A DNA stretch of 64,000 bases from Podarcis vaucheri (Eukaryota). Position numbers and translations under genes: made by a program. The notes below the pieces were generated by a model that had not been told where the DNA came from, made no database searches, and saw nothing but the letters and a program-made list of their open reading frames with translations. The DNA lies in assembly GCA_965113315.1 (NCBI GenBank), contig OZ220371.1, one strand, 5' to 3'. Numbering within the stretch: position 1 is the stretch's first letter; every line of letters begins with the position of its first letter. This document shows, piece after piece, positions 1-64,000 of the stretch.

Positions 1-910
1 CATGCTACTCCACATACAGAATTGCTGACATGCTCCCATTGGCATCCCTCACCTATGTGGAGATCCATGTATGTGGGAGGCTGGAGGCACACACTGCTGC
101 ATGTTCTTTTTTTCTGTTATTATTCTCACTGAATCTTTGGAATGGAGGGTATGAACCTAACCATCTAAATAAATGCTTGTAGTGCCTAATTGCTGTGGGC
201 ATCATATTAGCAAGAACTCAAGCCTGCTGACGGGTTATTTTTGTCTGCGTGCTTCCTTGGTGCTTATTTGATTAGCTGGCAGTTTTTCTGAAGTGACCTC
301 TTAAGATTTATAACCAAGTGTATTTTCATTATATATCAGTGTTACCACACAAATTCGCTGCATTTCTGTCTCTGGAAGAGCAGAGTGCTTCTCAAAATAG
401 ACCCTTGGCCATCAGCATTAGCGTGGAACATGCGTTCTTGATTAACCAACATGAAGAAGAGTCAAATTTGGAGGTTAAAGGAAAAGGGTTTCACAAAAAC
501 AGATTGCTGTAAATGGTAGGTTTATTTGACTAGCTAGTGGCTTCAAAATGTATAAGAAAACTGATAGCCCCCTTTTTAATTACCTCATCCTGAAAACTGC
601 TCTCAGCAAACAAATAGTTTGCAATTGGTTTGAACACATCTGGAAACGAGAAAATAATAGGATACCACTGAGGATAAAATAACTATGCTTGTGCTGAACG
701 TCTTCCCAATTCAATTTTCAGGTTGAAAGCAGTCCCTGGAGGGGAAAGAACCCCCCCTTAAAAGTAAATTGTTCAAATGTTCACCTTCCCCCAGTTCTGT
801 TTGCTTGAACTGCTGCTGATTCTGTGTCTTTTTTCTCATGGCTCTTCTGAAGTCACATGCTTTGTCCCAGCCAACTGTGGATCATGTTGTGAGCATGATG
901 ATTTCACAGC

Positions 911-1350
911 TAGGGATGGAAGGATCTGTTAATTTCAGCTCTCTGTTTCTTATTTTTCTATTCTTAAATTCTGCCCTCCACATTTTGCAGCAATTTACAA
1001 TTAAATAATAATTCTCACAAAAATTCATCAGCATATTTAGTGTGAATTTATCCACATAAACATATTTTTATATACTATTTTGATCAATGTGTGCACATTT
1101 CTGCAAACAGTTTCCCCACATATAATGCATTTTTGTTTGTTATTTTCACTAATATATTCATTTTTATGCACATTTTCTTAATATATGCATTTTTGTAAAC
1201 ATTCCTTTGTTGGCAAACTGAAAAGTAAAATTTGGATAAGTGTGAATTTCAAAGAATAGTTGTGTTTCACTTCACATATTGTTCAGAAAGTGCTAATTTG
1301 ACAGATCCGGCTTTAAATGAGACCTGAATCAAATTTCTCCCCCATCCGTA
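911..1350. mobile_element. Non-autonomous hAT (Ac-like) DNA transposon
   Basis: Ends TAGGGATG...CATCCGTA. 8-bp flanks TTCACAGC / GTCACAAC match 6/8. A degenerate second copy lies at ~40965-41260. Confidence 0.65.
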
Positions 1351-2161
1351 GTCACAACACACATAGCCAGTCATATCTGGCTGCTACATGGTGATGATTT
1401 TGACAGCAAACAATGCTAGTTTGAGTGAATGCAATGTTTCCTAGCAAAAATTATACAGGTGATCCTTGCCGTTCTGAAATCATTCATTATACGGAATGAA
1501 TCACAAGGCATACAACAATTGGATTTGGCTACCTGATAATGTCACTAAGGGCAAATGAAGCCAATTCAGAGTGAGGTCTGTGCTGCCTCAATTAGCAACA
1601 CTTTTGAGACTTCTTGAAGCAGAAATTGTTCATGAGAAACAGGCTCACTCAGTTTAGCCCTAAAGGTAATGCCTGCTGTGTTGTTATAGTTTATTTATTT
1701 TCTTACTGATTGATTACATTTATATCCCATTGTTCCTCCAACAAGCCCGAGATGATGTTTCTGATTGTCACACACATACCACTTTATCCTCACAACACCC
1801 CTGTGTCAAATGCAGCAAGGGCTGAAAATGGAAACCTTTGGCTACCCCACAGGGTGAGCTGCTGAATTGCATGTTGCAACTTCTGCCTAGGCAGCTTAGT
1901 ATCTTCAGGTCCTGGACCTGGACTCACTCCACCCAACCAGGCTGGTGATTGGATCTTCCTGGACAGGCAGGACTATAATAAAGCTTTCTATTGCAGTTAG
2001 TTAAGCCTTACTTGAACAGTAAGGTCTTCCTGAGTTCTTACATTCTTTGATTTTGGCTTCCTCCTTGATCATGGCTTGTCATATTTTGTAATTAGTCTTT
2101 GGTCAACCACTGGCTTTGTCCCATGATTCACCTTAGACGGCTTCCTATTGATCAGTTCTCA

Positions 2162-2558
2162 CCAGTGTTGGCCTAAGGTATTTTGCTGCATGAGGCAAAG
2201 GACAAGATGGCTTCTCCTTCCCATTCTATTCACCAAAGCCAACTGTTGAACCTTACTTGAATGCTGGCATTTAGACAGCATTTTCCACTGCACCTGAGGC
2301 AGCAGGCTACTTTAGGGGGTCTAGGACAGGCCATGTGGTGTGTATGTGTGTAAACTCCCCTGTGATCCTTGGAGGAAGGGCAGTATAGAAATTTTGTGCA
2401 CAACAACAACAACAATAACGTGTATATGGGTTAAGTGTGTATGTGCTCTCCAGCACAGGGGAATGACCAGGTATGGACAGCTGTGCGGGCTACTATAAGT
2501 GTCTCACAGTAACTGCTGTCCAAGACAGCCACCTCTGCCTAATGTAAGGGGTGGCCCT
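2162..2558 (+). repeat. Interspersed repeat, probably a hAT-type MITE (copy 1 of 3)
   Basis: Shares 'gaggcaaaggacaagatgg...cccattc' and 'cactgcacctga..gcag' blocks with ~20906-21640 and ~61855-62120. Ends ...ctctgcctaatg..ggggtggccctg. Confidence 0.5.
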
Positions 2559-3489
2559 GGTCCCAACACCCTTAGGCTGAGAAATACCCAGTGAGATACC
2601 CAAGGACACCCAGTGAGCGTCACTAGGTTGAAATGTGAACCTAGGTCTCCCCATAATTTGCACTCAAGCATCAGAATACATTGTGCAATGGTTATATGTT
2701 CCAAGGTGATGGTGAAGCCTAAAGGCCTACATCTCATGATGGGCAAACAAAATAGGCAGTTCTGCAAAGTTCTTTCGAAGTCTCCTTGCTTCACTTCTAA
2801 AACCAGGAAAAGGTCCAAAATGGTACAGCTTTATTGAAAATACCCCAGTGTTTTTCTAACAAAGCTCTCGTCCATGGAAATGACTTAAAATTACAAATCC
2901 ACATGCCTAGGTAATTTAATTTAGTTGTTAATCTTTAAACATTTTTTTGAAGAAAATACTTGCACGGTATGCCTTGGAATCCTCTTTAAGTCTTTTGTTT
3001 ACATTGTTTTGGACTTTCCTTCCTTTGTCATGTTTATCCTCTTGTGTAGCCCTTCTAACTTGACTCTCTGTCTTGCCTCCGCAGTGCCCAGAAAGTTTGC
3101 TTGCTGCAAGCCTGCCTAAGGCACTTGAGGTGATTTAAATGGCAGGCTGGGGCCACTCCGACACTTCAAATGTGCCATTTGTTGCTTCTTGGCCTTTAAA
3201 ATGATTGAATACCATGGAATGCAGTAGGGATGCCATAGGCTGTGTTGAGGACCCCAGAGGGTCTGATACAGCCCCGGAGCCTTGCCTTGGCCTCTAAATT
3301 TCCATGTTAGTTTTAGGAGTCATCACTTCCTACTATTCTGATGTCCTTTTCATCATGTGAAATGTAGGTGGCCTCCTTGTTTATTGGCCTGCTTTCTGCC
3401 TGGTTTTGTAGTTTGCTGAACATCCATTGGCCCCTCCTCCCCTACTACTTATCATTTAGGCAAATCGGTCACTGCCTCACCAACTTCAG

Positions 3490-3700
3490 TATGACCTCTG
3501 ACAACCCTCACCTCCATGACTTCTTAAAACTAGTCCAAGGAGTGGTGCAGCGTATCAGTTTTCTCCTCCTAAATCTCATCTTTGGCCTTGTAGAATTCAG
3601 CAAGGAGGATGGTGACAAAATTGGTTTGCCCTGCCTGCCAGTGTCTCTTATACCACCTGCCTTCTGCTCTACCAGTTCCAATGGGCACCAGCCACTATTG
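3490..3700. repeat. Unclassified interspersed repeat (paralogous to ~39570-39770)
   Basis: The block 'cttaaaac.agtcca.gg...ctcctcct...cctt g.agaattcagca.ggaggatgg.gaca' occurs at both loci. Confidence 0.5.
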
Positions 3701-5273
3701 GTTGTAATAGACAAAAGGTTTCCAATTATGTTCAGAGGCAATAAGCCAGCAACCCTTTCTCAAGCAGTCACTTACCACAATGTGCTTAGACTCACTTGGT
3801 AGGCTAGTAATCTGTATTGTTTTGTCAAGTGTTAGAATCTTTTCACTGGATTTATGTCCTGATGTAAAGGTATGATAAAGTTTTCATCACAACTTTGCAG
3901 GTTAATATAGACAATATTGTAAATTGTGTGCTTTAGCTATGTGGTTAGGTGCACATTGTTGCAAAGACAATTGCTTTTCAGCTGCAACAGACCAAGATGG
4001 CTAATCCCTCTGAAGCTTATATGCAACGGTGAATTATTGCCTGTATTTGTGTGTCCCTGTTGCAGACAGAATGCTGGACTAGATGGACCCTAGTCTGATT
4101 CAGCAAAGTGACTTGTGATGTTCTTAAATAGAACAAAACTGTAGTTGAGCCAGCTGGCCTTGGGCAAATGAATCTTTCCCCACTACTTATCTCCAAATTT
4201 CTCTGCCTTAGAGAAGGAAAGGCATGGCAGTGAAAGGTCAGTTAAAAAGAAGAAGTGGCAGCCCTTGACTTTATTTTGGGGAAGGCTAATGCTCCTTTCT
4301 CATGCTTTGTATGCTATAATGTAAAGTTAGTTCTGCACAAGGTTTGATAAACTTCTTGTCATCTTGCTGTATACCAGCTGAGCACCTGACATCAGAAGTA
4401 TATATGAGCTTAATTGGAGCAAAGCCCATGATGATCAAGGAGTTCAGTGTAAGCATTTGGGGTTTATCTAGTTTGCTCGTTAAAATAAAATGCTTGTTCT
4501 CTAACACAGTTCAGGATACCACAGTAAGTCATACTTCTAAGTTAAGCTCTAGCCCTGGGGCTCTTGGTGCTCTATCAAATATAAGCCTATGGTGTTCTGT
4601 GTTTGTCCCCTTCATGTCCAAGCTCTTTCAGACACCCATCTCTTCCTTTGCAAACAGCAAACTGCTTCATATGTGGAGGAGCCATACATAATGAACATCT
4701 GCATAAAGCCCCCCTTCACAAGGACACTGAACATCCGGCCACCAGGGAATGTGACCAGTAGATGTGTTGTGTCTTGACTAGCAGGTGCAATCCTGCTCCT
4801 CAGTCCTGTGTTCAGTGCATTCATAAAGGAGTGTGGTCTGAACATCCCCCATTGAGCAATGAACACATATTCTAAAATTCTCACAGGGAGAGATAACAAA
4901 ATAAACATATTTTCTAAGCAATGAGGCGATTTAATAAATGTTTTTATTCTTGGCATTGCAAGGAATTATAATGATGGTTTATATCATCTCTGGTGTTTTG
5001 TTCTGGCAATATTTTTCTTCTCTGCATATGTTTTTCATTAGTTATTTTTTTAACAGTAAGTTAAAGCCTAGCATAGTTTTTGTTAGAGTCTATGTGTTGC
5101 AATTATGTAGTCAGAATAATAATAAAAATAGCATGCAAACCATATTTCAGATGCACTTTTTAATGCTCTCCTTGTCTATGCAACTGTGTATCCAGAGAGT
5201 TGGCTTCAATAGCCTTATAAAAGCTTTCTGGATTAGAATTTCTCATCCAACTGGACAGAAAGTGCTTATAAAC

Positions 5274-6032
5274 TAAGGTTACCAGATTTTTTTCAAAGAT
5301 TCCGGGGACACTTTTTTTTTTTAAGGGGGGAGTTATTAAAAAATAATAATCAAGAAATAATATCTTCTGTGATCTCCTCTGTTGCGTGGCCTTCCTCTGA
5401 CCTTCCTCTCTTGGAGCGCTATCTGCCGTGAAGTAGGCTTGGCTCGGGCCTGGGCTTGGCCACATGTCCTTGCCCTCCCGGTGCTCTCCTACCTCTCCTC
5501 CTTAGCAGCGGCTGTGGCAGGGGCGCATCAAGGTTGGGGCTCCCCTCTTTTTTCTCCTTCTTTCTCTCTCTTCCTTTCTCCTTCTCCTCTCCTTCTCCCT
5601 GCGTCAGCTCCAGGGTTTTCCTGGCCCCGGAGCACTGTTGGGCAATTGGCCGGGTCGATTTGGCTTGTGGGGTTTGTGTGTCAGCTGTTCCCCCAGTTGA
5701 CGTGCCGGGCGTCTCCAGTTTCCCCTCAGCAGCAGCGGTCTCAGCAGCCCGGAGCCAGCCTGGTAATGCAGTTGCCTCTGGCTAGTTTCAGGAGCTGCTC
5801 GCTGCCGTTGCGCCCGCCATTTTTCCTCAATGGAATTTCCCATATAATGTGTCTTGTGTTGTTGAACCAATCACACAATATTCATTCCCTACTAATAAAT
5901 CTACAACGCTTAAAATATAAACCCAGCAATGTTAAATGAAATCCGGGGACATTCTGGGGACGGATTTTTGTCTGGGGACAAATTTGTAAATCTGGGGATG
6001 TCCCCGGGAAATGGGGACGTCTGGTAGCCATA
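5274..6032. mobile_element. Non-autonomous hAT (Blackjack-like) DNA transposon
   Basis: TIRs TAAGGTTACCAGA / TCTGGTAGCCATA, repeated subterminal (C)CGGGGAC motifs at both ends, and 8-bp TSD TTATAAAC / TTATAAGC. Confidence 0.8.
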
Positions 6033-7217
6033 TTATAAGCTTTCCCTGACCCAACTCTCTTGTCTTCAGTTCCATTCTTCCTTTCTGCCTTTGTTCTTGC
6101 TTCATTCTACAACTTCCTTGAATGTTGACCATGGACTGGCTATCTAGCCATGTAACTTTCATGAGATTCTACTCAATATTGATCCAGAGTAGATTCCAAG
6201 AGTAAAAACTTAAACACATTGCAGGATTCCCAAAAAATAGATCAGAGGCGATTAATATTTCATCCAGCAGAGCTTTATTGCTAATGAAGGCAAATGAGCA
6301 TAATGGTCACAAATCCAATACATTCAGGATTGGCACTGTCCATAAGAAATCCAGTTGCAGCAGACTTAACAAACTTATAATATGCTTAAATCTTAACACT
6401 AAACATACTATGTACAAAACACCACACCAGAAGGAAAAGAGATAGAAAGAGAAAGTGAAACCCAGGCTCCTTCTGGCCTTTTAAAGTCAGCATGACCTTG
6501 ACAGAAAAGATAACAAAACCAGTTTAAGCCAGCTGTACTCAGATTCTCTGAAGCAATAACCCAAACATCATGAACCTTCTGCTTGTTTCTTTCACACAGA
6601 GAAGCTTCCAGAACCCTCTTGAATTAAGTAGAACAGGAAAGACCTCTACCCCTCAGATCAATACTTTCTGTACTAAGAAATGCAAACTGACAGTAACTGC
6701 ACACAGTAATGGACCTCCAAAACTTTACTGGGATTCCAGACTTGTTGTATACCTGCTTTGTAAGGAGGATGGCTACAATATGTGCTTCCATTCACAGGGA
6801 AAGTGAAGCAATTGGTACACTCATGGCAAGGTGGTGTTGCAAATTTGCTTGGAGGAGTGGTATGGGGGTGTTCTAATCATTTTCTTACGCCGTTTTTCAG
6901 ATATAGATAACCTCATCAAGTGCTGTTTGCTGTGCCAGGGGAAAATACAGGCAAATATATTTTTCAAAACACAGAGCAAATAGTAACCTCTCTGTGTGTG
7001 TGTGTACTGAGAGAGAGAGATTGGGTAACGTGGAAGAAGAGGAATGGTTAGATGTTCACATACTCTTGATGCTCTCCGAAGCAAATTAACAGACTCACTG
7101 CACTGCATTAAGTATTCAAAAATTGAAATCACTGGCTTCTTGGCACAATATGCAGTCTGGTCCTCAATCACTAATTTCATCCAGGCAAAATGAGTGAGCC
7201 CTTCTGTCATATATTAG

Positions 7218-7400
7218 GCACATAGGAAGCTGCTTTATACCGAGCTGGGTCATACCTCAGTACTGTCAGCACTGTCTGATAGCAGCTCTCCAAGTTTTCA
7301 TGCAGAGGACATTTCCAGCCCTAACAGGAGATGCTTTGGACTGAATCTGCGACCTGCATGCAAAGGAGATGCTCTATGCATGAGTGACGATCGTTCCCCG
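7218..7400 (-). mobile_element. Degenerate tRNA-derived SINE
   Basis: Same family as 58835-59020 ('ataggaagctgc.ttatac...ccctac..ggagatgc...gacct..tgcatgcaaa'). Confidence 0.5.
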
Positions 7401-9114
7401 TTTGACCATTGCCTCTTCATCAAGAATAGAAAATACTCAGTGTTCACCTTGCATTTTTACTAACTCTAGCCCTCCCAGTTAGTTTCATATGGAGGGCCAA
7501 TTTGTTGATTCAGAAGCACTATTGACACCCCAATATGTGCACAGTACAGTATGCAGGTCACATTATATTTCCAAACTAAATCTCCAAGGCTGCTTCCTGA
7601 ATTCATTGGGGCTTCTAAGTAAACATGGTTAGGATTGCACTGTAAATACCCATTCTCCCCTCCCACCTTTTAAACAGCAGAATCATTTAATATTATTATT
7701 TTGACAGCATTGTTTCAACCAATCAGTAGTGTACAGTTTCTTCCCCAAATGTGTGGAAATATATGGAACTGAGCTGAGTTCTTCAGAGAACTTTTTGAAT
7801 CTACATTGGCAGTGAGTACACTTCTATAGTAGCTTGGCTTTTGAATTAACATATATGTGGATGCACCCCAAGCTACCTGATTCTTCTACGTCTTAATGTT
7901 TTGTTCTGCGACATGCACAGTTCTTTTAATGACAGGATCTTGGCTTTGGTTTTGAGTTTTGTTCTAAAATTAGTATTCTACTTCACTGCTCTCTCAAAAT
8001 GGTTAGCCCTCCTGTATTTTCTCCTGCACATCATTTGTCGTGCTGTGCTCTCTCTGGTCTGGCATTCCTTTTCTGTGACCATGTTATACATAGCTGCTGT
8101 TTTCTAATATGACCTTCATAGAAAGCTTGCCCTCCTAATTTGAAGAGAATGTATAATAGCTTTGAATAGTATTTTCAAAAATAAAAATAAATAATTACTT
8201 TATATCCAGAAAATGTAAGTTATGTACAGTAATTCTAAACATCAATATACAATAAAAGATTATTAACATTCGGTCCTACAATTCACATAAATCAACAGTA
8301 TGCATTGCTGGGATCAAGCCCCTGGGAAGGCTTGCTGTGTAAAGCCAGAACACCCTTTAGAAAACTGGAAAAAACACTGGATTTTTAAATATTTAATCAC
8401 TGAACTGTGTGGGACAAATGAGGCTTCCAGTCTTCCTCTTAGGCTTTCTCCTCTCTCTCTCTCTCACTGGCTGCTGATGCAGAAGATATGAGGACCACAG
8501 GGGTTGATTGGTAGACAAAAGAAGTGCTTGACTGGTTCAGATCCAGAGGTGGGTTGCCTGGGCACATGTGCTGCTGCTGCTACTGGTGGTGGTTCCTTTG
8601 TGAGGAACATGGTGATTGGGTCAACTGTTGCTATTGTCTCTTGAGCTTATCAAAAATTTCCTTGCATGGTCTCAGAGTGTCTGTAATTCCATGGATGATC
8701 TTGAAGCAGCGTTCCGTAGTTGGGTCAAATTATGCAATTAGATCATTTGCCTTCTTTATTACTTGGAAGAGTTGATAAAATTTCTGCAGGTTCCAGCTTG
8801 CTGGCTCATGCTTGCCATCCTCATGCTCACATTCTGAACTTGATCTGATTAGCGATTCCACTTCTTCCTGGATGAGGCCAGCAAAGCCATCACCATCCAC
8901 CTAGACATTTGCACAATGTCCTCCACCTCAGTGGCAATGCTTGGAAATCCCTCGAAATTGTGCACACATTCCTTCCACAAGTTCTGCCAGCATGCATTCA
9001 CTGTTTTAGCCTTGATTGCATCCACTGCCTGTTAGATGTAGGTGGTGCAATGGGCAGTGTTGAAAGACTTCCATGCTGTAAAGCCTTTTGGCTAAGATCA
9101 AGTAAAGTGTAGTG

Positions 9115-9230
9115 TATACCAGCAGCGAAACCATACAGCTCCTTCAGCAAAGGCTTTATATGCGGGTGGTAGGCTGCTCCAGTTAGAAGCCTTGCTCTTG
9201 CATTCTGCACCAAATGCAGCATCTGGATCT
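9115..9230 (-). mobile_element. L2 LINE fragment (ORF2 C-terminal region)
   Basis: Translates to LHLVQNARARLLTG..HIKPLLKELY, resembling the L2 LQxxQNxAARL...HITPxLxxLHWLP motif. Confidence 0.6.
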
Positions 9231-9579
9231 AATGTGGGAACAACACCTGGTCATTGTTGGAAACATGCAAAACCTACCTTATGCAGGTAATATAAGTAAG
9301 TACTAACAATGTATTTAGTGTGATTTACACTCTGGGCAAGCATGACATTGCTATGGACAAGCATGACATTACCTTTAATGTAAAATAGTTTGAATGCTCT
9401 CTCGCTTTAAAAAACAAAAACAAAAAGGCAGTCAAACTACTTTGACTTTACATCAGTGGGGAAACTTTTCTCCACTACATTCATTTTGGGGACCATCTTT
9501 TTCGGGTGTGTGGGGAGGCTGGGCAAGAGGCAAAAGTGGGTGGATCCAAATGTATTTCGTTCTTAGATATTTTCTTATA

Positions 9580-9833
9580 CAGTGGAACCTCTGCTCACGA
9601 CCACAATCCATTCTGGAGGACCATCCTTATGGCGAAACAGGTTTCTGGGAGAGGTGCCGTTGTGTGCAGGCGTGGGTGGCGATTTTCCGCTTCGCGTGCG
9701 TGAACGGAGATCACCACTCCTGCGCATGCGTGAACAGTGGCAAACTCAGAAGTAACTGGTGGGTTTGCCACATGGTCGCAACTTGGAACATCCGCGAGTG
9801 GAGGCAGTTGTAAGTACTGTAGAAGTTCTACTG
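9580..9833. mobile_element. Tigger/pogo-like MITE
   Basis: TA|CAGTGGAACCTCT ... AGAAGTTCTACTG|TA. Confidence 0.65.
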
Positions 9834-9915
9834 TAAATACTTTTTCTCCTTTGGGAGTAGGTTGAGTTGAGTTTTTATATTTTATATTTTGCTTTTCCAT
9901 TGTTTTAGTTTTATA

Positions 9916-10168
9916 CAGTGGTGCCCCGCAAGACGAATGCCTCGCAAGACGAAAAACTCGCTAGACGAAAGGGTTTTTCGGTTTTGCGTTGCTTCGCTAG
10001 ACGAATTTCCCTATGGGCTTGCTTTGCAAGACGAAAACGTCTTGTGCTTTTTTTTTAAAGCCGCTTGAAGAGGCGCAGTTGCGACGGACCGTGCTTCGCA
10101 AGATGAAAAACATCGCAAGACGAAAAGACTTGCGGAACGAATTCTTTTCGTCTTGCGAGGCACCACTG
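9916..10168. mobile_element. Young Tigger/pogo-like MITE
   Basis: TIRs CAGTGGTGCCCCGCAAGACGAA / TTCGTCTTGCGAGGCACCACTG, TA TSD on both sides, repeated internal GCAAGACGAA motifs, CpGs retained. Confidence 0.9.
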
Positions 10169-12945
10169 TATGCTGCTTTTCCCTGGTGGAAATTCTGGCA
10201 CCAAGATTTGACTGCCTCTGAGCATCTGCTGAATTTTTTATGCTGCTATTTTATGGTTAAATCTTGGTGCCAGAATTTTGGCAATCAAAGCAGTGGCAAC
10301 TTGACACAGCTCACAAGTGCTCAGGAGTAAAGATTACCACAAAGTACATTGCACTTTTTTCGGAAAAAGAGGCCTCAATTTGATTCTGTCAAGGGTCTGG
10401 GCAGTGTCTTCTAGTGACAGTAGTTTTGTCATTTGCACAATGCTCTCTTTCCATTATAATTCCAATAAGTTAATGCTTTAAATAAATGGAAGCTACTGAA
10501 GTTTTGCACACTGTTTTCTACTGAGCTTTTCTTTAACTGGTTGAATATCAGTCCCTTTGTATGCGCCATGCAGCAATGTGCCACATATTGTGTTTTACAC
10601 ATTGTGTATCAGAATAAATGACACACAAAATGACAAACAACATTTTCTGTAATAATGCTAGCTGGTGACATTGCCAGCATCAGCAACAGGAAGAACAGCA
10701 CTTCATTGAGAAGGAAGATGAGGATTTATAAGGTTTGTGCTGCCCTTTCAGTTATACTGAGCACCAGGTGTAAAGGGTGCCCAACATGGTATTGTGAAAT
10801 GAAAAGTTCTCTGTTGTGCTACCAGTAGCATTACCGTCTATCATCCATTGTATTCTGCCGCTTGTGACATTCTGGAGCGAGGGAGTTTCAATTTGTGTGA
10901 CCCCTTAAATTAATGGATATCTGGCCAGGCCAGAGTATTTTAAAATACAACTTAATTTGGCTTGTCACTGCAGCTTGAAAACATGAGCCCTCCCCTTGAT
11001 AGCTCAGCATCCACTCTAAAAGTTAGTTCTGCTTTCGTGGTTATGGCATCAAAGCATTACCATCTCACTTTGTGCTGATAGGGATCAGTTTGCCTGTTAA
11101 ATTGTCCTGGGAAATAGTTTGTGTTCCCTTTTACACAAATCTGTGAGGTTACAGATTGAAAATGGAACATAATGAGTGTAACCTGAAAAGCAATTTCATG
11201 GGCTGTAGTACTTGGATGGTAATAAATTCTGGGGTTTCAGTGTGATAAAGACACAGTTTTTTTGTCCCTAGCTTTACCATTAGAAAAAAAGAGGCTGAGC
11301 TATTTGTGGCAGAACATGTCTTGCCACATGGCAGCTGTTGGTAGTTATAGTAGTGATAGTTTAGCTGCAGCAGGTGATTATCTTCCCAGTGCTGCCTCAG
11401 TATAGGTGCTTCTGAGGTTGGGAAGAGAAGAGGTAAAGGAAGGACAAGAAGACCTGATGCTCTAAGGGAGATCCAAGCCGCGGGCAACATGTCCCAATGG
11501 CAGTGGAGAATATTGGTGATGGAGCAGATCATCAGCCTTTGGTGGGCAGAGCTCAGTAAGTGCTGAATCTCATGAGAACTGTTGGCTAATTTGGATGTGT
11601 CTGCAAAGGCACTTTTATAGGGTAGCATCATTCACACATTCTGGACTTAGAATTCTTTAAGTGCATTACTTTTGCATCTGGTTGCTGAATCTTGGGGCTT
11701 TAATGAAAATCAAAATAGATCCTGCAAGCCTGAGTTCTATCTCACCCTTGGTGTATATGGCATGAAAGTTTTCAAGATGCAGCTCTTGGGAGGGATTATG
11801 TGGCAATGTGATTCTCTGGCAAGACACTCCTTGAAAAAGGAGTCTAGAATTAGGCCCTTTGTCTCTGAACTAGACTAATCTCCCGTGTGAATTGCTCAAA
11901 CAAATCCATATATAAAAACAAATAACTGAGAAATAAAAAAGGTAATTTCTTTCCTCTTATCATGTAAATCTGAAGCACATTCACAGGAATAAATGTTAGT
12001 AGCAAAGTATTTAAATTAATGCCAGTAATTACCACTATTTTTTTTCTAATTGTTTATAACCTCTTATTTTCTTCAGAGAGAAATTAAACTCTAGCTGAAT
12101 ATTTGCTTTAGTGAGTACTCTGCAGCCTGGGAAGGAGAACAGAAAACATACTTCTTTGCTCATTATGTCAATTGTTAGGTGATATGCTAATGCATACCCA
12201 TTCCATCTACTGTTTCAATCAAACAAGAAATATCTCACTTATTAGCTAAAACAACACTATGGCTTTTGGCAGAAATTAAGCCTTGTTTTGGTGTATTAAC
12301 GTTAATATTTGAATATTAGCTTATGCTTCACGTAAAAAGGCTTTGCTGCACAGAGCCTGTGTGAAATCAGGCCATGTTCTTACTAGTAAACTTCAATAGG
12401 CTTTTTACACATTACAGTCTCAGTAGGATCACAGCTTTCAGGTTAATAAAATAGGCAAAAGGTTACTATATTTAGACCCCGATCATAAAAAGCTGAAATA
12501 TGTAAGGGTGGTAGTACCAAGAGTGCTTGTGCTGTGGTTGTTACAGTGCCCTCCTGAGCATGGCAAAAGTGAACTACTACTTTGATCAGCCCCCTGCAAA
12601 CTCCCATCGGAGCCATTCATTGTGTCCAGTGATCAGGGATGATGGAGCTGCAAGTCCAACATATGGAGGGCCACAGGTTAGCTATTCATGAACTACCCTC
12701 ATTGCCTCCAGACATTTTGGATCACAGCTCTCATCATCCCTGACCATTGGTCAAGCTGTCTCAAACTGATGGGCATCATAGTCTGAAACATCTGGAGGGA
12801 AGGCTGGTTTAATGTGTAGCTTGCAACCATAACTCTCGTTTCTCTTAAATTAATTGCAGTCATCGGGATCTGTGTGTGATTGTTATCAGAATTGCAGTGC
12901 ATTGAGAGGGTTTATCTCTCCTTTCCTGCCACAACTCCCTCAAAT

Positions 12946-13012
12946 CACACACACACACACACACACACACGAGAGAGAGAGAGAGAGAGAGAGAGCGCGA
13001 GAGAGAGAGAGA
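12946..13012. repeat. Compound (CA)n(GA)n microsatellite
   Basis: Direct read. Confidence 0.95.
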
Positions 13013-16000
13013 GCTATAAGGCATGGGGGGGGGGGGAGAGTTGAAAACAGTTATTTCCCCACTATTTGGTTACTGAGAGTGACTTTGATTAATTGTTGTC
13101 TGTTTTTAACTTTATATGGTTTCTACTGACTCAGGGCCTTCACAGCCATCACCACCCCAAGCCCAATTCCTTGGCGCATTCAAGGATCTCCTGCTCCATA
13201 TCTGCCCAAAACTGAGCAGGAAGCCATGAGAAGCCACAGGGGTAGTTTGGACTAAAGAGTTCTATAAACTCACAGACAGCCTCTAGCTTTTGTAGGAGTA
13301 AGCTGCCAGCTTGGAACTCTCTAATGTGCTGCAACCCTGGACTGCCTTGCTGAGCCACATGCTTCTGTTTGAGGTCATGACATGACACTTCACCTCTTGT
13401 TTGACCCTCAAGATGGCATCGTTATTTATCGCTTCCACTCACAGTCCTGTGTGGTTAGGTCGCTGATATTGATATTGTGCCCATTGGGAGCGGAAACTGT
13501 GAGATAATGAACTCACAAAGCTATCCAGTGAATACATGGAAGAGCTGAGATTAAATCCAGGTCCAGCTCTGTATCTATTGGGTCACCCTGGCTCTCTTCT
13601 AATTATCTCCTAATTACATTGCTAATTTGCTTCCTTATCTTTACACCACATTCTTCTTATTAGCTATCTATTCTTTATGACCACAAATGATTCATATCCA
13701 CAGCTAAATTCCTTCTCAGTTGTCCTAAGGAACATAAATAATCTACGGCTACACCTCTCCTTAGAAAATGGGTTAGAATGAACTTGGACTAATGGATAAA
13801 ATCATGTCTCTCGTGAAGCCATAACAAAGTTCTAATTTACTTCAATGGGGTCAGCATGTTATTGGCTACATTCCGCAGAGAATACACTCAGTTTGTTACT
13901 GAGAGAACACAATAAAAGTATTTTGAATAAGACAGCCCAGTACTTTTGCTCTGGAATGTTTCAACTCATAAAAGGCCCGATTTCAAGATAATAAATATCC
14001 AGTCAGTACCTAGAAGAGGCAAGCCTTGCTCACAGGTTGAACTATGGACTGGTTCATACATTACTTTAATAGCAAGGAGTAAGTATCAACAGCTGTTAGT
14101 TATGAGAGCTAAAAAGAACCTTAGTGTTATGAGGTGCAATGGATGCAGAACTGGTGGTGGCCCTCACTGCCATGTCCTGCTAGGGAACTTTTATTCAGAG
14201 GTAGATGCCTGGCCACTTTGGTAGACACTTTGCTGGCATGGCTAGACCATCATCTGTTCTAGAAAGGCAGTTCATAGAGCCAAAACTCTTAAGGTGGACA
14301 AAAATAAGGCTCTTTCCTGCATAAGAGTCTGATGTCTGCTCCATCTCATATAAAATGCACAGCTGGTTTGTGTGTGCTTGCTTGCTTACTTAATAAACTG
14401 ATAGGTGCACCCTTTGTCAAAATGATTCCTGGACAGGTTACACATAAAAATATATGAATCATCTTTAGTAAGGCCTTCCTTTAAGTAAAACTCTGGAACC
14501 AGCAAGTTGGTTAAACAGGCTATAGAGATGGAAAAGCTATCAACTGCATCTGAAGATCGTATAGCTTATAATAAATCTATTGCCCTATTTTTGTGAGGGA
14601 ATATTTACAAACATTTTGTATGCTAATATATTCTATATGTACTTATTCTGATACTTAACTTGGCTTTGTGGTGAATGTGTTAGTACGAGTGTATGTATGC
14701 ATAAGGCTCGGTTGGTTAAAGAACAATAAACCATACATTCATAAACAATAACACCAATAAATGCATAGTATAAAACATCCGCTAAGGTTACCAAAAACCA
14801 AGATATGTGGCAGGTGACAGCTGTACATATAGACTTTGTGTTTTTACTACTGACATTTTGAGGTTGTCTTCTCAGATGATGTGGGCAGTCGCTTTGGACA
14901 GAGAGGCTTGGGAGCACTAGTGTGTGTGCAGATGTGAGGATTAGGTTTCAGTTCTTTTAGTATTGCAAATCTGGTATACAACCTTCCTAAATCCTATTGA
15001 AGCCGATGGCATTTAAGTAGCCTTGAGGTGTGCTTGATTGCAGCCTAAACGTTTCAAAAAGAAACTGCAGAAGCCAAGCAGGGTTGATGAGAAAATGGGA
15101 TTGCTATAGATGTCACTCAGCATTCCAGTGAAGAAAACAACATTTTCTGTAGAATAAACCCATTAAGAGGCTTATGTTTTGTTTGCAGAAGTTCAAAATC
15201 TCTGCTTCATGGGGACATATGTAATATAAATCATTTGGCTTGCTCTTCTTTTTCTTAAGACATTATATTTATAAATTCTTTCATCTAGAGTTGTCATTTA
15301 TCCTGTTTCCTGTCAGATAAACAATCATTTATTTTTCAGATTTCAGTTATAATATTACATATGTACACTTACATATTTTTTTTTGTTCCTGTGAGAATTT
15401 TCATGGGGAAACGGGTAAATTATGTGATATGGGACACATCCTACTGTCATGGAGAAACGATGACTGATAGAAAGGAAACTCAGTGCAAGGTGTGTGAGAG
15501 ACCTTACAGTGGATCATTTTTATCCTTTCTAGTGATCAAAAAAGTGTCAAAACTGAAAATGTTTTTGCAGTGGAGAATAAAAAAGCACTTGGTGATGCTG
15601 AACCGTCAAGTTCTGCTTGTTTTGCACTAATATTGACACAAAAGATGATATAGTAAGAAGGAAGGACTTTCCCCATTATATTCAAAAATGTTCATCATAA
15701 TCCACAGGAGGCTGGGGTGTAGGTTGTCCCCAGTTTGAATGCTAGGTTGTGTACAAAGCATGTCTAAAAATAATCTATTTCCCAGTGTTGGAATAGGGTA
15801 AGTGAAGTGAGTAGCAATTGCTCTATCGTACATGACAGATTACAAGCAAGTTATCCCACACTGCTTTCTATGCAGGGCTTTTCACGTAGGCTTCGTTTGG
15901 GCTGGCTACAAAAAGAAAAAGAAAATAGAAAATAGAAATGCAGCCCATTTAGCAAAGTGTACACGACTGTTTTGTTTATATGTGCTCTGGAGAGCTTGTA

Positions 16001-17953
16001 TGTATTAATGACAGACAAATGTACATGGTCCCTTTGCTGGCAGTCAAAGAAAACTCTCCCCAATGAAGCAAGCAGCTGAAGTAAAGGGCTGTAGCTGACA
16101 CCCACTTGTGAGTTACTGATGTGACAGTTCTGTGGCTGCTAATGACAGGATTACTGTGGCTGTGTTGTTATCCAGAAGGGTCCCCCCCCCCAGACAGAAT
16201 GTACGAAAAACAGGGCGAAGCAGAGAGCTGCTGGTTCAGACTGTTGGCTTTCCTTCTGAAATTGCTTGGCGTTGCTTGCAAAGGAGCCCTTTTGTGTACT
16301 CTGAAGTTTGTCAATGTCACTCTGGTTGCAGGCGGCTCCTTCTTCCCTGGATAAAGAACAGTGCTTGGTGTGAAAACTTTAGACTTGCATCACCTGGAGT
16401 GTTTTGTTTGGACAGATCTTCACACTGCCGGCAGCTGGGAATTAGCATTTTAACCATCTAAACAGAGAGGACAAATACTCAGGCTGGAATATTCTTTGGA
16501 TACAAAAAAGGAGAGGCTCCCCTAAGCTTTCTCATGCCCCTCGAAGGCAAGATAAATTTGATTCCAGATTCTGATGGCTTTTGTAGTGTCCTTGTTTTCT
16601 AGCAGGTTTCCTATTCCTTTAATGGCAGCTTGAGAAAATCAAACTTCCATCAGGTGAAGTTTGTCCCAGTGTGCTGATATAGTGATAAGATTTTTTTTTT
16701 TTTTACCTGATGAATTAGTCTTAGAATGAACAGAAAATAAGAAGAGCCCAGATGGGTCAAGCTAACATTTAGTTCAGCATCCTGTTGCAGTGGCTAATAA
16801 GATGCCTATAGAAATCCTGTAAGCAGGACTTGAGTGCAACAGCAACCCCACTGTGTGGGGGGTGGGTGGGTGGAGGGGGGTATTTTGTTTGTTTGTTACT
16901 ATCTTATTTTTGTTTTTATATTGTAAACTGCCCTGTGATCTTTGGGTGGATGGCAGTATAGAAATTTAATAAATAAAAATAATACCCACTTGTGATTTCC
17001 AACAGCTGATATGCATAGGCAAAGGCATAGTGAGGTATAACAGAACATCATAGCTAGTAGCCTCTGGTAGCCTTATCCCCATAAATCTTTTAAAAAATAC
17101 ATCCAGGTTGGTTGTCATCTTCTTGGAGCAAATTCCCTAATTTAGCTATGCTCTGTGTAGAGAAGTAATTCCCTTTATCCTGAATCTTCAAACTTTCTGT
17201 TTCATGAGATGAGTTTTAGAATTATGAGAATGGGAAAAATAAGAATGAAGAAGAAGGGCAGTAACTATTGGTGGGTTTTCTCCCTCTCCAAAATCTGAAA
17301 TCTTCCTTGTGAGAGCAATAGCTAGTACAAACATTTTCCTTCTCTTGAAACAGAGTTGCTTACATAATACTGTGATATTACTTCTTCAACTCTGTATTCA
17401 AAGAATTACCTACAATATCCTATAAGTTTTGTACAGTTATCAGGAGATGTTAACAAGTATCCCTGTGAAAGTACAGAAAAATAAATATTACGGTATACCC
17501 AAGGTCTCAGAGGCTTCTGTTTTAACACCTCAGATGTTCCTCTCTGAATTGTTCATTGGTGGTGGTGTCACATAAAAGCCCCATGTGGATTTACTGCGGA
17601 CCGTAAGACGCACCTAGTTTTTAGAGGAGGAAAACAAGAAAAAAAATATTCTGAATCAAATGTTGTACTAAACTATTTAATAAACAACCGGTATATCAGA
17701 ATCATATTTCAACCATGTAAAGTGAACAGTCATCATTCATACACTGCCAAATTAATGGTGTCTTCTGGATGGGAACAATATATGGCAGGGAGGTAAAACA
17801 CATGTAAAACAGCAGAACTGGCAGGTCTGAGTGTTAATGTAATTCAGCAATGTTGGTTTTCATCCAAAATAACACAGACAATCATCCACCATATTCACAG
17901 CACAGCCGCTTCTACTCCTGTTACTGTGGAGACCTGTTTATGCCTATAGGCAG

Positions 17954-18053
17954 ATCATAGAATCATAGAACTGTAGAGTTGGAAGGGACTCTAGGCGGGC
18001 TTGAACCACCAGCCTTCTGATTAATAACAAGACGCACTAATCCACTACACCAC
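17954..18053 (-). mobile_element. Short SINE-like chimera: tRNA-Asn-like head plus CR1 3' tail
   Basis: The minus strand reads gtggtgtagtggattagtgcg...gaaggctggtggttcaagcccgcc (tRNA-Asn-like, with A/B boxes), then cccttccaactctacag(ttctatga)2. Confidence 0.6.
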
Positions 18054-19002
18054 CTAAGGACTAATGAAAACAAGGAGGAGCAAAGGCCATGCTAGGGTAT
18101 GGCACATAGCAGTTGAGACAATTTATTGAGTCCACATACACACCATACTTAACTGAAGAGGCATGGTGATATCATTATGGCCAGAACTAGTAGGCTCCAT
18201 TTCTCCTCTGTTGTTACTATTGCCTTTCAGATTCAGAATGAATTCCGATTCCAATACGGGCATGCAGGCTTTTCAACATGTGAAATGTTGCAACAGCAAT
18301 CATTCCAGATTCCAAAGTGAGAGCTGTGCAGAGCATGTAAGCGGCTCTGCTTGCTTTACAATAATTTTCCAAGCTGGCAAGGACAATTAGAGGTCCCGTC
18401 CCCCTCAATACAAACAAAACAAAAAAACAACTTGGCTGGGACACAGGTTAGCCATTGCAGTGTATCCTTTCTGTTAGTAAGGTCCATTGGATTTGGTGAA
18501 ACTGACTTTTGAGAAGGCATACATTGGTGGCTCTGTAATCCAGACTGCAATCTCCATCTTTGGGCTTAATGCAGCCATCAAAGCTACAAGAACAAGAGTA
18601 TTTTATTTTTTAAAAACACTTTATTTATTTTCCCTCCTCCCCCCCCCCTATTTACATACCATTTCATTCAGAGAGTTCTGAAGAACTCAAAAGTGTGCAC
18701 ATGACTTTGAAACATTTAGGCTGGTCCTAATAAAGATGATCCCCAACTGTGGATTATGAAAATCTCAGTTTCTCTTAACTGTAACATTATGTAAACCAAT
18801 TTTCTTCAAAAAGTATCTCGGGCAATATTTGAAGGGGGTAAACTGATTTCTTCTTAAAAAAACAAAACAAAACTATTTTGCAGGTGTCTCATAAAGATGC
18901 AGCAGCCATTATCATGTTATACAGCTATCTTCAATGTTGAGTGTCTGGTTTTGACATTGCTTATATTTAATCACTTCCATAAAGGGATACTAGGACATAG
19001 AT

Positions 19003-19361
19003 AAAGGTAAAGGTAAAGGGACCCCTGACCGTTAGGTCCAGTCGTGGCCGACTCTAGGGTCGCGGCGCTCATCTCGCTTTATTGGCCGAGGGAGCCGGCG
19101 TACAGCTTCCGGGTCATGCGGCCAGCATGACTAAGCCGCTTCTGGTGAACCAGAGCAGTGCACGGAAACGCCTTTTACCTTCCCGCCAGAGCGATACCTA
19201 TTTATCTTCTTGCACTTTTTGGGGTGCTTTCGAACTGCTAGGTTGGCAAGAGCAGGGACCGAGCAACAGGAGCTCACCCCGTTGCAGGGATTCGAACCAC
19301 CGACCTTCTGATCGGCAAGTCCTAGACTCTGTGGTTTAACCCACAGCGCCACCCGCGTCCC
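19003..19361 (-). mobile_element. Full-length Sauria SINE
   Basis: The minus strand starts GGGACGCGGGTGGCGCTGTGG, has B box GGTTCGAATCC and ends in (ACCTTT)n. TSD TACTAGGACATA (18988-18999) / TATTAGGACATA (19363-19374). Confidence 0.92.
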
Positions 19362-20987
19362 TTATTAGGACATAAACCTTGACTAAATAACTGTAAGGAT
19401 ACATTTCATATAATAAAGTAATTGCTGAAGATCCAGTAATGATCAAATAGCATTGGAAAAACATGAAAAATCGCACTATAAATCACCGTGCATTTGAATT
19501 GCCCCACAGACCTGGAATGCAAATAAAATGCACTACTGTATTATACAATTACTGGATGATAGCTGGTTTTCTGTTGTTGACAACACACAATTCTGAGTGA
19601 TTCCTTTAGCTCTTGGGGTCTTTGGGTCAGTAAGCAAATGTTGACTGAATATTTAGCAACTGGGTAGAGCACATGCTTACTGGGAAGCAAGTCCTATTGT
19701 GTTCAATGTGGTGTGCTCCTCTATAGGTGTATATAGGATGGTAGCCACTGCCATTTTAACAGGCTTTTGCAAGCTTGGAAATGATGTATAGCTAGTTTAT
19801 TGTAGCAAATGCACATATTTTCATGGAAATACCAAAAACCTCATTCACATTTCAATGGTATGCAACGACAATACAAACGACACTTTCCCATGCTTGAGGA
19901 GATAGATGTGAAATGGCCCTAAGGGATGAGTTTCCCCAGTAGGTCTGGTTTTGAAATTATTCCTGGATAGATATATGAACTCACCCACCCCACCATTTGA
20001 TCTCATATCAAGGATTTTTCAAGAGGACTTCTGTGAGCTGCACAGGGCCAGATCCCTGGTGTCACAAAAAGGCTTCAAAAGGTTAGCTATCTAATTTGTT
20101 ATTATTGTTACTGTATTTGACATTCATGGATAGGAAAGAGGTGCTTGTGGGACTCTTTGGTTACTATGCAATTTGACTGATGAAGAGAGGGAACCATTTT
20201 CAGCTTTATAAAAAGTTTTGGGTAAGCCCTGGAGAAGAATGTGATGCTCCTATTCAGAGAATTACCATTTTGTAGCTTTTTTCTTTTTCATGTACACACC
20301 TTAATGGAAATTGCCCAAAATTTCCATAGATGCAAATACTGTGCGGGAAATCAAACAGTGTCTTGCCTGCCAGACTGGATGCCATGGATAGAATGGATTT
20401 CCCCCTCCCCTGCAGGATGCCTATGCCACCAAAATCTTCTCTCTCCAGAGTAGATTTGGGGGAGGGGTGCAGGAGGGGAGGAAGGGGTAGTACTGTCACA
20501 CTAATTTCTATATTGGTAGAAGCCCAGCTAGAGATGTTTCTCTTCCCCAAACACCATTTTCTTTTGTGGCATGTATCTGGGTTTCAGTCAGAGTAAACCC
20601 ACTGAAGTTAATTGACACGACTAACTTAGTTTCTTTAATTTAAATGGGTCTACTCTGAAAATGACTTAGTCGAACACAACTCCACGTGATTTTATATATT
20701 TTTCCAGTTTAGGTTATGTAAACCACTCACTCTTTAAAAAAAAAATCATACAGTAATAAATCAAATCAACCAGCAATAGTAGCCACTGCATTCTTTGGGT
20801 GAATTCCCCTATCAGAAATATAATTACATGGAAATCCTACTGAGACTTTAATGGGATATGTATATGCATAAATTTAGAACTGGGTTCAGAGCTGCAATCA
20901 TATACCCAGGGCCAGCCCAAGGCTTTTTGCTGCCCAAGGCAAAGGACGAGATGGCTCCTTGCCCATTCCATATAAAAAAGTTGATTA

Positions 20988-21451
20988 CCGTATTTTTCTG
21001 TGTATAAGAAGATACTGTTTCCTTAAAAATAATATTCAAAAATAGCGGGTCTTCTTATACATGGATAACGGTGGGGGGGGATTGGTGGCAGCAGCCAGCA
21101 GGAGATTGGCAGTGGCGATAGGGCGTGTGATTGGTTGCTGTGGAAATGCCTGCTGACGATTGGCTGCGGCAATTGGGCGGGCTATTTATGGCCGTGGTGA
21201 GGCATGTGTGCCATCGTCTGTGATTGTGATGAGTGTGTTTTTGGAGGTGAGAATGCAGACGATTGGTGGCTGTGGCGATGCGTGCGATTTGCATTGTTGG
21301 GCAGGCTGTAGACTGATTGGCGGTGCCCCCCCAAAAAGCTCAGCAACTGCAATCTTCCCCCAAAAGAAGCTCAACAACTCTGGGCAACCCCCCCTTTTTG
21401 TTGTGGTCCAGAAAAAATACATGGGGGCGTGTTATACATGGAAAAATACAG
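20988..21451. mobile_element. Tc2/pogo-like non-autonomous DNA transposon nested in an older repeat
   Basis: TA|CCGTATTTTTC.GTGTATAA ... TTATACATGGAAAAATACAG|TA. It interrupts a copy of the 2162-type repeat. Confidence 0.75.
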
Positions 21452-22994
21452 TATATTGGCAGGTGAATCTTACTTCATCACTTGCAATGGGACAGTGTCC
21501 TCTGCTGCACCTGAAGGCCAGGTTTGTTTTGGAAGGGAAAAGGGAGAGCATGGCGCACATATACCGTAGTTCTGTCATTTGCTCCTCTCTGCCCGCCTGC
21601 AGCTGCCACCTGAAGTGGTTGTATCACTCAGCCTAATGGTAGGTTTGTGCTCAGTATTGCTTATCTTTGAGGGGACATGGTTAGGATTGCACTGCTAGCC
21701 TCTCCTATTGGTTGCTCATTAGGAATCTGTCCTTAAGCATCCATTTTAGATATTTTTTATTCATGCTGGAAAGAAGTGACATATTGAAAATAAGTATTCT
21801 TTATTCAGTGTTTGTTCTGTAAATGTAACTGCTTTGTTGATAATGATAGAGACATATGCTGGCTGCTAATGTTATACCATATGCGGGGAAACAAAATGCC
21901 TTTTATGCAAATGGACGTTTCATTCTCGTTATGAGCTAAATGTTACAAAGGACTATGATGCGCTGAGAAGTGTAAAAATCTGTGTCTATTTAGATTTACC
22001 TAAATATGAGTGAAATGAATGGGGCGGGGAATTAAATCTCCAACAATGTTTCTAACAAAGAGCAAGCCCCATTTCTTGAGTAAGTCCCATTTCTCCTTAA
22101 CCGAGGCTGTTGGAGTGAGTTAAAAACCACTTGAAGTGAATATGCGGCCAGCATCTTTGGTGCTAAAATAAGCAGGTGCTAAGAGGAAATGGCTCTGCAA
22201 TAATCACCATATCGAAAGCAAGCGTATTTACACTTAACAGTAGAGAGAGGCTGAAAAAGAGCGAGTAGTGCCTTTTTTTTTAAACTGCTTTTCATGCAAG
22301 CATTGATAGGAAAGTACATCTGCTTAAAATCTTTTCTAGTGCTGCCCAGACGGATTTGCTCTCTGCCCAATCAGTTTATCAGATTTTGGCTCTGCTACTG
22401 GGGAGAGCTGCAGTTTATATTCTGATTATGCAGGGGCAGAACAGGCATGTCTCAAATGGGTATCACCTCACTCTGTAAAAACAAGTTCACTCCATGTTAC
22501 GGATTGCAAGAAGAACTTTGTTTCTTGACACTTCCGACTCTGGTTAATGAATGATGAAAAATCTTTCACTTTTATTTTGTTTTTGTTTTGTTTTAACTTT
22601 TTTTTTCAAAGGCAGAGAGAATTGGCGGTGAAAAGCTATATACATTTGAGGCTTAGCATTAGAAGGAAATCAGAGACACAAGTAATGAAAAAGACAGCGT
22701 AAAGTTCCTTATATAACCTTTGTCCCTTATATTAAAGAAGAACTGTATTGAACAGGGAGGAAAGAGACCCAGTGCCTAGACTTGCCACATAACAGAGTCT
22801 GACCAGAAGGTTCTGATTGTCTTGGGCCCCCTTGGGATGTCCTTTTTATTGAACGTTCATGATGATTTGTGCTCATGATTCTATCAGAGCTGTCACGTGT
22901 GATCATGCTTTCAATACACATTCAAAAGGTTTGGGGCTCTGCTTCATTTCCAATGAGTGCATATCCCATAATAGTAGTTCATATGTTGGTTATT

Positions 22995-23170
22995 TGGAAC
23001 TGGATTACCGCTCTATGTGGGACTTCCCTTACACTTGATCCAGAAGCTGCAGTTAGTGCAGAATGCTGCAGCATGATTTTTGACAGGAGTATGGCCTTGT
23101 TAGCATATAATACCTGTGCTCAGAAATCAGCACTGGTTGCCAATTTGCTACAGGGCCAGGTTAGAGGCAT
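22995..23170 (+). mobile_element. L2 LINE fragment
   Basis: Frameshifted match to QKLQLVQNAAA..LTG..HIxPVLRxxHWLPI. Confidence 0.6.
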
Positions 23171-23721
23171 TACTATTAGAATTGTTACTAGCCACTGCAG
23201 CCTAGTGGTGCACAAGATTCCAGGGGTCTTGGCACTTATCCATAGTTTGTGTTTCCTTTGGGAACAAGGCACAATGGAGGCTGTAGTGTCAATATGAAAT
23301 ATGGTTTATTTGCACACATTTACACCTGAGTCCATGCTTGAAGGAGTTCCCAGCATTCATAACTCAAGAGGGCCTTGCTTTTTACAGGAATGCATCATTG
23401 CGTTCTAAGGCATCCCAAGTATCATCCATGTACCTCTTTCAAATTGTCTCTGAAAGCCTGCCAAAAGTTCTCTGCCTGCCCCCTTTCCATAACCTCATTT
23501 TTGAAACACCACAATTTTTCCTTCACCCTACATCAACCTTGAAGTCCCATAGCTTCTTATACAACAAATGTTTTGGTTTATTTTTGTAACACTTTTACTG
23601 CACTGCAGCTCCTCCAGACAGCAGCCATGTAATTGCATTGGGGAAGCATCACAGAACAAACCAAAGCAGAATAAATCCTCCACCAATGCACTGTTATTGT
23701 GTTAAAACCATGTATTGGAAT

Positions 23722-24707
23722 TATACCATCAGTCCTGGAAGTGTTCCAAGCTAAACCCCTAGCACAGTTATTATATGGGGCTCAGATTTGGACAGGCACT
23801 CATCTTGGATCTACAGAAGCTGTCCAATCAAAGTTCTTAAGGCAAATTTTCTCTGTACCACCCTGTGTCCCAAACACATCATTGTGCCTAGAGGCTAATC
23901 TTCTCTTGGTAGAATTTCGGATCTGGCGTTGGACACTTAACTATTGGCTTCGCCTAAACTCAAATCCCCCGGTCTAATATCCCTAGTGCTGCAAGATTGT
24001 CACAAGAGTGCCTGGAGTAAAATTGTCTATCAAAGACTTCACTCTTGTGGTTTATCACCACAACAGCTACTCACTTTGGGTTTTAGTAAAGCAAACAGTC
24101 TAATTTTTCAGCGCCTAAATGATATCAAGCGTCAGAACAACTTGGCCACAATAAGGAAATTTTGCCAATGGTATGACTATTTTCCAACTTCCCATTTCAG
24201 CTCTCTGACACCCTATCTGCATAACCTAGAAATTCTAAAATATAGACGTGCTTTTACTCTTGCAAGATTGAATGTATTTTCCCTCGGCTGTACAGGAGAG
24301 ACGATTCCAACAGATTTCACACGAAAAACGCTTATGTCCCTGTGGAGATGGCAGTACCGAATTGGTGGCCCATGCTATTCTGGCTTGCACTCTTTATAAA
24401 GACTTGAGGAATGAGGTTATCACCCCTCTTTTATTGTCCATTCCGGGTCGCCCAACCACTGCCACAGTGTCTTTTCTCTTGGCAGATCAAGATGAGCAGG
24501 GGCCATCAAAAGGTTGCAAGATTTTTAGCTGGGGCAATTAGCTGGGGCAATTAGAATAAGATCCACTATTTGACTATTGATTCGAAACCCTAAAATGTAT
24601 TTTATATAATTGACTTTTTATTTCTATTCTTTGTATATCGTATTGTTGTTTTATTGCTATGGCTGATGGCTGACACAAATAAAGAGTCATTCATTCATTC
24701 ATTCATT
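23722..24707 (+). mobile_element. 5'-truncated RTE-X-like LINE (3' end), frameshifted
   Basis: Three ORF pieces (LLYGAQIW..EAVQSKFLR, YRRAFTLARL, and the CCHC knuckle RLCPC..E...HAILAC..Y..LR), then AATAAA and a (CATT)n tail. TSD CATGTATTGGAAT (23709-23721) / CATGTACTGGAAT (24708-24720). Confidence 0.75.
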
Positions 24708-26607
24708 CATGTACTGGAATATACATGCCATAAAACACCAGTCTGGAAGGACACTTTGTATTCCTGTCGCGAATCTTTATTGGCTATGTGGTCTAGCAAT
24801 ACTTGACTTTGGGTACATCCAGGTGGGTGTTTATTGCAGGATTAGTATTTTTCTTAAAAAAGCATCCAGACTACATCATTGGCATCAAAATGCTAATCCA
24901 TAGCCCCCCGATCTTTAATCTGGATTTACTACTTTAGGGAGAAATATGATATATATATATATATATATTTAATGTGTGTTGCCAGTGACCTGTTTACATT
25001 ATTAAGTCCCTGTCTGGATGCCCCCTATTCATCAGTGGTGGAGGTTTTTCTGTGCATACATGATTTTAACGATTTCTGTATGGTTATGGACATTCTTTGT
25101 TTTTGGTACCGGGAGTGTGTGTGCGCGCGTGCGTGCGTGTGCACGCTCCTTGCTGGACTCTTGTCATTAGCATGTTCCTTCAGATATCTTAACATGTGGG
25201 ATGCAACTCACCCACCTAGAAATATATTTTGCCCATTTTGGGGCCCCCTTTTTTCTGATGCCACCACTGACAATAAAGGGACCTTGTTAGACTTCTGCCT
25301 GAAAACCAAGTGAAATACGAAACAGAAAAAAATATGTAACAAGACTTAACAATGCAATCCTTTGCATGCCTACTCAGAAGCGCCATCAAGTTCAGTGAGA
25401 TTACTCTTAATCCTAGACATAGGTCTTGGGGAATAAGCCCTACTCAACACAGAGGGACTTACTTCCAAGTAAACATGCATAGGATTAAACTAATATTGTG
25501 ATGGTGTGCTGCCTCTAGCCTAACAAATGGTTCCATACCTCAGCTCTCCTCCAGAACAACTAACCTGCATTCAAAAATTGCCACAAACTATTCCTAAGTC
25601 AATGTGGTATCCAGATATTCTAGATATTGTGGGACTATGTCACTATCCTACTGCCTGCTGGGGATGATGAGAGTTGTAGTCCAACATCATTTTAGAGGGC
25701 TTCCCTTGATCTACACTGACTTGCAGCTCTCTCGTCTTTCCTAGCACTGTTTGGGGATACCAGGGATTGAACCTGGATTTTTTTACAAAGCGTATGCTTG
25801 GCCATTCCATGGGTCACCTAAGCTTGTTGAATAATGTGCAGTTTGAAGCTCACTCGAAGTATTTTATAACTCACTTACTATCTTTCAACACTCTTGTGAG
25901 TATTGGCATTTACTTCAGGCAGGTAGAAACATATACGGTAGGTCAGGAATGGGATCTATGAAATCAGCCCATTTTCATCCTGGAAATCTTCTTTGCAAAG
26001 CTCATCTCCAGAGAATATCCAGAGAAAGGAATTATTATAAACGCTTTGCCATTCATTGGAGGAATGTTAAAACTGTCCTTTGTGATTGTGTTTATAATGA
26101 AGCAAATGCACAGTGGCGGTTTATCAGTTATTCATTAAGAAAGTGTACTGGTGATGGAGAATAAGGAACTTTCATGTGTGCCTGATGTCTAGCACTGGCA
26201 AGTACTACCATAGCATGCAGTTAAGCTAAAATTATTTTGGCAACAGAGTAAAATATCAGTCCAAGCAGTGATTGTTTAGCTGATAGAATATTTATATCTG
26301 AGCAGTACAGTTATCCAGGATCCTTTGGCTGGCATTGTGCAGATTGCCATTTTGTTCAAGTACTTAAGAAGATAAAAAGAGCCCTGCTTGATCAAATCAA
26401 AGGTTTATCCAGTCTCTCATTTTGTTGTCACAGTGACCAATCAGATGCTTGGGAAGCCCACTATTGAAGGAAATAGCACTCTCCTGATCTTCAGCAATAT
26501 CAAGAGGCTTCTGATATTTGAGGTAGCTTGTAGCCATAGTTACTAGTAGCCACTGATGAATTTTATAGGTAAAGTATCTATTTTCCTCAAATGATATGTG
26601 GTGTATA

Positions 26608-26807
26608 GGTTACATACATTCCATACATTTAAAACACATTTAAAGTGCATGACTTCCCCCAAGAATCCTTGGAACTGCCGTTTCTTAAAGGTTTTGGGAA
26701 TTGTAGCTCTTTGACGGGTAAGCTATGTGTCCCAAGATACTTTTGGGGAAGTCATGCACTTTAAATGTATTTGAAATGTGCTTTAAATATATTGTGGGTA
26801 TACAGCC
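26608..26807. mobile_element. ~200-bp fold-back (palindromic) MITE
   Basis: Arms CATTTAAAGTGCATGACTTCCCC / GGGGAAGTCATGCACTTTAAATG, with degenerate outer arms GGTTACATAC.. / ..GTATACAGCC. Confidence 0.7.
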
Positions 26808-27087
26808 ATATCAATCTAATCTTGGTGGTCTTTGAACACTTTTCAAACCAAATTTCCGTGTTTGTTTGTTTTTAAATCAATACATACTGCTCAACCAATA
26901 GCATTTAGTTTTTTAAAAAAGTTGCCATATGTATGTTTTTCATACCTCTTTAATTTTCCAACCTCATTTCCATCCCTTCAACAGAGCCTTCAGCAGTTAA
27001 ATCAAAACTTCTTCCTCCCAATATATAAGTACATTTATTTAAAAGAACCCTTTAACACATTCAGCTATCATTCACCGAGCAAAAATG

Positions 27088-27230
27088 TAAGAACATAAGA
27101 AGTGCCTGCTGGATCAGGCCAATGGCCCATCTAGTCCAGCATCCTTATTGTCACAGTGCACAGTGGCCATCCAGATGCCTGTGGGAGTGGGCAAGCAACA
27201 CCTGAGTGCAACCGTGTTTTCCCTTCCTGT
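27088..27230 (-). mobile_element. CR1-type 3'-end fragment
   Basis: 'taagaacataagaag.gcctgctggatcaggccaatggcccatctagtccagcatcc'. Related copies lie at ~4050 (+), ~16735, ~26370 and ~32950. Confidence 0.55.
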
Positions 27231-27290
27231 AGTAAATCAATGAACCACGAAAGCCCAGATGGGGAAAAGGGAAAGTTGGAGAAGGACAAG

Positions 27291-27660
27291 TGTTATGTAC
27301 TGAGTTGAATAGGATCCAAACTGCAGCAGTCTGGTTGGTCCTAGAACAATAGGATCCAAATTGCAGCAGTCTGATTGGTCCTAGAACAATAGGATTCAGA
27401 ATGCAGCAGTCTGATTGGTCCAAGAACAATGCAGCAGTATGATTGGTTGGCAGGAACCACCCAATCATGCTCCAAATATAAGTGAATCAACAACCTGATT
27501 GGCTTACAGTAGAATTCCAGAATTAACCAATCATGGGCAGCCCATTGTGTAAAGAATGTATATAAAGCAGATACTTTGAGGGGACTATTATTCATTCCTC
27601 CTCACCACTATGAGCTGAATAAAGAGCATGAAATCACTTTGCGACTCTGAGTATATTTCA
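27291..27660 (+). mobile_element. Solo LTR (370 bp)
   Basis: TG...CA ends, perfect 5-bp TSD ACAAG (27286-27290 / 27661-27665), TATATAAAG at 27559, AATAAA at 27618, and 40-bp tandem repeats in the U3-like part. Confidence 0.88.
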
Positions 27661-28766
27661 ACAAGGAAAATTGTTATTTCAAAAAACCTTTAGAGGTTGA
27701 GTGTGTTGTTGTGACTGTTGTGACATCTTCGCAGATGAAGGGGTGAACATTTTTTAAAAGAGAGTACTAATCTTAAAAAAGAGGGGGTGCTAAAGTAACA
27801 ACCAACTAAAAATAGGAAGAAACAAGTAAATGAGTAATAGTCATCTCCAGTGTGGCAAGAGCATGTCCTTTTTTAGACACGTGCCTTGCATTCATTCAGC
27901 CTTGGACAACACCTTGAGGATTTGAGAGAAAGTGTTTATTAGCCTTGGAGAAAATGGTGATAAAGGTAGCTCTGTACTGACAGTATTAGAAAACAAAAAT
28001 GTTTATGTGTGTGCTAATGCCAGTGTGGAAAAATTATGTATTAAAAAATACTGGAATAGAATATTAAGCCAAGATGCTTGAAACTCATATGTGGGCCTAA
28101 AAGATGTAAAATCCAAATGATTTAGATCCAGTGATGCTAAGCGCTGAAGTCGATGTTACAGTCTGGATGGGTAGCAGCTGCTAACTTTTTTTCCACATCT
28201 GCCTCCTTAAGAAATGTATGATGTGAGATCATTGTATTCAGCTTTCCTCCATCCTGCTCCAGTTTATTGGCTGCTGTGTGCAAGCTAAAGCCAAAATTGT
28301 GTAAAGACGGGGCACAGTGGGTTCAATGGCAGGTGGGATTTCTGAAGCCTTTTCCCCCAGATGCCCACCCAATTTCTGCTCCCATTTTATTTTATTTTAT
28401 TTTGCAAAGCATGTAAAGTTGAATGTGCACAAGTTAAATGTGTGTAAGTTGTGAGTTACTTGTATTTGCATAAGTGGTGCAAGATCTTTCCACCTACAAT
28501 GCTGGGCAAAACCCTATGTCAATATTTATAAATATTTATCAGATAAAATGGTTTTCTTTTCAGGAATATTTTAACATTCAACACTAGCAACAAGAAGAGC
28601 TCGTTTTAAAATGTTTTCCTAAGTCTAGTTCTTGCAGTTTCAAACCACAGTTCCTGAATTGCAAGGAAATAAGTGTGAATTCAGTATTTCAAGATTTTCA
28701 TGCCACAGTTCACATTTTGAAATATACTGTCAATATAACCAGACATATACAGCTGGAATGCACATA

Positions 28767-30057
28767 CCGTATTTTTCGCCCCATAAGACGCACTTTTTCC
28801 CCTCCAAAAATGAAGGGGAAATCGGGGTGCGTCTTATGGGGCGAATGCCTGCAAGCCTCGCGCGCCCGGCAGGAGGTCCCACCGGGTGCGCGAGGCTTGG
28901 GGCGGCAGCCTGTCGCCCGAAGCACGAGGAGCCCTCTGGAGGGCTCCCCCTGCTTCGGGCGAGTGTCTGCAAGCCTCGCGCACCCGGCAAGAGGTCCCAC
29001 GGGGTGCGCGAGGCTTGGGGCGGCAGCGGACTGCTTGCGCGCACCGAGAAGCTTGGGGCGGGCTGAGCTCAGCTGGCCCCAAGCTTCTGGGTGCGCGCAA
29101 GCAGTCCGCTGCCGCCCCAAGCCTCGCGCACCCGGCGGGACCTCCTGCCAGGTGCGGGAGGCTTGGGGCGGCAGCGGACTGCTTGCCGGCATGCAGAAGC
29201 TTGGCGCGCGCTGAGCTCAGCACTCCCCAAGCTTCTAGGTGCGCGCAAGCAGTCCACTGCCGCCCCAAGCCTCGCGCACCCAGCGGGACCTCCTGCCAGG
29301 TGCGGGAGGCTTGGGGCGGCAGCGGACTGCTTGCTGGCATGCAGAAGCTTGGCGCGCGCTGAGCTCAGCACTCCCCAAGCTTCTAGGTGCGCGCAAGCAG
29401 TCCGCTGCCGCCCCAAGCCTCGCGCACCCAGCGAGACCTCCTGCCAGGTGCGGGAGGCTTGGGGCGGCAGCGGACTGCTTGCCGGCATGCAGAAGCTTGG
29501 CGCGCGCTGAGCTCAGCACGCCCCAAGCTTCTAGGTGCGCGCAAGCAGTCCGCTGCCGCCCCAAGCCTCGCGCACCCAGCGGGACCTCCTGCCAGGTGCG
29601 GGAGGCTTGGGGCGGCAGCGGACTGCTTGCCGGCATGCAGAAGCTTGGCGCGCGCTGAGCTCAGCACTCCCCAAGCTTCTAGGTGCGCGCAAGCAGTCCA
29701 CTGCCGCCCCAAGCCTTGCGCACCCGGCGGGACCTCCTGCCGGGTGCGGGAGGCTTGGGGCGGCAGCGGACTGCTTGCCGGCACGCAGAAGCTTGGGGCG
29801 CGCTGACCTCAGCTTGCCCCAAGCTTCTGGATTAGCGCAGGGGTCCGCTAGCCCTGGGAGAGGCGCCCGGCTCTCCCACGCTAGCGGAGACCTTGCCAGC
29901 ACGCAGAAGCTTGGGGCGCGCTGAGCTCCGCACGCCCCAAGCTCCTGGTGTAGCGCAGCGTACCTGGGGGGGAAATAATTTTTTTTTCCTTTATTTCCCC
30001 CCCTAAAATCTAGGTGCGTCTTATGGGCCAGTGCGTCTTATGGGGCGAAAAATACGG
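28767..30057. mobile_element. Young Tc2/pogo-like non-autonomous DNA transposon
   Basis: Perfect 27-bp TIRs CCGTATTTTTCGCCCCATAAGACGCAC, TA TSDs, subterminal GGTGCGTCTTATGGG copies, no transposase ORF. Confidence 0.92.
28845..29960. repeat. GC-rich 148-bp tandem array of palindromic units inside the MITE
   Basis: GAGCTC symmetry axes at 29065, 29213, 29361, 29509 and 29657 (period 148). ORF-track peptides recur every 148 bp and are near-identical on both strands. Confidence 0.95.
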
Positions 30058-32587
30058 TACATTTTGTATTCAAAATGTGGTATACAAACTGGTATACCAC
30101 ATTTAGAATACCCAAAATGTTTTGTGTATTCCAGCTGACTGTTTACATTATAACAATATTTGGGTAAGAACTGAGCTGGTTGAGAGTAAAAGGACCACCA
30201 GAGGGCAGTACATATGAACTCCTGCTCCTTGACCACTGGAAGCCGAGTGAGGCCTGTTTGCCCTACGCAGTGAATGTACTGAAAGTGTATTGTACACTGG
30301 GTTTGTTTTAAATTGCCACAGGACATAATTTTCAAAGAGGGACAGTTTGCTGTCACTCTTTCTGCTTCAAAGGAAGGGGGAAATACAACAGCATGAAAGT
30401 GCAGGACAATGCAAAGCAAAAGGCTTTTGGCTACTGTTAAACACTCACAGTGGTTTCCATAAGAACTTGACTTCTGAAAGGAAGCAGATCACAGGTCTTT
30501 TCTCTGAAAAAAACCCCCCATTAGTTACATTGATATCTCAAGAAGCTTGAGGTGATGTATGTGGTTCTCCCGCTGCCCATTTTATTATCTACACAACAAC
30601 CCTAGAAGGTAGCCGAAGGTGGATAATAGTGATTGGCTCAAGGCCCCCCACTGAGATGATTAGGGATTTGAAACTGGGTCTCCCCATACCTAGTCCATAT
30701 ATTACATTGCCTTGCAGGAGCTAATATTTATTCTGATTATGAAACTTACAAGGCAACTGACAGGCTGCAATCTGATGCTCACCTGCCTATGAGTGAGGCC
30801 CCTTGGACTCAGTGGAGCTTATTTCTGAGCTGTCATGTATCAGATTCTAGTGTCAGTTTTTCTTTCTGAACAGTCTGTTGCATTTAGTAGCTTTCGGAAG
30901 CTGTAACATACTGAATATCGTGTGCAACTTGGTTCTGTGCCTGCCTAAGTCCTGCAATATTGGGCATCTGTGCCGCATACATAAACTTGGACATAAACCC
31001 CAGTGAACTCAATGGGACTGATTTTTGAGTAGACAGACAGAATTGCGATGCTTGAATAAGATCCCCTGTTGACAATAGCATTGTGTGAACATTCCATCGA
31101 TTTCCCTGAATAAGATGGGTGAGGTTCTTTTTTCTTTAAAAAAAGATCCTTTGCTTGTCAGCACATTCCCCACACTCCCTGCTTCCTGTCCCTGAAGTAA
31201 ATAAATGAGAAGAGACTTGAGGAAAGGGCCAGCGCCAAACGCAGCTTGGCACATTAATTCATTGCATAAGCACTATTTTCTATGTCACTTTTTATTGTGT
31301 GTAATTAATTCAACACGAATTTTATTAGAAACAATGAAAGTGTCCATGGGCCAAATAACGGCGCTGGATCACTTCCTCGCCATTGTATGAGTTAGTTGCG
31401 AAGTTTGGTGAGAGGATTAATGCCTCCTGTAATTCAGGGGGTTGCCCTTTGATTTTAACGGCCCTTTATATACGATTTGGCTTGGCACCTTATTCTTTTG
31501 GGAACCTTGAAACAGTTTTGGTTTCTACATGGCTTTATTGGTTTTATATTCCTAGCACTCAGTTCCCTAACCGTCAGCAAGTCTCATTGTCTAGCTCTAA
31601 TCTAGAGCTTGTGCTACAGTGACCTTTTGTAAATTTGTTTTTCCATTTGATTTTATATTGAGATGAGCAGTTTGGCATGTATAGTGCCTTTAATAGTAGA
31701 CAGCTGTTCTTATTGTCCTTTCTCAGTATCTTTTATTCACCAGGTGAAGTCTGTCATGTTCAGCTGTACTTTTAACACAGTGTGATTCTTACCACTGTTG
31801 CAGTTTTATTCTGATTTTAGACGGCTGTTTTTTTAATATTGTTTTAGATGGCTTATTTATTGCATTATGATTGATTTTTTAATTTCTGTAAGCTGCCTTG
31901 AGTACCTGTTTGTTTATCTAGCTGAGTAAAAAGATTTATATACCACCCTTCAGTTCAGAAATTTCCAGGTTGGTTTTCCATAACCTGTCAAACGGTAAAA
32001 GAGCATAAAAGAAAAATCACTGCAAAAATAACTAATATGCCAGATGTTTAAAAAAGTCTAGGCAATGAAAAACAATGGGCTACAATCCTATGCACAGTGA
32101 CTTGGGAGAAAGTCTCATTGAATTCAATGAGCCCTACTTCTGAAAGGATTGCGCTGCTGAATACATGAATACAAATGCTAGGTGAGCATTCCTGGGGAGA
32201 GGTTTTCCTAAAAGTGGCATCACAACTGACAAGACCCTCTCCTCCCATTGCTATGTAGCACACTTCAGAAGAAGAAAATCCCTCGGACCCACAGGGCTTT
32301 CATGAGCTTTTATAGTTCTGGATCCTGGCCTGAATGAATGAATATGTGGTGGTATATCCCTCAATCTTATTTATCTTGCTTTCAGAACTAAAATAAGTAA
32401 TATTAACTATAAGGGATAGTTTTGGTGTGTTACGTTCCAGGCTTTTCAAGTGAAAAGAGCAACAGCAGCAGTGAAAGAAACATGTCTTTATCCTATCTGA
32501 AAGGTCAGACACAATTTTAATTTTTTTTTTATTTTTATTAAATTTTATCCCATCCTTCCTTCCAAAGGAACCCAGGGTGGCATGTAT

Positions 32588-32675
32588 GATCTAGTTGAGA
32601 TTCCTGCATTGCAGGGGGTTGGACTAGATGACCCTTGAGGTCCTTTCCAACTTTACAGATCTGTGATTCTATGAT
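32588..32675 (+). mobile_element. CR1 3' terminal fragment
   Basis: gcagggggttggactagatgaccctt...ttccaact...gattctatga, the same terminus as the CR1 at ~48900. Confidence 0.75.
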
Positions 32676-33247
32676 TTCTCACTAGTCTGGCATGTGCCAT
32701 GTTATGTAAAAAGCAGATGCAAGATCTTTCTTACACGAAGACCTATGTCATTAGCTGTTTGGACCCAGCACCTTATTTGCAAGGCATGAGTACAGTAATG
32801 TAGCGTTGTAACCACTTTTTCTCACTATACCTTATAGTAAGTAACCCAATACTTTAACTTAGACAAGTTTTTTTGGGGGGGAATCAGACTGTGCTCCAGT
32901 CCCCAAAACACACTGCAAATATCATATGTGTCTGTAGGAAGAAGTTTGCTACACATAAGAATGTCATAAGAGCTTGCTGGATCAAGCCAGTAGCCCATCT
33001 AGTCCAGCATCCTGTTCTCACAGTGTCCAGCCAGCTACTGTGGTAAATTGTAGATCATGCATTGGCAGTCTTTGGGTCTGTGGACTCATCTGGAATATTG
33101 AGAGAGTGCTGTAGGCACCAGTCACAAAATGGTTGCTGTGGGCGTGTGGCATAACCCAAAATAGCTGTCACAGGGGATGGAGCATAATACAAAATGGCTG
33201 CCCCATAAGGCTTAGGGAGGAAGGGCAGGATATAAGTTTAGTAATAA

Positions 33248-33282
33248 AATGAATGAATGAATGAATGAATGAATGAATGAAT
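33248..33282. repeat. (ATGA)n microsatellite
   Basis: Direct read. Confidence 0.9.
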
Positions 33283-36200
33283 ACAATAGCAGAAAGAGGT
33301 AGGACAATAAAATGGGTGACATGCTGCCCCATCACTGGAGGAAAAAAGTACCTACATCAACCGTCACCGTGCTTGCTCACAGAGAGAAGCTACTTACCTG
33401 TTTCCTATGTTCAGAATGGGAGGGAGGTTGTTAAGTCCTGCCATCCAATAAAATGTGGATATGTTTAAGGAGGCATGTTCAGTGTAGGAGAGGCTGAGCC
33501 TGTGCAAACAGGAATTGAACAGGAAGAGCAAACGGGCTTATGCAGTGTGTATTTTTGAAAGCATATTTATTAAGGCCTTTTGCAGGTGCCATAGGAAATA
33601 CTGATGGGTGCACTCACTATAGTGGTGATTACCCCTGTTGCAGATAGCCATTTTGGTTCATTGCAGGGAGGGGGTGGCATTTAAACATTACAGGATGGCA
33701 ATACCTTGATTAGTACCTATTACAATTTTGTGGCTTTGGGTTCTTCTCTTTTCTTTGTGAATTCCAAAGTGGTCTACAGACCATTCATGGTGAACGTTAG
33801 TTGCTTCTGCCCATAAGTAAGCATATTTCGGAGACTATCACCATTTGATTACCTATGGAGGTATTGGGAGGCGTGCATGGTGCTTTGACTTGTGACCCTG
33901 AACCTGCTCTGTGGGGTAGAGAAAGCTCCTGCTGATGCTGCTAGCTGATTATACAGTCTGTTTTCTTTATTCATGAAAACACGCATCCACATACACTGTT
34001 TCCCCCTTCTAGATGCCAAATCAGTGACAGCATCAAACTCAGTCACACTACATTTAAAACAAAGAAATGAAATATTACTTCCTTCCTGTTTAATAAAATT
34101 ATGTTTTATTGCCATTGAAGAAGAATAAATGGTGAAGTCAAGTATCAATAATATACATCAATAGTTTGAGCAAGTTTAATTCCAGTTGACAACTGGCATT
34201 TGTAGTGCTCTTTAAATGTAGTAAATGTAACTAATGCAGGTAATAAATGCACAAGTGTTAGTCACACACTGTAGGAAAGCAAGCAAGATGCTTTTGTAAG
34301 TGGTGTGGCTTTAGGCTCTGCATCTGAAGGAACAGATGTTGATCCATTACCACAAATCTGCCAGTGCAAACAGATCATGCATTTTCTTTAAAAACAAGAA
34401 TACATGTAAGGTCAAAGGCAAAGAATATGTTTATACAAAGCTCAGTTTACTTGAATCAGTATTTAATATATATTTCTACTGTAAATGGTTCTGGCCAGTT
34501 ACACTAGTGAGTGATGCAGTGTGGGCTTACAGCTGTGTTCATTACAGAATCTTTATGTAGAGCTGAAATTGCTTTGCTTTACTGTTTAACTATTGGACTT
34601 CCAAAACAGATGTTATGAGAGAGGTCCATGATTGGATCTTCTGACTTTAAAAATGAAATAAAGGACTGGATTGGAGGGCCAGCTGCAGCAGCACTGTGGG
34701 AAAGGGTTATTCCTTCCTTAGGCACCGTTCCTGAAAATGGTATGAAGAGAAAGGATTAAATAGATATTTAATCTATTTTCTGGCACTTTTACCCTGATTT
34801 AATCCTGTACTGCTTTTAAATTGTTGCTGTTGTTTTAAAAAAAATGGAAGACTTGATTGTAAACCTGATCTCCCAATTTATTAAAACAACAACAACAACA
34901 ACTTAGAATCATAGAATCTTAGAGTTGGAAGGGACCCAAGGGTCATCTGTTTAGTCCCTAAGCAGGTATGTAATTATTTTTTTTCACAGGCTTCATCTCC
35001 TTTTTCTTTGAGGCTTTCTTTTTTTGGGTGTGCACATGTGTTCTTATATGCACAATTTTACTTCTGTTAATTATGTATTATTTTTATTTAAAAATAAAAA
35101 AGAGGGAAGGAAGGATCAGCACCTCAGTTTCCTGTAAATTCTCGACCACCATAAGATTGGCAGACACGTTTTTTAAAGCATGTGTGCTTACCCCTTTGCA
35201 ACACTTGGACATGTGTGGATCTCCCTGGCAAAGAAACTAAGATCTCCCTGTTGCCATTTACTTTGTAAGTAACCTTGTCATTTAAATTGCAAGATTACTC
35301 AGGAAAGGTGACTGCATCATAGCATAGATTATTTTGTTTTGGAAAAAGTAATTTTTCTTGAATCTGAGTGACACATGGATGAATCACTCACACTGAATTG
35401 CGTCAAGATTACATGTTATGATCATCAGTATATTAGCATGTGTGTGCGTTTTATATGGGCTTGTTTTTTTTAAAAAAGATACAGCTTTGTGACAAGAGAG
35501 TGTAGTCTTCTCTAGCAGTTAAGTACTGAATTTCTGAGCCAGGGTTAACAAGCTTTGCTTTTTATATACAGTTCCATTCTCATGTCCATGTCAGTTTGCT
35601 TTTGTGTCAGTACATCAGCATGTTGATTTGTTATTTGCTAGATGTGTGGTGTGACCTTGTACTTGGAACAATTGAGTCCCTCCTCTTAATCTCACGTACG
35701 TCATTCTGCACTGGTGATGCATTGACTGTGGGTGGACCCAACAACTCCCAACGCTGGAAGTATACTTCTGGCAGTGTTTTGTTTTCTCTTTGTAAGTAGT
35801 TCTGGTGTGACAGGTCCAAAGTGCACAAATTTTGAACTTGGCACAAGGGTTCCCGAAGTGGGGGCAGTGTTTTACATCAACATTGGGCCACTGGTGGACC
35901 AAACTGTGACTTTGGCATGACTTTACCTGATTTTTGGTGTGACATGACCAAATTGCACTGAGCAAGATGTTTCTGATTACATCGTTTCTCAATTTGGCGT
36001 GATGGTTCCAACCTGCCCTAATTTGTATGGCTCTGAATATATTGTCACCTAATTTGGCACAAGAGTTCCCAAGGTGGAAAATACTGTCTTCATCTATGTT
36101 TGGACGTCAGAGGCCATGTTGAATCAATTTGGCGGACCAAATAAATCATGATTAAGCATTACCCCCACCACACACCAATTGATTTGGGGGGATGGGTGAG

Positions 36201-37419
36201 GTGTTCCCCAGGTCAGGTTGGAGCCCTGAGTTGGTGTGCATGTGTTTACAGCACTAAAAATCACAAATTATCAGTTTAAAAAATCACAATATTTGTTGGT
36301 TTCTTTTAATTCCTGGGCAGCTTGAGGCACTTCTCAGTCAAGAATACAATTACACCCACAATAATATTACAACATATGACAGTTGTTGAAAGATAACCTT
36401 TCCCTTACTGTGGCTAGATGGTGTTTCTTTTAAAAAACAAAAACAAAAAACAAACCCAGAATTTAACTCTTATTAGTGTAAAGAAAAGAAGTAATTATCA
36501 TTAAACTTCATAACACAGATGTGCTGTGCTTTGTTTATTCCCTAAGATGAGTAGGTCTTCGTTAACTTCTTTATGTGAGAAAACCAATTAAAATGTGACT
36601 ACCATTTTCTAAAAATAAACAACAGAATGCTGAGGATAGACAATGACCATTTCTTTTAATGGTAAACATTCCTACCATTTGAGGAATGGTAGGAATTCCT
36701 ACCATTAGAGATTAGATTCTGGCTATAAATTTGACATTGTTGGACAGGGCAGGGTGGTGGTTTTTTGTTTTTGTTTTGGGTTTTTTTTGTCCTTTACATT
36801 TTTACATGCTTTATAACATGTTTCTAACCCTGAAGGCGAAAGTGCTGGTGGAGGGAAAATTTCCAAGAATCTGGCTTAAAAGGTTGGATGGATGGAGACA
36901 GATAGCTAAGACTTAAAGGAGGGCATGACTGAGGTTGAGCAGCAGGGGAAAAGTCAACTTTATTAGCTCGGTGTTCATTTTCATGGCATGAGATTCTTCA
37001 GGGATTAATGTGAAATATTTCAGATGTAAAAGACGAAATGAATGTTATCAAGTAAGAATGATATACAGCAAAATAAAGGAATGAAAAGGATTTAGCAGAT
37101 CTTACTCTTCACTGTTACATATTCCAGTAACAGCTCTGGGTGTGTGTGTATACACACACACACACACACACGTTAGCAGTCAGTGTGGTGGGGCAGAGCT
37201 GCAGATGCCTTTCTGTGGCATTGGCATCGCTGCAGCTTACCTAGTTGGTGCTAGGGCAGGGCAGCAGCAAGGTCAGGCCTGCATGATTGTACTGGTGGAA
37301 GAGCTGGATTGGGTCCACAAATATGTCTGTGCAGCCTCAACCTCTCTGCCCCACCCCACTTAATCCCTGTGCTGTCCAGATAAGTTGCAGTGAGTACTTT
37401 TTGCTTTTTCTTCCTGTAA

Positions 37420-37575
37420 GAACCAGTGTGGTGTAGTGATTAGCATAACAGCCTAGGATCTAGGAGACCAGGGTTCAAATCAGCCATGAAACTCACTAGG
37501 TTAGCTTGGACCAGTCATAGTCTCTCAATCTAACCTTCTTCACAGGGTTGTTGTGAAGATAAAAAATGAGAACTA
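37420..37575 (+). mobile_element. tRNA-derived (MIR/CORE-like) SINE
   Basis: A box TGGTGTAGTG, B box GGTTCAAATC, and core 'acc..cttcacagggttgttgtga.gataaa'. A reverse copy lies at ~30560-30700. Confidence 0.6.
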
Positions 37576-37592
37576 TGTGTGCCACCTGAGTG

Positions 37593-37744
37593 NNNNNNNN
37601 NNNNNNNNNNNNNNNNNNNNNNNNNNNNNNNNNNNNNNNNNNNNNNNNNNNNNNNNNNNNNNNNNNNNNNNNNNNNNNNNNNNNNNNNNNNNNNNNNNNN
37701 NNNNNNNNNNNNNNNNNNNNNNNNNNNNNNNNNNNNNNNNNNNN
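37593..37744. other. Assembly gap (N run)
   Basis: About 150 N bases. Confidence 0.98.
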
Positions 37745-38826
37745 TCCCCCTCCTGCCTGGAGATGACAAGATGGCTGCAATCCTGAAACCACTTAACATT
37801 CAACCTGTTTTAGTTGCTTAACTGTGCAATCCTACACAGAAGCAAGCCCCATTGAATTCAGCGCTCCAGTAAATGTTTATTGCCCTATTGAATACTGTAG
37901 AATTTACTTCTCAGTAAGCATGCATAGGATTCAATGTATGGGGCTTGCTTTTGAAGCATATGCTTTTCAGAGCTGCAGTGTTGTATGGTAGAGGTAGTCG
38001 TCTCCTATCAAAACTAGGCTAATTTAGAAGCAGCTTAATAATTTTAATACTTGGAGCAGTTCACAGCAAGCCCCAAGCCTCACTATTTGGGTATTGCACC
38101 AGACTAACCAGGATCTCTGCCTAGGCCTTGATTGAGAATTGCTAATGGTATCTTTACAGAGATAAAGGAGAATTTCTGCTTTAAATCTGTTTGGGTGGAA
38201 AATATTTCATTATCAGGAATGACCTTGGCTGCTCTGGTTTATCTCAATGGTATGTGCTTTAGAGACATAGGATGTGTCCGTCAGGATCAAGTTTTGATTA
38301 GCTGGATAGTTAGAGGGGCAAGCGTAGTAAAATGTTTATTTTCCATCCATTTCTACTCCTTATCTCTTAGTACCTAAACAGACAAGGACCTTAATTTCTT
38401 GGCTTTGCAAATGCTCTATTTGTTTCATTCTCAGTTTTCACAGGAGCTTGAATGATAGTTCTCGGGGTTTAACTTTCAAAGCCCAGCCATGCTAGAAGGT
38501 CAGCAATCAGGTACATCTGCATCATTGTCTTTCTCTTTATATTTCTGTTCACTTTTTCAAGCATTTCCTCTGTATCTCTGTCTTGATCATGAGCTGTACT
38601 TTGCATCTGGCAGTTCTTTAAAATGAATGTGTAGAAGAGCAATGGTAGCAGTGTATTTTCACACAGCAACAATGTCTCTAGATAGCTGCTCTGCATTATC
38701 ACTGCTCTTCATTTTTCTGTGCTTCATGTTGTGAAGAGCTATGTTCTGTTCCCTACAGGATGTGATGGAGTGCAGCGATTAAGGACCCTTCAAGTAGTTA
38801 TTACTGTGTAGGGCTGGTCCTTAGGC

Positions 38827-39265
38827 CAGTGGTTTTCAACCAGTGTGCTGTGGCACCCTGGGGTGCCCTGAATGAAGGTCAGGGGTGTTGTGGGCAACAT
38901 TGGCCTCTGTCCCTCTTTCCTTCCTTCCTCTTATACCCTCTCATGTCTCTGCCTCCCAAAGGCTTGCACAGCTGTTTGTTGCAGCTGCCCTGGCTACAAG
39001 CTCCCCAGGAAATGGTGCGTCTGGGGCTGGCCAGGAGGTGCTGGTGGCCTGGAGCTGAGGTGGCTCAGAGACCAGGGGAGGCTGTGGCAGCTACCTGGAG
39101 GATTCCCAAGGAGAGGAGAGGAGGCTGAGGGAACACTTCACAATGGAGGGTGTTCGAAAAAGGGTGAGAGGCTGCCAGCTCAACTGAGCTCCTGAGCCCC
39201 ACAAGGGTGCCACAGAAATAATGCAGTTGGTCAAGGGAGCTGTGGACTCAAAAAGGTTGATTCCA
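38827..39265. mobile_element. hAT-Charlie-like non-autonomous element (degenerate right end)
   Basis: Begins CAGTGGTTTTCAACC and ends ...AAAAAGGTTGA. Confidence 0.5.
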
Positions 39266-39306
39266 GGAGTTGTAAACAGGCAGCAAATTGTTATTTCCAC
39301 CCTCCC

Positions 39307-39307
39307 G

Positions 39308-39368
<61 letters not shown>
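39307..39368. repeat. (GTT)~20 microsatellite
   Basis: Direct read. Confidence 0.95.
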
Positions 39369-41841
39369 CTACTCCCAGGGAGAGGCATTTGTCTCTAGGA
39401 CCAAAAGGTCAGCCTTGCATGTGACCCACTTTGATTTATGGGCAGGGGGTATATTTTCAGTTTTTCCTCAAGTGGCAAAATGTCTTGGGCCAGACCTATT
39501 TGTTTTGGACTACAACTACCACCAGCTCAAACTGCAGTGGACGCTGCCTCATTAGGACAAATGAGACACTGCCCCACCAGCCAGTCTGTTCCCACTTGCC
39601 CACTTAAAACCAGTCCATGGGATGGCACTGCCTGTCAATTTCCTCCTCCTTCGTCTCAGTGTTGCCCTTGCAGAATTCAGCAGGGAGGATGGGGACATGT
39701 CAGTAGTTCTGGTTCCAGCTTCTGTTGGTCTCCCTGCCTTCTGCCCAGTGAGCAGCAGCCACTGCAGCCCAGCCAGCATGGCCAATGCTCAGGGATGCTG
39801 GGAGCTGCAATCTAGAACATCTGGAGAGCCATAGGTTACCCATCCCTGAGCTATCAGTGCCAGTAACACCAAATTGAGGAAGTGCAAATCTTGTAACACT
39901 CCAAACCACCTACTAGCAGTAAAGTATTATTAATATTGCTGCTAAGGCAGAAGTTGTCAGTGTGGTGCCTGTGGACGGAGATGCACCTGCATAAGCCTTC
40001 CCTGGCACCAGAAAAGCCCTCTTCCCCTGCTGAGTATAGATTGTGGTATGTGCTTGGTTGAAGTTTGAGTGTTGCCCATGACAGTTTCTCTGGTTTGCAA
40101 ATGTTGTTGTTGTTGGTTGTTATTTATTGAATTTATATAACACCCTATACCTGAAGGTCTAGGGCGGTTCACAGAACATATATCCATGGGCCCCAAAAGG
40201 TTGGTGACTTCTGTATGAAGGTTAGCTTTTGAGCATTTCCTCATGAGGATAGCTGACCCTCAGTCACATGAATCATGTGTAGGCATTATTCTATAATTCC
40301 TCAGAGAGTGCATGGTTTTTGTATCTGCACTTATAATTATGGCAAACCCGGGGCAACAGATCCTTAGATATGTTTCGCCTTGGCATTTGCTCCCACCATG
40401 GCTGCTGCCTAGGTCATAATTCTACTTGTTGCAAAGTTATGTGCTGGTTATCTTTGCTACAACATCAAACTCCATGTCTTGTGTTCAGATGGTTATGTAC
40501 AATGACTCTAGGCAGCTCTATTCTCAAAAGAGCTATGCTGGCTTGAAATATGAATGAGGTTTGCATTGGCAAAGCAGAATGATGCTGCCAGCCAAGTCAA
40601 TGGTTCAACTACCATTGTTTCCAAGACTGCTTCACTTTCACTCTCAGCCTTCCATTTTTCTGCTTTCCAATATGTGTTTCTACACCATGCAGATATAACT
40701 ATTTTTATTCCTTTAGTTGACAGCAAGAGAATGCTGTTTTGTAACTCAAGCCTCTGTACTAGCTAATGAGCCACATTTTCAATGTTCATGCATTTCATGA
40801 AGGAAAGAGTGGTAGAATTCCAGCTGGTCATGCTTACACACATCTCTGGCCTAGGAGCAGCTAGGGGAAGAGGAAGAGGTTCTGGTGTGAACTGCATTCC
40901 CAAAAGCAAGGTAAACTGAAAAGCAAGCAAACTCACAAAAAAGGAAGAGAATTGTCCTCTAATTCAGGATGGAGGTATCTGTCAAGTTCACCAGCATTTT
41001 AGTGTTCATTTCTCCTAATATGCACATTTTTGCAAATAAATAGGCCTAATATGTGTGCCATATTCACCAATATATGCATTTTCACCAATATATGCATTTT
41101 TATCCACACATGCATTTGTGCACATATTTTTGTGTTGGAGAACTGCATCACAAAATTTAGAGGGCTTTCAAATTTCAAAGGATAGCTGCATTTTTGCTTG
41201 CATATACTTTCAGGAAATGTGAATTAAGTATTCATGCATATAGCATTGAGTGAGAGAAAGCAGGGATGAGTTTGATAAGCTCCACCCTCTCATTGCAGTC
41301 ACAATCACCTTCCACAAATTAGAGGGCAAGCTTCTGAAGCATGGCGTCTCCTGTACTTGTGGAAGACCAGGGTTCTTAATGGCACCTGGAGCCTCCACAA
41401 GTGTCATAAAGGTCTTCATGGGCATCAGGTTGGTGACTTCTGCTCTAATGAACCAGGCCGCCGCTGACTTTAATTGCGGTGTAGGAGAAATGAAGAGTGG
41501 AAACAATGCAACACACTAAAATATTAGAATTCAACATTGGCTATTCATTGTTTGTAGTCATGTTTCAATGATATTTTCTCAGTTAAGAATGTATACTAAT
41601 AACTTGGGGCATCAGTCACAAGGAGCCCTAATTCTGCCCATACTGTGCATACCTATAAAATCTGGCACTGTGGTGTGCATATAATTAAAGATTACACAGG
41701 TTAATTTTGCAGCTGTTCCTAATGGTGGTCCTTGTCACAGGGCTGGATTTTTTAAAAAATCTGTGTCATCTATATGTGATGAATCCTGGCTAGTATTTGT
41801 GTCTCTAATCAAAAAGCCACATTTTCTTCTTTGCCAGCATA

Positions 41842-42067
41842 CAGTAGTACCTCGGGTTAAGTACTTAATTTGTTCCAGAGGTCCGTATTTAACCTGAAAC
41901 TGTTCTTAACCTGAAGCACCACTTTAGCTAATGGGGCCTTCTGCTGCTGCTGCGCCGCCGGAGCCCGATTTCTTTTCTTATCCTGAAGCAAAGTTCTTAA
42001 CCCGAAGCACTATTTCTGGGTTAGCAGAGTCTGTAACCTGAAGCGTATGTAACCTGAGGGACCACTA
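41842..42067. mobile_element. Tigger/pogo-like MITE
   Basis: TA|CAGTAGTACCTCGGGTTA ... TAACCTGAGGGACCACTA|TA, with repeated internal TAACCTGAA motifs. Confidence 0.8.
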
Positions 42068-42575
42068 TATATGCAGAAAGACAGTCTTCACTCTGAACAT
42101 GAAATCTGCAGTGTCTGCTCATGTTCATTCAGGCTGGAGACTCCTTTTTGTTTCAGAAAGGTGCCACCATGTTCTTAGCTGAGGAAAAATTAAAGCTCAG
42201 GACCTGGGGAGCAGAGGAGAGATTCTCTTCTTGTTCTCACATAATTACTCTGCAGGTATATGGTTTGGTCAGGGAACTGCTCCGTAGCCTACTCAGCATG
42301 AGAGTTAATTTGGTCCTGAGCCGAAATAGCAATCCTGCCTTTAATTACAAACAAAACACACTGGGTTGATCTTCCCAATATCCTCAATATCTCACCAGCC
42401 AGACATCCCAGCTGACCTTACAAACATGGTAAGACAATAGCCTTCTTAATGCATTTTTAACCCATTTTTAAGTAAACATGTGAGACAGGAACTAGTGCAG
42501 TAGCTTCACCTCCATAAGGTTGGAAGGCAAACACTTGAAGTGCGGAGCCTCATGTACTCCCTGGAAAATCAGGGT

Positions 42576-42576
<1 letters not shown>

Positions 42577-42611
<35 letters not shown>
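42577..42611. repeat. (GCAA)n microsatellite
   Basis: Direct read. Confidence 0.9.
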
Positions 42612-44964
42612 ACACACTAGGAAGAGCTCTCTATGAGTCCAGGAGGCTCCCTGCTTCAGACAGTCACACTTCAACTTGTGGGGGGGAGGAAGAATGTATA
42701 AAGAGAGCTGGTGATTTCCAGCATAGAGGTCCCCTTCAGATAATATGTAGCTAATTAAGGTGTGGAAGAAAAAGGGGGCTTCAACATGCTGCCTTTATGC
42801 ATTCATTGGTCCTTTGTATAGAGCTGTTGTGAATGCTACATGCAAATAGGCTCTATAGGAGTGATCTGTATCTTGCATTTTGCAGGGTAGCAGAGCAATC
42901 ACAAAACATTCATGTGCATAGATGATGCACAGAATATCTAATCAATACATCAAGGTTGAGGTTGGATGTTTTCTGTTTTGTTTGAAAAATAGTTTACTTT
43001 GCTGAGACTGATTCTGACTCAAGCAAGAGATCATCATTGAAGTGGCCTTTGACTTCCTTGACAGGAGATGTACTCTTTATCACCATTCTATTACTGAGCC
43101 TTCCCCCTCAGTAGTCACAAAAGTTCAATGTTATTTCACGCCATCCTAATACAGCTCAGGAAAAGAGATGCTTCATTTGGACTTCTGCATCTCATTTATA
43201 CATTTGTCAAACTCAGTGTAATTTCAATCTACTAGCCAGCCGCCTTGAACCATTTAAAAAAATAGTAAGCTGGAATATAAATCTCAATAATAAATTATAA
43301 CAAATGAGACCGCCAATAAAAAGGGTGCATGGAGTGTTGCTGTTCCAAGATTCCAGCCAATAATGTCCTTTTCCAGGACAATCCTTCCCATTGCTGCTCC
43401 CTACTGGTTTTCTCTCCCCACCACCCAGCCACTCAGCATTCCACGCCCACTTTAGTATGCTCAGTCCTCATTGAAATTCCTTCCCCCCTAAATATTTTTG
43501 TATTTCTTGGGGTTCCTTGCATCTGCTGATACACCCCTCTTGTGCATGGTAGTTTGTATGTCTTGTTAACATAAATAGCCACACTCATAGAATGCTAAAA
43601 GTCTCAGTACTTGAACCCGTAATAAAGGACTGTCTTAGACATTACAAAGATGAATAAGAGACCTGGCTCCTGCTTTCACTGGGAAAATGAAATTGGTTTC
43701 TGAATGTGTAACAAGTTTGCAATGTGTGTAGCAAAGGTGTAGGTGTATGATATGCTTGGATAAATTACTTAGCTTATTATAATGTATAAAGAGCAATTCT
43801 TCTGCTGAATCACAGATGAGACAGAGCAAACAACAGCTCATACTTCCCTTTCTACATGTGTGTATGTGTGTAGGTGTGTAGCTGCTCCCAACTTTCTTCG
43901 TTTGGAGGCCTTCTGGCATCACTGAATAAGGTGTGACTTTTTTGGCACATGGGTAAAAGGGTTGCCAGAGGGGATGCATTACCCTGTAATTAGTGCACGT
44001 TAACCATGCTAGAATATCTCTCCTCCCTCCCAGCAAGCTTATTTTTTCATGTTGAGATTATGATAAACCTAGAGGAGCGTTCTTCTTTAATTTGGCAAGA
44101 GATGCTTTGAAAAAGACACATGCCTGCTTTTGCCCAGGGAAAAATGTAAATCCATTGATTAAGGAAACGTGTCTTAGGCCTGCCACTTTTGCATTTACAT
44201 TCCATATTTTGGAATGCAAGAAATATTGGTGTAGTGATATCCGGGTGGACTGTGTCTCATTAGTGGGCTGTTAGCAGATGGTAGCAACAAAATACAAATA
44301 TCTCAGGAGTTGAGGTTGCCTACTTTTTGAGCAACCCCTACTTCTGTGCCTTTTAACAGCAGCTGGATTCTCCTTTCTCCATGCTGTGAGAATCTTGAGC
44401 TGCTAATTTCTGCATCTCATGCTACTGTTAAAAGTGAGAGAAAATGGCATGGCACTTCCTCTCTGTCCCTCCTGCATTAGATGACAAACCAACATAGGGC
44501 TCAGTTCTAGGACAGAGATAATGTATCAATGGCTACAAGCCATGGTGGCTAATTGTTATGGGATTGGAGGATCAGTATGGGTTATATCTGTGGGTCTCTT
44601 CCAGGCTTGTGATTCTGCATCAATGAAGTTTTGAATCTAGTAGAAGAGGTCACTGAATGGGTCAGAACAGTTCCTTAACTGTCTGGTTAAATGCTACCAT
44701 GTACATGTGCAAAGAAGCTGCCCAGTAGCCATAGAGACAAATGGAGGTAGCTCTCCCCACCTCCCAATTTGTTGGAAACAACATCACCTTGCTAAGCTGG
44801 ACCCAAAGCTATGGCTTGGTGATCTTCCTGGGAACCTAACTGGGAGGCAAGATTTGTGGAGTGCTAATACTATGAGCCATTCCATCCTATATTCTAAAGA
44901 TACTACCATCTCTGTTGACTGTCATTCCAAGAAAACCAAACCTCTGAGGCCCTGCATAACATAA

Positions 44965-45253
44965 AGCTCTAGGCTGATCAGGAGCTTGGAGCACTTTCTC
45001 TACAAGGAAAGGCTAAAAGGTTGAGGAGTTGATTTCGTCTACTATTGCTTTAGAATATAAACAAGACAACAAAAGAGGGGCATACATGATAGTGGTTTTT
45101 AGAACTAGGCATGCTTTGGAGAAAGTTGACAGCTAATATAAAAACTTAATGTAGGCTTCCAATGAAACACAACAATGAAAATGATTTGCTGCTGCAAGAT
45201 ATGGTGATAACCATCCACTTAGGTGACTTTAGAAGGGGACTAGGCAAATTCAT
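44965..45253 (+). mobile_element. Old, decayed CR1 3' remnant (continues at ~49114 after the insertions)
   Basis: Degenerate similarity to the CR1 ORF2 end: 'ggagcac..ctctacaaggaaaggctaa', 'gggg.atacatgatag', 'tttgctgc..caagatatggtg', 'ggactaggcaaattcatgga'. Confidence 0.6.
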
Positions 45254-45473
45254 GGGACGCGGGTGGCGCTGTGGTGTAAACCACTGAGCCTTGGGCTTGC
45301 CGATTGGAAGGTCGGCGGTTCGAATCCCTGCGATGGGGTGAGCTCCCATTGTTCGTTCCCAGCTCCTGCCAACCTAGCAGGTCGAGCAAGTAGATAAGTA
45401 GGTACCACTCTGGTGGGAAGGTAAACGTCATTTCTGTGTGCTGCAGTGATCTGTGGGCCTGACAAGATGTCTC

Positions 45474-45941
45474 GAAGCAGTGATCTGTGGGCCTGACAAG
45501 ATGTCTCGGGAGGTGTGCTGTCTCCCCGGGGCTAAGATCCAAGATGTAACTGAACGACTGCAAGGAATCATAAAACCCACTGACGAATACCCCTTCCTCT
45601 TGGTTCATGTGGGAACCAATGACACTGCAAGCAATAGCCTCCAGAAGATCAAAAGAGACTACGAGGCTCTCGGCAGGAAATTGAAGCAACTAAATGCACA
45701 AATTGTCATCTCGTCTGTCCTCCCAGTTGAACAACGTGGCCCAGGGAGAGAGGGGAAAATAGTGGAAGTGAACAGCTGGCTTCGCAAATGGTGTAAACAG
45801 GAACGGTTTGGATTCTTAGATCACGGACTGCAGTTTCTTGAAGATGGACTTCTGGCAAGTGATGGGCTGCACCTCACAACGGTTGGGAGAAATGTTTTTG
45901 CCAAAAATCTCAGAAACCTCATCAGGAGGGCTTTAAACTGA
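45474..45941 (+). CDS. CR1 ORF1, C-terminal SGNH esterase-like domain (5'-truncated, no native start)
   Basis: VCCLPGA, VHVGTND and DGLHL motifs. Ends ...LIRRALN*. Confidence 0.85.
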
Positions 45942-45946
45942 CTAAT

Positions 45947-48868
45947 GTGGGGGAGGGAGACAGTGCTCCTGAAGGTAGGAGTCTATCAATTAATGAAGAT
46001 GATCATCCAAATGTCATAGACCAAATGGAGCAAACAGCACGCGGACCTAGTGGAGGGAGGAAAAAATCCTTAAATAAGAGACACGGGGGAATGATTAATG
46101 GACTTCAATGTCTGTACACTAATGCGCAAAGCATGGGAAATAAACAAGATGAGCTTGAGCTCTTGGTACAGCAAACTAAATATGACATAATAGGCATCAC
46201 TGAAACCTGGTGGGATAAGTCCCACGATTGGAATGTAATAATGGAGGGATACAATCTATTTCAGAGAAACAGACCAGACAAGAAAGGAGGAGGAGTGGCG
46301 TTATATGTCAGGGGTGTGTATACCTGTGAAGAGATCCAAGATTTAGAACCTCAAAGCCAAAGTGAGAGCATTTGGGTCAAAATTCAGGGAGAGAAGAATA
46401 ACAGAGACCTCATTGTGGGAGTTTACTATAGATCCCCAAGCCAAACGGAGGACATAGATGATGCCTTCCTGGAACAGATGGCCAAGCATGCAAAAGGAAG
46501 GGAGATAGTAGTAATGGGGGACTTCAATTACCCGGATATTTGTTGGACGTCAAACTCAGCCAAGAGCATAAGGTCAAACAGATTCCTCACTGGCCTTGCA
46601 GACAACTTCATTGTCCAGAAAGTGGGAGAAGCAACAAGAGGAACAGCCATTTTAGACCTGGTCCTAACCAATGTTGATGACCTGGTTAGTGGGGTAGATG
46701 TGGAAGGATCATTAGGCGCGAGTGATCATGCTCTTCTGAAGTTTACTATACAGCGGAAAGTAGCAGCCAAGCATACTAGGACTCAATTTCTTGACTTTAA
46801 GAAAGCCGACTTCATAAAACTTAGGGAAGTGCTGGGTGAGATCCCATGGACAGCAATACTAAAAGGAAAGGGAGTTCATGATGGCTGGGAGTTTGTTAAG
46901 ACGGAGATAGTAAAAGCACAACGTCAGGCAATACCAATGAGACGAAAACATGGAAGGTGCCTAAAGAAACCAGGGTGGCTATCTAAAGAACTTTTAACTG
47001 AATTAAGATTAAAAAAGGATGTGTACAAAAAATGGAAAAGGGGGGAAACCACCAAAGAGGAATTCAAACAAATAGCCAGCACGTGTAGACACAAAGTCAG
47101 AAAAGCTAAAGCACAGAATGAACTCAGGCTTGCTAGAGAGGTTAAAAGCAACAAAAAAGGCTTTTATGGGTATGTTCGTAGCAAAAGGAAGAACAAAGAA
47201 ACAGTGGGGTCACTCAGAGGAGAAGATGGTGAAATGCAAACAGGGGACACAGAAAGGGCTGAACTCCTCAATGCCTTCTTTGCCTCAGTCTTCTCCGATA
47301 AAGAAGACAATGCCCGACCTGAAGAATTTGAAGCAAATGATTCAGCAAAGGAAACACAGCCCAGAATAACTAAGGAGATAGTACAAGAATATTTGGCTAG
47401 ATTAGATGTATTCAAGTCTCCAGGGCCAGATGAACTGCATCCAAGAGTATTAAAAGAACTGGCAGATGTGATCTCAGAACCACTGGCAGTCATCTTTGAG
47501 AATTCCTGGAGAACAGGCGAAGTCCCGGCAGACTGGAGGAGGGCAAATGTTGTCCCTATTTTCAAAAAGGGGAAAAGAGAGGACCCAAATAATTACCGCC
47601 CAGTCAGTCTGACATCAATAGCAGGGAAGATTCTGGAGCAGATCATTAAGCAAACAGTCTGTGAGCACCTAGAAAGGAATGCTGTGATCACCAATAGTCA
47701 GCATGGATTTCTGAAAAATAAGTCATGTCAGACTAACCTGATCTCGTTTTTTGACAGAATTACAAGCCTGGTAGATGAAGGGAATGCAGTGGATGTAGCC
47801 TACCTTGATTTCAGCAAAGCATTTGACAAGGTGCCCCATGCTATTCTTGTAAAGAAGCTGGTAAAATGCGGTCTTGACTATGCTACCACTCAGTGGATTT
47901 GTAACTGGCTGACTGACCGAACCCAAAGGGTGCTCATCAATGGTTCCTCTTCATCCTGGAGAAGAGTGACTAGTGGGGTGCCACAGGGTTCTGTCTTGGG
48001 CCCGGTCTTATTCAACATCTTTATCAACGACTTGGATGATGGACTCAAGGGCATCCTGATCAAATTTGCAGATGACACCAAACTGGGAGGGGTGGCTAAC
48101 ACCCCAGAGGACAGGATCACACTTCAAAACGACCTTGACAGATTAGAGAACTGGGCAAAAACAAACAAGATGAATTTTAACAGGGAGAAATGTAAAGTAT
48201 TGCACTTGGGCAAAAAAAATGAGAGGCACAAATACAAGATGGGTGACACCTGGCTTGAGAGCAGTACATGTGAAAAGGATCTAGGAGTCTTGGTTGACCA
48301 CAAACTTGACATGAGCCAACAGTGTGACGCGGCAGCTAAAAAAGCCAATGCAATTCTGGGCTGCATCAATAGGAGTATAGCATCTAGATCAAGGGAAGTA
48401 ATAGTGCCACTGTATTCTGCTCTGGTCAGACCACACCTGGAGTACTGTGTCCAGTTCTGGGCACCACAATTCAAGAAGGACACTGACAAACTGGAACGTG
48501 TCCAGAAGAGGGCAACCAAAATGGTCAAAGGCCTGGAAACGATGCCTTATGAGGAACGGCTAAGGGAGCTGGGCATGTTTAGCCTGGAGAAGAGGAGGTT
48601 AAGGGGTGATATGATAGCCATGTTCAAATATATAAAAGGATGTCACATAGAGGAGGGAGAAAGGTTGTTTTCTACTGCTCCAGAGAAGCGGACACGGAGC
48701 AATGGATCCAAACTACAAGAAAGAAGATTCCACCTAAACATTAGGAAGAACTTCCTGACAGTAAGAGCTGTTCGACAGTGGAATTTGCTGCCAAGGAGTG
48801 TGGTGGAGTCTCCTACTTTGGAGGTCTTTAAGCAGAGGCTTGACAACCATATGTCAGGAGTGCTCTGA
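45947..48868 (+). CDS. CR1 ORF2: APE endonuclease plus reverse transcriptase (973 aa from GTG; first in-frame ATG at 46025)
   Basis: APE motifs YTNAQS, GITETW, GDFN, LDLVL, SDH. RT motifs [28 protein letters not shown]. No stops or frameshifts. Confidence 0.97.
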
Positions 48869-50699
48869 TGGTGTTTCCTGCTTGGCAGGGGGTTGGACTC
48901 GATGGCCCTTGTGGTCTCTTCCAACTCTATGATTCTATGATTCTATGATTCTCCAGAAGCGGCTTAGTCATGCTGGCCACATGACCCAGAAAAACTGTCT
49001 GCAGACAAACGCCGGCTCCCTCGGCCAGTAAAGTGAGAAGAGCGCCACAACCCCCGAGTTGTTCGTGACTGGACTAAACTGTCAGGGGTCCTTTACCTTT
49101 TAGGCAAATCCATGGAGTAGAGACGTGTTAGGCTATTTGTCACGAAGACAAGTTGGAACTGTAACATGAGCGTACTTTGTTTACTGTTCTCCTCTCACTC
49201 TAACAACAACAACAACAATTTATTTGTATTCTGCCCTCCCCGGCCAAAGCCGGGCTCACAGTGGCTAACAATAGGTATTCTGTTCCCTACCTCAATCAGT
49301 CAGCAATCTGTAGCTCAACCCTCACTGGGTTGTTTTTTTTGCTTCTACCATTATGTCCTGTCCCCCGATATTTTTTTTATCTCTTCATTTACCTATAGAC
49401 TTGAAGTAACCAATGTGTAGAGTGCTGGACTTGGATCATGGGGAACTGAAATCTATTTCTAGTTTAGCAATGAGCATTCTTGAGTGTTAATCTAAATTCT
49501 CCATCTGTAAAATGGGAAAAATCTCATGGTTTGCATTTCCACTGTTTGTAATTTGAATATATTGGCTAGAATGTCCATATATTAAAAAGTATGCTCTTAC
49601 ATGTTCTACCTACCATGAACAATATTTCACTTGTACAAAAACAGCACAGAGACTTAAATGTACATTTGGTGCCATGTATGAAAAGCCATTTTGGGCATGA
49701 CCAGAGTGATACTTTCCTGTGGAGATGTTTCCAAACTCAAATGCAGAACTGGAATCTGGCACATTGTTTTGAGGGCTGATCTTGCTTCATGCCCTTAATA
49801 ATACCTCATGTTGAGCTGATACTGGTGCAGAATATGAGAGAGAGAGAGTGTTTTTGAAATGAACACTTATAGACCTGTAAAATATTTGATGCAGAAAGCA
49901 GTATTTGGCTGAGTGGGTGATAAATTGAAATAATTTATAAAATTGTTACTGCTTTTAAAAACAAAAAGGAAAATCAATATATCCTTATAAATATAAATAA
50001 CCACAACATTATAATGAAAGGCTGGATAACAGGTGAATGTCGTCCAGTTCAGAACTGGCCCCCTGGCATAGGAGCCCCCTCCCAAACATTTTAAAGTCTC
50101 CAGCATCATACGGTTCTGGTACGCCCCAAGCAGAGAATGACATGCCTGTTAGCCATCTCTTGATTCTCTTATTACTGCTTTGGATGTTTCTCCTATTTTT
50201 TATTTTTTTAAAAAAAATCATTTCATTTTCCCATGGTGCATCCTTTGCAAAAGCAAGCAAGCAAAAGCCCAGGTGGCAGGCAATGCATAAGCCAGACAGA
50301 CTTCTCCTTTAAAAGAACTTGACAATTTTTGGAACGCGTGAGATCCGTCTTCAACACCCACTGGCTGCTGTCCCTGCGTGAAATGCTCCTTCTTTTCCAA
50401 AGAGGCAGGTCCCTCGATGCAAACCTTCGGAACAGAGGGAGTCTCCTCCCTGCACAGTGTAAATGGAGCATGACATCTTCAGCTCTTTCAGGGCTGCAAG
50501 GAGTTAACGCAGACAGTTTCCAAGTGCGGTAGTGTCTCTCGTTCTCTTTCCTTGCCTCCTCCTCCCCACCCTGTTTCTCTCTTCTCTCCCCCCCCCATTT
50601 TCCCCTAGTTTTGGCAGGGGATTAAAGTAGCTCCCCCCTGTGGCAGCAGTGACCCAGAAATGAGTTTGATTCACAGAGTCCTTCCTCCATAACAAGTAA

Positions 50700-53600
50700 A
50701 AACGTCAGTCAGAGCGAGAGTCTCTCTCTCTCTCTCTCTCCCCCTGTATATGTGTGTGCGTGTGTGTCTGAAGGGAGCCACAATCTGCTCCCACTCTCCA
50801 GTGCTTGTCTGAACTCATGAGGCAGCACAGACCCCTCCGTGCAGAGCAACTCCAACCTCACTGGCAACCATCGCAGCAGCAACAGCAGCAGGTAACTGCC
50901 CAGGCAGCGCCTTACGCTCGCCTCCTCTCCGCCCGTCGCCGCAGAACGAGCCGCCTTGCACAGCCATATTTGATGTGTGGTGGGGTTTCTTTTTTCTTTT
51001 TTGGTTGCTTAGCTTTGGAGTTCTCCAGAAGCAGCTAGAGAGCAATTTAATGCCGAAGGTCGCTGCCTAGTGGAAATAATATAGTACGTCATTAATATGG
51101 CGCCAAAAGATTTGCTGCTTGATAGGGAGCAAAAAGGGGAGGCAGTTGAGTTGCAGCTTCACTATCCCATAAGCAACTTGTACATTGCTGGGGAGGAACC
51201 GGGTGGGGGCGAGGGGAGGAGGGAAAATCGGCGATTATTTTGGGAGCTTTTGAGAGCAGATCCGAAAGGGTTGCGCGCGCGGCGGGGGGGGGGGGAGAGT
51301 TAAGGGCTGGCTGCATTATTTTTTTTATGTCGCTGCAGACTTTGCTTTTCGCCAAACCTTTTTAAAGGTGAATGAACCCGGTTGTGGAGTTGTTGGGGTT
51401 CCCACCCCCCTTCGTGTCTTAAGTGTTGTTTCTTCATGCATCCATAGACTTTTGGTTTAGTTTCCTTTGTCGGTGAGGTGGAAGGCAGGCTACCCTAAAG
51501 CGCATCCATGCTGGCTGATAGATCAGCCCTACTCGGAAAGTGAAAAGCATTGTAAGAACTTGGGAGACAGATGGCAGCGGCAGAGCGCAGGTCCTTTTTA
51601 GATAGATCTCTCGGAAGGGGGGGGAGGGGTAGCCAGGGAACCAGGATCTGTCGCCGTGTCACCCACATGTTCAAAATATCCATTGCATTAATTCAAGGGC
51701 AGGGAGTGTACAGAGGGCAAAAACACAGTTTACCAAATAAATGCACCCTCCCTCCACAGATCGGATTGTGGTTTTCCTTTCCACGGAAAGCTTATAACGG
51801 TTGGGTGGACATAAAGCTTATTTTTGCAGGATTGATGCTGAACTTGGTGCAGCAGGGGCATTGTGTAGACCTGAAGATGAGCATTTTATTTTTATTTTTT
51901 TGCGGTGGGGGAAGCACCTCGATCCATGTTTTTTATTTTATTTTATTGGCTAAAACAACAATCCGAAGCGTGCTGTCTTTTATCTACGAACGCGGGAGCA
52001 AGTTGTAAGACCCCAAAAGTGCACGTGTTAGGAAGTGTGAGCTTATGGATATCAGGGAAACAAGGGGTGTGTGGTGTGTGCAGTAGTGGCGGGGCTTGTT
52101 GTTAGACTGCTGTTCTGCTGGGTGGCAGCAGATTCTCTCGGTGCTCAACGCTGCTGCTGCTGGCGTGGATGATTAATGCGGGGAAAGGATGGAATGTGGA
52201 AGGTTGCCCTGGGATTCGAATCCTCGTAGAACAGCCTCATTTGCTACATGCGCCTGCTCCCCCTTAAGGAGGCGGGCCTTTCTCGCTGGGCTGTGCGTGG
52301 AGACGGAGGAGTCCAGGCGGGCAGGCAGGTGCACGGCGTCAGCAAAAGCCTCAACTTACCCATTCTTTTAGTGCCATTTCACCCAATCCTCCCCCTTTGC
52401 GGCGGGGAGCTTAAATACATGTAGGGTTGCTGTGCAGCCGCAAGCGCTCGCAGGTGGTGGGTGCGAACTTTTCAAAACACTCTGCAGTCGAGGGGTCAGG
52501 CTGCCCTCAATTCCCCTCTGCATCAATAGTGGCACAGAAATGGAGCAGGCTCATGAGGCTCGGGGACCGTTGGGCTTCTCAGAGTGTGCGTTGGCGCCTT
52601 AATCTCTCCCTCCGCTCCGGACAAAACCTGGTAGCAGGCTCGGTAGTTATGTAAGAATGCATTCGAGAAACGTCACAAAGTGTACTCGGGAAATACGGGA
52701 GCATAGCCGCTAAATAACCCGCCAGATAGGTTAAATGTGCGTTATTGAGCAACGCCTTTAAGACTAACAGGAAAATGCAAGGAGTGTGTGAAGCGTACAT
52801 GGTGCCTACACCGGCGGAAGTATGGATCGGCTCCGGGGATGTGGAGAGCCGTTCCCTCTCCGCGTCAAAGCAAATAAAATGGGTGTAGGTGGTGGTGTTT
52901 TCAAATAACCGCATCATTGCCACCTAACGGCCCGTCCTCCGTTCCCAACCTCCAGCAGGAGGGAGGGAATGCAGCTGAGGCGATCGTGCCCCCTTGCTGA
53001 AATTAGACAAAGCCGCCACAGTGCTCTTCTGCTCGCTCATCTCCTTAGGCTTGTTATATTTTTTTGCGGCGGGGGTGTGTGTTACTTCCCATCTTCAATC
53101 TTTGCAAGCTGCTCAAATCGTAGGAGGGTTTTCACCTCGGACCCCCCCCCTTTCCTCCAATGCACCCTTTGTGGTGGGGATTGGTATTGTGTCTTTCCCT
53201 CCCCTTCTCTCCAGCGGGTGGGGGCCAGAGGGCGTTTGTTTGTTTGCAACCGCCTGCTGGATGGTTTCCTGTGACAAGAGGTGATACAGTTTCCAGAACT
53301 GTCGAGGAGTGGGAGGAGAGAGGGAGGAGGGAGGCAGGCAGGCAGCTCCTCCAAGGCGGCTCTCTGCTCGATTCAGTCAACCTCCCCTCCCTCCTTCCCC
53401 AGACATTACAACATGGAGATCAGGGGGGAGGGAAATCAGGCAACCGGGAGGGTTGCGTGGCCGCTTTGAGCGCGACGAGAGGTGGATTTGGGAGGGAGAG
53501 CGAGAGAGCTGCGCCGGGAGCACCAAGTTTGATTTGCAGCCGGGGTTGAGCGGATTGGTGCAGCCGGGAAGAGAGGGCGGAGCGGAAGGAGCCAGGCTGG

Positions 53601-53960
53601 AGGATGCGACGAGGAGGGCCGGTCAGTTGCAAGTGGAGAGACGAGCGGTGGGGATGTGGCTGGTGCGCAGGAAGGTGCCGTCGGTGCCCCCACGTCTCAC
53701 CTTTCCGAGCGCCGTCCCGGTATTTCTGCCCCCGCCTCGCCGTCCGCGGTGGCACCCGCTACCATCGGGAGCCGGCGGCCCCTCCTTCGCCGGGTGGATT
53801 GCGAAGGCGGCCGGCAAAGAACTGCTGCCTTGAACGGGTTGGGGAAGCGAGTGGGCGGGTTCAGGAGACGCGGCTGTACCTTCGGAGCAGCTGTTGCCCT
53901 CAAACTGAAAACGGCGCTTGAAAGAATGGGATGGAAATAATCGTGTGTGTGTGCGCGAGA
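50700..53960 (+). promoter_or_regulatory. JADE1: CpG-island promoter region of JADE1 with candidate alternative first exons
   Basis: Sharp rise in CpG/GC, no recognisable TEs, located 8-11 kb upstream of the first coding exon. YY1-like AATATGGCG at ~51094 and ETS-like CGGAAGT at ~52815. Candidate donors CAG|GTAACT (50891), AAG|GTGAAT (51367) and AAG|GTGCCG (53674). Confidence 0.8.
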
Positions 53961-56900
53961 GAGAGGGGGAGATACTAAAATCAAGCCTTCGTTGGGATAC
54001 CTGTCATGAGGAAAAAGAAGCTTAAAAGCACAAGTTGAAAGTTTAAGCCCCTTTCTCTCCCCCCATGGGGTCCTTTCTGTCCAAATCTGTGCTTGAGGTG
54101 AATCTTTGCGATAAACCAAGTGTACAAAGTTAGCTGCTCAGGATTTTATGCAAGTTTCATGGCAGAACAACAACAAATTGTTCTGGGAGGTCAGATGCAC
54201 CAAGTTGTATTTCTGCTAAAATGGATATGCAGAACAAAGTAAAAATATGCCATATGAATCATAGGATGCATAGTCTGTCATGATTGACAGTCTTCACAAC
54301 ACTCAAAGCAAGGTAGTTTAAGGGTGGCTCCTGCGTCCCCTTTCAGAGCATGCTTATAGATGTAGTGAGGGTTCTTGCCTGTGTTTTGAGATCACAGGTG
54401 TAGGTTATTACAGATTGTTGTTGAATGCAACAGTTTGCTCTTGAGTTTGTGACCTGTGTGTTTAAATCTTTTACCACCACTGCTAATCTTTAATACAGTA
54501 TGTAATCCCTAAATGGCAGGTTATCTGTACAATTTTTGAATCTGTTTGTCAAGATACTAAAAGACATCATCTTGATACATAATGATAAATGCAACTTTGA
54601 ATGAATAATATTTGTCAGTGACTGTCGTAAATAGAGACCATGGCTGCGATCTAGTCCAGAGTCCTACCCACTTAAGACTTTGGTCCTGTTAATGCTCTTT
54701 GTGGGAGTAAACTCCATTGATCTCTGGGGCTTATTTCTCAATAAACATACATAGAATTGCATTGTGCATCCATTTGGTTAAGTGTTTATAAATGGACACT
54801 GCAATAGGTGGCCTGTTACTGTAATAATATATTGAACTGTTTCCCACAGCATAGCTAAGATGCAGCTTTTGAAAGCGATCGCTCTCTGTCTCCAGTAGCT
54901 TGTACAGAGTTGAACCTTTTGAAATGGATTCTGGTAACATCTTCCTCCACACTTAAGTTGCTAAATAAATCTGATGGGTGAGAGGTAGATTAAACTTCGC
55001 TACTAAAACCAAAATAGGTTGGTTAGCCTTCAGAAGCTATACAGATATAATGCTGAACTAATTTTTAACAAAACAATATTCTGCATTGGTGCAAAGTTAG
55101 CAGAAAAATCTACTGAAGTCACTTGTGCGTAACTGAAAGACACCTGTGTATCAATTACTCTGTGACTTTAGGAGTGTCATTTACCGTAAATGTAGCCCAA
55201 GACTAGATGGCACACTTCTTAACACATATGCAAAATAATATTTGAAATGATCTCTAGCATAGATGTTCTAATTAGGTCTTGATGCAGCCAGTATCATATC
55301 AGTTCATGGGCTATTTTGGAGAAAACTAATTCTTCAGTCTGTCTTTAGGGTGTACATTTGCATTCTCCCTGTGCTGTCTCTGTAGTGGTTCTGTGCAGTT
55401 TATTATAGTTGCACCCGTTAACACTGTTATAGTTAATGATCTGTCAGAGCTGGAATTATAAATCCTGTTTACCCAGGGGTTTATGGAAGTCATTAAAAGT
55501 ACTCTGGAAGGAAAAACAGGTTATAAAAGCTTTGACCTGGGGATGCACATTTAATGTCCATATAAAATTCTGTTTCTCTTCAGCCATTAAAATAATAATT
55601 GTAGCCACTTTGAAACTACATTTTCTCCACATGCTGCTGTTCAACCTATATCAAGCTTTGCAAATATATATCAAGACTTCCTGAATATTGATATACCTAG
55701 AAAGTGAAAAATGGAATATATCTTATTTTGTTGTGTTTAATTTTACAGAGCAATACCTAAATTTCTGTTTAGTGGAAAATAGGTAACCCTCTATAAAATG
55801 AGAGAATGGGAGAATGTCTAAAATGTTACTGCAAGATTAACTAAATCTTACAATATGAACATGGTGTGTTGTTGAATCTATGTTGATGTTATTGTTTATA
55901 TAGATACAGCATTGTGCCTCCATAGTAACACAGTAATTTAATTCACTTTCTCAACTGCCTTTTTACACTGAAGTTGTTAGGGTTGCTTTTCCCTACTTTC
56001 CTCCTAAAATCTGCTAAAGTGTGGCTGTGTTCAGATGATCATATCTCAACCCCTTCGCAGCATGAGTAACCAAACAAGGAAGTCTTATCAATTAAAACAG
56101 GTTCTCGTGTCACCCAAACCAGGAAAAACAACTTTGGAACAAACCAGGATATTAACTTGTGGGTTGAAGATGTTTTCAAAGGCTGGCTTGTTCCAAAGTT
56201 GGCAACTATGGTTTCTTAATTTGTATTTGAACTAGAGGCTTCCTGGTTTAACCATAGCTTCTGTAAAGGTGGTGTGCACAGGGAAAATACTTCTTAAGCT
56301 GAGATATGATCATTCAGACCAACTCAGAAGTTAGGTAATAACCCATAGCAAGTTGTCATTTTAAAGGGAAGTTAAATAGAAACAAAGGGATAGAAATATG
56401 TAATGTTAATGCTCCCAATACTGACCGGGGGGGGGGAGAATCAAAATGTGGGTTGAGCTAATAAGTTGCATGTTACTGTCCCTAAACTTGTTGGCTTGTA
56501 TAATGGGTTTTGTGTGTGTGTTTTTTTAAAGCCAATTGAAGGGAGCTTTGGAATATAGCAACCAAAAAATAATCAACTATGCACTGGTTGTATTTATCTA
56601 TGGAGGGCTGGAGGGCAGGCTAACTGAGCAGGGAAGGGCGGGAGAGAGTGAAAACGCTGGATGGATGTGATATGGAAATATTCAAGTTGGAAAAGGCAAA
56701 TGCTCCTCTCCTTAGGCTGATTAGAGTGTTTCCCTGTGTGAGTTTTTTTGTGCTAATCATTTGCTGTTTTGTAGAAATGTAGGCTGCTGCCTTACACAGA
56801 TCATACTGTTTGTCCATTGCGTCTGTATTGTCTACTCTGATTGGCAGCAGCTCACCTACAATTTCATGCAGTGATTTTCTCCAGCATTGCTATCAGAGAT

Positions 56901-57884
56901 CCTCAGGTTTTGTTGGACTACAACTCTTGCCAGCTTCAGTCAGCATGACCAGTGGTGAGGGATGATAGAAGTTGTAGTACAGCAACATATGCAGTGCAGC
57001 CACTGGTTCTTCGTCCCAGCTTTAATAGGCGATGCCAGGGATTGAACATAGGAAGGATTATCTGTGTGCAAAACATGTGCTCTGTCACTGAGCTAAATAG
57101 TCCCTCTGTGTTGTGCAAGCCTTATCATTCTTCTCTGCCTCTTCTAAGTAACGTATAGTTTGCAAATGTTGCAACATCATTAATCATAGCATTTCCTAAA
57201 TCACTAATGATTTCAGGCACAACTCCTTTCAGACAAACATGTCTCTGGGATAAGCTTCTGTTCATCTCCACTTTGAAAATTGGCCATGCTTCTTATTTTT
57301 TAAAAAACAGTGAGTTACAAAAAAGACATTTCCTTTCCCACCATGACTCTTTAGAAATTAATGCGAGACACAGTTGGAAAATGCCCATATGCAGGGGTAA
57401 CTGAAACTTGATTCCAGAGCCTAGGGATTTCAACTATTTTTCTGTGCTAAGGTGTCAGCAATTTTTTGACAGTTCAAATACACAGCATAGACTGGCTCAT
57501 TCTTACCTACCTTATTTCTAAGTGATAAAGATAAAACGTTTAGGTAGCTTGTTCTTGAGCTTGCAATTACTTGTTTCTAAAAAATAAGAAACACTTCTAT
57601 TTATTCATCATGTTTGGCAATCTTGGAAGCAGGTGGAACTCTCCAGAGAAAATGTTAAAACCTTTTTTTCTTAATACTCCTGATCTAATGGGGAAATCTA
57701 TGAATTTTAGAGAATTTTAATAGCAGACTCCTGCAACAGTTTTGGAATATTGTTGTTGAATTGGTTGATCTTTTACTCAGTTGGTCTATCTAAACCCAAG
57801 TTTGGTCTACTCATCATACATGATTGATGGTTCAGCAAAGGCTTCCCAAATTCTTACAGTGCACACTATTAGTTATTTAATAAT

Positions 57885-58275
57885 ACTTTATTTATTTCTT
57901 ACATTTGCATCCCATCCTTCTTCCCAAAGAAGCTGAGGGCATCTAAAAACTATTCCAATGCAGATACAGATTTGGAAAGATATCTACTTAAAAGGCTTGT
58001 TGGAAGAGGAAGGTCTTCAGAAGGTGTTAAAGGGACAGTAGAGTTTGTGTCTGTCTCATATTTAATGGGAAGAAATTCCAAAGGGTAGGTGCCACAGCAC
58101 TAAAGCCTCTTCCTATATTGTGTGGAACGGAATGAGCCTCCTGATAAAATGGTATCAGCAATCAGCCCTCACCTGCAGAGTGCAGTGATTGAGTGCATAT
58201 ATAAAGGATAAGGCAGTCTGGCTCCCAAGTTGTAGAGGGCTTCATACACCAAAACTAGCACTTTGCACTTAGTTC
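57885..58275 (-). mobile_element. Degenerate L2-like LINE 3' fragment
   Basis: 'aaaggcttgttggaagaggaaggtcttcag...ttccaaagggtaggtgccacagcactaaagcc' resembles reverse-oriented reptile L2 ends (recognition only). Confidence 0.45.
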
Positions 58276-58834
58276 AGTAACTTGGCACTAATGCAAAATT
58301 TAACATCTTCAAAATGCTCAGTGGGAGCTGAATTACCCATTCAGAAATCTTCCTTGTATTGCACCACTTCAGACTGCTGGCTACCCAACAAATATTTTCC
58401 AACTTAAAAATCTCTGCGTGTACAACAAATAAACCAAGGAGTACCCTAGACTTTAACCTACTTGACATGCTAACTTTCCATAGGAAGAGAGTTTTTTTAA
58501 AAAGAAACATTGGGACTAGTATTCAGTGGTTTATTCATCCCCACCTTCTCTGTGGGTGACATTCATTTGCTTGTTCTTGTCATTAGAATTTAACATGTCT
58601 GAAACAAACAAACAAAACTTTTTTTATGTTAAGACAAACCAGCTCAAAGTAGAGCAATTTATATTAAGAAATTCTGTCATCAGTGGCTAGAATGTATGTC
58701 TGGCCAATGCCTTTCTACACATCGGACTTAAGCAGAAGTCATTCTGTAGATATGATATCTTAGACAAGGGCATTACAGACTGTTGGAGTAATGCAGTGCT
58801 TCACTTGGTTGAAACTAAAATCTTAGTGGCTACT

Positions 58835-59022
58835 ATAGGAAACTAGCTTATACTGAATCAGACCATTGGTCCATCTAGCTCAGTGTGGGCTGTGCTGATT
58901 GGCAGAGGCTCTCTAAGGTTGCAGGCAGGAAATCCTCGTAGCCCTACCTGGAGATGCCAGTGGTTGAACGTGGGACCTTCTGCATGCAAAGCAGGTACAG
59001 TGTCCATGAGCTATGGCCCTTC
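58835..59022 (-). mobile_element. tRNA-derived SINE with CR1-like tail
   Basis: The minus strand reads GGGCCATAGCTCA...TTTGCATGCAGAAGGTCCCACGTTCAACC (tRNA-like head). Further decayed copies lie at ~56800-57105 and ~59050-59200. Confidence 0.65.
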
Positions 59023-62000
59023 CATGAGACAGTAGTTATTAGGCCTGCACTTAAGAAGCTGCCCTGCATTGAGTCAGGCTGTTGGTCTCTATAGCTCTGT
59101 ACTGTCCAGTGTCTTTGGCGGTTGGCAGCGAGAAGTCATTCTCAGCCCTAGCTGGGACCTTTTCCTTGTAGGGAGTGTGCTCTGCCACTGAGCAATGGGC
59201 CTTGAATATTGCAAGTCGAGAGGTGATGTTTAGGTTTTTCGTTTAATATAATCATATGTAAATTATCTTTGTGAAGGTTGGCAACTTACTAATACGTTGT
59301 GCATGAGAATCTTTTACTGGAATTTAGATACTTACAAAACAGCTGGAGGTCAGATATGTACAGTAGCTGGCTGTTCTGTGAATGCTAGCTGCAGTATTTG
59401 TTTTTTGTACCACCTGGTTGAAAGGGCTTAACAATCCTTTTGAAAATGGAGCTGTTCATCAGTAGAATGTTATGCTTCAATCTTTCCCAGAAGTGGGACA
59501 TAGCTACTCCCTAAATTTTTGATACAGCTTGCAATGTTTTGTCTGCCTTTGTCGTTGGTTGCATCCTGTGCTTAACCATCTGTGGATGAGTTAAACAAGG
59601 GTTGTAGATTTCTGTTTTTTCACGCTTTAGGTCCATAGCATTGAGACACATTATTTCAATTCCAAGAGACTGAAATGGCTAGCATACTTTGGACAAAATC
59701 TACTCAGTTCTACCTCTGATTAGCTGTCTTTAGTGAGGTCTTTATTCAGTTTGTATAATTTAACTTTATCTGCCTCTATAGCTTGTGCAGCATCCAAATA
59801 TTTGAATATCCAGACTTTCTGATAATAGGGATTTCTATTTACCTGGAGTTACATAGCAGCAAGCACAAGTGTAACTAAGAGTTAAAGATAATGGGACTAT
59901 GATTGCTTATAGTGATGTTTACTCCATGGGAAATGGCCCATGGGTTCTAGTGTGGTTTCTGTCTTATGAGTCCAGCTTCTCTGTTAAGGGTTTGTAATCT
60001 AAGCATATTGCTCTTTTTAAACATCCATTACAATTAGACATACTTTCTACATTTCACTTGGCTAGATGTCCGTGTTGTAAATGCCAGTGGAGCAGCTTAT
60101 TAGAAGTTGCTGTTCGTATGACATCTAATCAGTTCAGTGTCTGAGCACCAAACTAGAAGCAAATCAGCTTGGCAGCTGATTTCTGAAACTGCACCTGGAA
60201 GGCGTGCCTTGGGATTTTGCTGCTAATGGCTTGGCCAGCCCACATTGTCATTGGAACTGAAACATGGCAAACTAAGCCTCATGAGATTTGATGCATGTCC
60301 TAGAGTACTTGTCACTTTAATTCACGCTGAACATGCTTTGCTTCACTTGTTGTGTCACGTTGTTTCCGCTTTTTTAGCTCCCCGTCACCCCCCTTTCCTG
60401 GCCTTTTAGCACTTGGATACTCACTGGCTATTTTTATGTTGTAACTGAGAGTCTGCATTTATTGCATAATGTAATGCTTTGGAGCATCATCTCTGCTGAA
60501 GGGACCTATTAGGATAAAGAGTTTTTCACTTCTCGGAGCTTATTCATGTAGTCATTTAAGTGTGCTGATGTCAGCACACATTGGACAGATTTAGTAGGTT
60601 TTTGTCATTTTAACCAGCTTCATGAATGTTCCAGCACATGTCCAGGATGAGACTAGCCACAGTCTGGTTCTATTAGCTTTTCAATTATTTTTAAGAAAAT
60701 GGTTAGTCATGATCTAGACATGTTTTGGAACGTTTATAAGGCCAGGCTGCTAAGCCAACACAGGTGCTGATGTTTTCAGTCATTATCAGGGAGAGGCTGC
60801 GTGAGTACCCTTGCCAAACTCATTGGTAACCAAATAAACATTTATAAAATTTGTCTATATTCTGACTCCTTCTGAATGCTGAAAGTGTTGTTCATGGATA
60901 GGATGTTGCTACCACATGTGCTGAAAAGATCCTTAAGCAGTGTCCTCCTAAATGTGGAAGTGAGAAACAGAGACCAAATGTTTTCTTACATTACATATAT
61001 TTTTAAAAATTACCCATGCTTTGGCTTTACAAGTCCCTATCTTTATCACTGATGGCTATTTCAGTGAAGGATAGAAACTGGGAATTCCTGATAGCTGTCA
61101 GAATAAATACAGCAAGTGCAGCCATAAGAAAGAATAAATGTGTAGATGACTTCTCCACTTGCCTTGCTGCTTTGACTTTTTAACAAATCCTGAATTGCAA
61201 ATCAGAACAACCTAAGGATTTGGGAGCAGATTGCACAGCAGCAGTACCGTTACTGAGAGAAGTTTTGATATCCTTTTTTCTGTGTCTCAGTGGGGTAGAT
61301 TCTTGCATTGTTCTTTCTGCCATGAAATTGCTTCTTGCCATGGGGAGCCACATGGGACTAAATTATGTGAAAGGCTCAACATGGATTAGGATTGTGGCCA
61401 GCATGAACGTAGTGTTGATAATTTGCTCAATTTATGTATCTATGGTCTTAATGCATTATGAATTCGCCTCCCACAACACATCTTCACATGCACATCCCCA
61501 CTCAGGAAATGTTAGCTCATTGTGAATCCAGTCTCTGTTTGGTATACTGTTCAGTTACAGTCTCTGTTTCTGTGTTGTCATAGGAGCTTAGTGATTGGCT
61601 AGTGTGGGAACATTTCTATGCATACTGCTTGCTCAGTTGAAGGATGCAGTGACCTTTGTAATTAGTCTTGCTGTTTTGATGCCTCCTACGACTGTAAAAC
61701 CTTTTCATAAATGTGCTGTACAATATAAATATTGGCTAAATAGGGACAAAGTATATGCTCTGTTGCAGTTGCTTTAAATTTGCTAATATCAAAGTCATAA
61801 AAAAGATCTTACATCTTCTTGGGGTGAGCTTGGCTTGAGGATTCCATCAACAATGGTGGCCCAGGACATTCTGCTTCCTGAGGCAAAGGACAGTATGGTG
61901 CCCCATTCCTAGTCCATGCCCAGAAGTCAGCTGGGGTAGCAGTTTTATTTTTCAAAACTGGTGATTGGACATTGTCTTCCACTGTACCTGAAGGCAGGAG

Positions 62001-62256
62001 GCTAGCTTAGGTGGCGGTACAGGGCAAGCCACATAAGCCACCCATCTCTGTCCTCCAAGGTTTTGCTACCACTCCCCAGCATGTTGCTTAGGGCAGCTGC
62101 TGCGCTCTGTCTAATTGTGGGGACGTGCATTCTAAACTGAACATCTTCAGGATGTTTGCTGCTTTTATTTATGCTACTTAATGGCACTTGCTTTCATTTG
62201 TGAGCTCTTTGATTCAGAACTTCATAACTTCTGGTTTCTGTTGCATTTCTTCACAG

Positions 62257-62282
62257 GCTGCCTGCTGTTACCCGGGAAGATC
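62257..62282 (+). other. JADE1: 5' UTR part of the first coding exon of JADE1
   Basis: Polypyrimidine tract and acceptor ...TTTCTTCACAG (AG at 62255-62256), then 26 nt before the ATG. Confidence 0.85.
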
Positions 62283-62334
62283 ATGAAACGAGGTCGACTT
62301 CCCAGCAGCAGTGAGGATTCTGATGACAATGGCA
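62283..62334 (+). CDS. JADE1: JADE1 (PHF17; HBO1/KAT7 acetyltransferase complex scaffold), first coding exon, 52 nt, phase-1 donor
   Basis: Translates MKRGRLPSSSEDSDDNG(S), which I recognise as the vertebrate JADE1 N-terminus. Followed by canonical donor GTAAGT at 62335. The gene continues beyond the window. Confidence 0.93.
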
Positions 62335-64000
62335 GTAAGTACTCCTTTTTGTTGTGCTTGTATCACACTAGGTTTATGAGTTTATTTAAACACACACACA
62401 CAACTTTGCATATGACACTTTAAATAACAAAGGTGATTTGCATATCAGTTGGGTAGAGAGCTAATATGAAAAAGCTTTGCTAAAATCAAACAGATTTCAA
62501 TAGGTGAACAGCAGTAAGGCACCCCAAGGCTTTACAGCTGATTACACAGCATGCAGTAATACATTTCTACCCCCAAACCCAAACAAATTAAAGTATTTTT
62601 TGGTTTAAAGTTGAAGTAAATATTTGCCACATCAGTTGTAAATGTTGTCAAGTCTTCAGGTTGTAATAAGGGGATCAAAGTTTGATTTGAGGCTGCTTGT
62701 CAAGCTTATGTCACCATTTTCTTATGCATATCATGAATGGGGTTCATAATACTCCTGTTTTTCTATACACTGCTTATGTGTCAGCAGGCCCCTTAAGTTA
62801 ACACCTAGGAAAAGTTGACCTATTGTGCATGTTGTTTTTTGATACCCACTCCTGTGGAGTACTAACATGCAGTACAAAGGGTAATTTAAGCAACTTCTTC
62901 CTAAATAGTGGTTTGTGAGAGCTTTTGTGAATGGTTCATAAAGTAGACAGTGATGAGACCATGATACAAAGGGTACAGTAGCTTTTTCCAAGTAGTGGGG
63001 AAGGGAGACAATTTTGGAATACAAAATTCCCTTTCAGTTTTTTATTATTTGGAGACTCAGGCCCACTCCCACACTGTGTTCAAACTGAAATGCTGTTGTT
63101 TGCCAACAAATGAGATATAAAAAGTAATATATGATTTTGAACATTTGCATTGCCATGTTTGCAAAACAAGTGTAGATTGGAAGCCTATGAGTAGGGGCTT
63201 GCTTCTTTTTATCTCTGTTCAGCAGCTGTGGTCTTGAAAAAACACATATCTCTTTAACACATATTATTTGGAAGTCCACTTTTTCAACTTTAAAAATGTA
63301 CTTTGTGTGTAAACATTATAGTCATGTTTGACAACTTAAGATAGCTTTTCATGACTGTAGGTTTTGGGTTTAACTATTGCATGCTTTTGTAATAATTTGA
63401 AGCTTATGTTTAAACTTATGTTTAAGCTTCTGTTTAAACACTGACCCTCCCTGGGAGAAGTCTTTGTAAGAATGTGTGGGAAATATCAGTTGTTGTATGT
63501 TTTGCCTGGGGTGAGCTTATCACCCAGAGAAATGAGTTGCCTGAATCTATCCTTAGAGACTCATTTTCCTTTCTGCCCAAGAAATGTACTAGAGCTGGTG
63601 CAAAGTCTGATTACCTACAATAAAACTAGCCAGACATGTATAGATTTAGGAAGACCTCTTCACACCTTCAAGATGGCATAAGAATCTGGTGTTCTGGAAG
63701 TGATCATATGAGTGCTTCATTAAATAAGTGTTCAAGCCTCTTTGGTAACTTTGCAGCAATGTGATAAATGTGAATTCTGTTAGGCATGTGGTGAAGTAGT
63801 CACATGACTGCATCACTGACTGCCCAGTTCTGTCAATATCTTTTAGGTGTGTATTTCTCCCATCAGGAACAGGATAGTGACCTGGTGAAGTAGGTGGCAA
63901 ATCCCTCTGGAATAACAGGGTACGGATCAAAGGTGACAGCTGGGAGGGCCTTCCTCACATACTGTGTTTCTCACCTCCAAAGAAACAACATGTTCTCCCT

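What the first reader, a model, noticed from the sequence alone, without database searches (positions are those of the whole stretch)
28767..30057. MITE carrying a tandem array made entirely of palindromes
Seen: between perfect 27-bp TIRs lie about 7 units of 148 bp (about 5 near-identical, degenerate at the edges). Each unit has two dyad axes: GCAAGCAGTCCGCTGCCGCCCCAAGCCTC...GAGGCTTGGGGCGGCAGCGGACTGCTTGC, and AGAAGCTTGG...CTGAGCTCAG...CCAAGCTTCT. The array is therefore ~74-bp monomers in alternating orientation and reads almost the same on both strands. It is very CpG-dense with little decay. Inference: a monomer was inverted by template switching and the dimer then amplified, so this is a satellite forming inside a mobile element. 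It could extrude cruciforms, yield long dsRNA (small-RNA or ADAR substrate) and act as a mobile CpG island ~21 kb upstream of the JADE1 promoter.
Basis: partly seen in the sequence, partly recalled or inferred. Interest (0 to 1): 0.7.

Follow-up and report, generated by a model that had tools for sequence, protein, structure and literature searches.

The report
Lizard mini-transposon with mirror-image array
This is one recently inserted copy of a small, gene-less jumping element whose middle is a chain of DNA hairpins; its mirror-image repeat likely arose when copying doubled back on two hairpins and was then duplicated, and sister copies in the genome preserve the likely steps, but it is not a satellite.

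Summary
The array is real. Window 28767-30057 is a 1291-bp non-autonomous Passer (pogo) element with perfect 28-bp TIRs and a TA duplication. It is young: the empty site stands in 3 of 4 DNA runs laid, one of them under the same species label. The interior is modular: left end-A(XA)i-L-B(l a L B)j(CB)k-D-B-right end, where A, X, B, C and D are GC-rich hairpins. This copy has i=1, j=5, k=0, not 7 units. Across 78 full copies j runs from 0 to 11. 'Satellite' is not: only 120 exact units exist genome-wide (about 175 estimated), and all 20 array-picked loci lie between TIRs. CpG transitions run about 5-fold above background, which points to germline methylation rather than a functional CpG island. 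Four RNA runs of a relative showed no reads on the array. Tandem-repeat MITEs are known; the new parts are a head-to-head unit with a preserved birth series, occasional loop flips, and sister subfamilies that carry other hairpin arrays.

The parts
28765..28766 (.). Left TA target-site duplication
   Evidence: Sequence. The empty-site joint skips 1293 nt, that is 1291 plus TA.
28767..28794 (+). Left TIR, 28 bp, begins CCGTA (Passer type)
   Evidence: Perfect match to the right TIR. 23 of 28 identical, compared by eye, to the Anolis Passer TIR in Table S1 of PMC9976928.
28767..28851 (+). Left end with an internal inverted copy of the TIR core, shared with transposase-coding L117
   Evidence: 82 nt at 93.9% to L117. 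Its first 39 nt occur exactly 204 times in the genome.
28852..28899 (+). Hairpin A, first copy (48 nt, forward loop)
28910..28969 (+). Hairpin X; A-X is a 118-bp unit that forms arrays in other copies
   Evidence: Axis at 28937. Up to 8 X per copy (L187).
28970..29097 (+). A (forward) - linker L - hairpin B: the segment that was template-switched
29098..29837 (+). Five 148-bp units (inverted linker l, loop-inverted hairpin a, linker L, hairpin B)
   Evidence: TRF; module tiling; dyads every 74 nt
29841..29955 (+). Hairpin D and terminal hairpin B (fixed right-hand modules; boundaries approximate)
29966..30057 (-). Right end with a duplicated TIR core and the 28-bp right TIR (30030-30057)
   Evidence: 92 nt at 90.2% to L117
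30058..30059 (.). Right TA target-site duplication
   Evidence: TA/TA flanks in 76 of 78 full copies.

Best explanation
This is a young non-autonomous Passer (pogo-superfamily) DNA transposon whose interior is a chain of GC-rich hairpins, and its 148-bp mirror-image array likely arose by a fold-back double template switch followed by ordinary unit duplication. Shown: TIRs, TA duplication, an empty site in other samples, relatives with shared ends that code a BrkDBD+HTH_Tc5+DD35D transposase, precursor copies without the inversion, and copies with 1 to 11 units. Inferred step 1: synthesis through A-L-B folded back in B's right arm, copied L and A backwards, then returned to the template at A's other arm, giving A-L-B-l-a-L-B, a small inverted triplication. 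Inferred step 2: the new 148-bp direct repeat was gained and lost in whole units by slippage or unequal exchange, plausibly during gap repair after excision (not tested). Inferred step 3: Passer transposase in trans moved each variant as a cassette. The copy near JADE1 is most likely a methylated, neutral passenger.
For: Passer ends and transposase. Empty site in 3 of 4 DNA runs (X3, X4, X12), not in X1, which may be the source sample. Family: 204 exact left ends; 64 of 100 examined places are this subfamily; 78 full copies, 57 architectures, 434-2179 bp; j=0 in 33 of 61 end-picked copies. A between l and L is loop-inverted in 132 of 134 cases. L058 against precursor L054: 13 mismatches under the four-point switch model (1 in the inverted piece) against 38 for the best plain duplication; switch points fall in the arms of B and A; 4 of 5 precursors give 13-30 against 38-53, the fifth was out of register. 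Units differ by 4.8 nt within arrays and 9.3 nt between arrays; only 3 variants are both private to one copy and repeated, so most variation is inherited with the cassette. CpG transitions 0.0257 per site against 0.0054 (other G/C) and 0.0042 (A/T) in 59 copies. Median divergence 0.8% (73 copies, 237 nt; biased low by the choice of exact left ends).
Against: No intact transposase with exactly these ends was found. L117 has the closest ends but an in-frame stop, and it looks chimeric; L119, with a 451-aa open frame, has ends only 79-81% alike. 104 of the 204 left-end places were not listed and not examined. An inverted insertion by inter-copy recombination could leave the same final sequence, so template switching is inferred from junction geometry. 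A permutation test for variants mirrored across the two arms was not significant (11 observed, mean 8.6, 559 of 2000 shuffles as high). Short-read contigs do not span the array, so five units at this locus rests on the assembly alone.
Confidence: 0.8

Rival explanations
1. A satellite is being born: the 148-mer is expanding in place and will escape, or has escaped, the element.
For: Unit number varies from 0 to 11. Higher-order repeats exist, such as a 431-bp block in L043. Units are more alike within than between arrays. MITE-to-satellite routes are published (PMC12628747 section 4).
Against: 120 exact L-B-l matches in 1.6 Gb; recall is 95 of 140 in fetched copies, so about 175 units, which matches the number expected from elements alone (about 130 copies x 1.26). 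20 of 20 array-picked loci have both TIRs. Two unrelated 118-bp units in the same family reach 8 and 11 copies too.
Confidence: 0.08
2. The array grows by repeated fold-back (rolling-hairpin-like) synthesis rather than one inversion followed by direct duplication.
For: Flip isomers exist: forward A inside arrays in 2 of 134 cases, inverted a after X in 2 of 58, a B loop in two reverse-complement forms (8 and 6 of 120 units) and a perfected form (2), and larger inverted segments in L039 and L176.
Against: Repeated fold-back predicts mixed loop orientations, but 132 of 134 a hairpins and most B loops share one orientation. The mirror-variant test was not significant. Flips can also come from recombination between inverted repeats.
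Confidence: 0.12
3. The hairpins are kept by selection because they help the element transpose, be copied in gap repair, or act as a promoter or small-RNA source.
For: 27 of 32 full sister-subfamily elements also hold arrays (periods 88-90 or 117-119), and 9 hand-picked units all fold at z -5.9 to -12.2. A-X is homologous to the hairpin pair at the 5' end of L117 and L174 (scores 92.5 and 122 against shuffle maxima 56.5 and 66.5), with pairing kept despite divergence.
Against: Template switching alone can create and keep stems (PMC8794818 abstract). CpG decay points to methylation. No RNA reads on the array in 4 runs of a relative. No Rfam family reached its gathering score in 133 weak matches. 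The shortest full copy (434 bp) has no array.
Confidence: 0.2
4. The array is an assembly artefact.
For: No read or contig spanning the array was available.
Against: Units differ by 1-4 nt at positions shared with other loci; 45 of 78 copies at other loci carry the unit; array sequence is present in contigs of 4 of 4 DNA runs.
Confidence: 0.02

Closest known systems
Passer (PS) family of the pogo superfamily, squamate members (PMC7386202; PMC9976928 and its Table S1)
   Same: [quoted passage not shown]
   Different: This element has no ORF for a transposase and carries hairpin arrays. The passages and table rows I saw describe autonomous elements and no such MITE.
miDNA4 of Xenopus tropicalis (Tc1/mariner MITE with an internal satellite monomer; seen only through reviews PMC12628747 and PMC9659126)
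   Same: An ITm-group MITE carrying one or a variable number of internal repeat units.
   Different: miDNA4 is proposed to have captured an existing repeat and to lead to classical satellite. Here the unit was made from the element's own hairpins, is head-to-head, and no free satellite was found.
DTC84 of Donax trunculus (PMC3879986)
   Same: The MITE is a cassette for a variable number of about 150-160-bp units, with variants at fixed positions and a palindrome in each unit.
   Different: DTC84 has one 12-nt palindrome per unit, all units in one orientation, an AA duplication and 11-bp inverted motifs. Here the whole unit is two dyads and the family has three interchangeable arrays.
Small inverted triplications (SIT; PMC13334657) and short-range template-switch mutations (PMC8794818)
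   Same: DUP/INV/DUP geometry of about the same size, seeded at short palindromes by two template switches.
   Different: SITs were described as rare, unstable events in FEN1/rad27-deficient yeast and cancers. Here one was inherited in the germ line, spread by transposition and amplified in tandem.
Xstir/Xmix of Xenopus laevis and the Angel fold-back model (through review PMC12628747 section 4)
   Same: Stem-loop formation during replication is invoked to make tandem repeats from MITE interiors.
   Different: Different superfamily and model: joining of two neighbouring elements, or duplication of a whole element.

Membership tests
Passer (pogo) non-autonomous derivative | TA target-site duplication | tested here: met
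   76 of 78 full copies TA/TA; empty site with a single TA
Passer (pogo) non-autonomous derivative | Short TIR (under 30 bp) with CCGTA end | tested here: met
   28-bp perfect TIR; CCGTA/CCGTA in the 5 squamate rows shown from Table S1
Passer (pogo) non-autonomous derivative | Shares ends with an element coding BrkDBD/HTH_Tnp_Tc5 and DD35D transposase | tested here: met
   L117 ends 94% and 90% alike; D-D spacing 35 in 4 of 5 two-ended coding elements (motif not found in L130); Pfam domains in L118 (all over cut-off) and L117 (BrkDBD 22.4 bits, just under 23.4)
Passer (pogo) non-autonomous derivative | Mobilised in trans by the family's transposase | not testable with these tools
   Needs a cell assay; no intact coder with identical ends was found
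MITE | Non-coding, TIR-flanked, many near-identical copies | tested here: met
   About 130 copies with an exact left end (64 of 100 examined, 204 in all); median divergence 0.8%
MITE | Small, uniform size (under about 600-800 bp; recalled criterion) | tested here: not met
   434-2179 bp, 57 architectures in 78 copies; it is a tandem-repeat-bearing MITE-like element
Satellite DNA | Long arrays of many tandem monomers, free of transposon ends | tested here: not met
   120 exact units genome-wide; at most 11 per locus; 20 of 20 array-picked loci between TIRs; unassembled heterochromatin not examined
Small inverted triplication | Direct-inverted-direct geometry with junctions at short inverted repeats | tested here: met
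   L058 against precursors: switch points at element positions 308-319, 283-294 (B arms) and 203-221, 233-251 (A arms)
Functional CpG island | GC over 50% and CpG o/e over 0.6 | tested here: met
Functional CpG island | Unmethylated in the germ line (no excess CpG decay) | tested here: not met
   Indirect, family-level: CpG transitions about 5 times other sites; no methylation data
Existing Dfam/Repbase family | Consensus entry holding this array | not testable with these tools
   No such library is on hand

The most novel reading that the evidence does not exclude
Lizard Passer mini-elements are a clade of hairpin factories: each subfamily keeps a pair of GC-rich hairpins that repeatedly seeds template switches during gap repair after excision, producing inverted triplications, flipped loops and new repeat units, and the hairpins persist because they raise the element's copy rate. 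The family would then be a natural, dated series for testing how palindromic minisatellites are born in a vertebrate germ line.
Probability: 0.25. Interest if true: 0.65.

Novelty: new variant of a known kind. Interest (0 to 1): 0.4.

Why it matters
How the first units of a tandem array arise inside a mobile element is usually guessed from end products; the DTC84 paper says little is known about the initial duplications. This family keeps precursor, one-step inverted triplication and 2- to 11-unit products side by side, under about 1% divergence, with presence/absence alleles between samples. That makes it a convenient natural test of fold-back template switching in a vertebrate germ line, a mechanism so far dissected mostly in yeast and E. 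coli (PMC13334657). The single copy near JADE1 has no evidence of function.

Tried and rejected
DDE_1 search of the genome: none of the 30 fetched loci (of 150 matches) carried these TIRs; they look like other pogo families. A transposase flag on L143 was a chance motif in flanking DNA. L026 (2766 bp) looked autonomous but is a truncated left end plus an inverted sister MITE. The first module tiling failed through a faulty fuzzy-match setting and was redone. Mirror-variant permutation test: not significant. Centre-anchored B versus L184 hairpin comparison was out of register and is not used; the A versus L174 count (13 same, 7 compensatory, 4 unpaired) is affected by an indel and is only a hint. 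Homology of A-X to C-B, and of either to the 89-bp subfamily unit, did not exceed shuffles. Rfam: 133 matches, generic hairpin hits, none at a gathering score. Sequencing-run search: no RNA holder listed. Contig depths are not copy numbers and were used only for presence. NCBIfam and a first PDB search did not name the JADE exons; a second PDB search did. Earlier scan findings: nothing by sequence or words, one unrelated Penelope note by place. Literature: nine full-text searches listed no paper on a squamate Passer/Tc2 MITE with palindromic arrays; most subscription journals, Repbase Reports and Dfam are outside the library.

Full report
Observation. The element spans 28767-30057 (1291 bp) between perfect 28-bp inverted repeats flanked by TA on both sides. 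TRF finds a 148-bp period over 28970-29828, 5.8 copies, 94% matches. Ten dyad axes follow at 74-nt steps, each with 60-69 of 74 positions paired; same-orientation monomers are 97.9% alike, opposite ones 81.8%. The array folds far better than shuffles.

Class. The host is likely a lacertid lizard: the start of coding element L119 resembles, by eye, the Podarcis row in Table S1 of the Passer paper. A BrkDBD search led to a decayed element with a CCGTA end, and its protein found 24 matches. Among them L117 (2606 bp) shares 82 nt at 94% and 92 nt at 90% with the MITE's ends. L117 and L118 code BrkDBD, HTH_Tnp_Tc5 and DDE_1, with 35 residues between the last two aspartates in 4 of 5 two-ended elements. 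These features define Passer (PMC7386202, passages; PMC9976928, passages and five supplement rows). L117 has an in-frame stop and an ordinary Passer right end nested inside a MITE-like end, and no second copy of its head-plus-body appeared among 40 scored candidates. It may be a chimera rather than the parent, so the direction of transfer of its hairpin head is open.

Age. Contigs of 3 of 4 DNA runs (X3, X4, X12; two studies) join 28764 to 30058, skipping 1293 nt; X4 bears the same organism label as X1, whose contigs run into both element ends and which may be the source sample. Shared parts diverge 0.8% from consensus (median, 73 copies; 1.3% in array-picked copies).

Family anatomy. The first 39 nt occur exactly 204 times. 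Of the 100 listed places 64 are this subfamily and 36 are sister subfamilies. I fetched 116 element loci (40 by left end, 20 by array, 56 more by left end); with the window copy they gave 78 full copies of this subfamily, 32 full sisters and 7 without a matching right end in the stretch held. The 78 follow one grammar: left end, A(XA)i, linker L, B(l a L B)j, (CB)k, D, B, right end. i reaches 8, j 11 and k 11. The window copy is A X A L B (l a L B)5 D B. j is 0 in 33 of 61 end-picked copies. Two other copies of 1290-1291 bp differ from it at 44 and 56 positions and have a different order of unit variants, so equal length is not shared descent.

Mechanism. In array units the A hairpin has its loop reversed (132 of 134), and the right arm of B is the reverse complement of its left arm rather than the ancestral right arm. 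L058 (A X A L B l a L B C b D B) was fitted to five precursor copies (A X A L B C B D B) with a four-point switch model: 13 mismatches against L054, 1 of them in the inverted piece, compared with 38 for the best plain 148-nt duplication; the switch points lie in the arms of B and of A (a fifth precursor was out of register). This is the geometry of a small inverted triplication, for which fold-back of a 3' flap and a second switch is proposed (PMC13334657, abstract and discussion). The event creates a 148-bp direct repeat, which then changes in number. Units differ by 4.8 nt within arrays and 9.3 nt between them, but only 3 variants are private to one copy and repeated (128 units in 45 copies), so arrays mostly travel as cassettes, as in DTC84 (PMC3879986, passages). 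Further flips occur: forward A inside two arrays, two reverse-complement forms of a B loop (8 and 6 of 120 units), and larger inverted segments in L039 and L176. A permutation test for mirrored variants across arms was not significant, so I claim occasional flips and not continuous arm-to-arm correction. A link to gap repair after excision is inference from general knowledge of cut-and-paste elements.

Satellite test. A pattern needing both linkers around a B hairpin matches 120 places genome-wide. It recovers 95 of 140 units in fetched copies, giving about 175 units, close to the roughly 165 expected from about 130 copies at 1.26 units each. All 20 array-picked loci have both TIRs. There is no sign of a free satellite in the assembly; unassembled DNA was not seen.

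Regulatory claims. JADE1 lies downstream on the + strand (first coding exon near 62.3 kb; a later exon matches PDB Jade-1 best), with CpG-rich DNA from about 50.8 kb. The element meets the sequence definition of a CpG island, but rare transitions run at 0.0257 per CpG site against 0.0054 and 0.0042 elsewhere (59 copies), the usual mark of germline methylation. In four RNA runs of a related organism (6-12% of each read), reads covered the element's ends, from other family members, and none covered 29010-29657. That organism lacks this insertion in the one DNA run laid, and GC-rich hairpins may be lost in library making, so this is weak. Cruciform extrusion is untested; perfect central arms are 6 bp at B and absent at A.

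Wider pattern. Sister subfamilies with the same ends carry other hairpin arrays: 27 of 32 have periods of 88-90 or 117-119 bp, and nine hand-picked units fold at z -5.9 to -12.2. A-X is homologous to the hairpin pair of L174 and of L117's head, and C-B to that of L184, above 300 base shuffles each (these shuffles do not keep hairpin character). Template switching can create and keep stems without selection (PMC8794818, abstract and opening), which is the simpler reading.

Comparison and verdict. MITEs with internal tandem repeats are known (miDNA4, Xstir, DTC84; PMC12628747 passages and most of section 4, PMC9659126 passages; the original Xenopus papers were not read). Nine literature searches listed no description of this family, but Dfam and Repbase could not be checked. 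It is a new variant of a known kind: a Passer MITE whose repeat unit was born by inverted triplication between its own hairpins, with the series preserved. Interest 0.4.

Noticed in passing
L023 (G000:C25:9065944-9070944), inside the element: A roughly 350-bp insertion with its own short TIRs and an 8-bp target duplication sits in a B hairpin; it looks like a nested hAT-type MITE (class from recalled features).
   Followed up: no
L117 (G000:C18:27590439-27593747): A Passer transposase body with MITE-like ends: the hairpin head matches sister MITEs L174 and L176, and a normal Passer right end is nested inside a MITE-like right end. Possibly a gap-repair chimera.
   Followed up: partly
L176 (G000:C19:14486495-14489995): A sister-subfamily copy of 1970 bp with a 119-bp array of 8.5 units, a chimeric join to the 89-bp subfamily, and a large internal inverted segment: an independent inversion event.
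   Followed up: partly
L025 and L026 (C19, about 79 kb apart); L181-L183 (C25, near the contig start): Copies share the same left flank, pointing to local or subtelomeric duplications; L026 and L181-L183 lack their own right end.
   Followed up: no
window 29027-29041-type junctions (linker L into B variant, e.g. 29175-29189): A 15-nt word at the L-B junction also appears, by eye, in the 5' region of the Protobothrops Passer row of Table S1 in PMC9976928; it may be a conserved subterminal motif or chance.
   Followed up: no
window 45863-48868 (+): A 1001-aa open frame with endonuclease and reverse-transcriptase motifs, likely a young CR1-type LINE ORF2 (class recalled, not tested).
   Followed up: no
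G000, many contigs: Many pogo-type DDE_1 matches lie in open frames of 575 or 631 aa with equal scores, suggesting another recently active family, probably Tigger.
   Followed up: no
window 28340-28460 and 27308-27430: A short high-copy repeat just left of the element (high contig depth) and a 40-bp tandem repeat of 3.1 copies.
   Followed up: no

Follow-up and report, generated by a model that had tools for sequence, protein, structure and literature searches.

The junction between ORF1 and ORF2 of CR1 elements, which dominate among the LINEs of birds and reptiles, is most likely a programmed -1 ribosomal frameshift signal. Our comparison of a copy found in a 64,000-nt stretch of DNA from the lacertid Podarcis vaucheri (contig OZ220371.1; hereafter the window) with related elements reveals deep conservation of a slippery heptamer, of the stop codon adjoining it, of the -1 phase of ORF2, and of an open linker that does not depend on an AUG. 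In the mechanism we propose, ribosomes translating the esterase ORF1 would reach U_UUA_AAC with UGA as the next codon, where the majority would terminate and free ORF1p. A minority would slip back by one base, the Leu and Asn tRNAs re-pairing on UUU and AAA, and would then read CUG ACU AAU GUG GGG GAG... and go on, past a variable linker, to translate the endonuclease and reverse transcriptase, yielding an ORF1p-ORF2p fusion in gag-pol fashion. A low slip efficiency would suit the small ORF2p requirement of LINEs. The preliminary description of this DNA had proposed such an esterase-ORF1/EN-RT fusion, and sequence comparison supports it; the slip itself, its efficiency and its stimulator we infer from the patterns laid out below.

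The window holds one CR1 junction, within a copy whose main parts are as follows.

45446-48953, plus strand: 5'-truncated CR1 LINE copy, with part of ORF1, the junction, a complete ORF2 and the 3' UTR (from Pfam domains)
45453-45941, plus strand: C-terminal part of ORF1 (SGNH/GDSL esterase domain, PF13472, 6.6e-10), ending ...IRRALN-TGA
45932-45938, plus strand: candidate -1 slippery heptamer U_UUA_AAC, in X_XXY_YYZ phase with ORF1 (read directly)
45939-45941, plus strand: ORF1 stop UGA, adjoining the heptamer and overlapped by a -1-frame CUG at 45938-45940 (read directly)
45942-46102, plus strand: -1-frame linker from the junction to the endonuclease (TNVGEGD...GGMING), with in-frame ATGs at 46025 and 46091 (open -1 frame)
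46103-48868, plus strand: ORF2 proper, an apurinic-type endonuclease (from LQCLYTNA) and reverse transcriptase, with its stop at 48866-48868 (Pfam, translation)

The assignment to the CR1 clade follows from an ORF2 in which an APE-type endonuclease (Exo_endo_phos, PF03372, 1.4e-16, the match starting at the Asn of YTNA) precedes a reverse transcriptase (RVT_1, PF00078, 1.8e-34), together with an ORF1 of SGNH esterase type whose homologues, from reptiles and birds, are named SGNH hydrolase-type esterase proteins. Searches of PDB sequences for a template of the endonuclease returned nothing useful. An ORF1 protein of Podarcis muralis is 95.6% identical to that of the window. In place of poly(A), the 3' end carries a hairpin, TTGGACTCGATGGCCCTTGTGGTCTCTTCCAA, followed by three repeats of ATGATTCT at 48930-48953, an arrangement of 3' UTR hairpin and octamer microsatellite described as a CR1 feature (PMC4316615). 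The copy lies in a tRNA-derived SINE, whose halves occupy 45258-45445 and the sequence from 48954 onward. Its 5' cut at about 45446, inside this SINE, reduces ORF1 to its C-terminal ~150 aa, so that the catalytic GDS block is absent and the copy is unable to express ORF1 itself. The window copy is dead and inert, and records only the design of its family.

Direct reading of this copy confirmed the arrangement first described for it, namely an ORF1 ending AGG AGG GCT TTA AAC TGA with the heptamer in phase, and a -1 frame (GGC TTT AAA CTG ACT AAT GTG...) that runs through the site free of stops from 45863 to 48868, with its first ATG at 46025, 93 nt past the start of the heptamer. No other canonical heptamer stands in phase among the 162 codons of ORF1, whose last two sense codons T_TTA_AAC occupies; the 973 codons of ORF2 contain four. 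TTTAAAC is found 15 times in the window against 15.2 expected. With the motif at chance frequency and the copy truncated and dead, the lizard site taken by itself is weak evidence, and the argument turns on comparison with other copies.

At the DNA level this comparison covers the lacertid and birds, and was made from per-column counts and from alignment of individual copies. Of the 44 loci that a metagenome scan for CR1 returned, 40 belong to a single bird-like project; three further scans, one of viral contigs and two of genome contigs, found no CR1. Lizard and bird copies share the 15 nt AGG GCT TTA AAC TGA without a difference. Elsewhere in ORF1 only 41% of codons at conserved residues are identical between the two, 59% having changed, and codon counts in three coding sets put TTA at 5-24% of Leu codons; the naive probability that the junction codons would be identical is about 0.01. 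Among 29 bird CR1 copies with a mean pairwise divergence of 18%, TTTAAAC is the best-conserved 7-mer of 413 windows, surpassing the catalytic motifs, and TTTAAACTGA is the best-conserved 10-mer. Mismatches occur in the heptamer at a rate of 1.0%, compared with an overall rate of 10.8% (binomial 2e-8; 7e-7 when A/T columns are the reference), and the TGA stop is retained in 27 of the 29 copies. ORF2 lies in the -1 frame in every intact copy; wherever ORF2 is in the 0 or +1 frame the copy has decayed, and the two such copies that we examined fit deletions of 1 nt and 2 nt inside the heptamer.

The protein ends on either side of the junction extend this pattern over a broader range of animals. 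Of 128 CR1 ORF1 proteins, from turtles, lizards, a snake, birds, alligator and frogs, 100 end exactly in -LN-stop (ALN-stop in 89, another residue before LN-stop in 11 more), which bears out the statement in the preliminary description that other amniote CR1 ORF1s also end in 'RALN*'; turtles, alligator and frogs are represented here solely by this protein end. Several residues (A, T, S, V, D, E) occur before the Leu, and the ten positions preceding them vary as well. Against the pattern, two ORF1 proteins end in ELN, and Glu codons cannot supply U at heptamer position 1. On the other side, all 29 ORF2 proteins that start upstream of a junction left intact carry FKL in the -1 frame. FKL spans about seven bird linker types that cannot be aligned with one another, plus the lizard linker, and other forms occur only in single mutated or deleted copies, the sole SKL among them belonging to one mutated copy. 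FKL in the -1 frame and LN in frame 0 together dictate U_UUA_AAY followed by a stop. The family that reads CREV-FKL must therefore end its ORF1 in (S/C/Y/F)LN, so that position 1 is still U even though the amino acid has changed. The expectation that the heptamer would be kept at synonymous positions is thus borne out by the lizard/bird identity, by its rank in the bird copies and by this dual-frame reasoning.

These data bear directly on the view that no recoding takes place at all, under which the heptamer would be a by-product of a conserved -ALN peptide and inherited codons, and ORF2 would be translated through leaky scanning, an IRES or downstream AUGs. The chance frequency of TTTAAAC in the window agrees with such a view, as does the shared ancestry of the families, whose identical codons are not independent events; the -LN end could in part reflect a need of the last helix of the esterase; and the lizard family has an AUG in good Kozak context at 46025 and another at 46091, where initiation is possible. 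It does not account for 15 identical junction nucleotides where 59% of ORF1 synonymous sites have changed between lizard and bird, nor for a heptamer better conserved than catalytic motifs. The linkers also speak against it. Homologous linkers range from 33 to 108 codons and are unalignable, yet past the heptamer none is interrupted by a stop in the -1 frame. In 13 of 22 no Met precedes the endonuclease motif, and where a Met is present its position is not conserved. ORF2 expression therefore cannot, as a general rule, hinge on an ATG such as those at 46025 and 46091, as the original proposal requires. The earliest in-frame ATG of the main bird family encodes the M of SMGNK, four codons past the Asn of YTNA, and many bird linkers offer no AUG ahead of this catalytic residue of the endonuclease. 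The Asn presumably corresponds to N17 in the EN-coding region of Zorro3, where the N17A change reduces retrotransposition to below 5% (PMC1965478). We therefore regard translation of ORF2 without recoding as very unlikely. Codon-position periodicity of linker variation among dead bird copies was flat, as expected from neutral decay.

Sequencing reads over the junction address the stability of the site and a further alternative, in which transcriptional slippage or editing at TTTAAA would correct the frame in some transcripts. Across three runs, which sampled thousands of copies, no heptamer variant reached 5%. The heptamer lies in a variant-free stretch of 61 nt, the longest gap in 601 nt; with 45 variable sites, the estimated chance of a gap of this length is about one in three. 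RNA reads at about 45x depth contain no indel at 45932-45938 and no splice joints across the junction, and therefore give no sign of frame correction at the RNA level. Apart from the short T3A3 runs, nothing points to such a correction, and polymerase slippage, to our knowledge, requires runs far longer than three, so that we consider it extremely improbable. RNA coverage falls on both strands and is modest, and therefore does not amount to a demonstration of sense expression.

Downstream of the heptamer, a search for a frameshift stimulator centered on two elements.

45947-45959, plus strand: G-rich tract GUGGGGGAGGGAG, coding V-G-E-G-D in the -1 frame, a possible linear stimulator or a conserved beginning of the transframe linker
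45966-45981, plus strand: weak 5-bp hairpin CUCCU-GAAGGU-AGGAG (from folding), probably not a stimulator

The G-rich tract, which reads GTGGGGGAGGGAG in the window, is the only feature shared downstream. Its G run begins about 10-11 nt past the heptamer in lizard and bird DNA alike, and the residues after FKL take the form xxxG(E/G/D)G in all linker types; within the bird copies, conservation of the tract is no better than background. The CTCCT/AGGAG hairpin, which the preliminary description had singled out as a possible downstream element, is indeed present, but its candidacy as a stimulator was rejected: it lies 28 nt past the heptamer, which is too distant, it is too weak, it folds no better than shuffled sequence (z -0.19 to +1.08), and it has no counterpart in birds. 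A GACU...AGUC stem around the G tract was likewise discarded, as it has only 4-5 bp and roughly half of the bird copies disrupt it with no compensatory change. Single-sequence folding identified no stable downstream structure (z-scores -1.3 to +1.1), and RNAalifold on 22 copies gave a consensus of -6.95 kcal/mol whose covariation term was +0.09, and hence no covariation, pseudoknots being covered non-exhaustively. No stable, covarying stem-loop or pseudoknot was found 5-9 nt downstream, and a fold that allows for G-quadruplexes predicted a two-layer quadruplex in one subfamily only.

Protein-dependent frameshift stimulators exist in arteriviruses and cardioviruses. By analogy, tetrapod CR1 might make ORF2p solely as an ORF1p-ORF2p fusion, with the G-rich tract acting as a linear stimulator bound by a protein or by the ribosome and with no RNA fold involved, a specific version of the frameshift reading that we consider improbable. 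The protein that binds the tract could then be a host factor or ORF1p, and in the latter case the level of ORF1p could feed back on synthesis of ORF2p.

The lack of a classical stimulator in the folding results agrees with a different mechanism, termination-coupled reinitiation, in which the ribosome would restart without scanning at the CUG that overlaps UGA (C-UGA) or at a nearby codon, ORF2p would be made as a separate protein, and the conserved junction sequence would be a reinitiation signal rather than a slip site. This is a known LINE strategy in the literature (PMC3708506; PMC5009743). In both lizard and bird DNA the CUG overlaps the UGA and has A at -3. The stop holds a fixed place right at the junction, and AUG is often absent from the linkers, which a restart of the L1 type tolerates. 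Reinitiation leaves unexplained, however, why an uncommon Leu codon, UUA, is constant and FKL is present in 29 of 29 intact cases, why the codon before it keeps a final U through an amino-acid change, and why conservation peaks at TTTAAAC and not at CTGA. Neither UAAUG nor AUGA occurs at the junction, where AAC UGA carries only the near-cognate CUG; the nearest lizard AUG is 84 nt downstream, and many bird linkers are free of AUG. In known cases the reinitiation signal (TURBS) is found upstream of the stop; the G-rich tract conserved in CR1 is downstream. On this balance we judge reinitiation to be somewhat unlikely, and programmed -1 frameshifting to be the probable explanation.

Comparison with known systems places a frameshift at the CR1 junction in a recognizable context. 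Equine arteritis virus uses the related heptamer G_UUA_AAC. At the ORF1a-ORF1b junction of coronaviruses, UUUAAAC serves as the slippery site (PMC8499926) in the same X_XXY_YYZ phase, and the polymerase, encoded by an ORF in the -1 frame, is made as part of a fusion. Coronaviruses and arteriviruses are RNA viruses with a stable pseudoknot 5-7 nt downstream, whereas CR1 is a nuclear LINE in which a frame-0 stop directly follows the heptamer and in which we found no stable or covarying structure. In retroviral and LTR gag-pol, an accessory or RNA-binding protein upstream and a reverse transcriptase downstream are likewise made in a fixed ratio, with a heptamer ending the first ORF (PMC5009743); CR1 differs in being non-LTR, in having an SGNH esterase rather than Gag as ORF1p, and in having no protease for the fusion and no identified structure. 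A precedent comes from the Dictyostelium non-LTR elements TRE5-A and TRE3-A, for which a -1 frameshift is stated to be needed for the APE-RT ORF2 (PMC5911963), although they belong to another clade and another host and have another ORF1. SART1 (UAAUG) and human L1 resemble CR1 in having a bicistronic LINE RNA with the ORF1 stop at the start of ORF2 translation, the ORF2 restart of human L1 showing little or no AUG dependence (PMC3708506; PMC5009743). In CR1, by contrast, only a CUG overlaps the stop, the frames differ, and an in-phase heptamer that reinitiation would not need is conserved synonymously. Fish L2/CR1-like elements (locus L042; ZfL2-1 type) also have an esterase ORF1 followed by an APE-RT ORF2, but in L042 the ORF2 ATG lies 6 nt past the ORF1 stop in the same frame, without a heptamer. 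A junction of the frameshift type thus seems restricted to the CR1 lineage of tetrapods.

How the second ORF of a bicistronic LINE RNA is translated has been described as "not clear" (PMC3708506), and a conserved frameshift would give this long-standing question a testable answer for the whole CR1 clade. The searchable literature, outside which key older CR1 papers fall, contains no earlier report of a CR1 frameshift. If the junction does operate in this way, the active enzyme would be an unexpected esterase-EN-RT fusion protein, the odd invariance of the ORF1 C-terminus would be explained, and a vertebrate nuclear element would join the short list of cellular users of -1 frameshifting. For annotation, CR1 ORF2 would then not have to be forced to an ATG start, and -LN-stop followed by FKL would be diagnostic of the junction.

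The element under study is a true CR1, since Pfam recognizes a GDSL/SGNH esterase in its ORF1 and an Exo_endo_phos endonuclease with RVT_1 in its ORF2, and its 3' end, reaching 48953, carries the CR1 hairpin and (ATGATTCT)x3. The copy is dead. Its ORF1 is 5'-truncated at about 45446, with the catalytic GDS block thereby lost, and the insertion is held by a squamate-type tRNA-derived SINE whose halves flank it at 45258-45445 and 48954-~49100; ARAGORN called no tRNA in these halves. A Podarcis muralis protein matches the ORF1 part at 95.6% identity, which makes the genome that of a lacertid lizard. Exactly at the 5'-truncation point lies a 29-nt direct repeat, GTGATCTGTGGGCCTGACAAGATGTCTCG, at 45446-45474 and 45480-45508, which may be a duplication from 5' end joining during insertion.

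The preliminary description had placed a candidate -1 slippery heptamer at the ORF1/ORF2 junction, and direct reading of the sequence confirms its account exactly. ORF1 ends ...ATC AGG AGG GCT TTA AAC TGA, with the heptamer in X_XXY_YYZ phase, and the -1 frame (GGC TTT AAA CTG ACT AAT GTG GGG GAG GGA GAC...) stays open from 45863 until ORF2 terminates at 48868, with no ATG before 46025, the next being 46091.

Features of the junction in the lizard CR1 copy
45932-45938, + strand, candidate slippery heptamer T_TTA_AAC
45939-45941, + strand, ORF1 stop codon TGA, read directly
45942-46102, + strand, -1-frame linker to the endonuclease domain

The window contains 15 copies of TTTAAAC where 15.2 would be expected, and the heptamer taken alone has little meaning; it is the placement that is unusual. 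This is the sole in-phase canonical heptamer of the ORF1 part, and it fills the last two sense codons.

Of the 44 loci that a metagenome scan provided, 40 come from one project, in which the nearest named relatives of CR1 ORF1 are Grus and Limosa proteins (66-74% identity); the loci were therefore treated as bird DNA. About 27 bird copies read ...TGG AGG GCT TTA AAC TGA AGG ACT YGG GGG GTG GGG GG... at the junction. Lizard and bird ORF1 share only about 50% protein identity, their codons match at 41% of same-amino-acid positions, and neighbouring Leu positions common to both differ in codon; over R-A-L-N-stop, the synonymous-position comparison suggested in the preliminary description found 15/15 bases the same (naive probability about 0.01). 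Judged by the codon usage of the elements themselves, an x-L-N sequence would be expected to use NNU UUA just 1-6% of the time. In an alignment of 29 bird junctions, which differ pairwise by 18% on average and exclude the divergent copies L028 and L013, TTTAAAC ranks first in conservation among 413 7-mer windows, and TTTAAACTGA is the top-conserved 10-mer. The mismatch rate of TTTAAAC is 1.0% against 10.8% overall, with binomial values of 2e-8, or 7e-7 against A/T columns only, that are not true probabilities because the copies are related. Of the two divergent copies, L028 reads GCTTTAACTTAG with ORF2 at +1, and L013 (2760-3700) reads GCTTTAATGATG, 2 nt below the usual length, with ORF1 and ORF2 in one frame; these junctions fit what 1-nt and 2-nt deletions inside the heptamer of a -1 arrangement would be expected to produce. 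L013 either has decayed or represents a single-ORF variant. Proteins P0058 and P0165 are likewise natural in-frame ORF1/ORF2 fusions.

Among 128 ORF1 homologues, gathered first by a word search using the ORF1 fragment and then by a profile search, 89 end in ALN-stop, which bears out the suggestion in the preliminary description that other amniote CR1 ORF1s also end in RALN. A further 11 end in xLN-stop (TLN in Anolis and Varanus, also ELN, SLN, VLN and DLN), and the remaining 28 comprise one RALI-ending copy, earlier-stopping fragments and copies with a mutated stop. Named sources span at least eight turtle genera, Podarcis, Zootoca, Salvator, Varanus, Anolis, the snake Erythrolamprus, eleven bird genera from ostrich to passerines, Alligator, and the frogs Dendrobates and Ranitomeya. 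The ten residues ahead of this end vary freely (for example FASRLANLVRRALN, LAHELAGLIERALN and FGDALASFVRKTLN), and a protein end so sharply fixed beside a variable helix points to constraint on the nucleotides; that the heptamer is a by-product of the ORF1p end, with no recoding signal at all, seems very unlikely. One CR1 ORF1 family (P0059, P0066) ends ...RRELN, and because a Glu codon supplies no U for heptamer position 1, it would read A/G_UUA_AAC. The functional slippery site of equine arteritis virus is G_UUA_AAC, so this family is a test case rather than a refutation. Proteins P0060, P0028, P0067, P0090 and P0119 are annotation artefacts. They comprise a CR1 ORF1 esterase misfiled under the name 'SGNH/GDSL hydrolase [Klebsiella pneumoniae]', its 2.9-kb contig being vertebrate contamination, and host-gene 'isoforms' (NUBP1, shisa-4, HAUS7 and beta-parvin in turtle and Varanus annotations) that terminate in a CR1 ORF1.

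The ORF2 side of the junction was sampled by an N-terminal profile search that gave 119 further proteins. All 29 that start upstream of an intact junction contain FKL, the -1-frame peptide across it, as anticipated if ORF2 always lies at -1. Most of the remaining 90 begin downstream of it, those few reaching further upstream are visibly mutated (FQL, SKL, small deletions), and no other junction design was found among them. The 29 form about seven mutually unalignable linker types, two with Grus japonensis names and the rest like named bird sequences, as judged from their endonuclease starts.

Examples of FKL junctions
VEG-FKLKDSGGGGQSH
GEAG-FKLKDSGGGVQSG, Grus
FKLGRMGEGDKTR
HRQS-FKLGSKGEGDNIR, Grus
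MES-FKLDSKGDGVV
YQG-FKLGLTGEGKG
CREV-FKLDMRGEGDKTR
The lizard's own junction, read from the window

Only U UUA AAY URR, the heptamer and an immediate stop, can encode both F-K-L at -1 and L-N-stop in frame 0. For the CREV-FKL family, ORF1 must have Ser, Cys, Tyr or Phe ahead of Leu, encoded by a triplet whose third base is U, so position 1 is kept despite the changed amino acid.

Linker lengths, counted from FKL as far as the LKCLYTNA motif of the endonuclease, are 33, 43, 47, 48, 57, 72, 73, 91 or 108 codons, and the lizard's is 57 on this count. Every linker is open, and Met is absent in 13 of 22 and unconserved in position where present. The earliest in-frame ATG of the main bird family lies 246 nt after the heptamer start and encodes the M of SMGNK, four codons past the YTNA Asn at which the Pfam endonuclease match starts, and which we take to be the metal-binding Asn of the first endonuclease motif. 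In Zorro3, N17A in the EN-coding region leaves retrotransposition at <5% (PMC1965478). Since the first ATG lies downstream of the Asn, an AUG-started product of the main bird family would be without an essential residue, and in this family the ORF2 frame must be entered upstream, without an AUG, which could occur by a slip at the heptamer or from a non-AUG start. The main rival to frameshifting, termination-coupled reinitiation at the CUG overlapping the UGA, accounts for the fixed stop as well as the AUG-free linkers but leaves unexplained the heptamer's U_UUA portion, where conservation peaks, and we regard it as rather unlikely. Ribosomes would more probably undergo a -1 shift at the heptamer to yield an ORF1p-ORF2p fusion, a reading proposed in the preliminary description that the comparative evidence supports, short of proof.

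Read runs labelled with three coded organisms contain the CR1 family in very many copies. No variant at or above 5% falls between 45903 and 45962, a gap whose length is not significant by itself. At 45949 the G run is one base short in about 6% of run X6 depth, which would break the ORF2 frame after the heptamer and reflects either dead copies or homopolymer error. In run X23, RNA reads over the junction region (45650-46250) reach a depth of about 45x, divided between the two strands as about 30x and 15x, a pattern more in keeping with read-through or intronic transcription from many copies than with clean sense expression. These reads cross the junction with no indels or joints, which argues against frame correction at the RNA level, and slippage or editing of the RNA has only a negligible chance of being the explanation.

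With respect to a stimulator of ribosomal frameshifting, the hairpin proposed earlier (45966-45981) did not hold up, beginning 28 nt beyond the heptamer. The 50-100 nt downstream fold no better than shuffles in lizard or bird (z-scores -1.3 to +1.1), RNAalifold on 22 bird copies found no covariation (-6.95 kcal/mol), and only one subfamily has a predicted two-layer G-quadruplex. The only shared downstream feature is a purine/G-rich tract, whose G run begins 10 nt past the heptamer in both DNA lineages and whose conservation within bird copies is no better than background; after FKL, every linker type shows xxxG(E/G/D)G(D/G/K/V). The tract may act as a linear stimulator or form a weak quadruplex, or it may be no more than the conserved beginning of the transframe linker; if it is conserved as a peptide, this would argue for -1-frame translation from the heptamer onward.

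A full-text literature search, whose reach stops short of older CR1 papers, turned up no publication that describes frameshifting for CR1 or for a LINE of any vertebrate. How two-ORF non-LTR elements translate ORF2 was called unclear in 2013 (PMC3708506), the non-LTR cases named in the available text of a 2016 recoding review are Drosophila telomeric elements only, TART and HeT-A, the gag of the latter depending on a frameshift (PMC5009743), and a 2026 survey of the CR1 group mentions neither frameshifting nor ORF overlap (PMC13343379). Dictyostelium TRE5-A and TRE3-A are said to require a -1 frameshift (PMC5911963), so the principle has precedent among non-LTR elements. Unlike tetrapod CR1, the fish-like L2/CR1-like element L042 (522-5057; esterase ORF1 at 25% identity) has its ORF1 stop at 2049-2051 and, after 6 nt, an ORF2 ATG at 2058 in the same frame. 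On these comparisons, the heptamer-type junction seems to be a design specific to tetrapod CR1.
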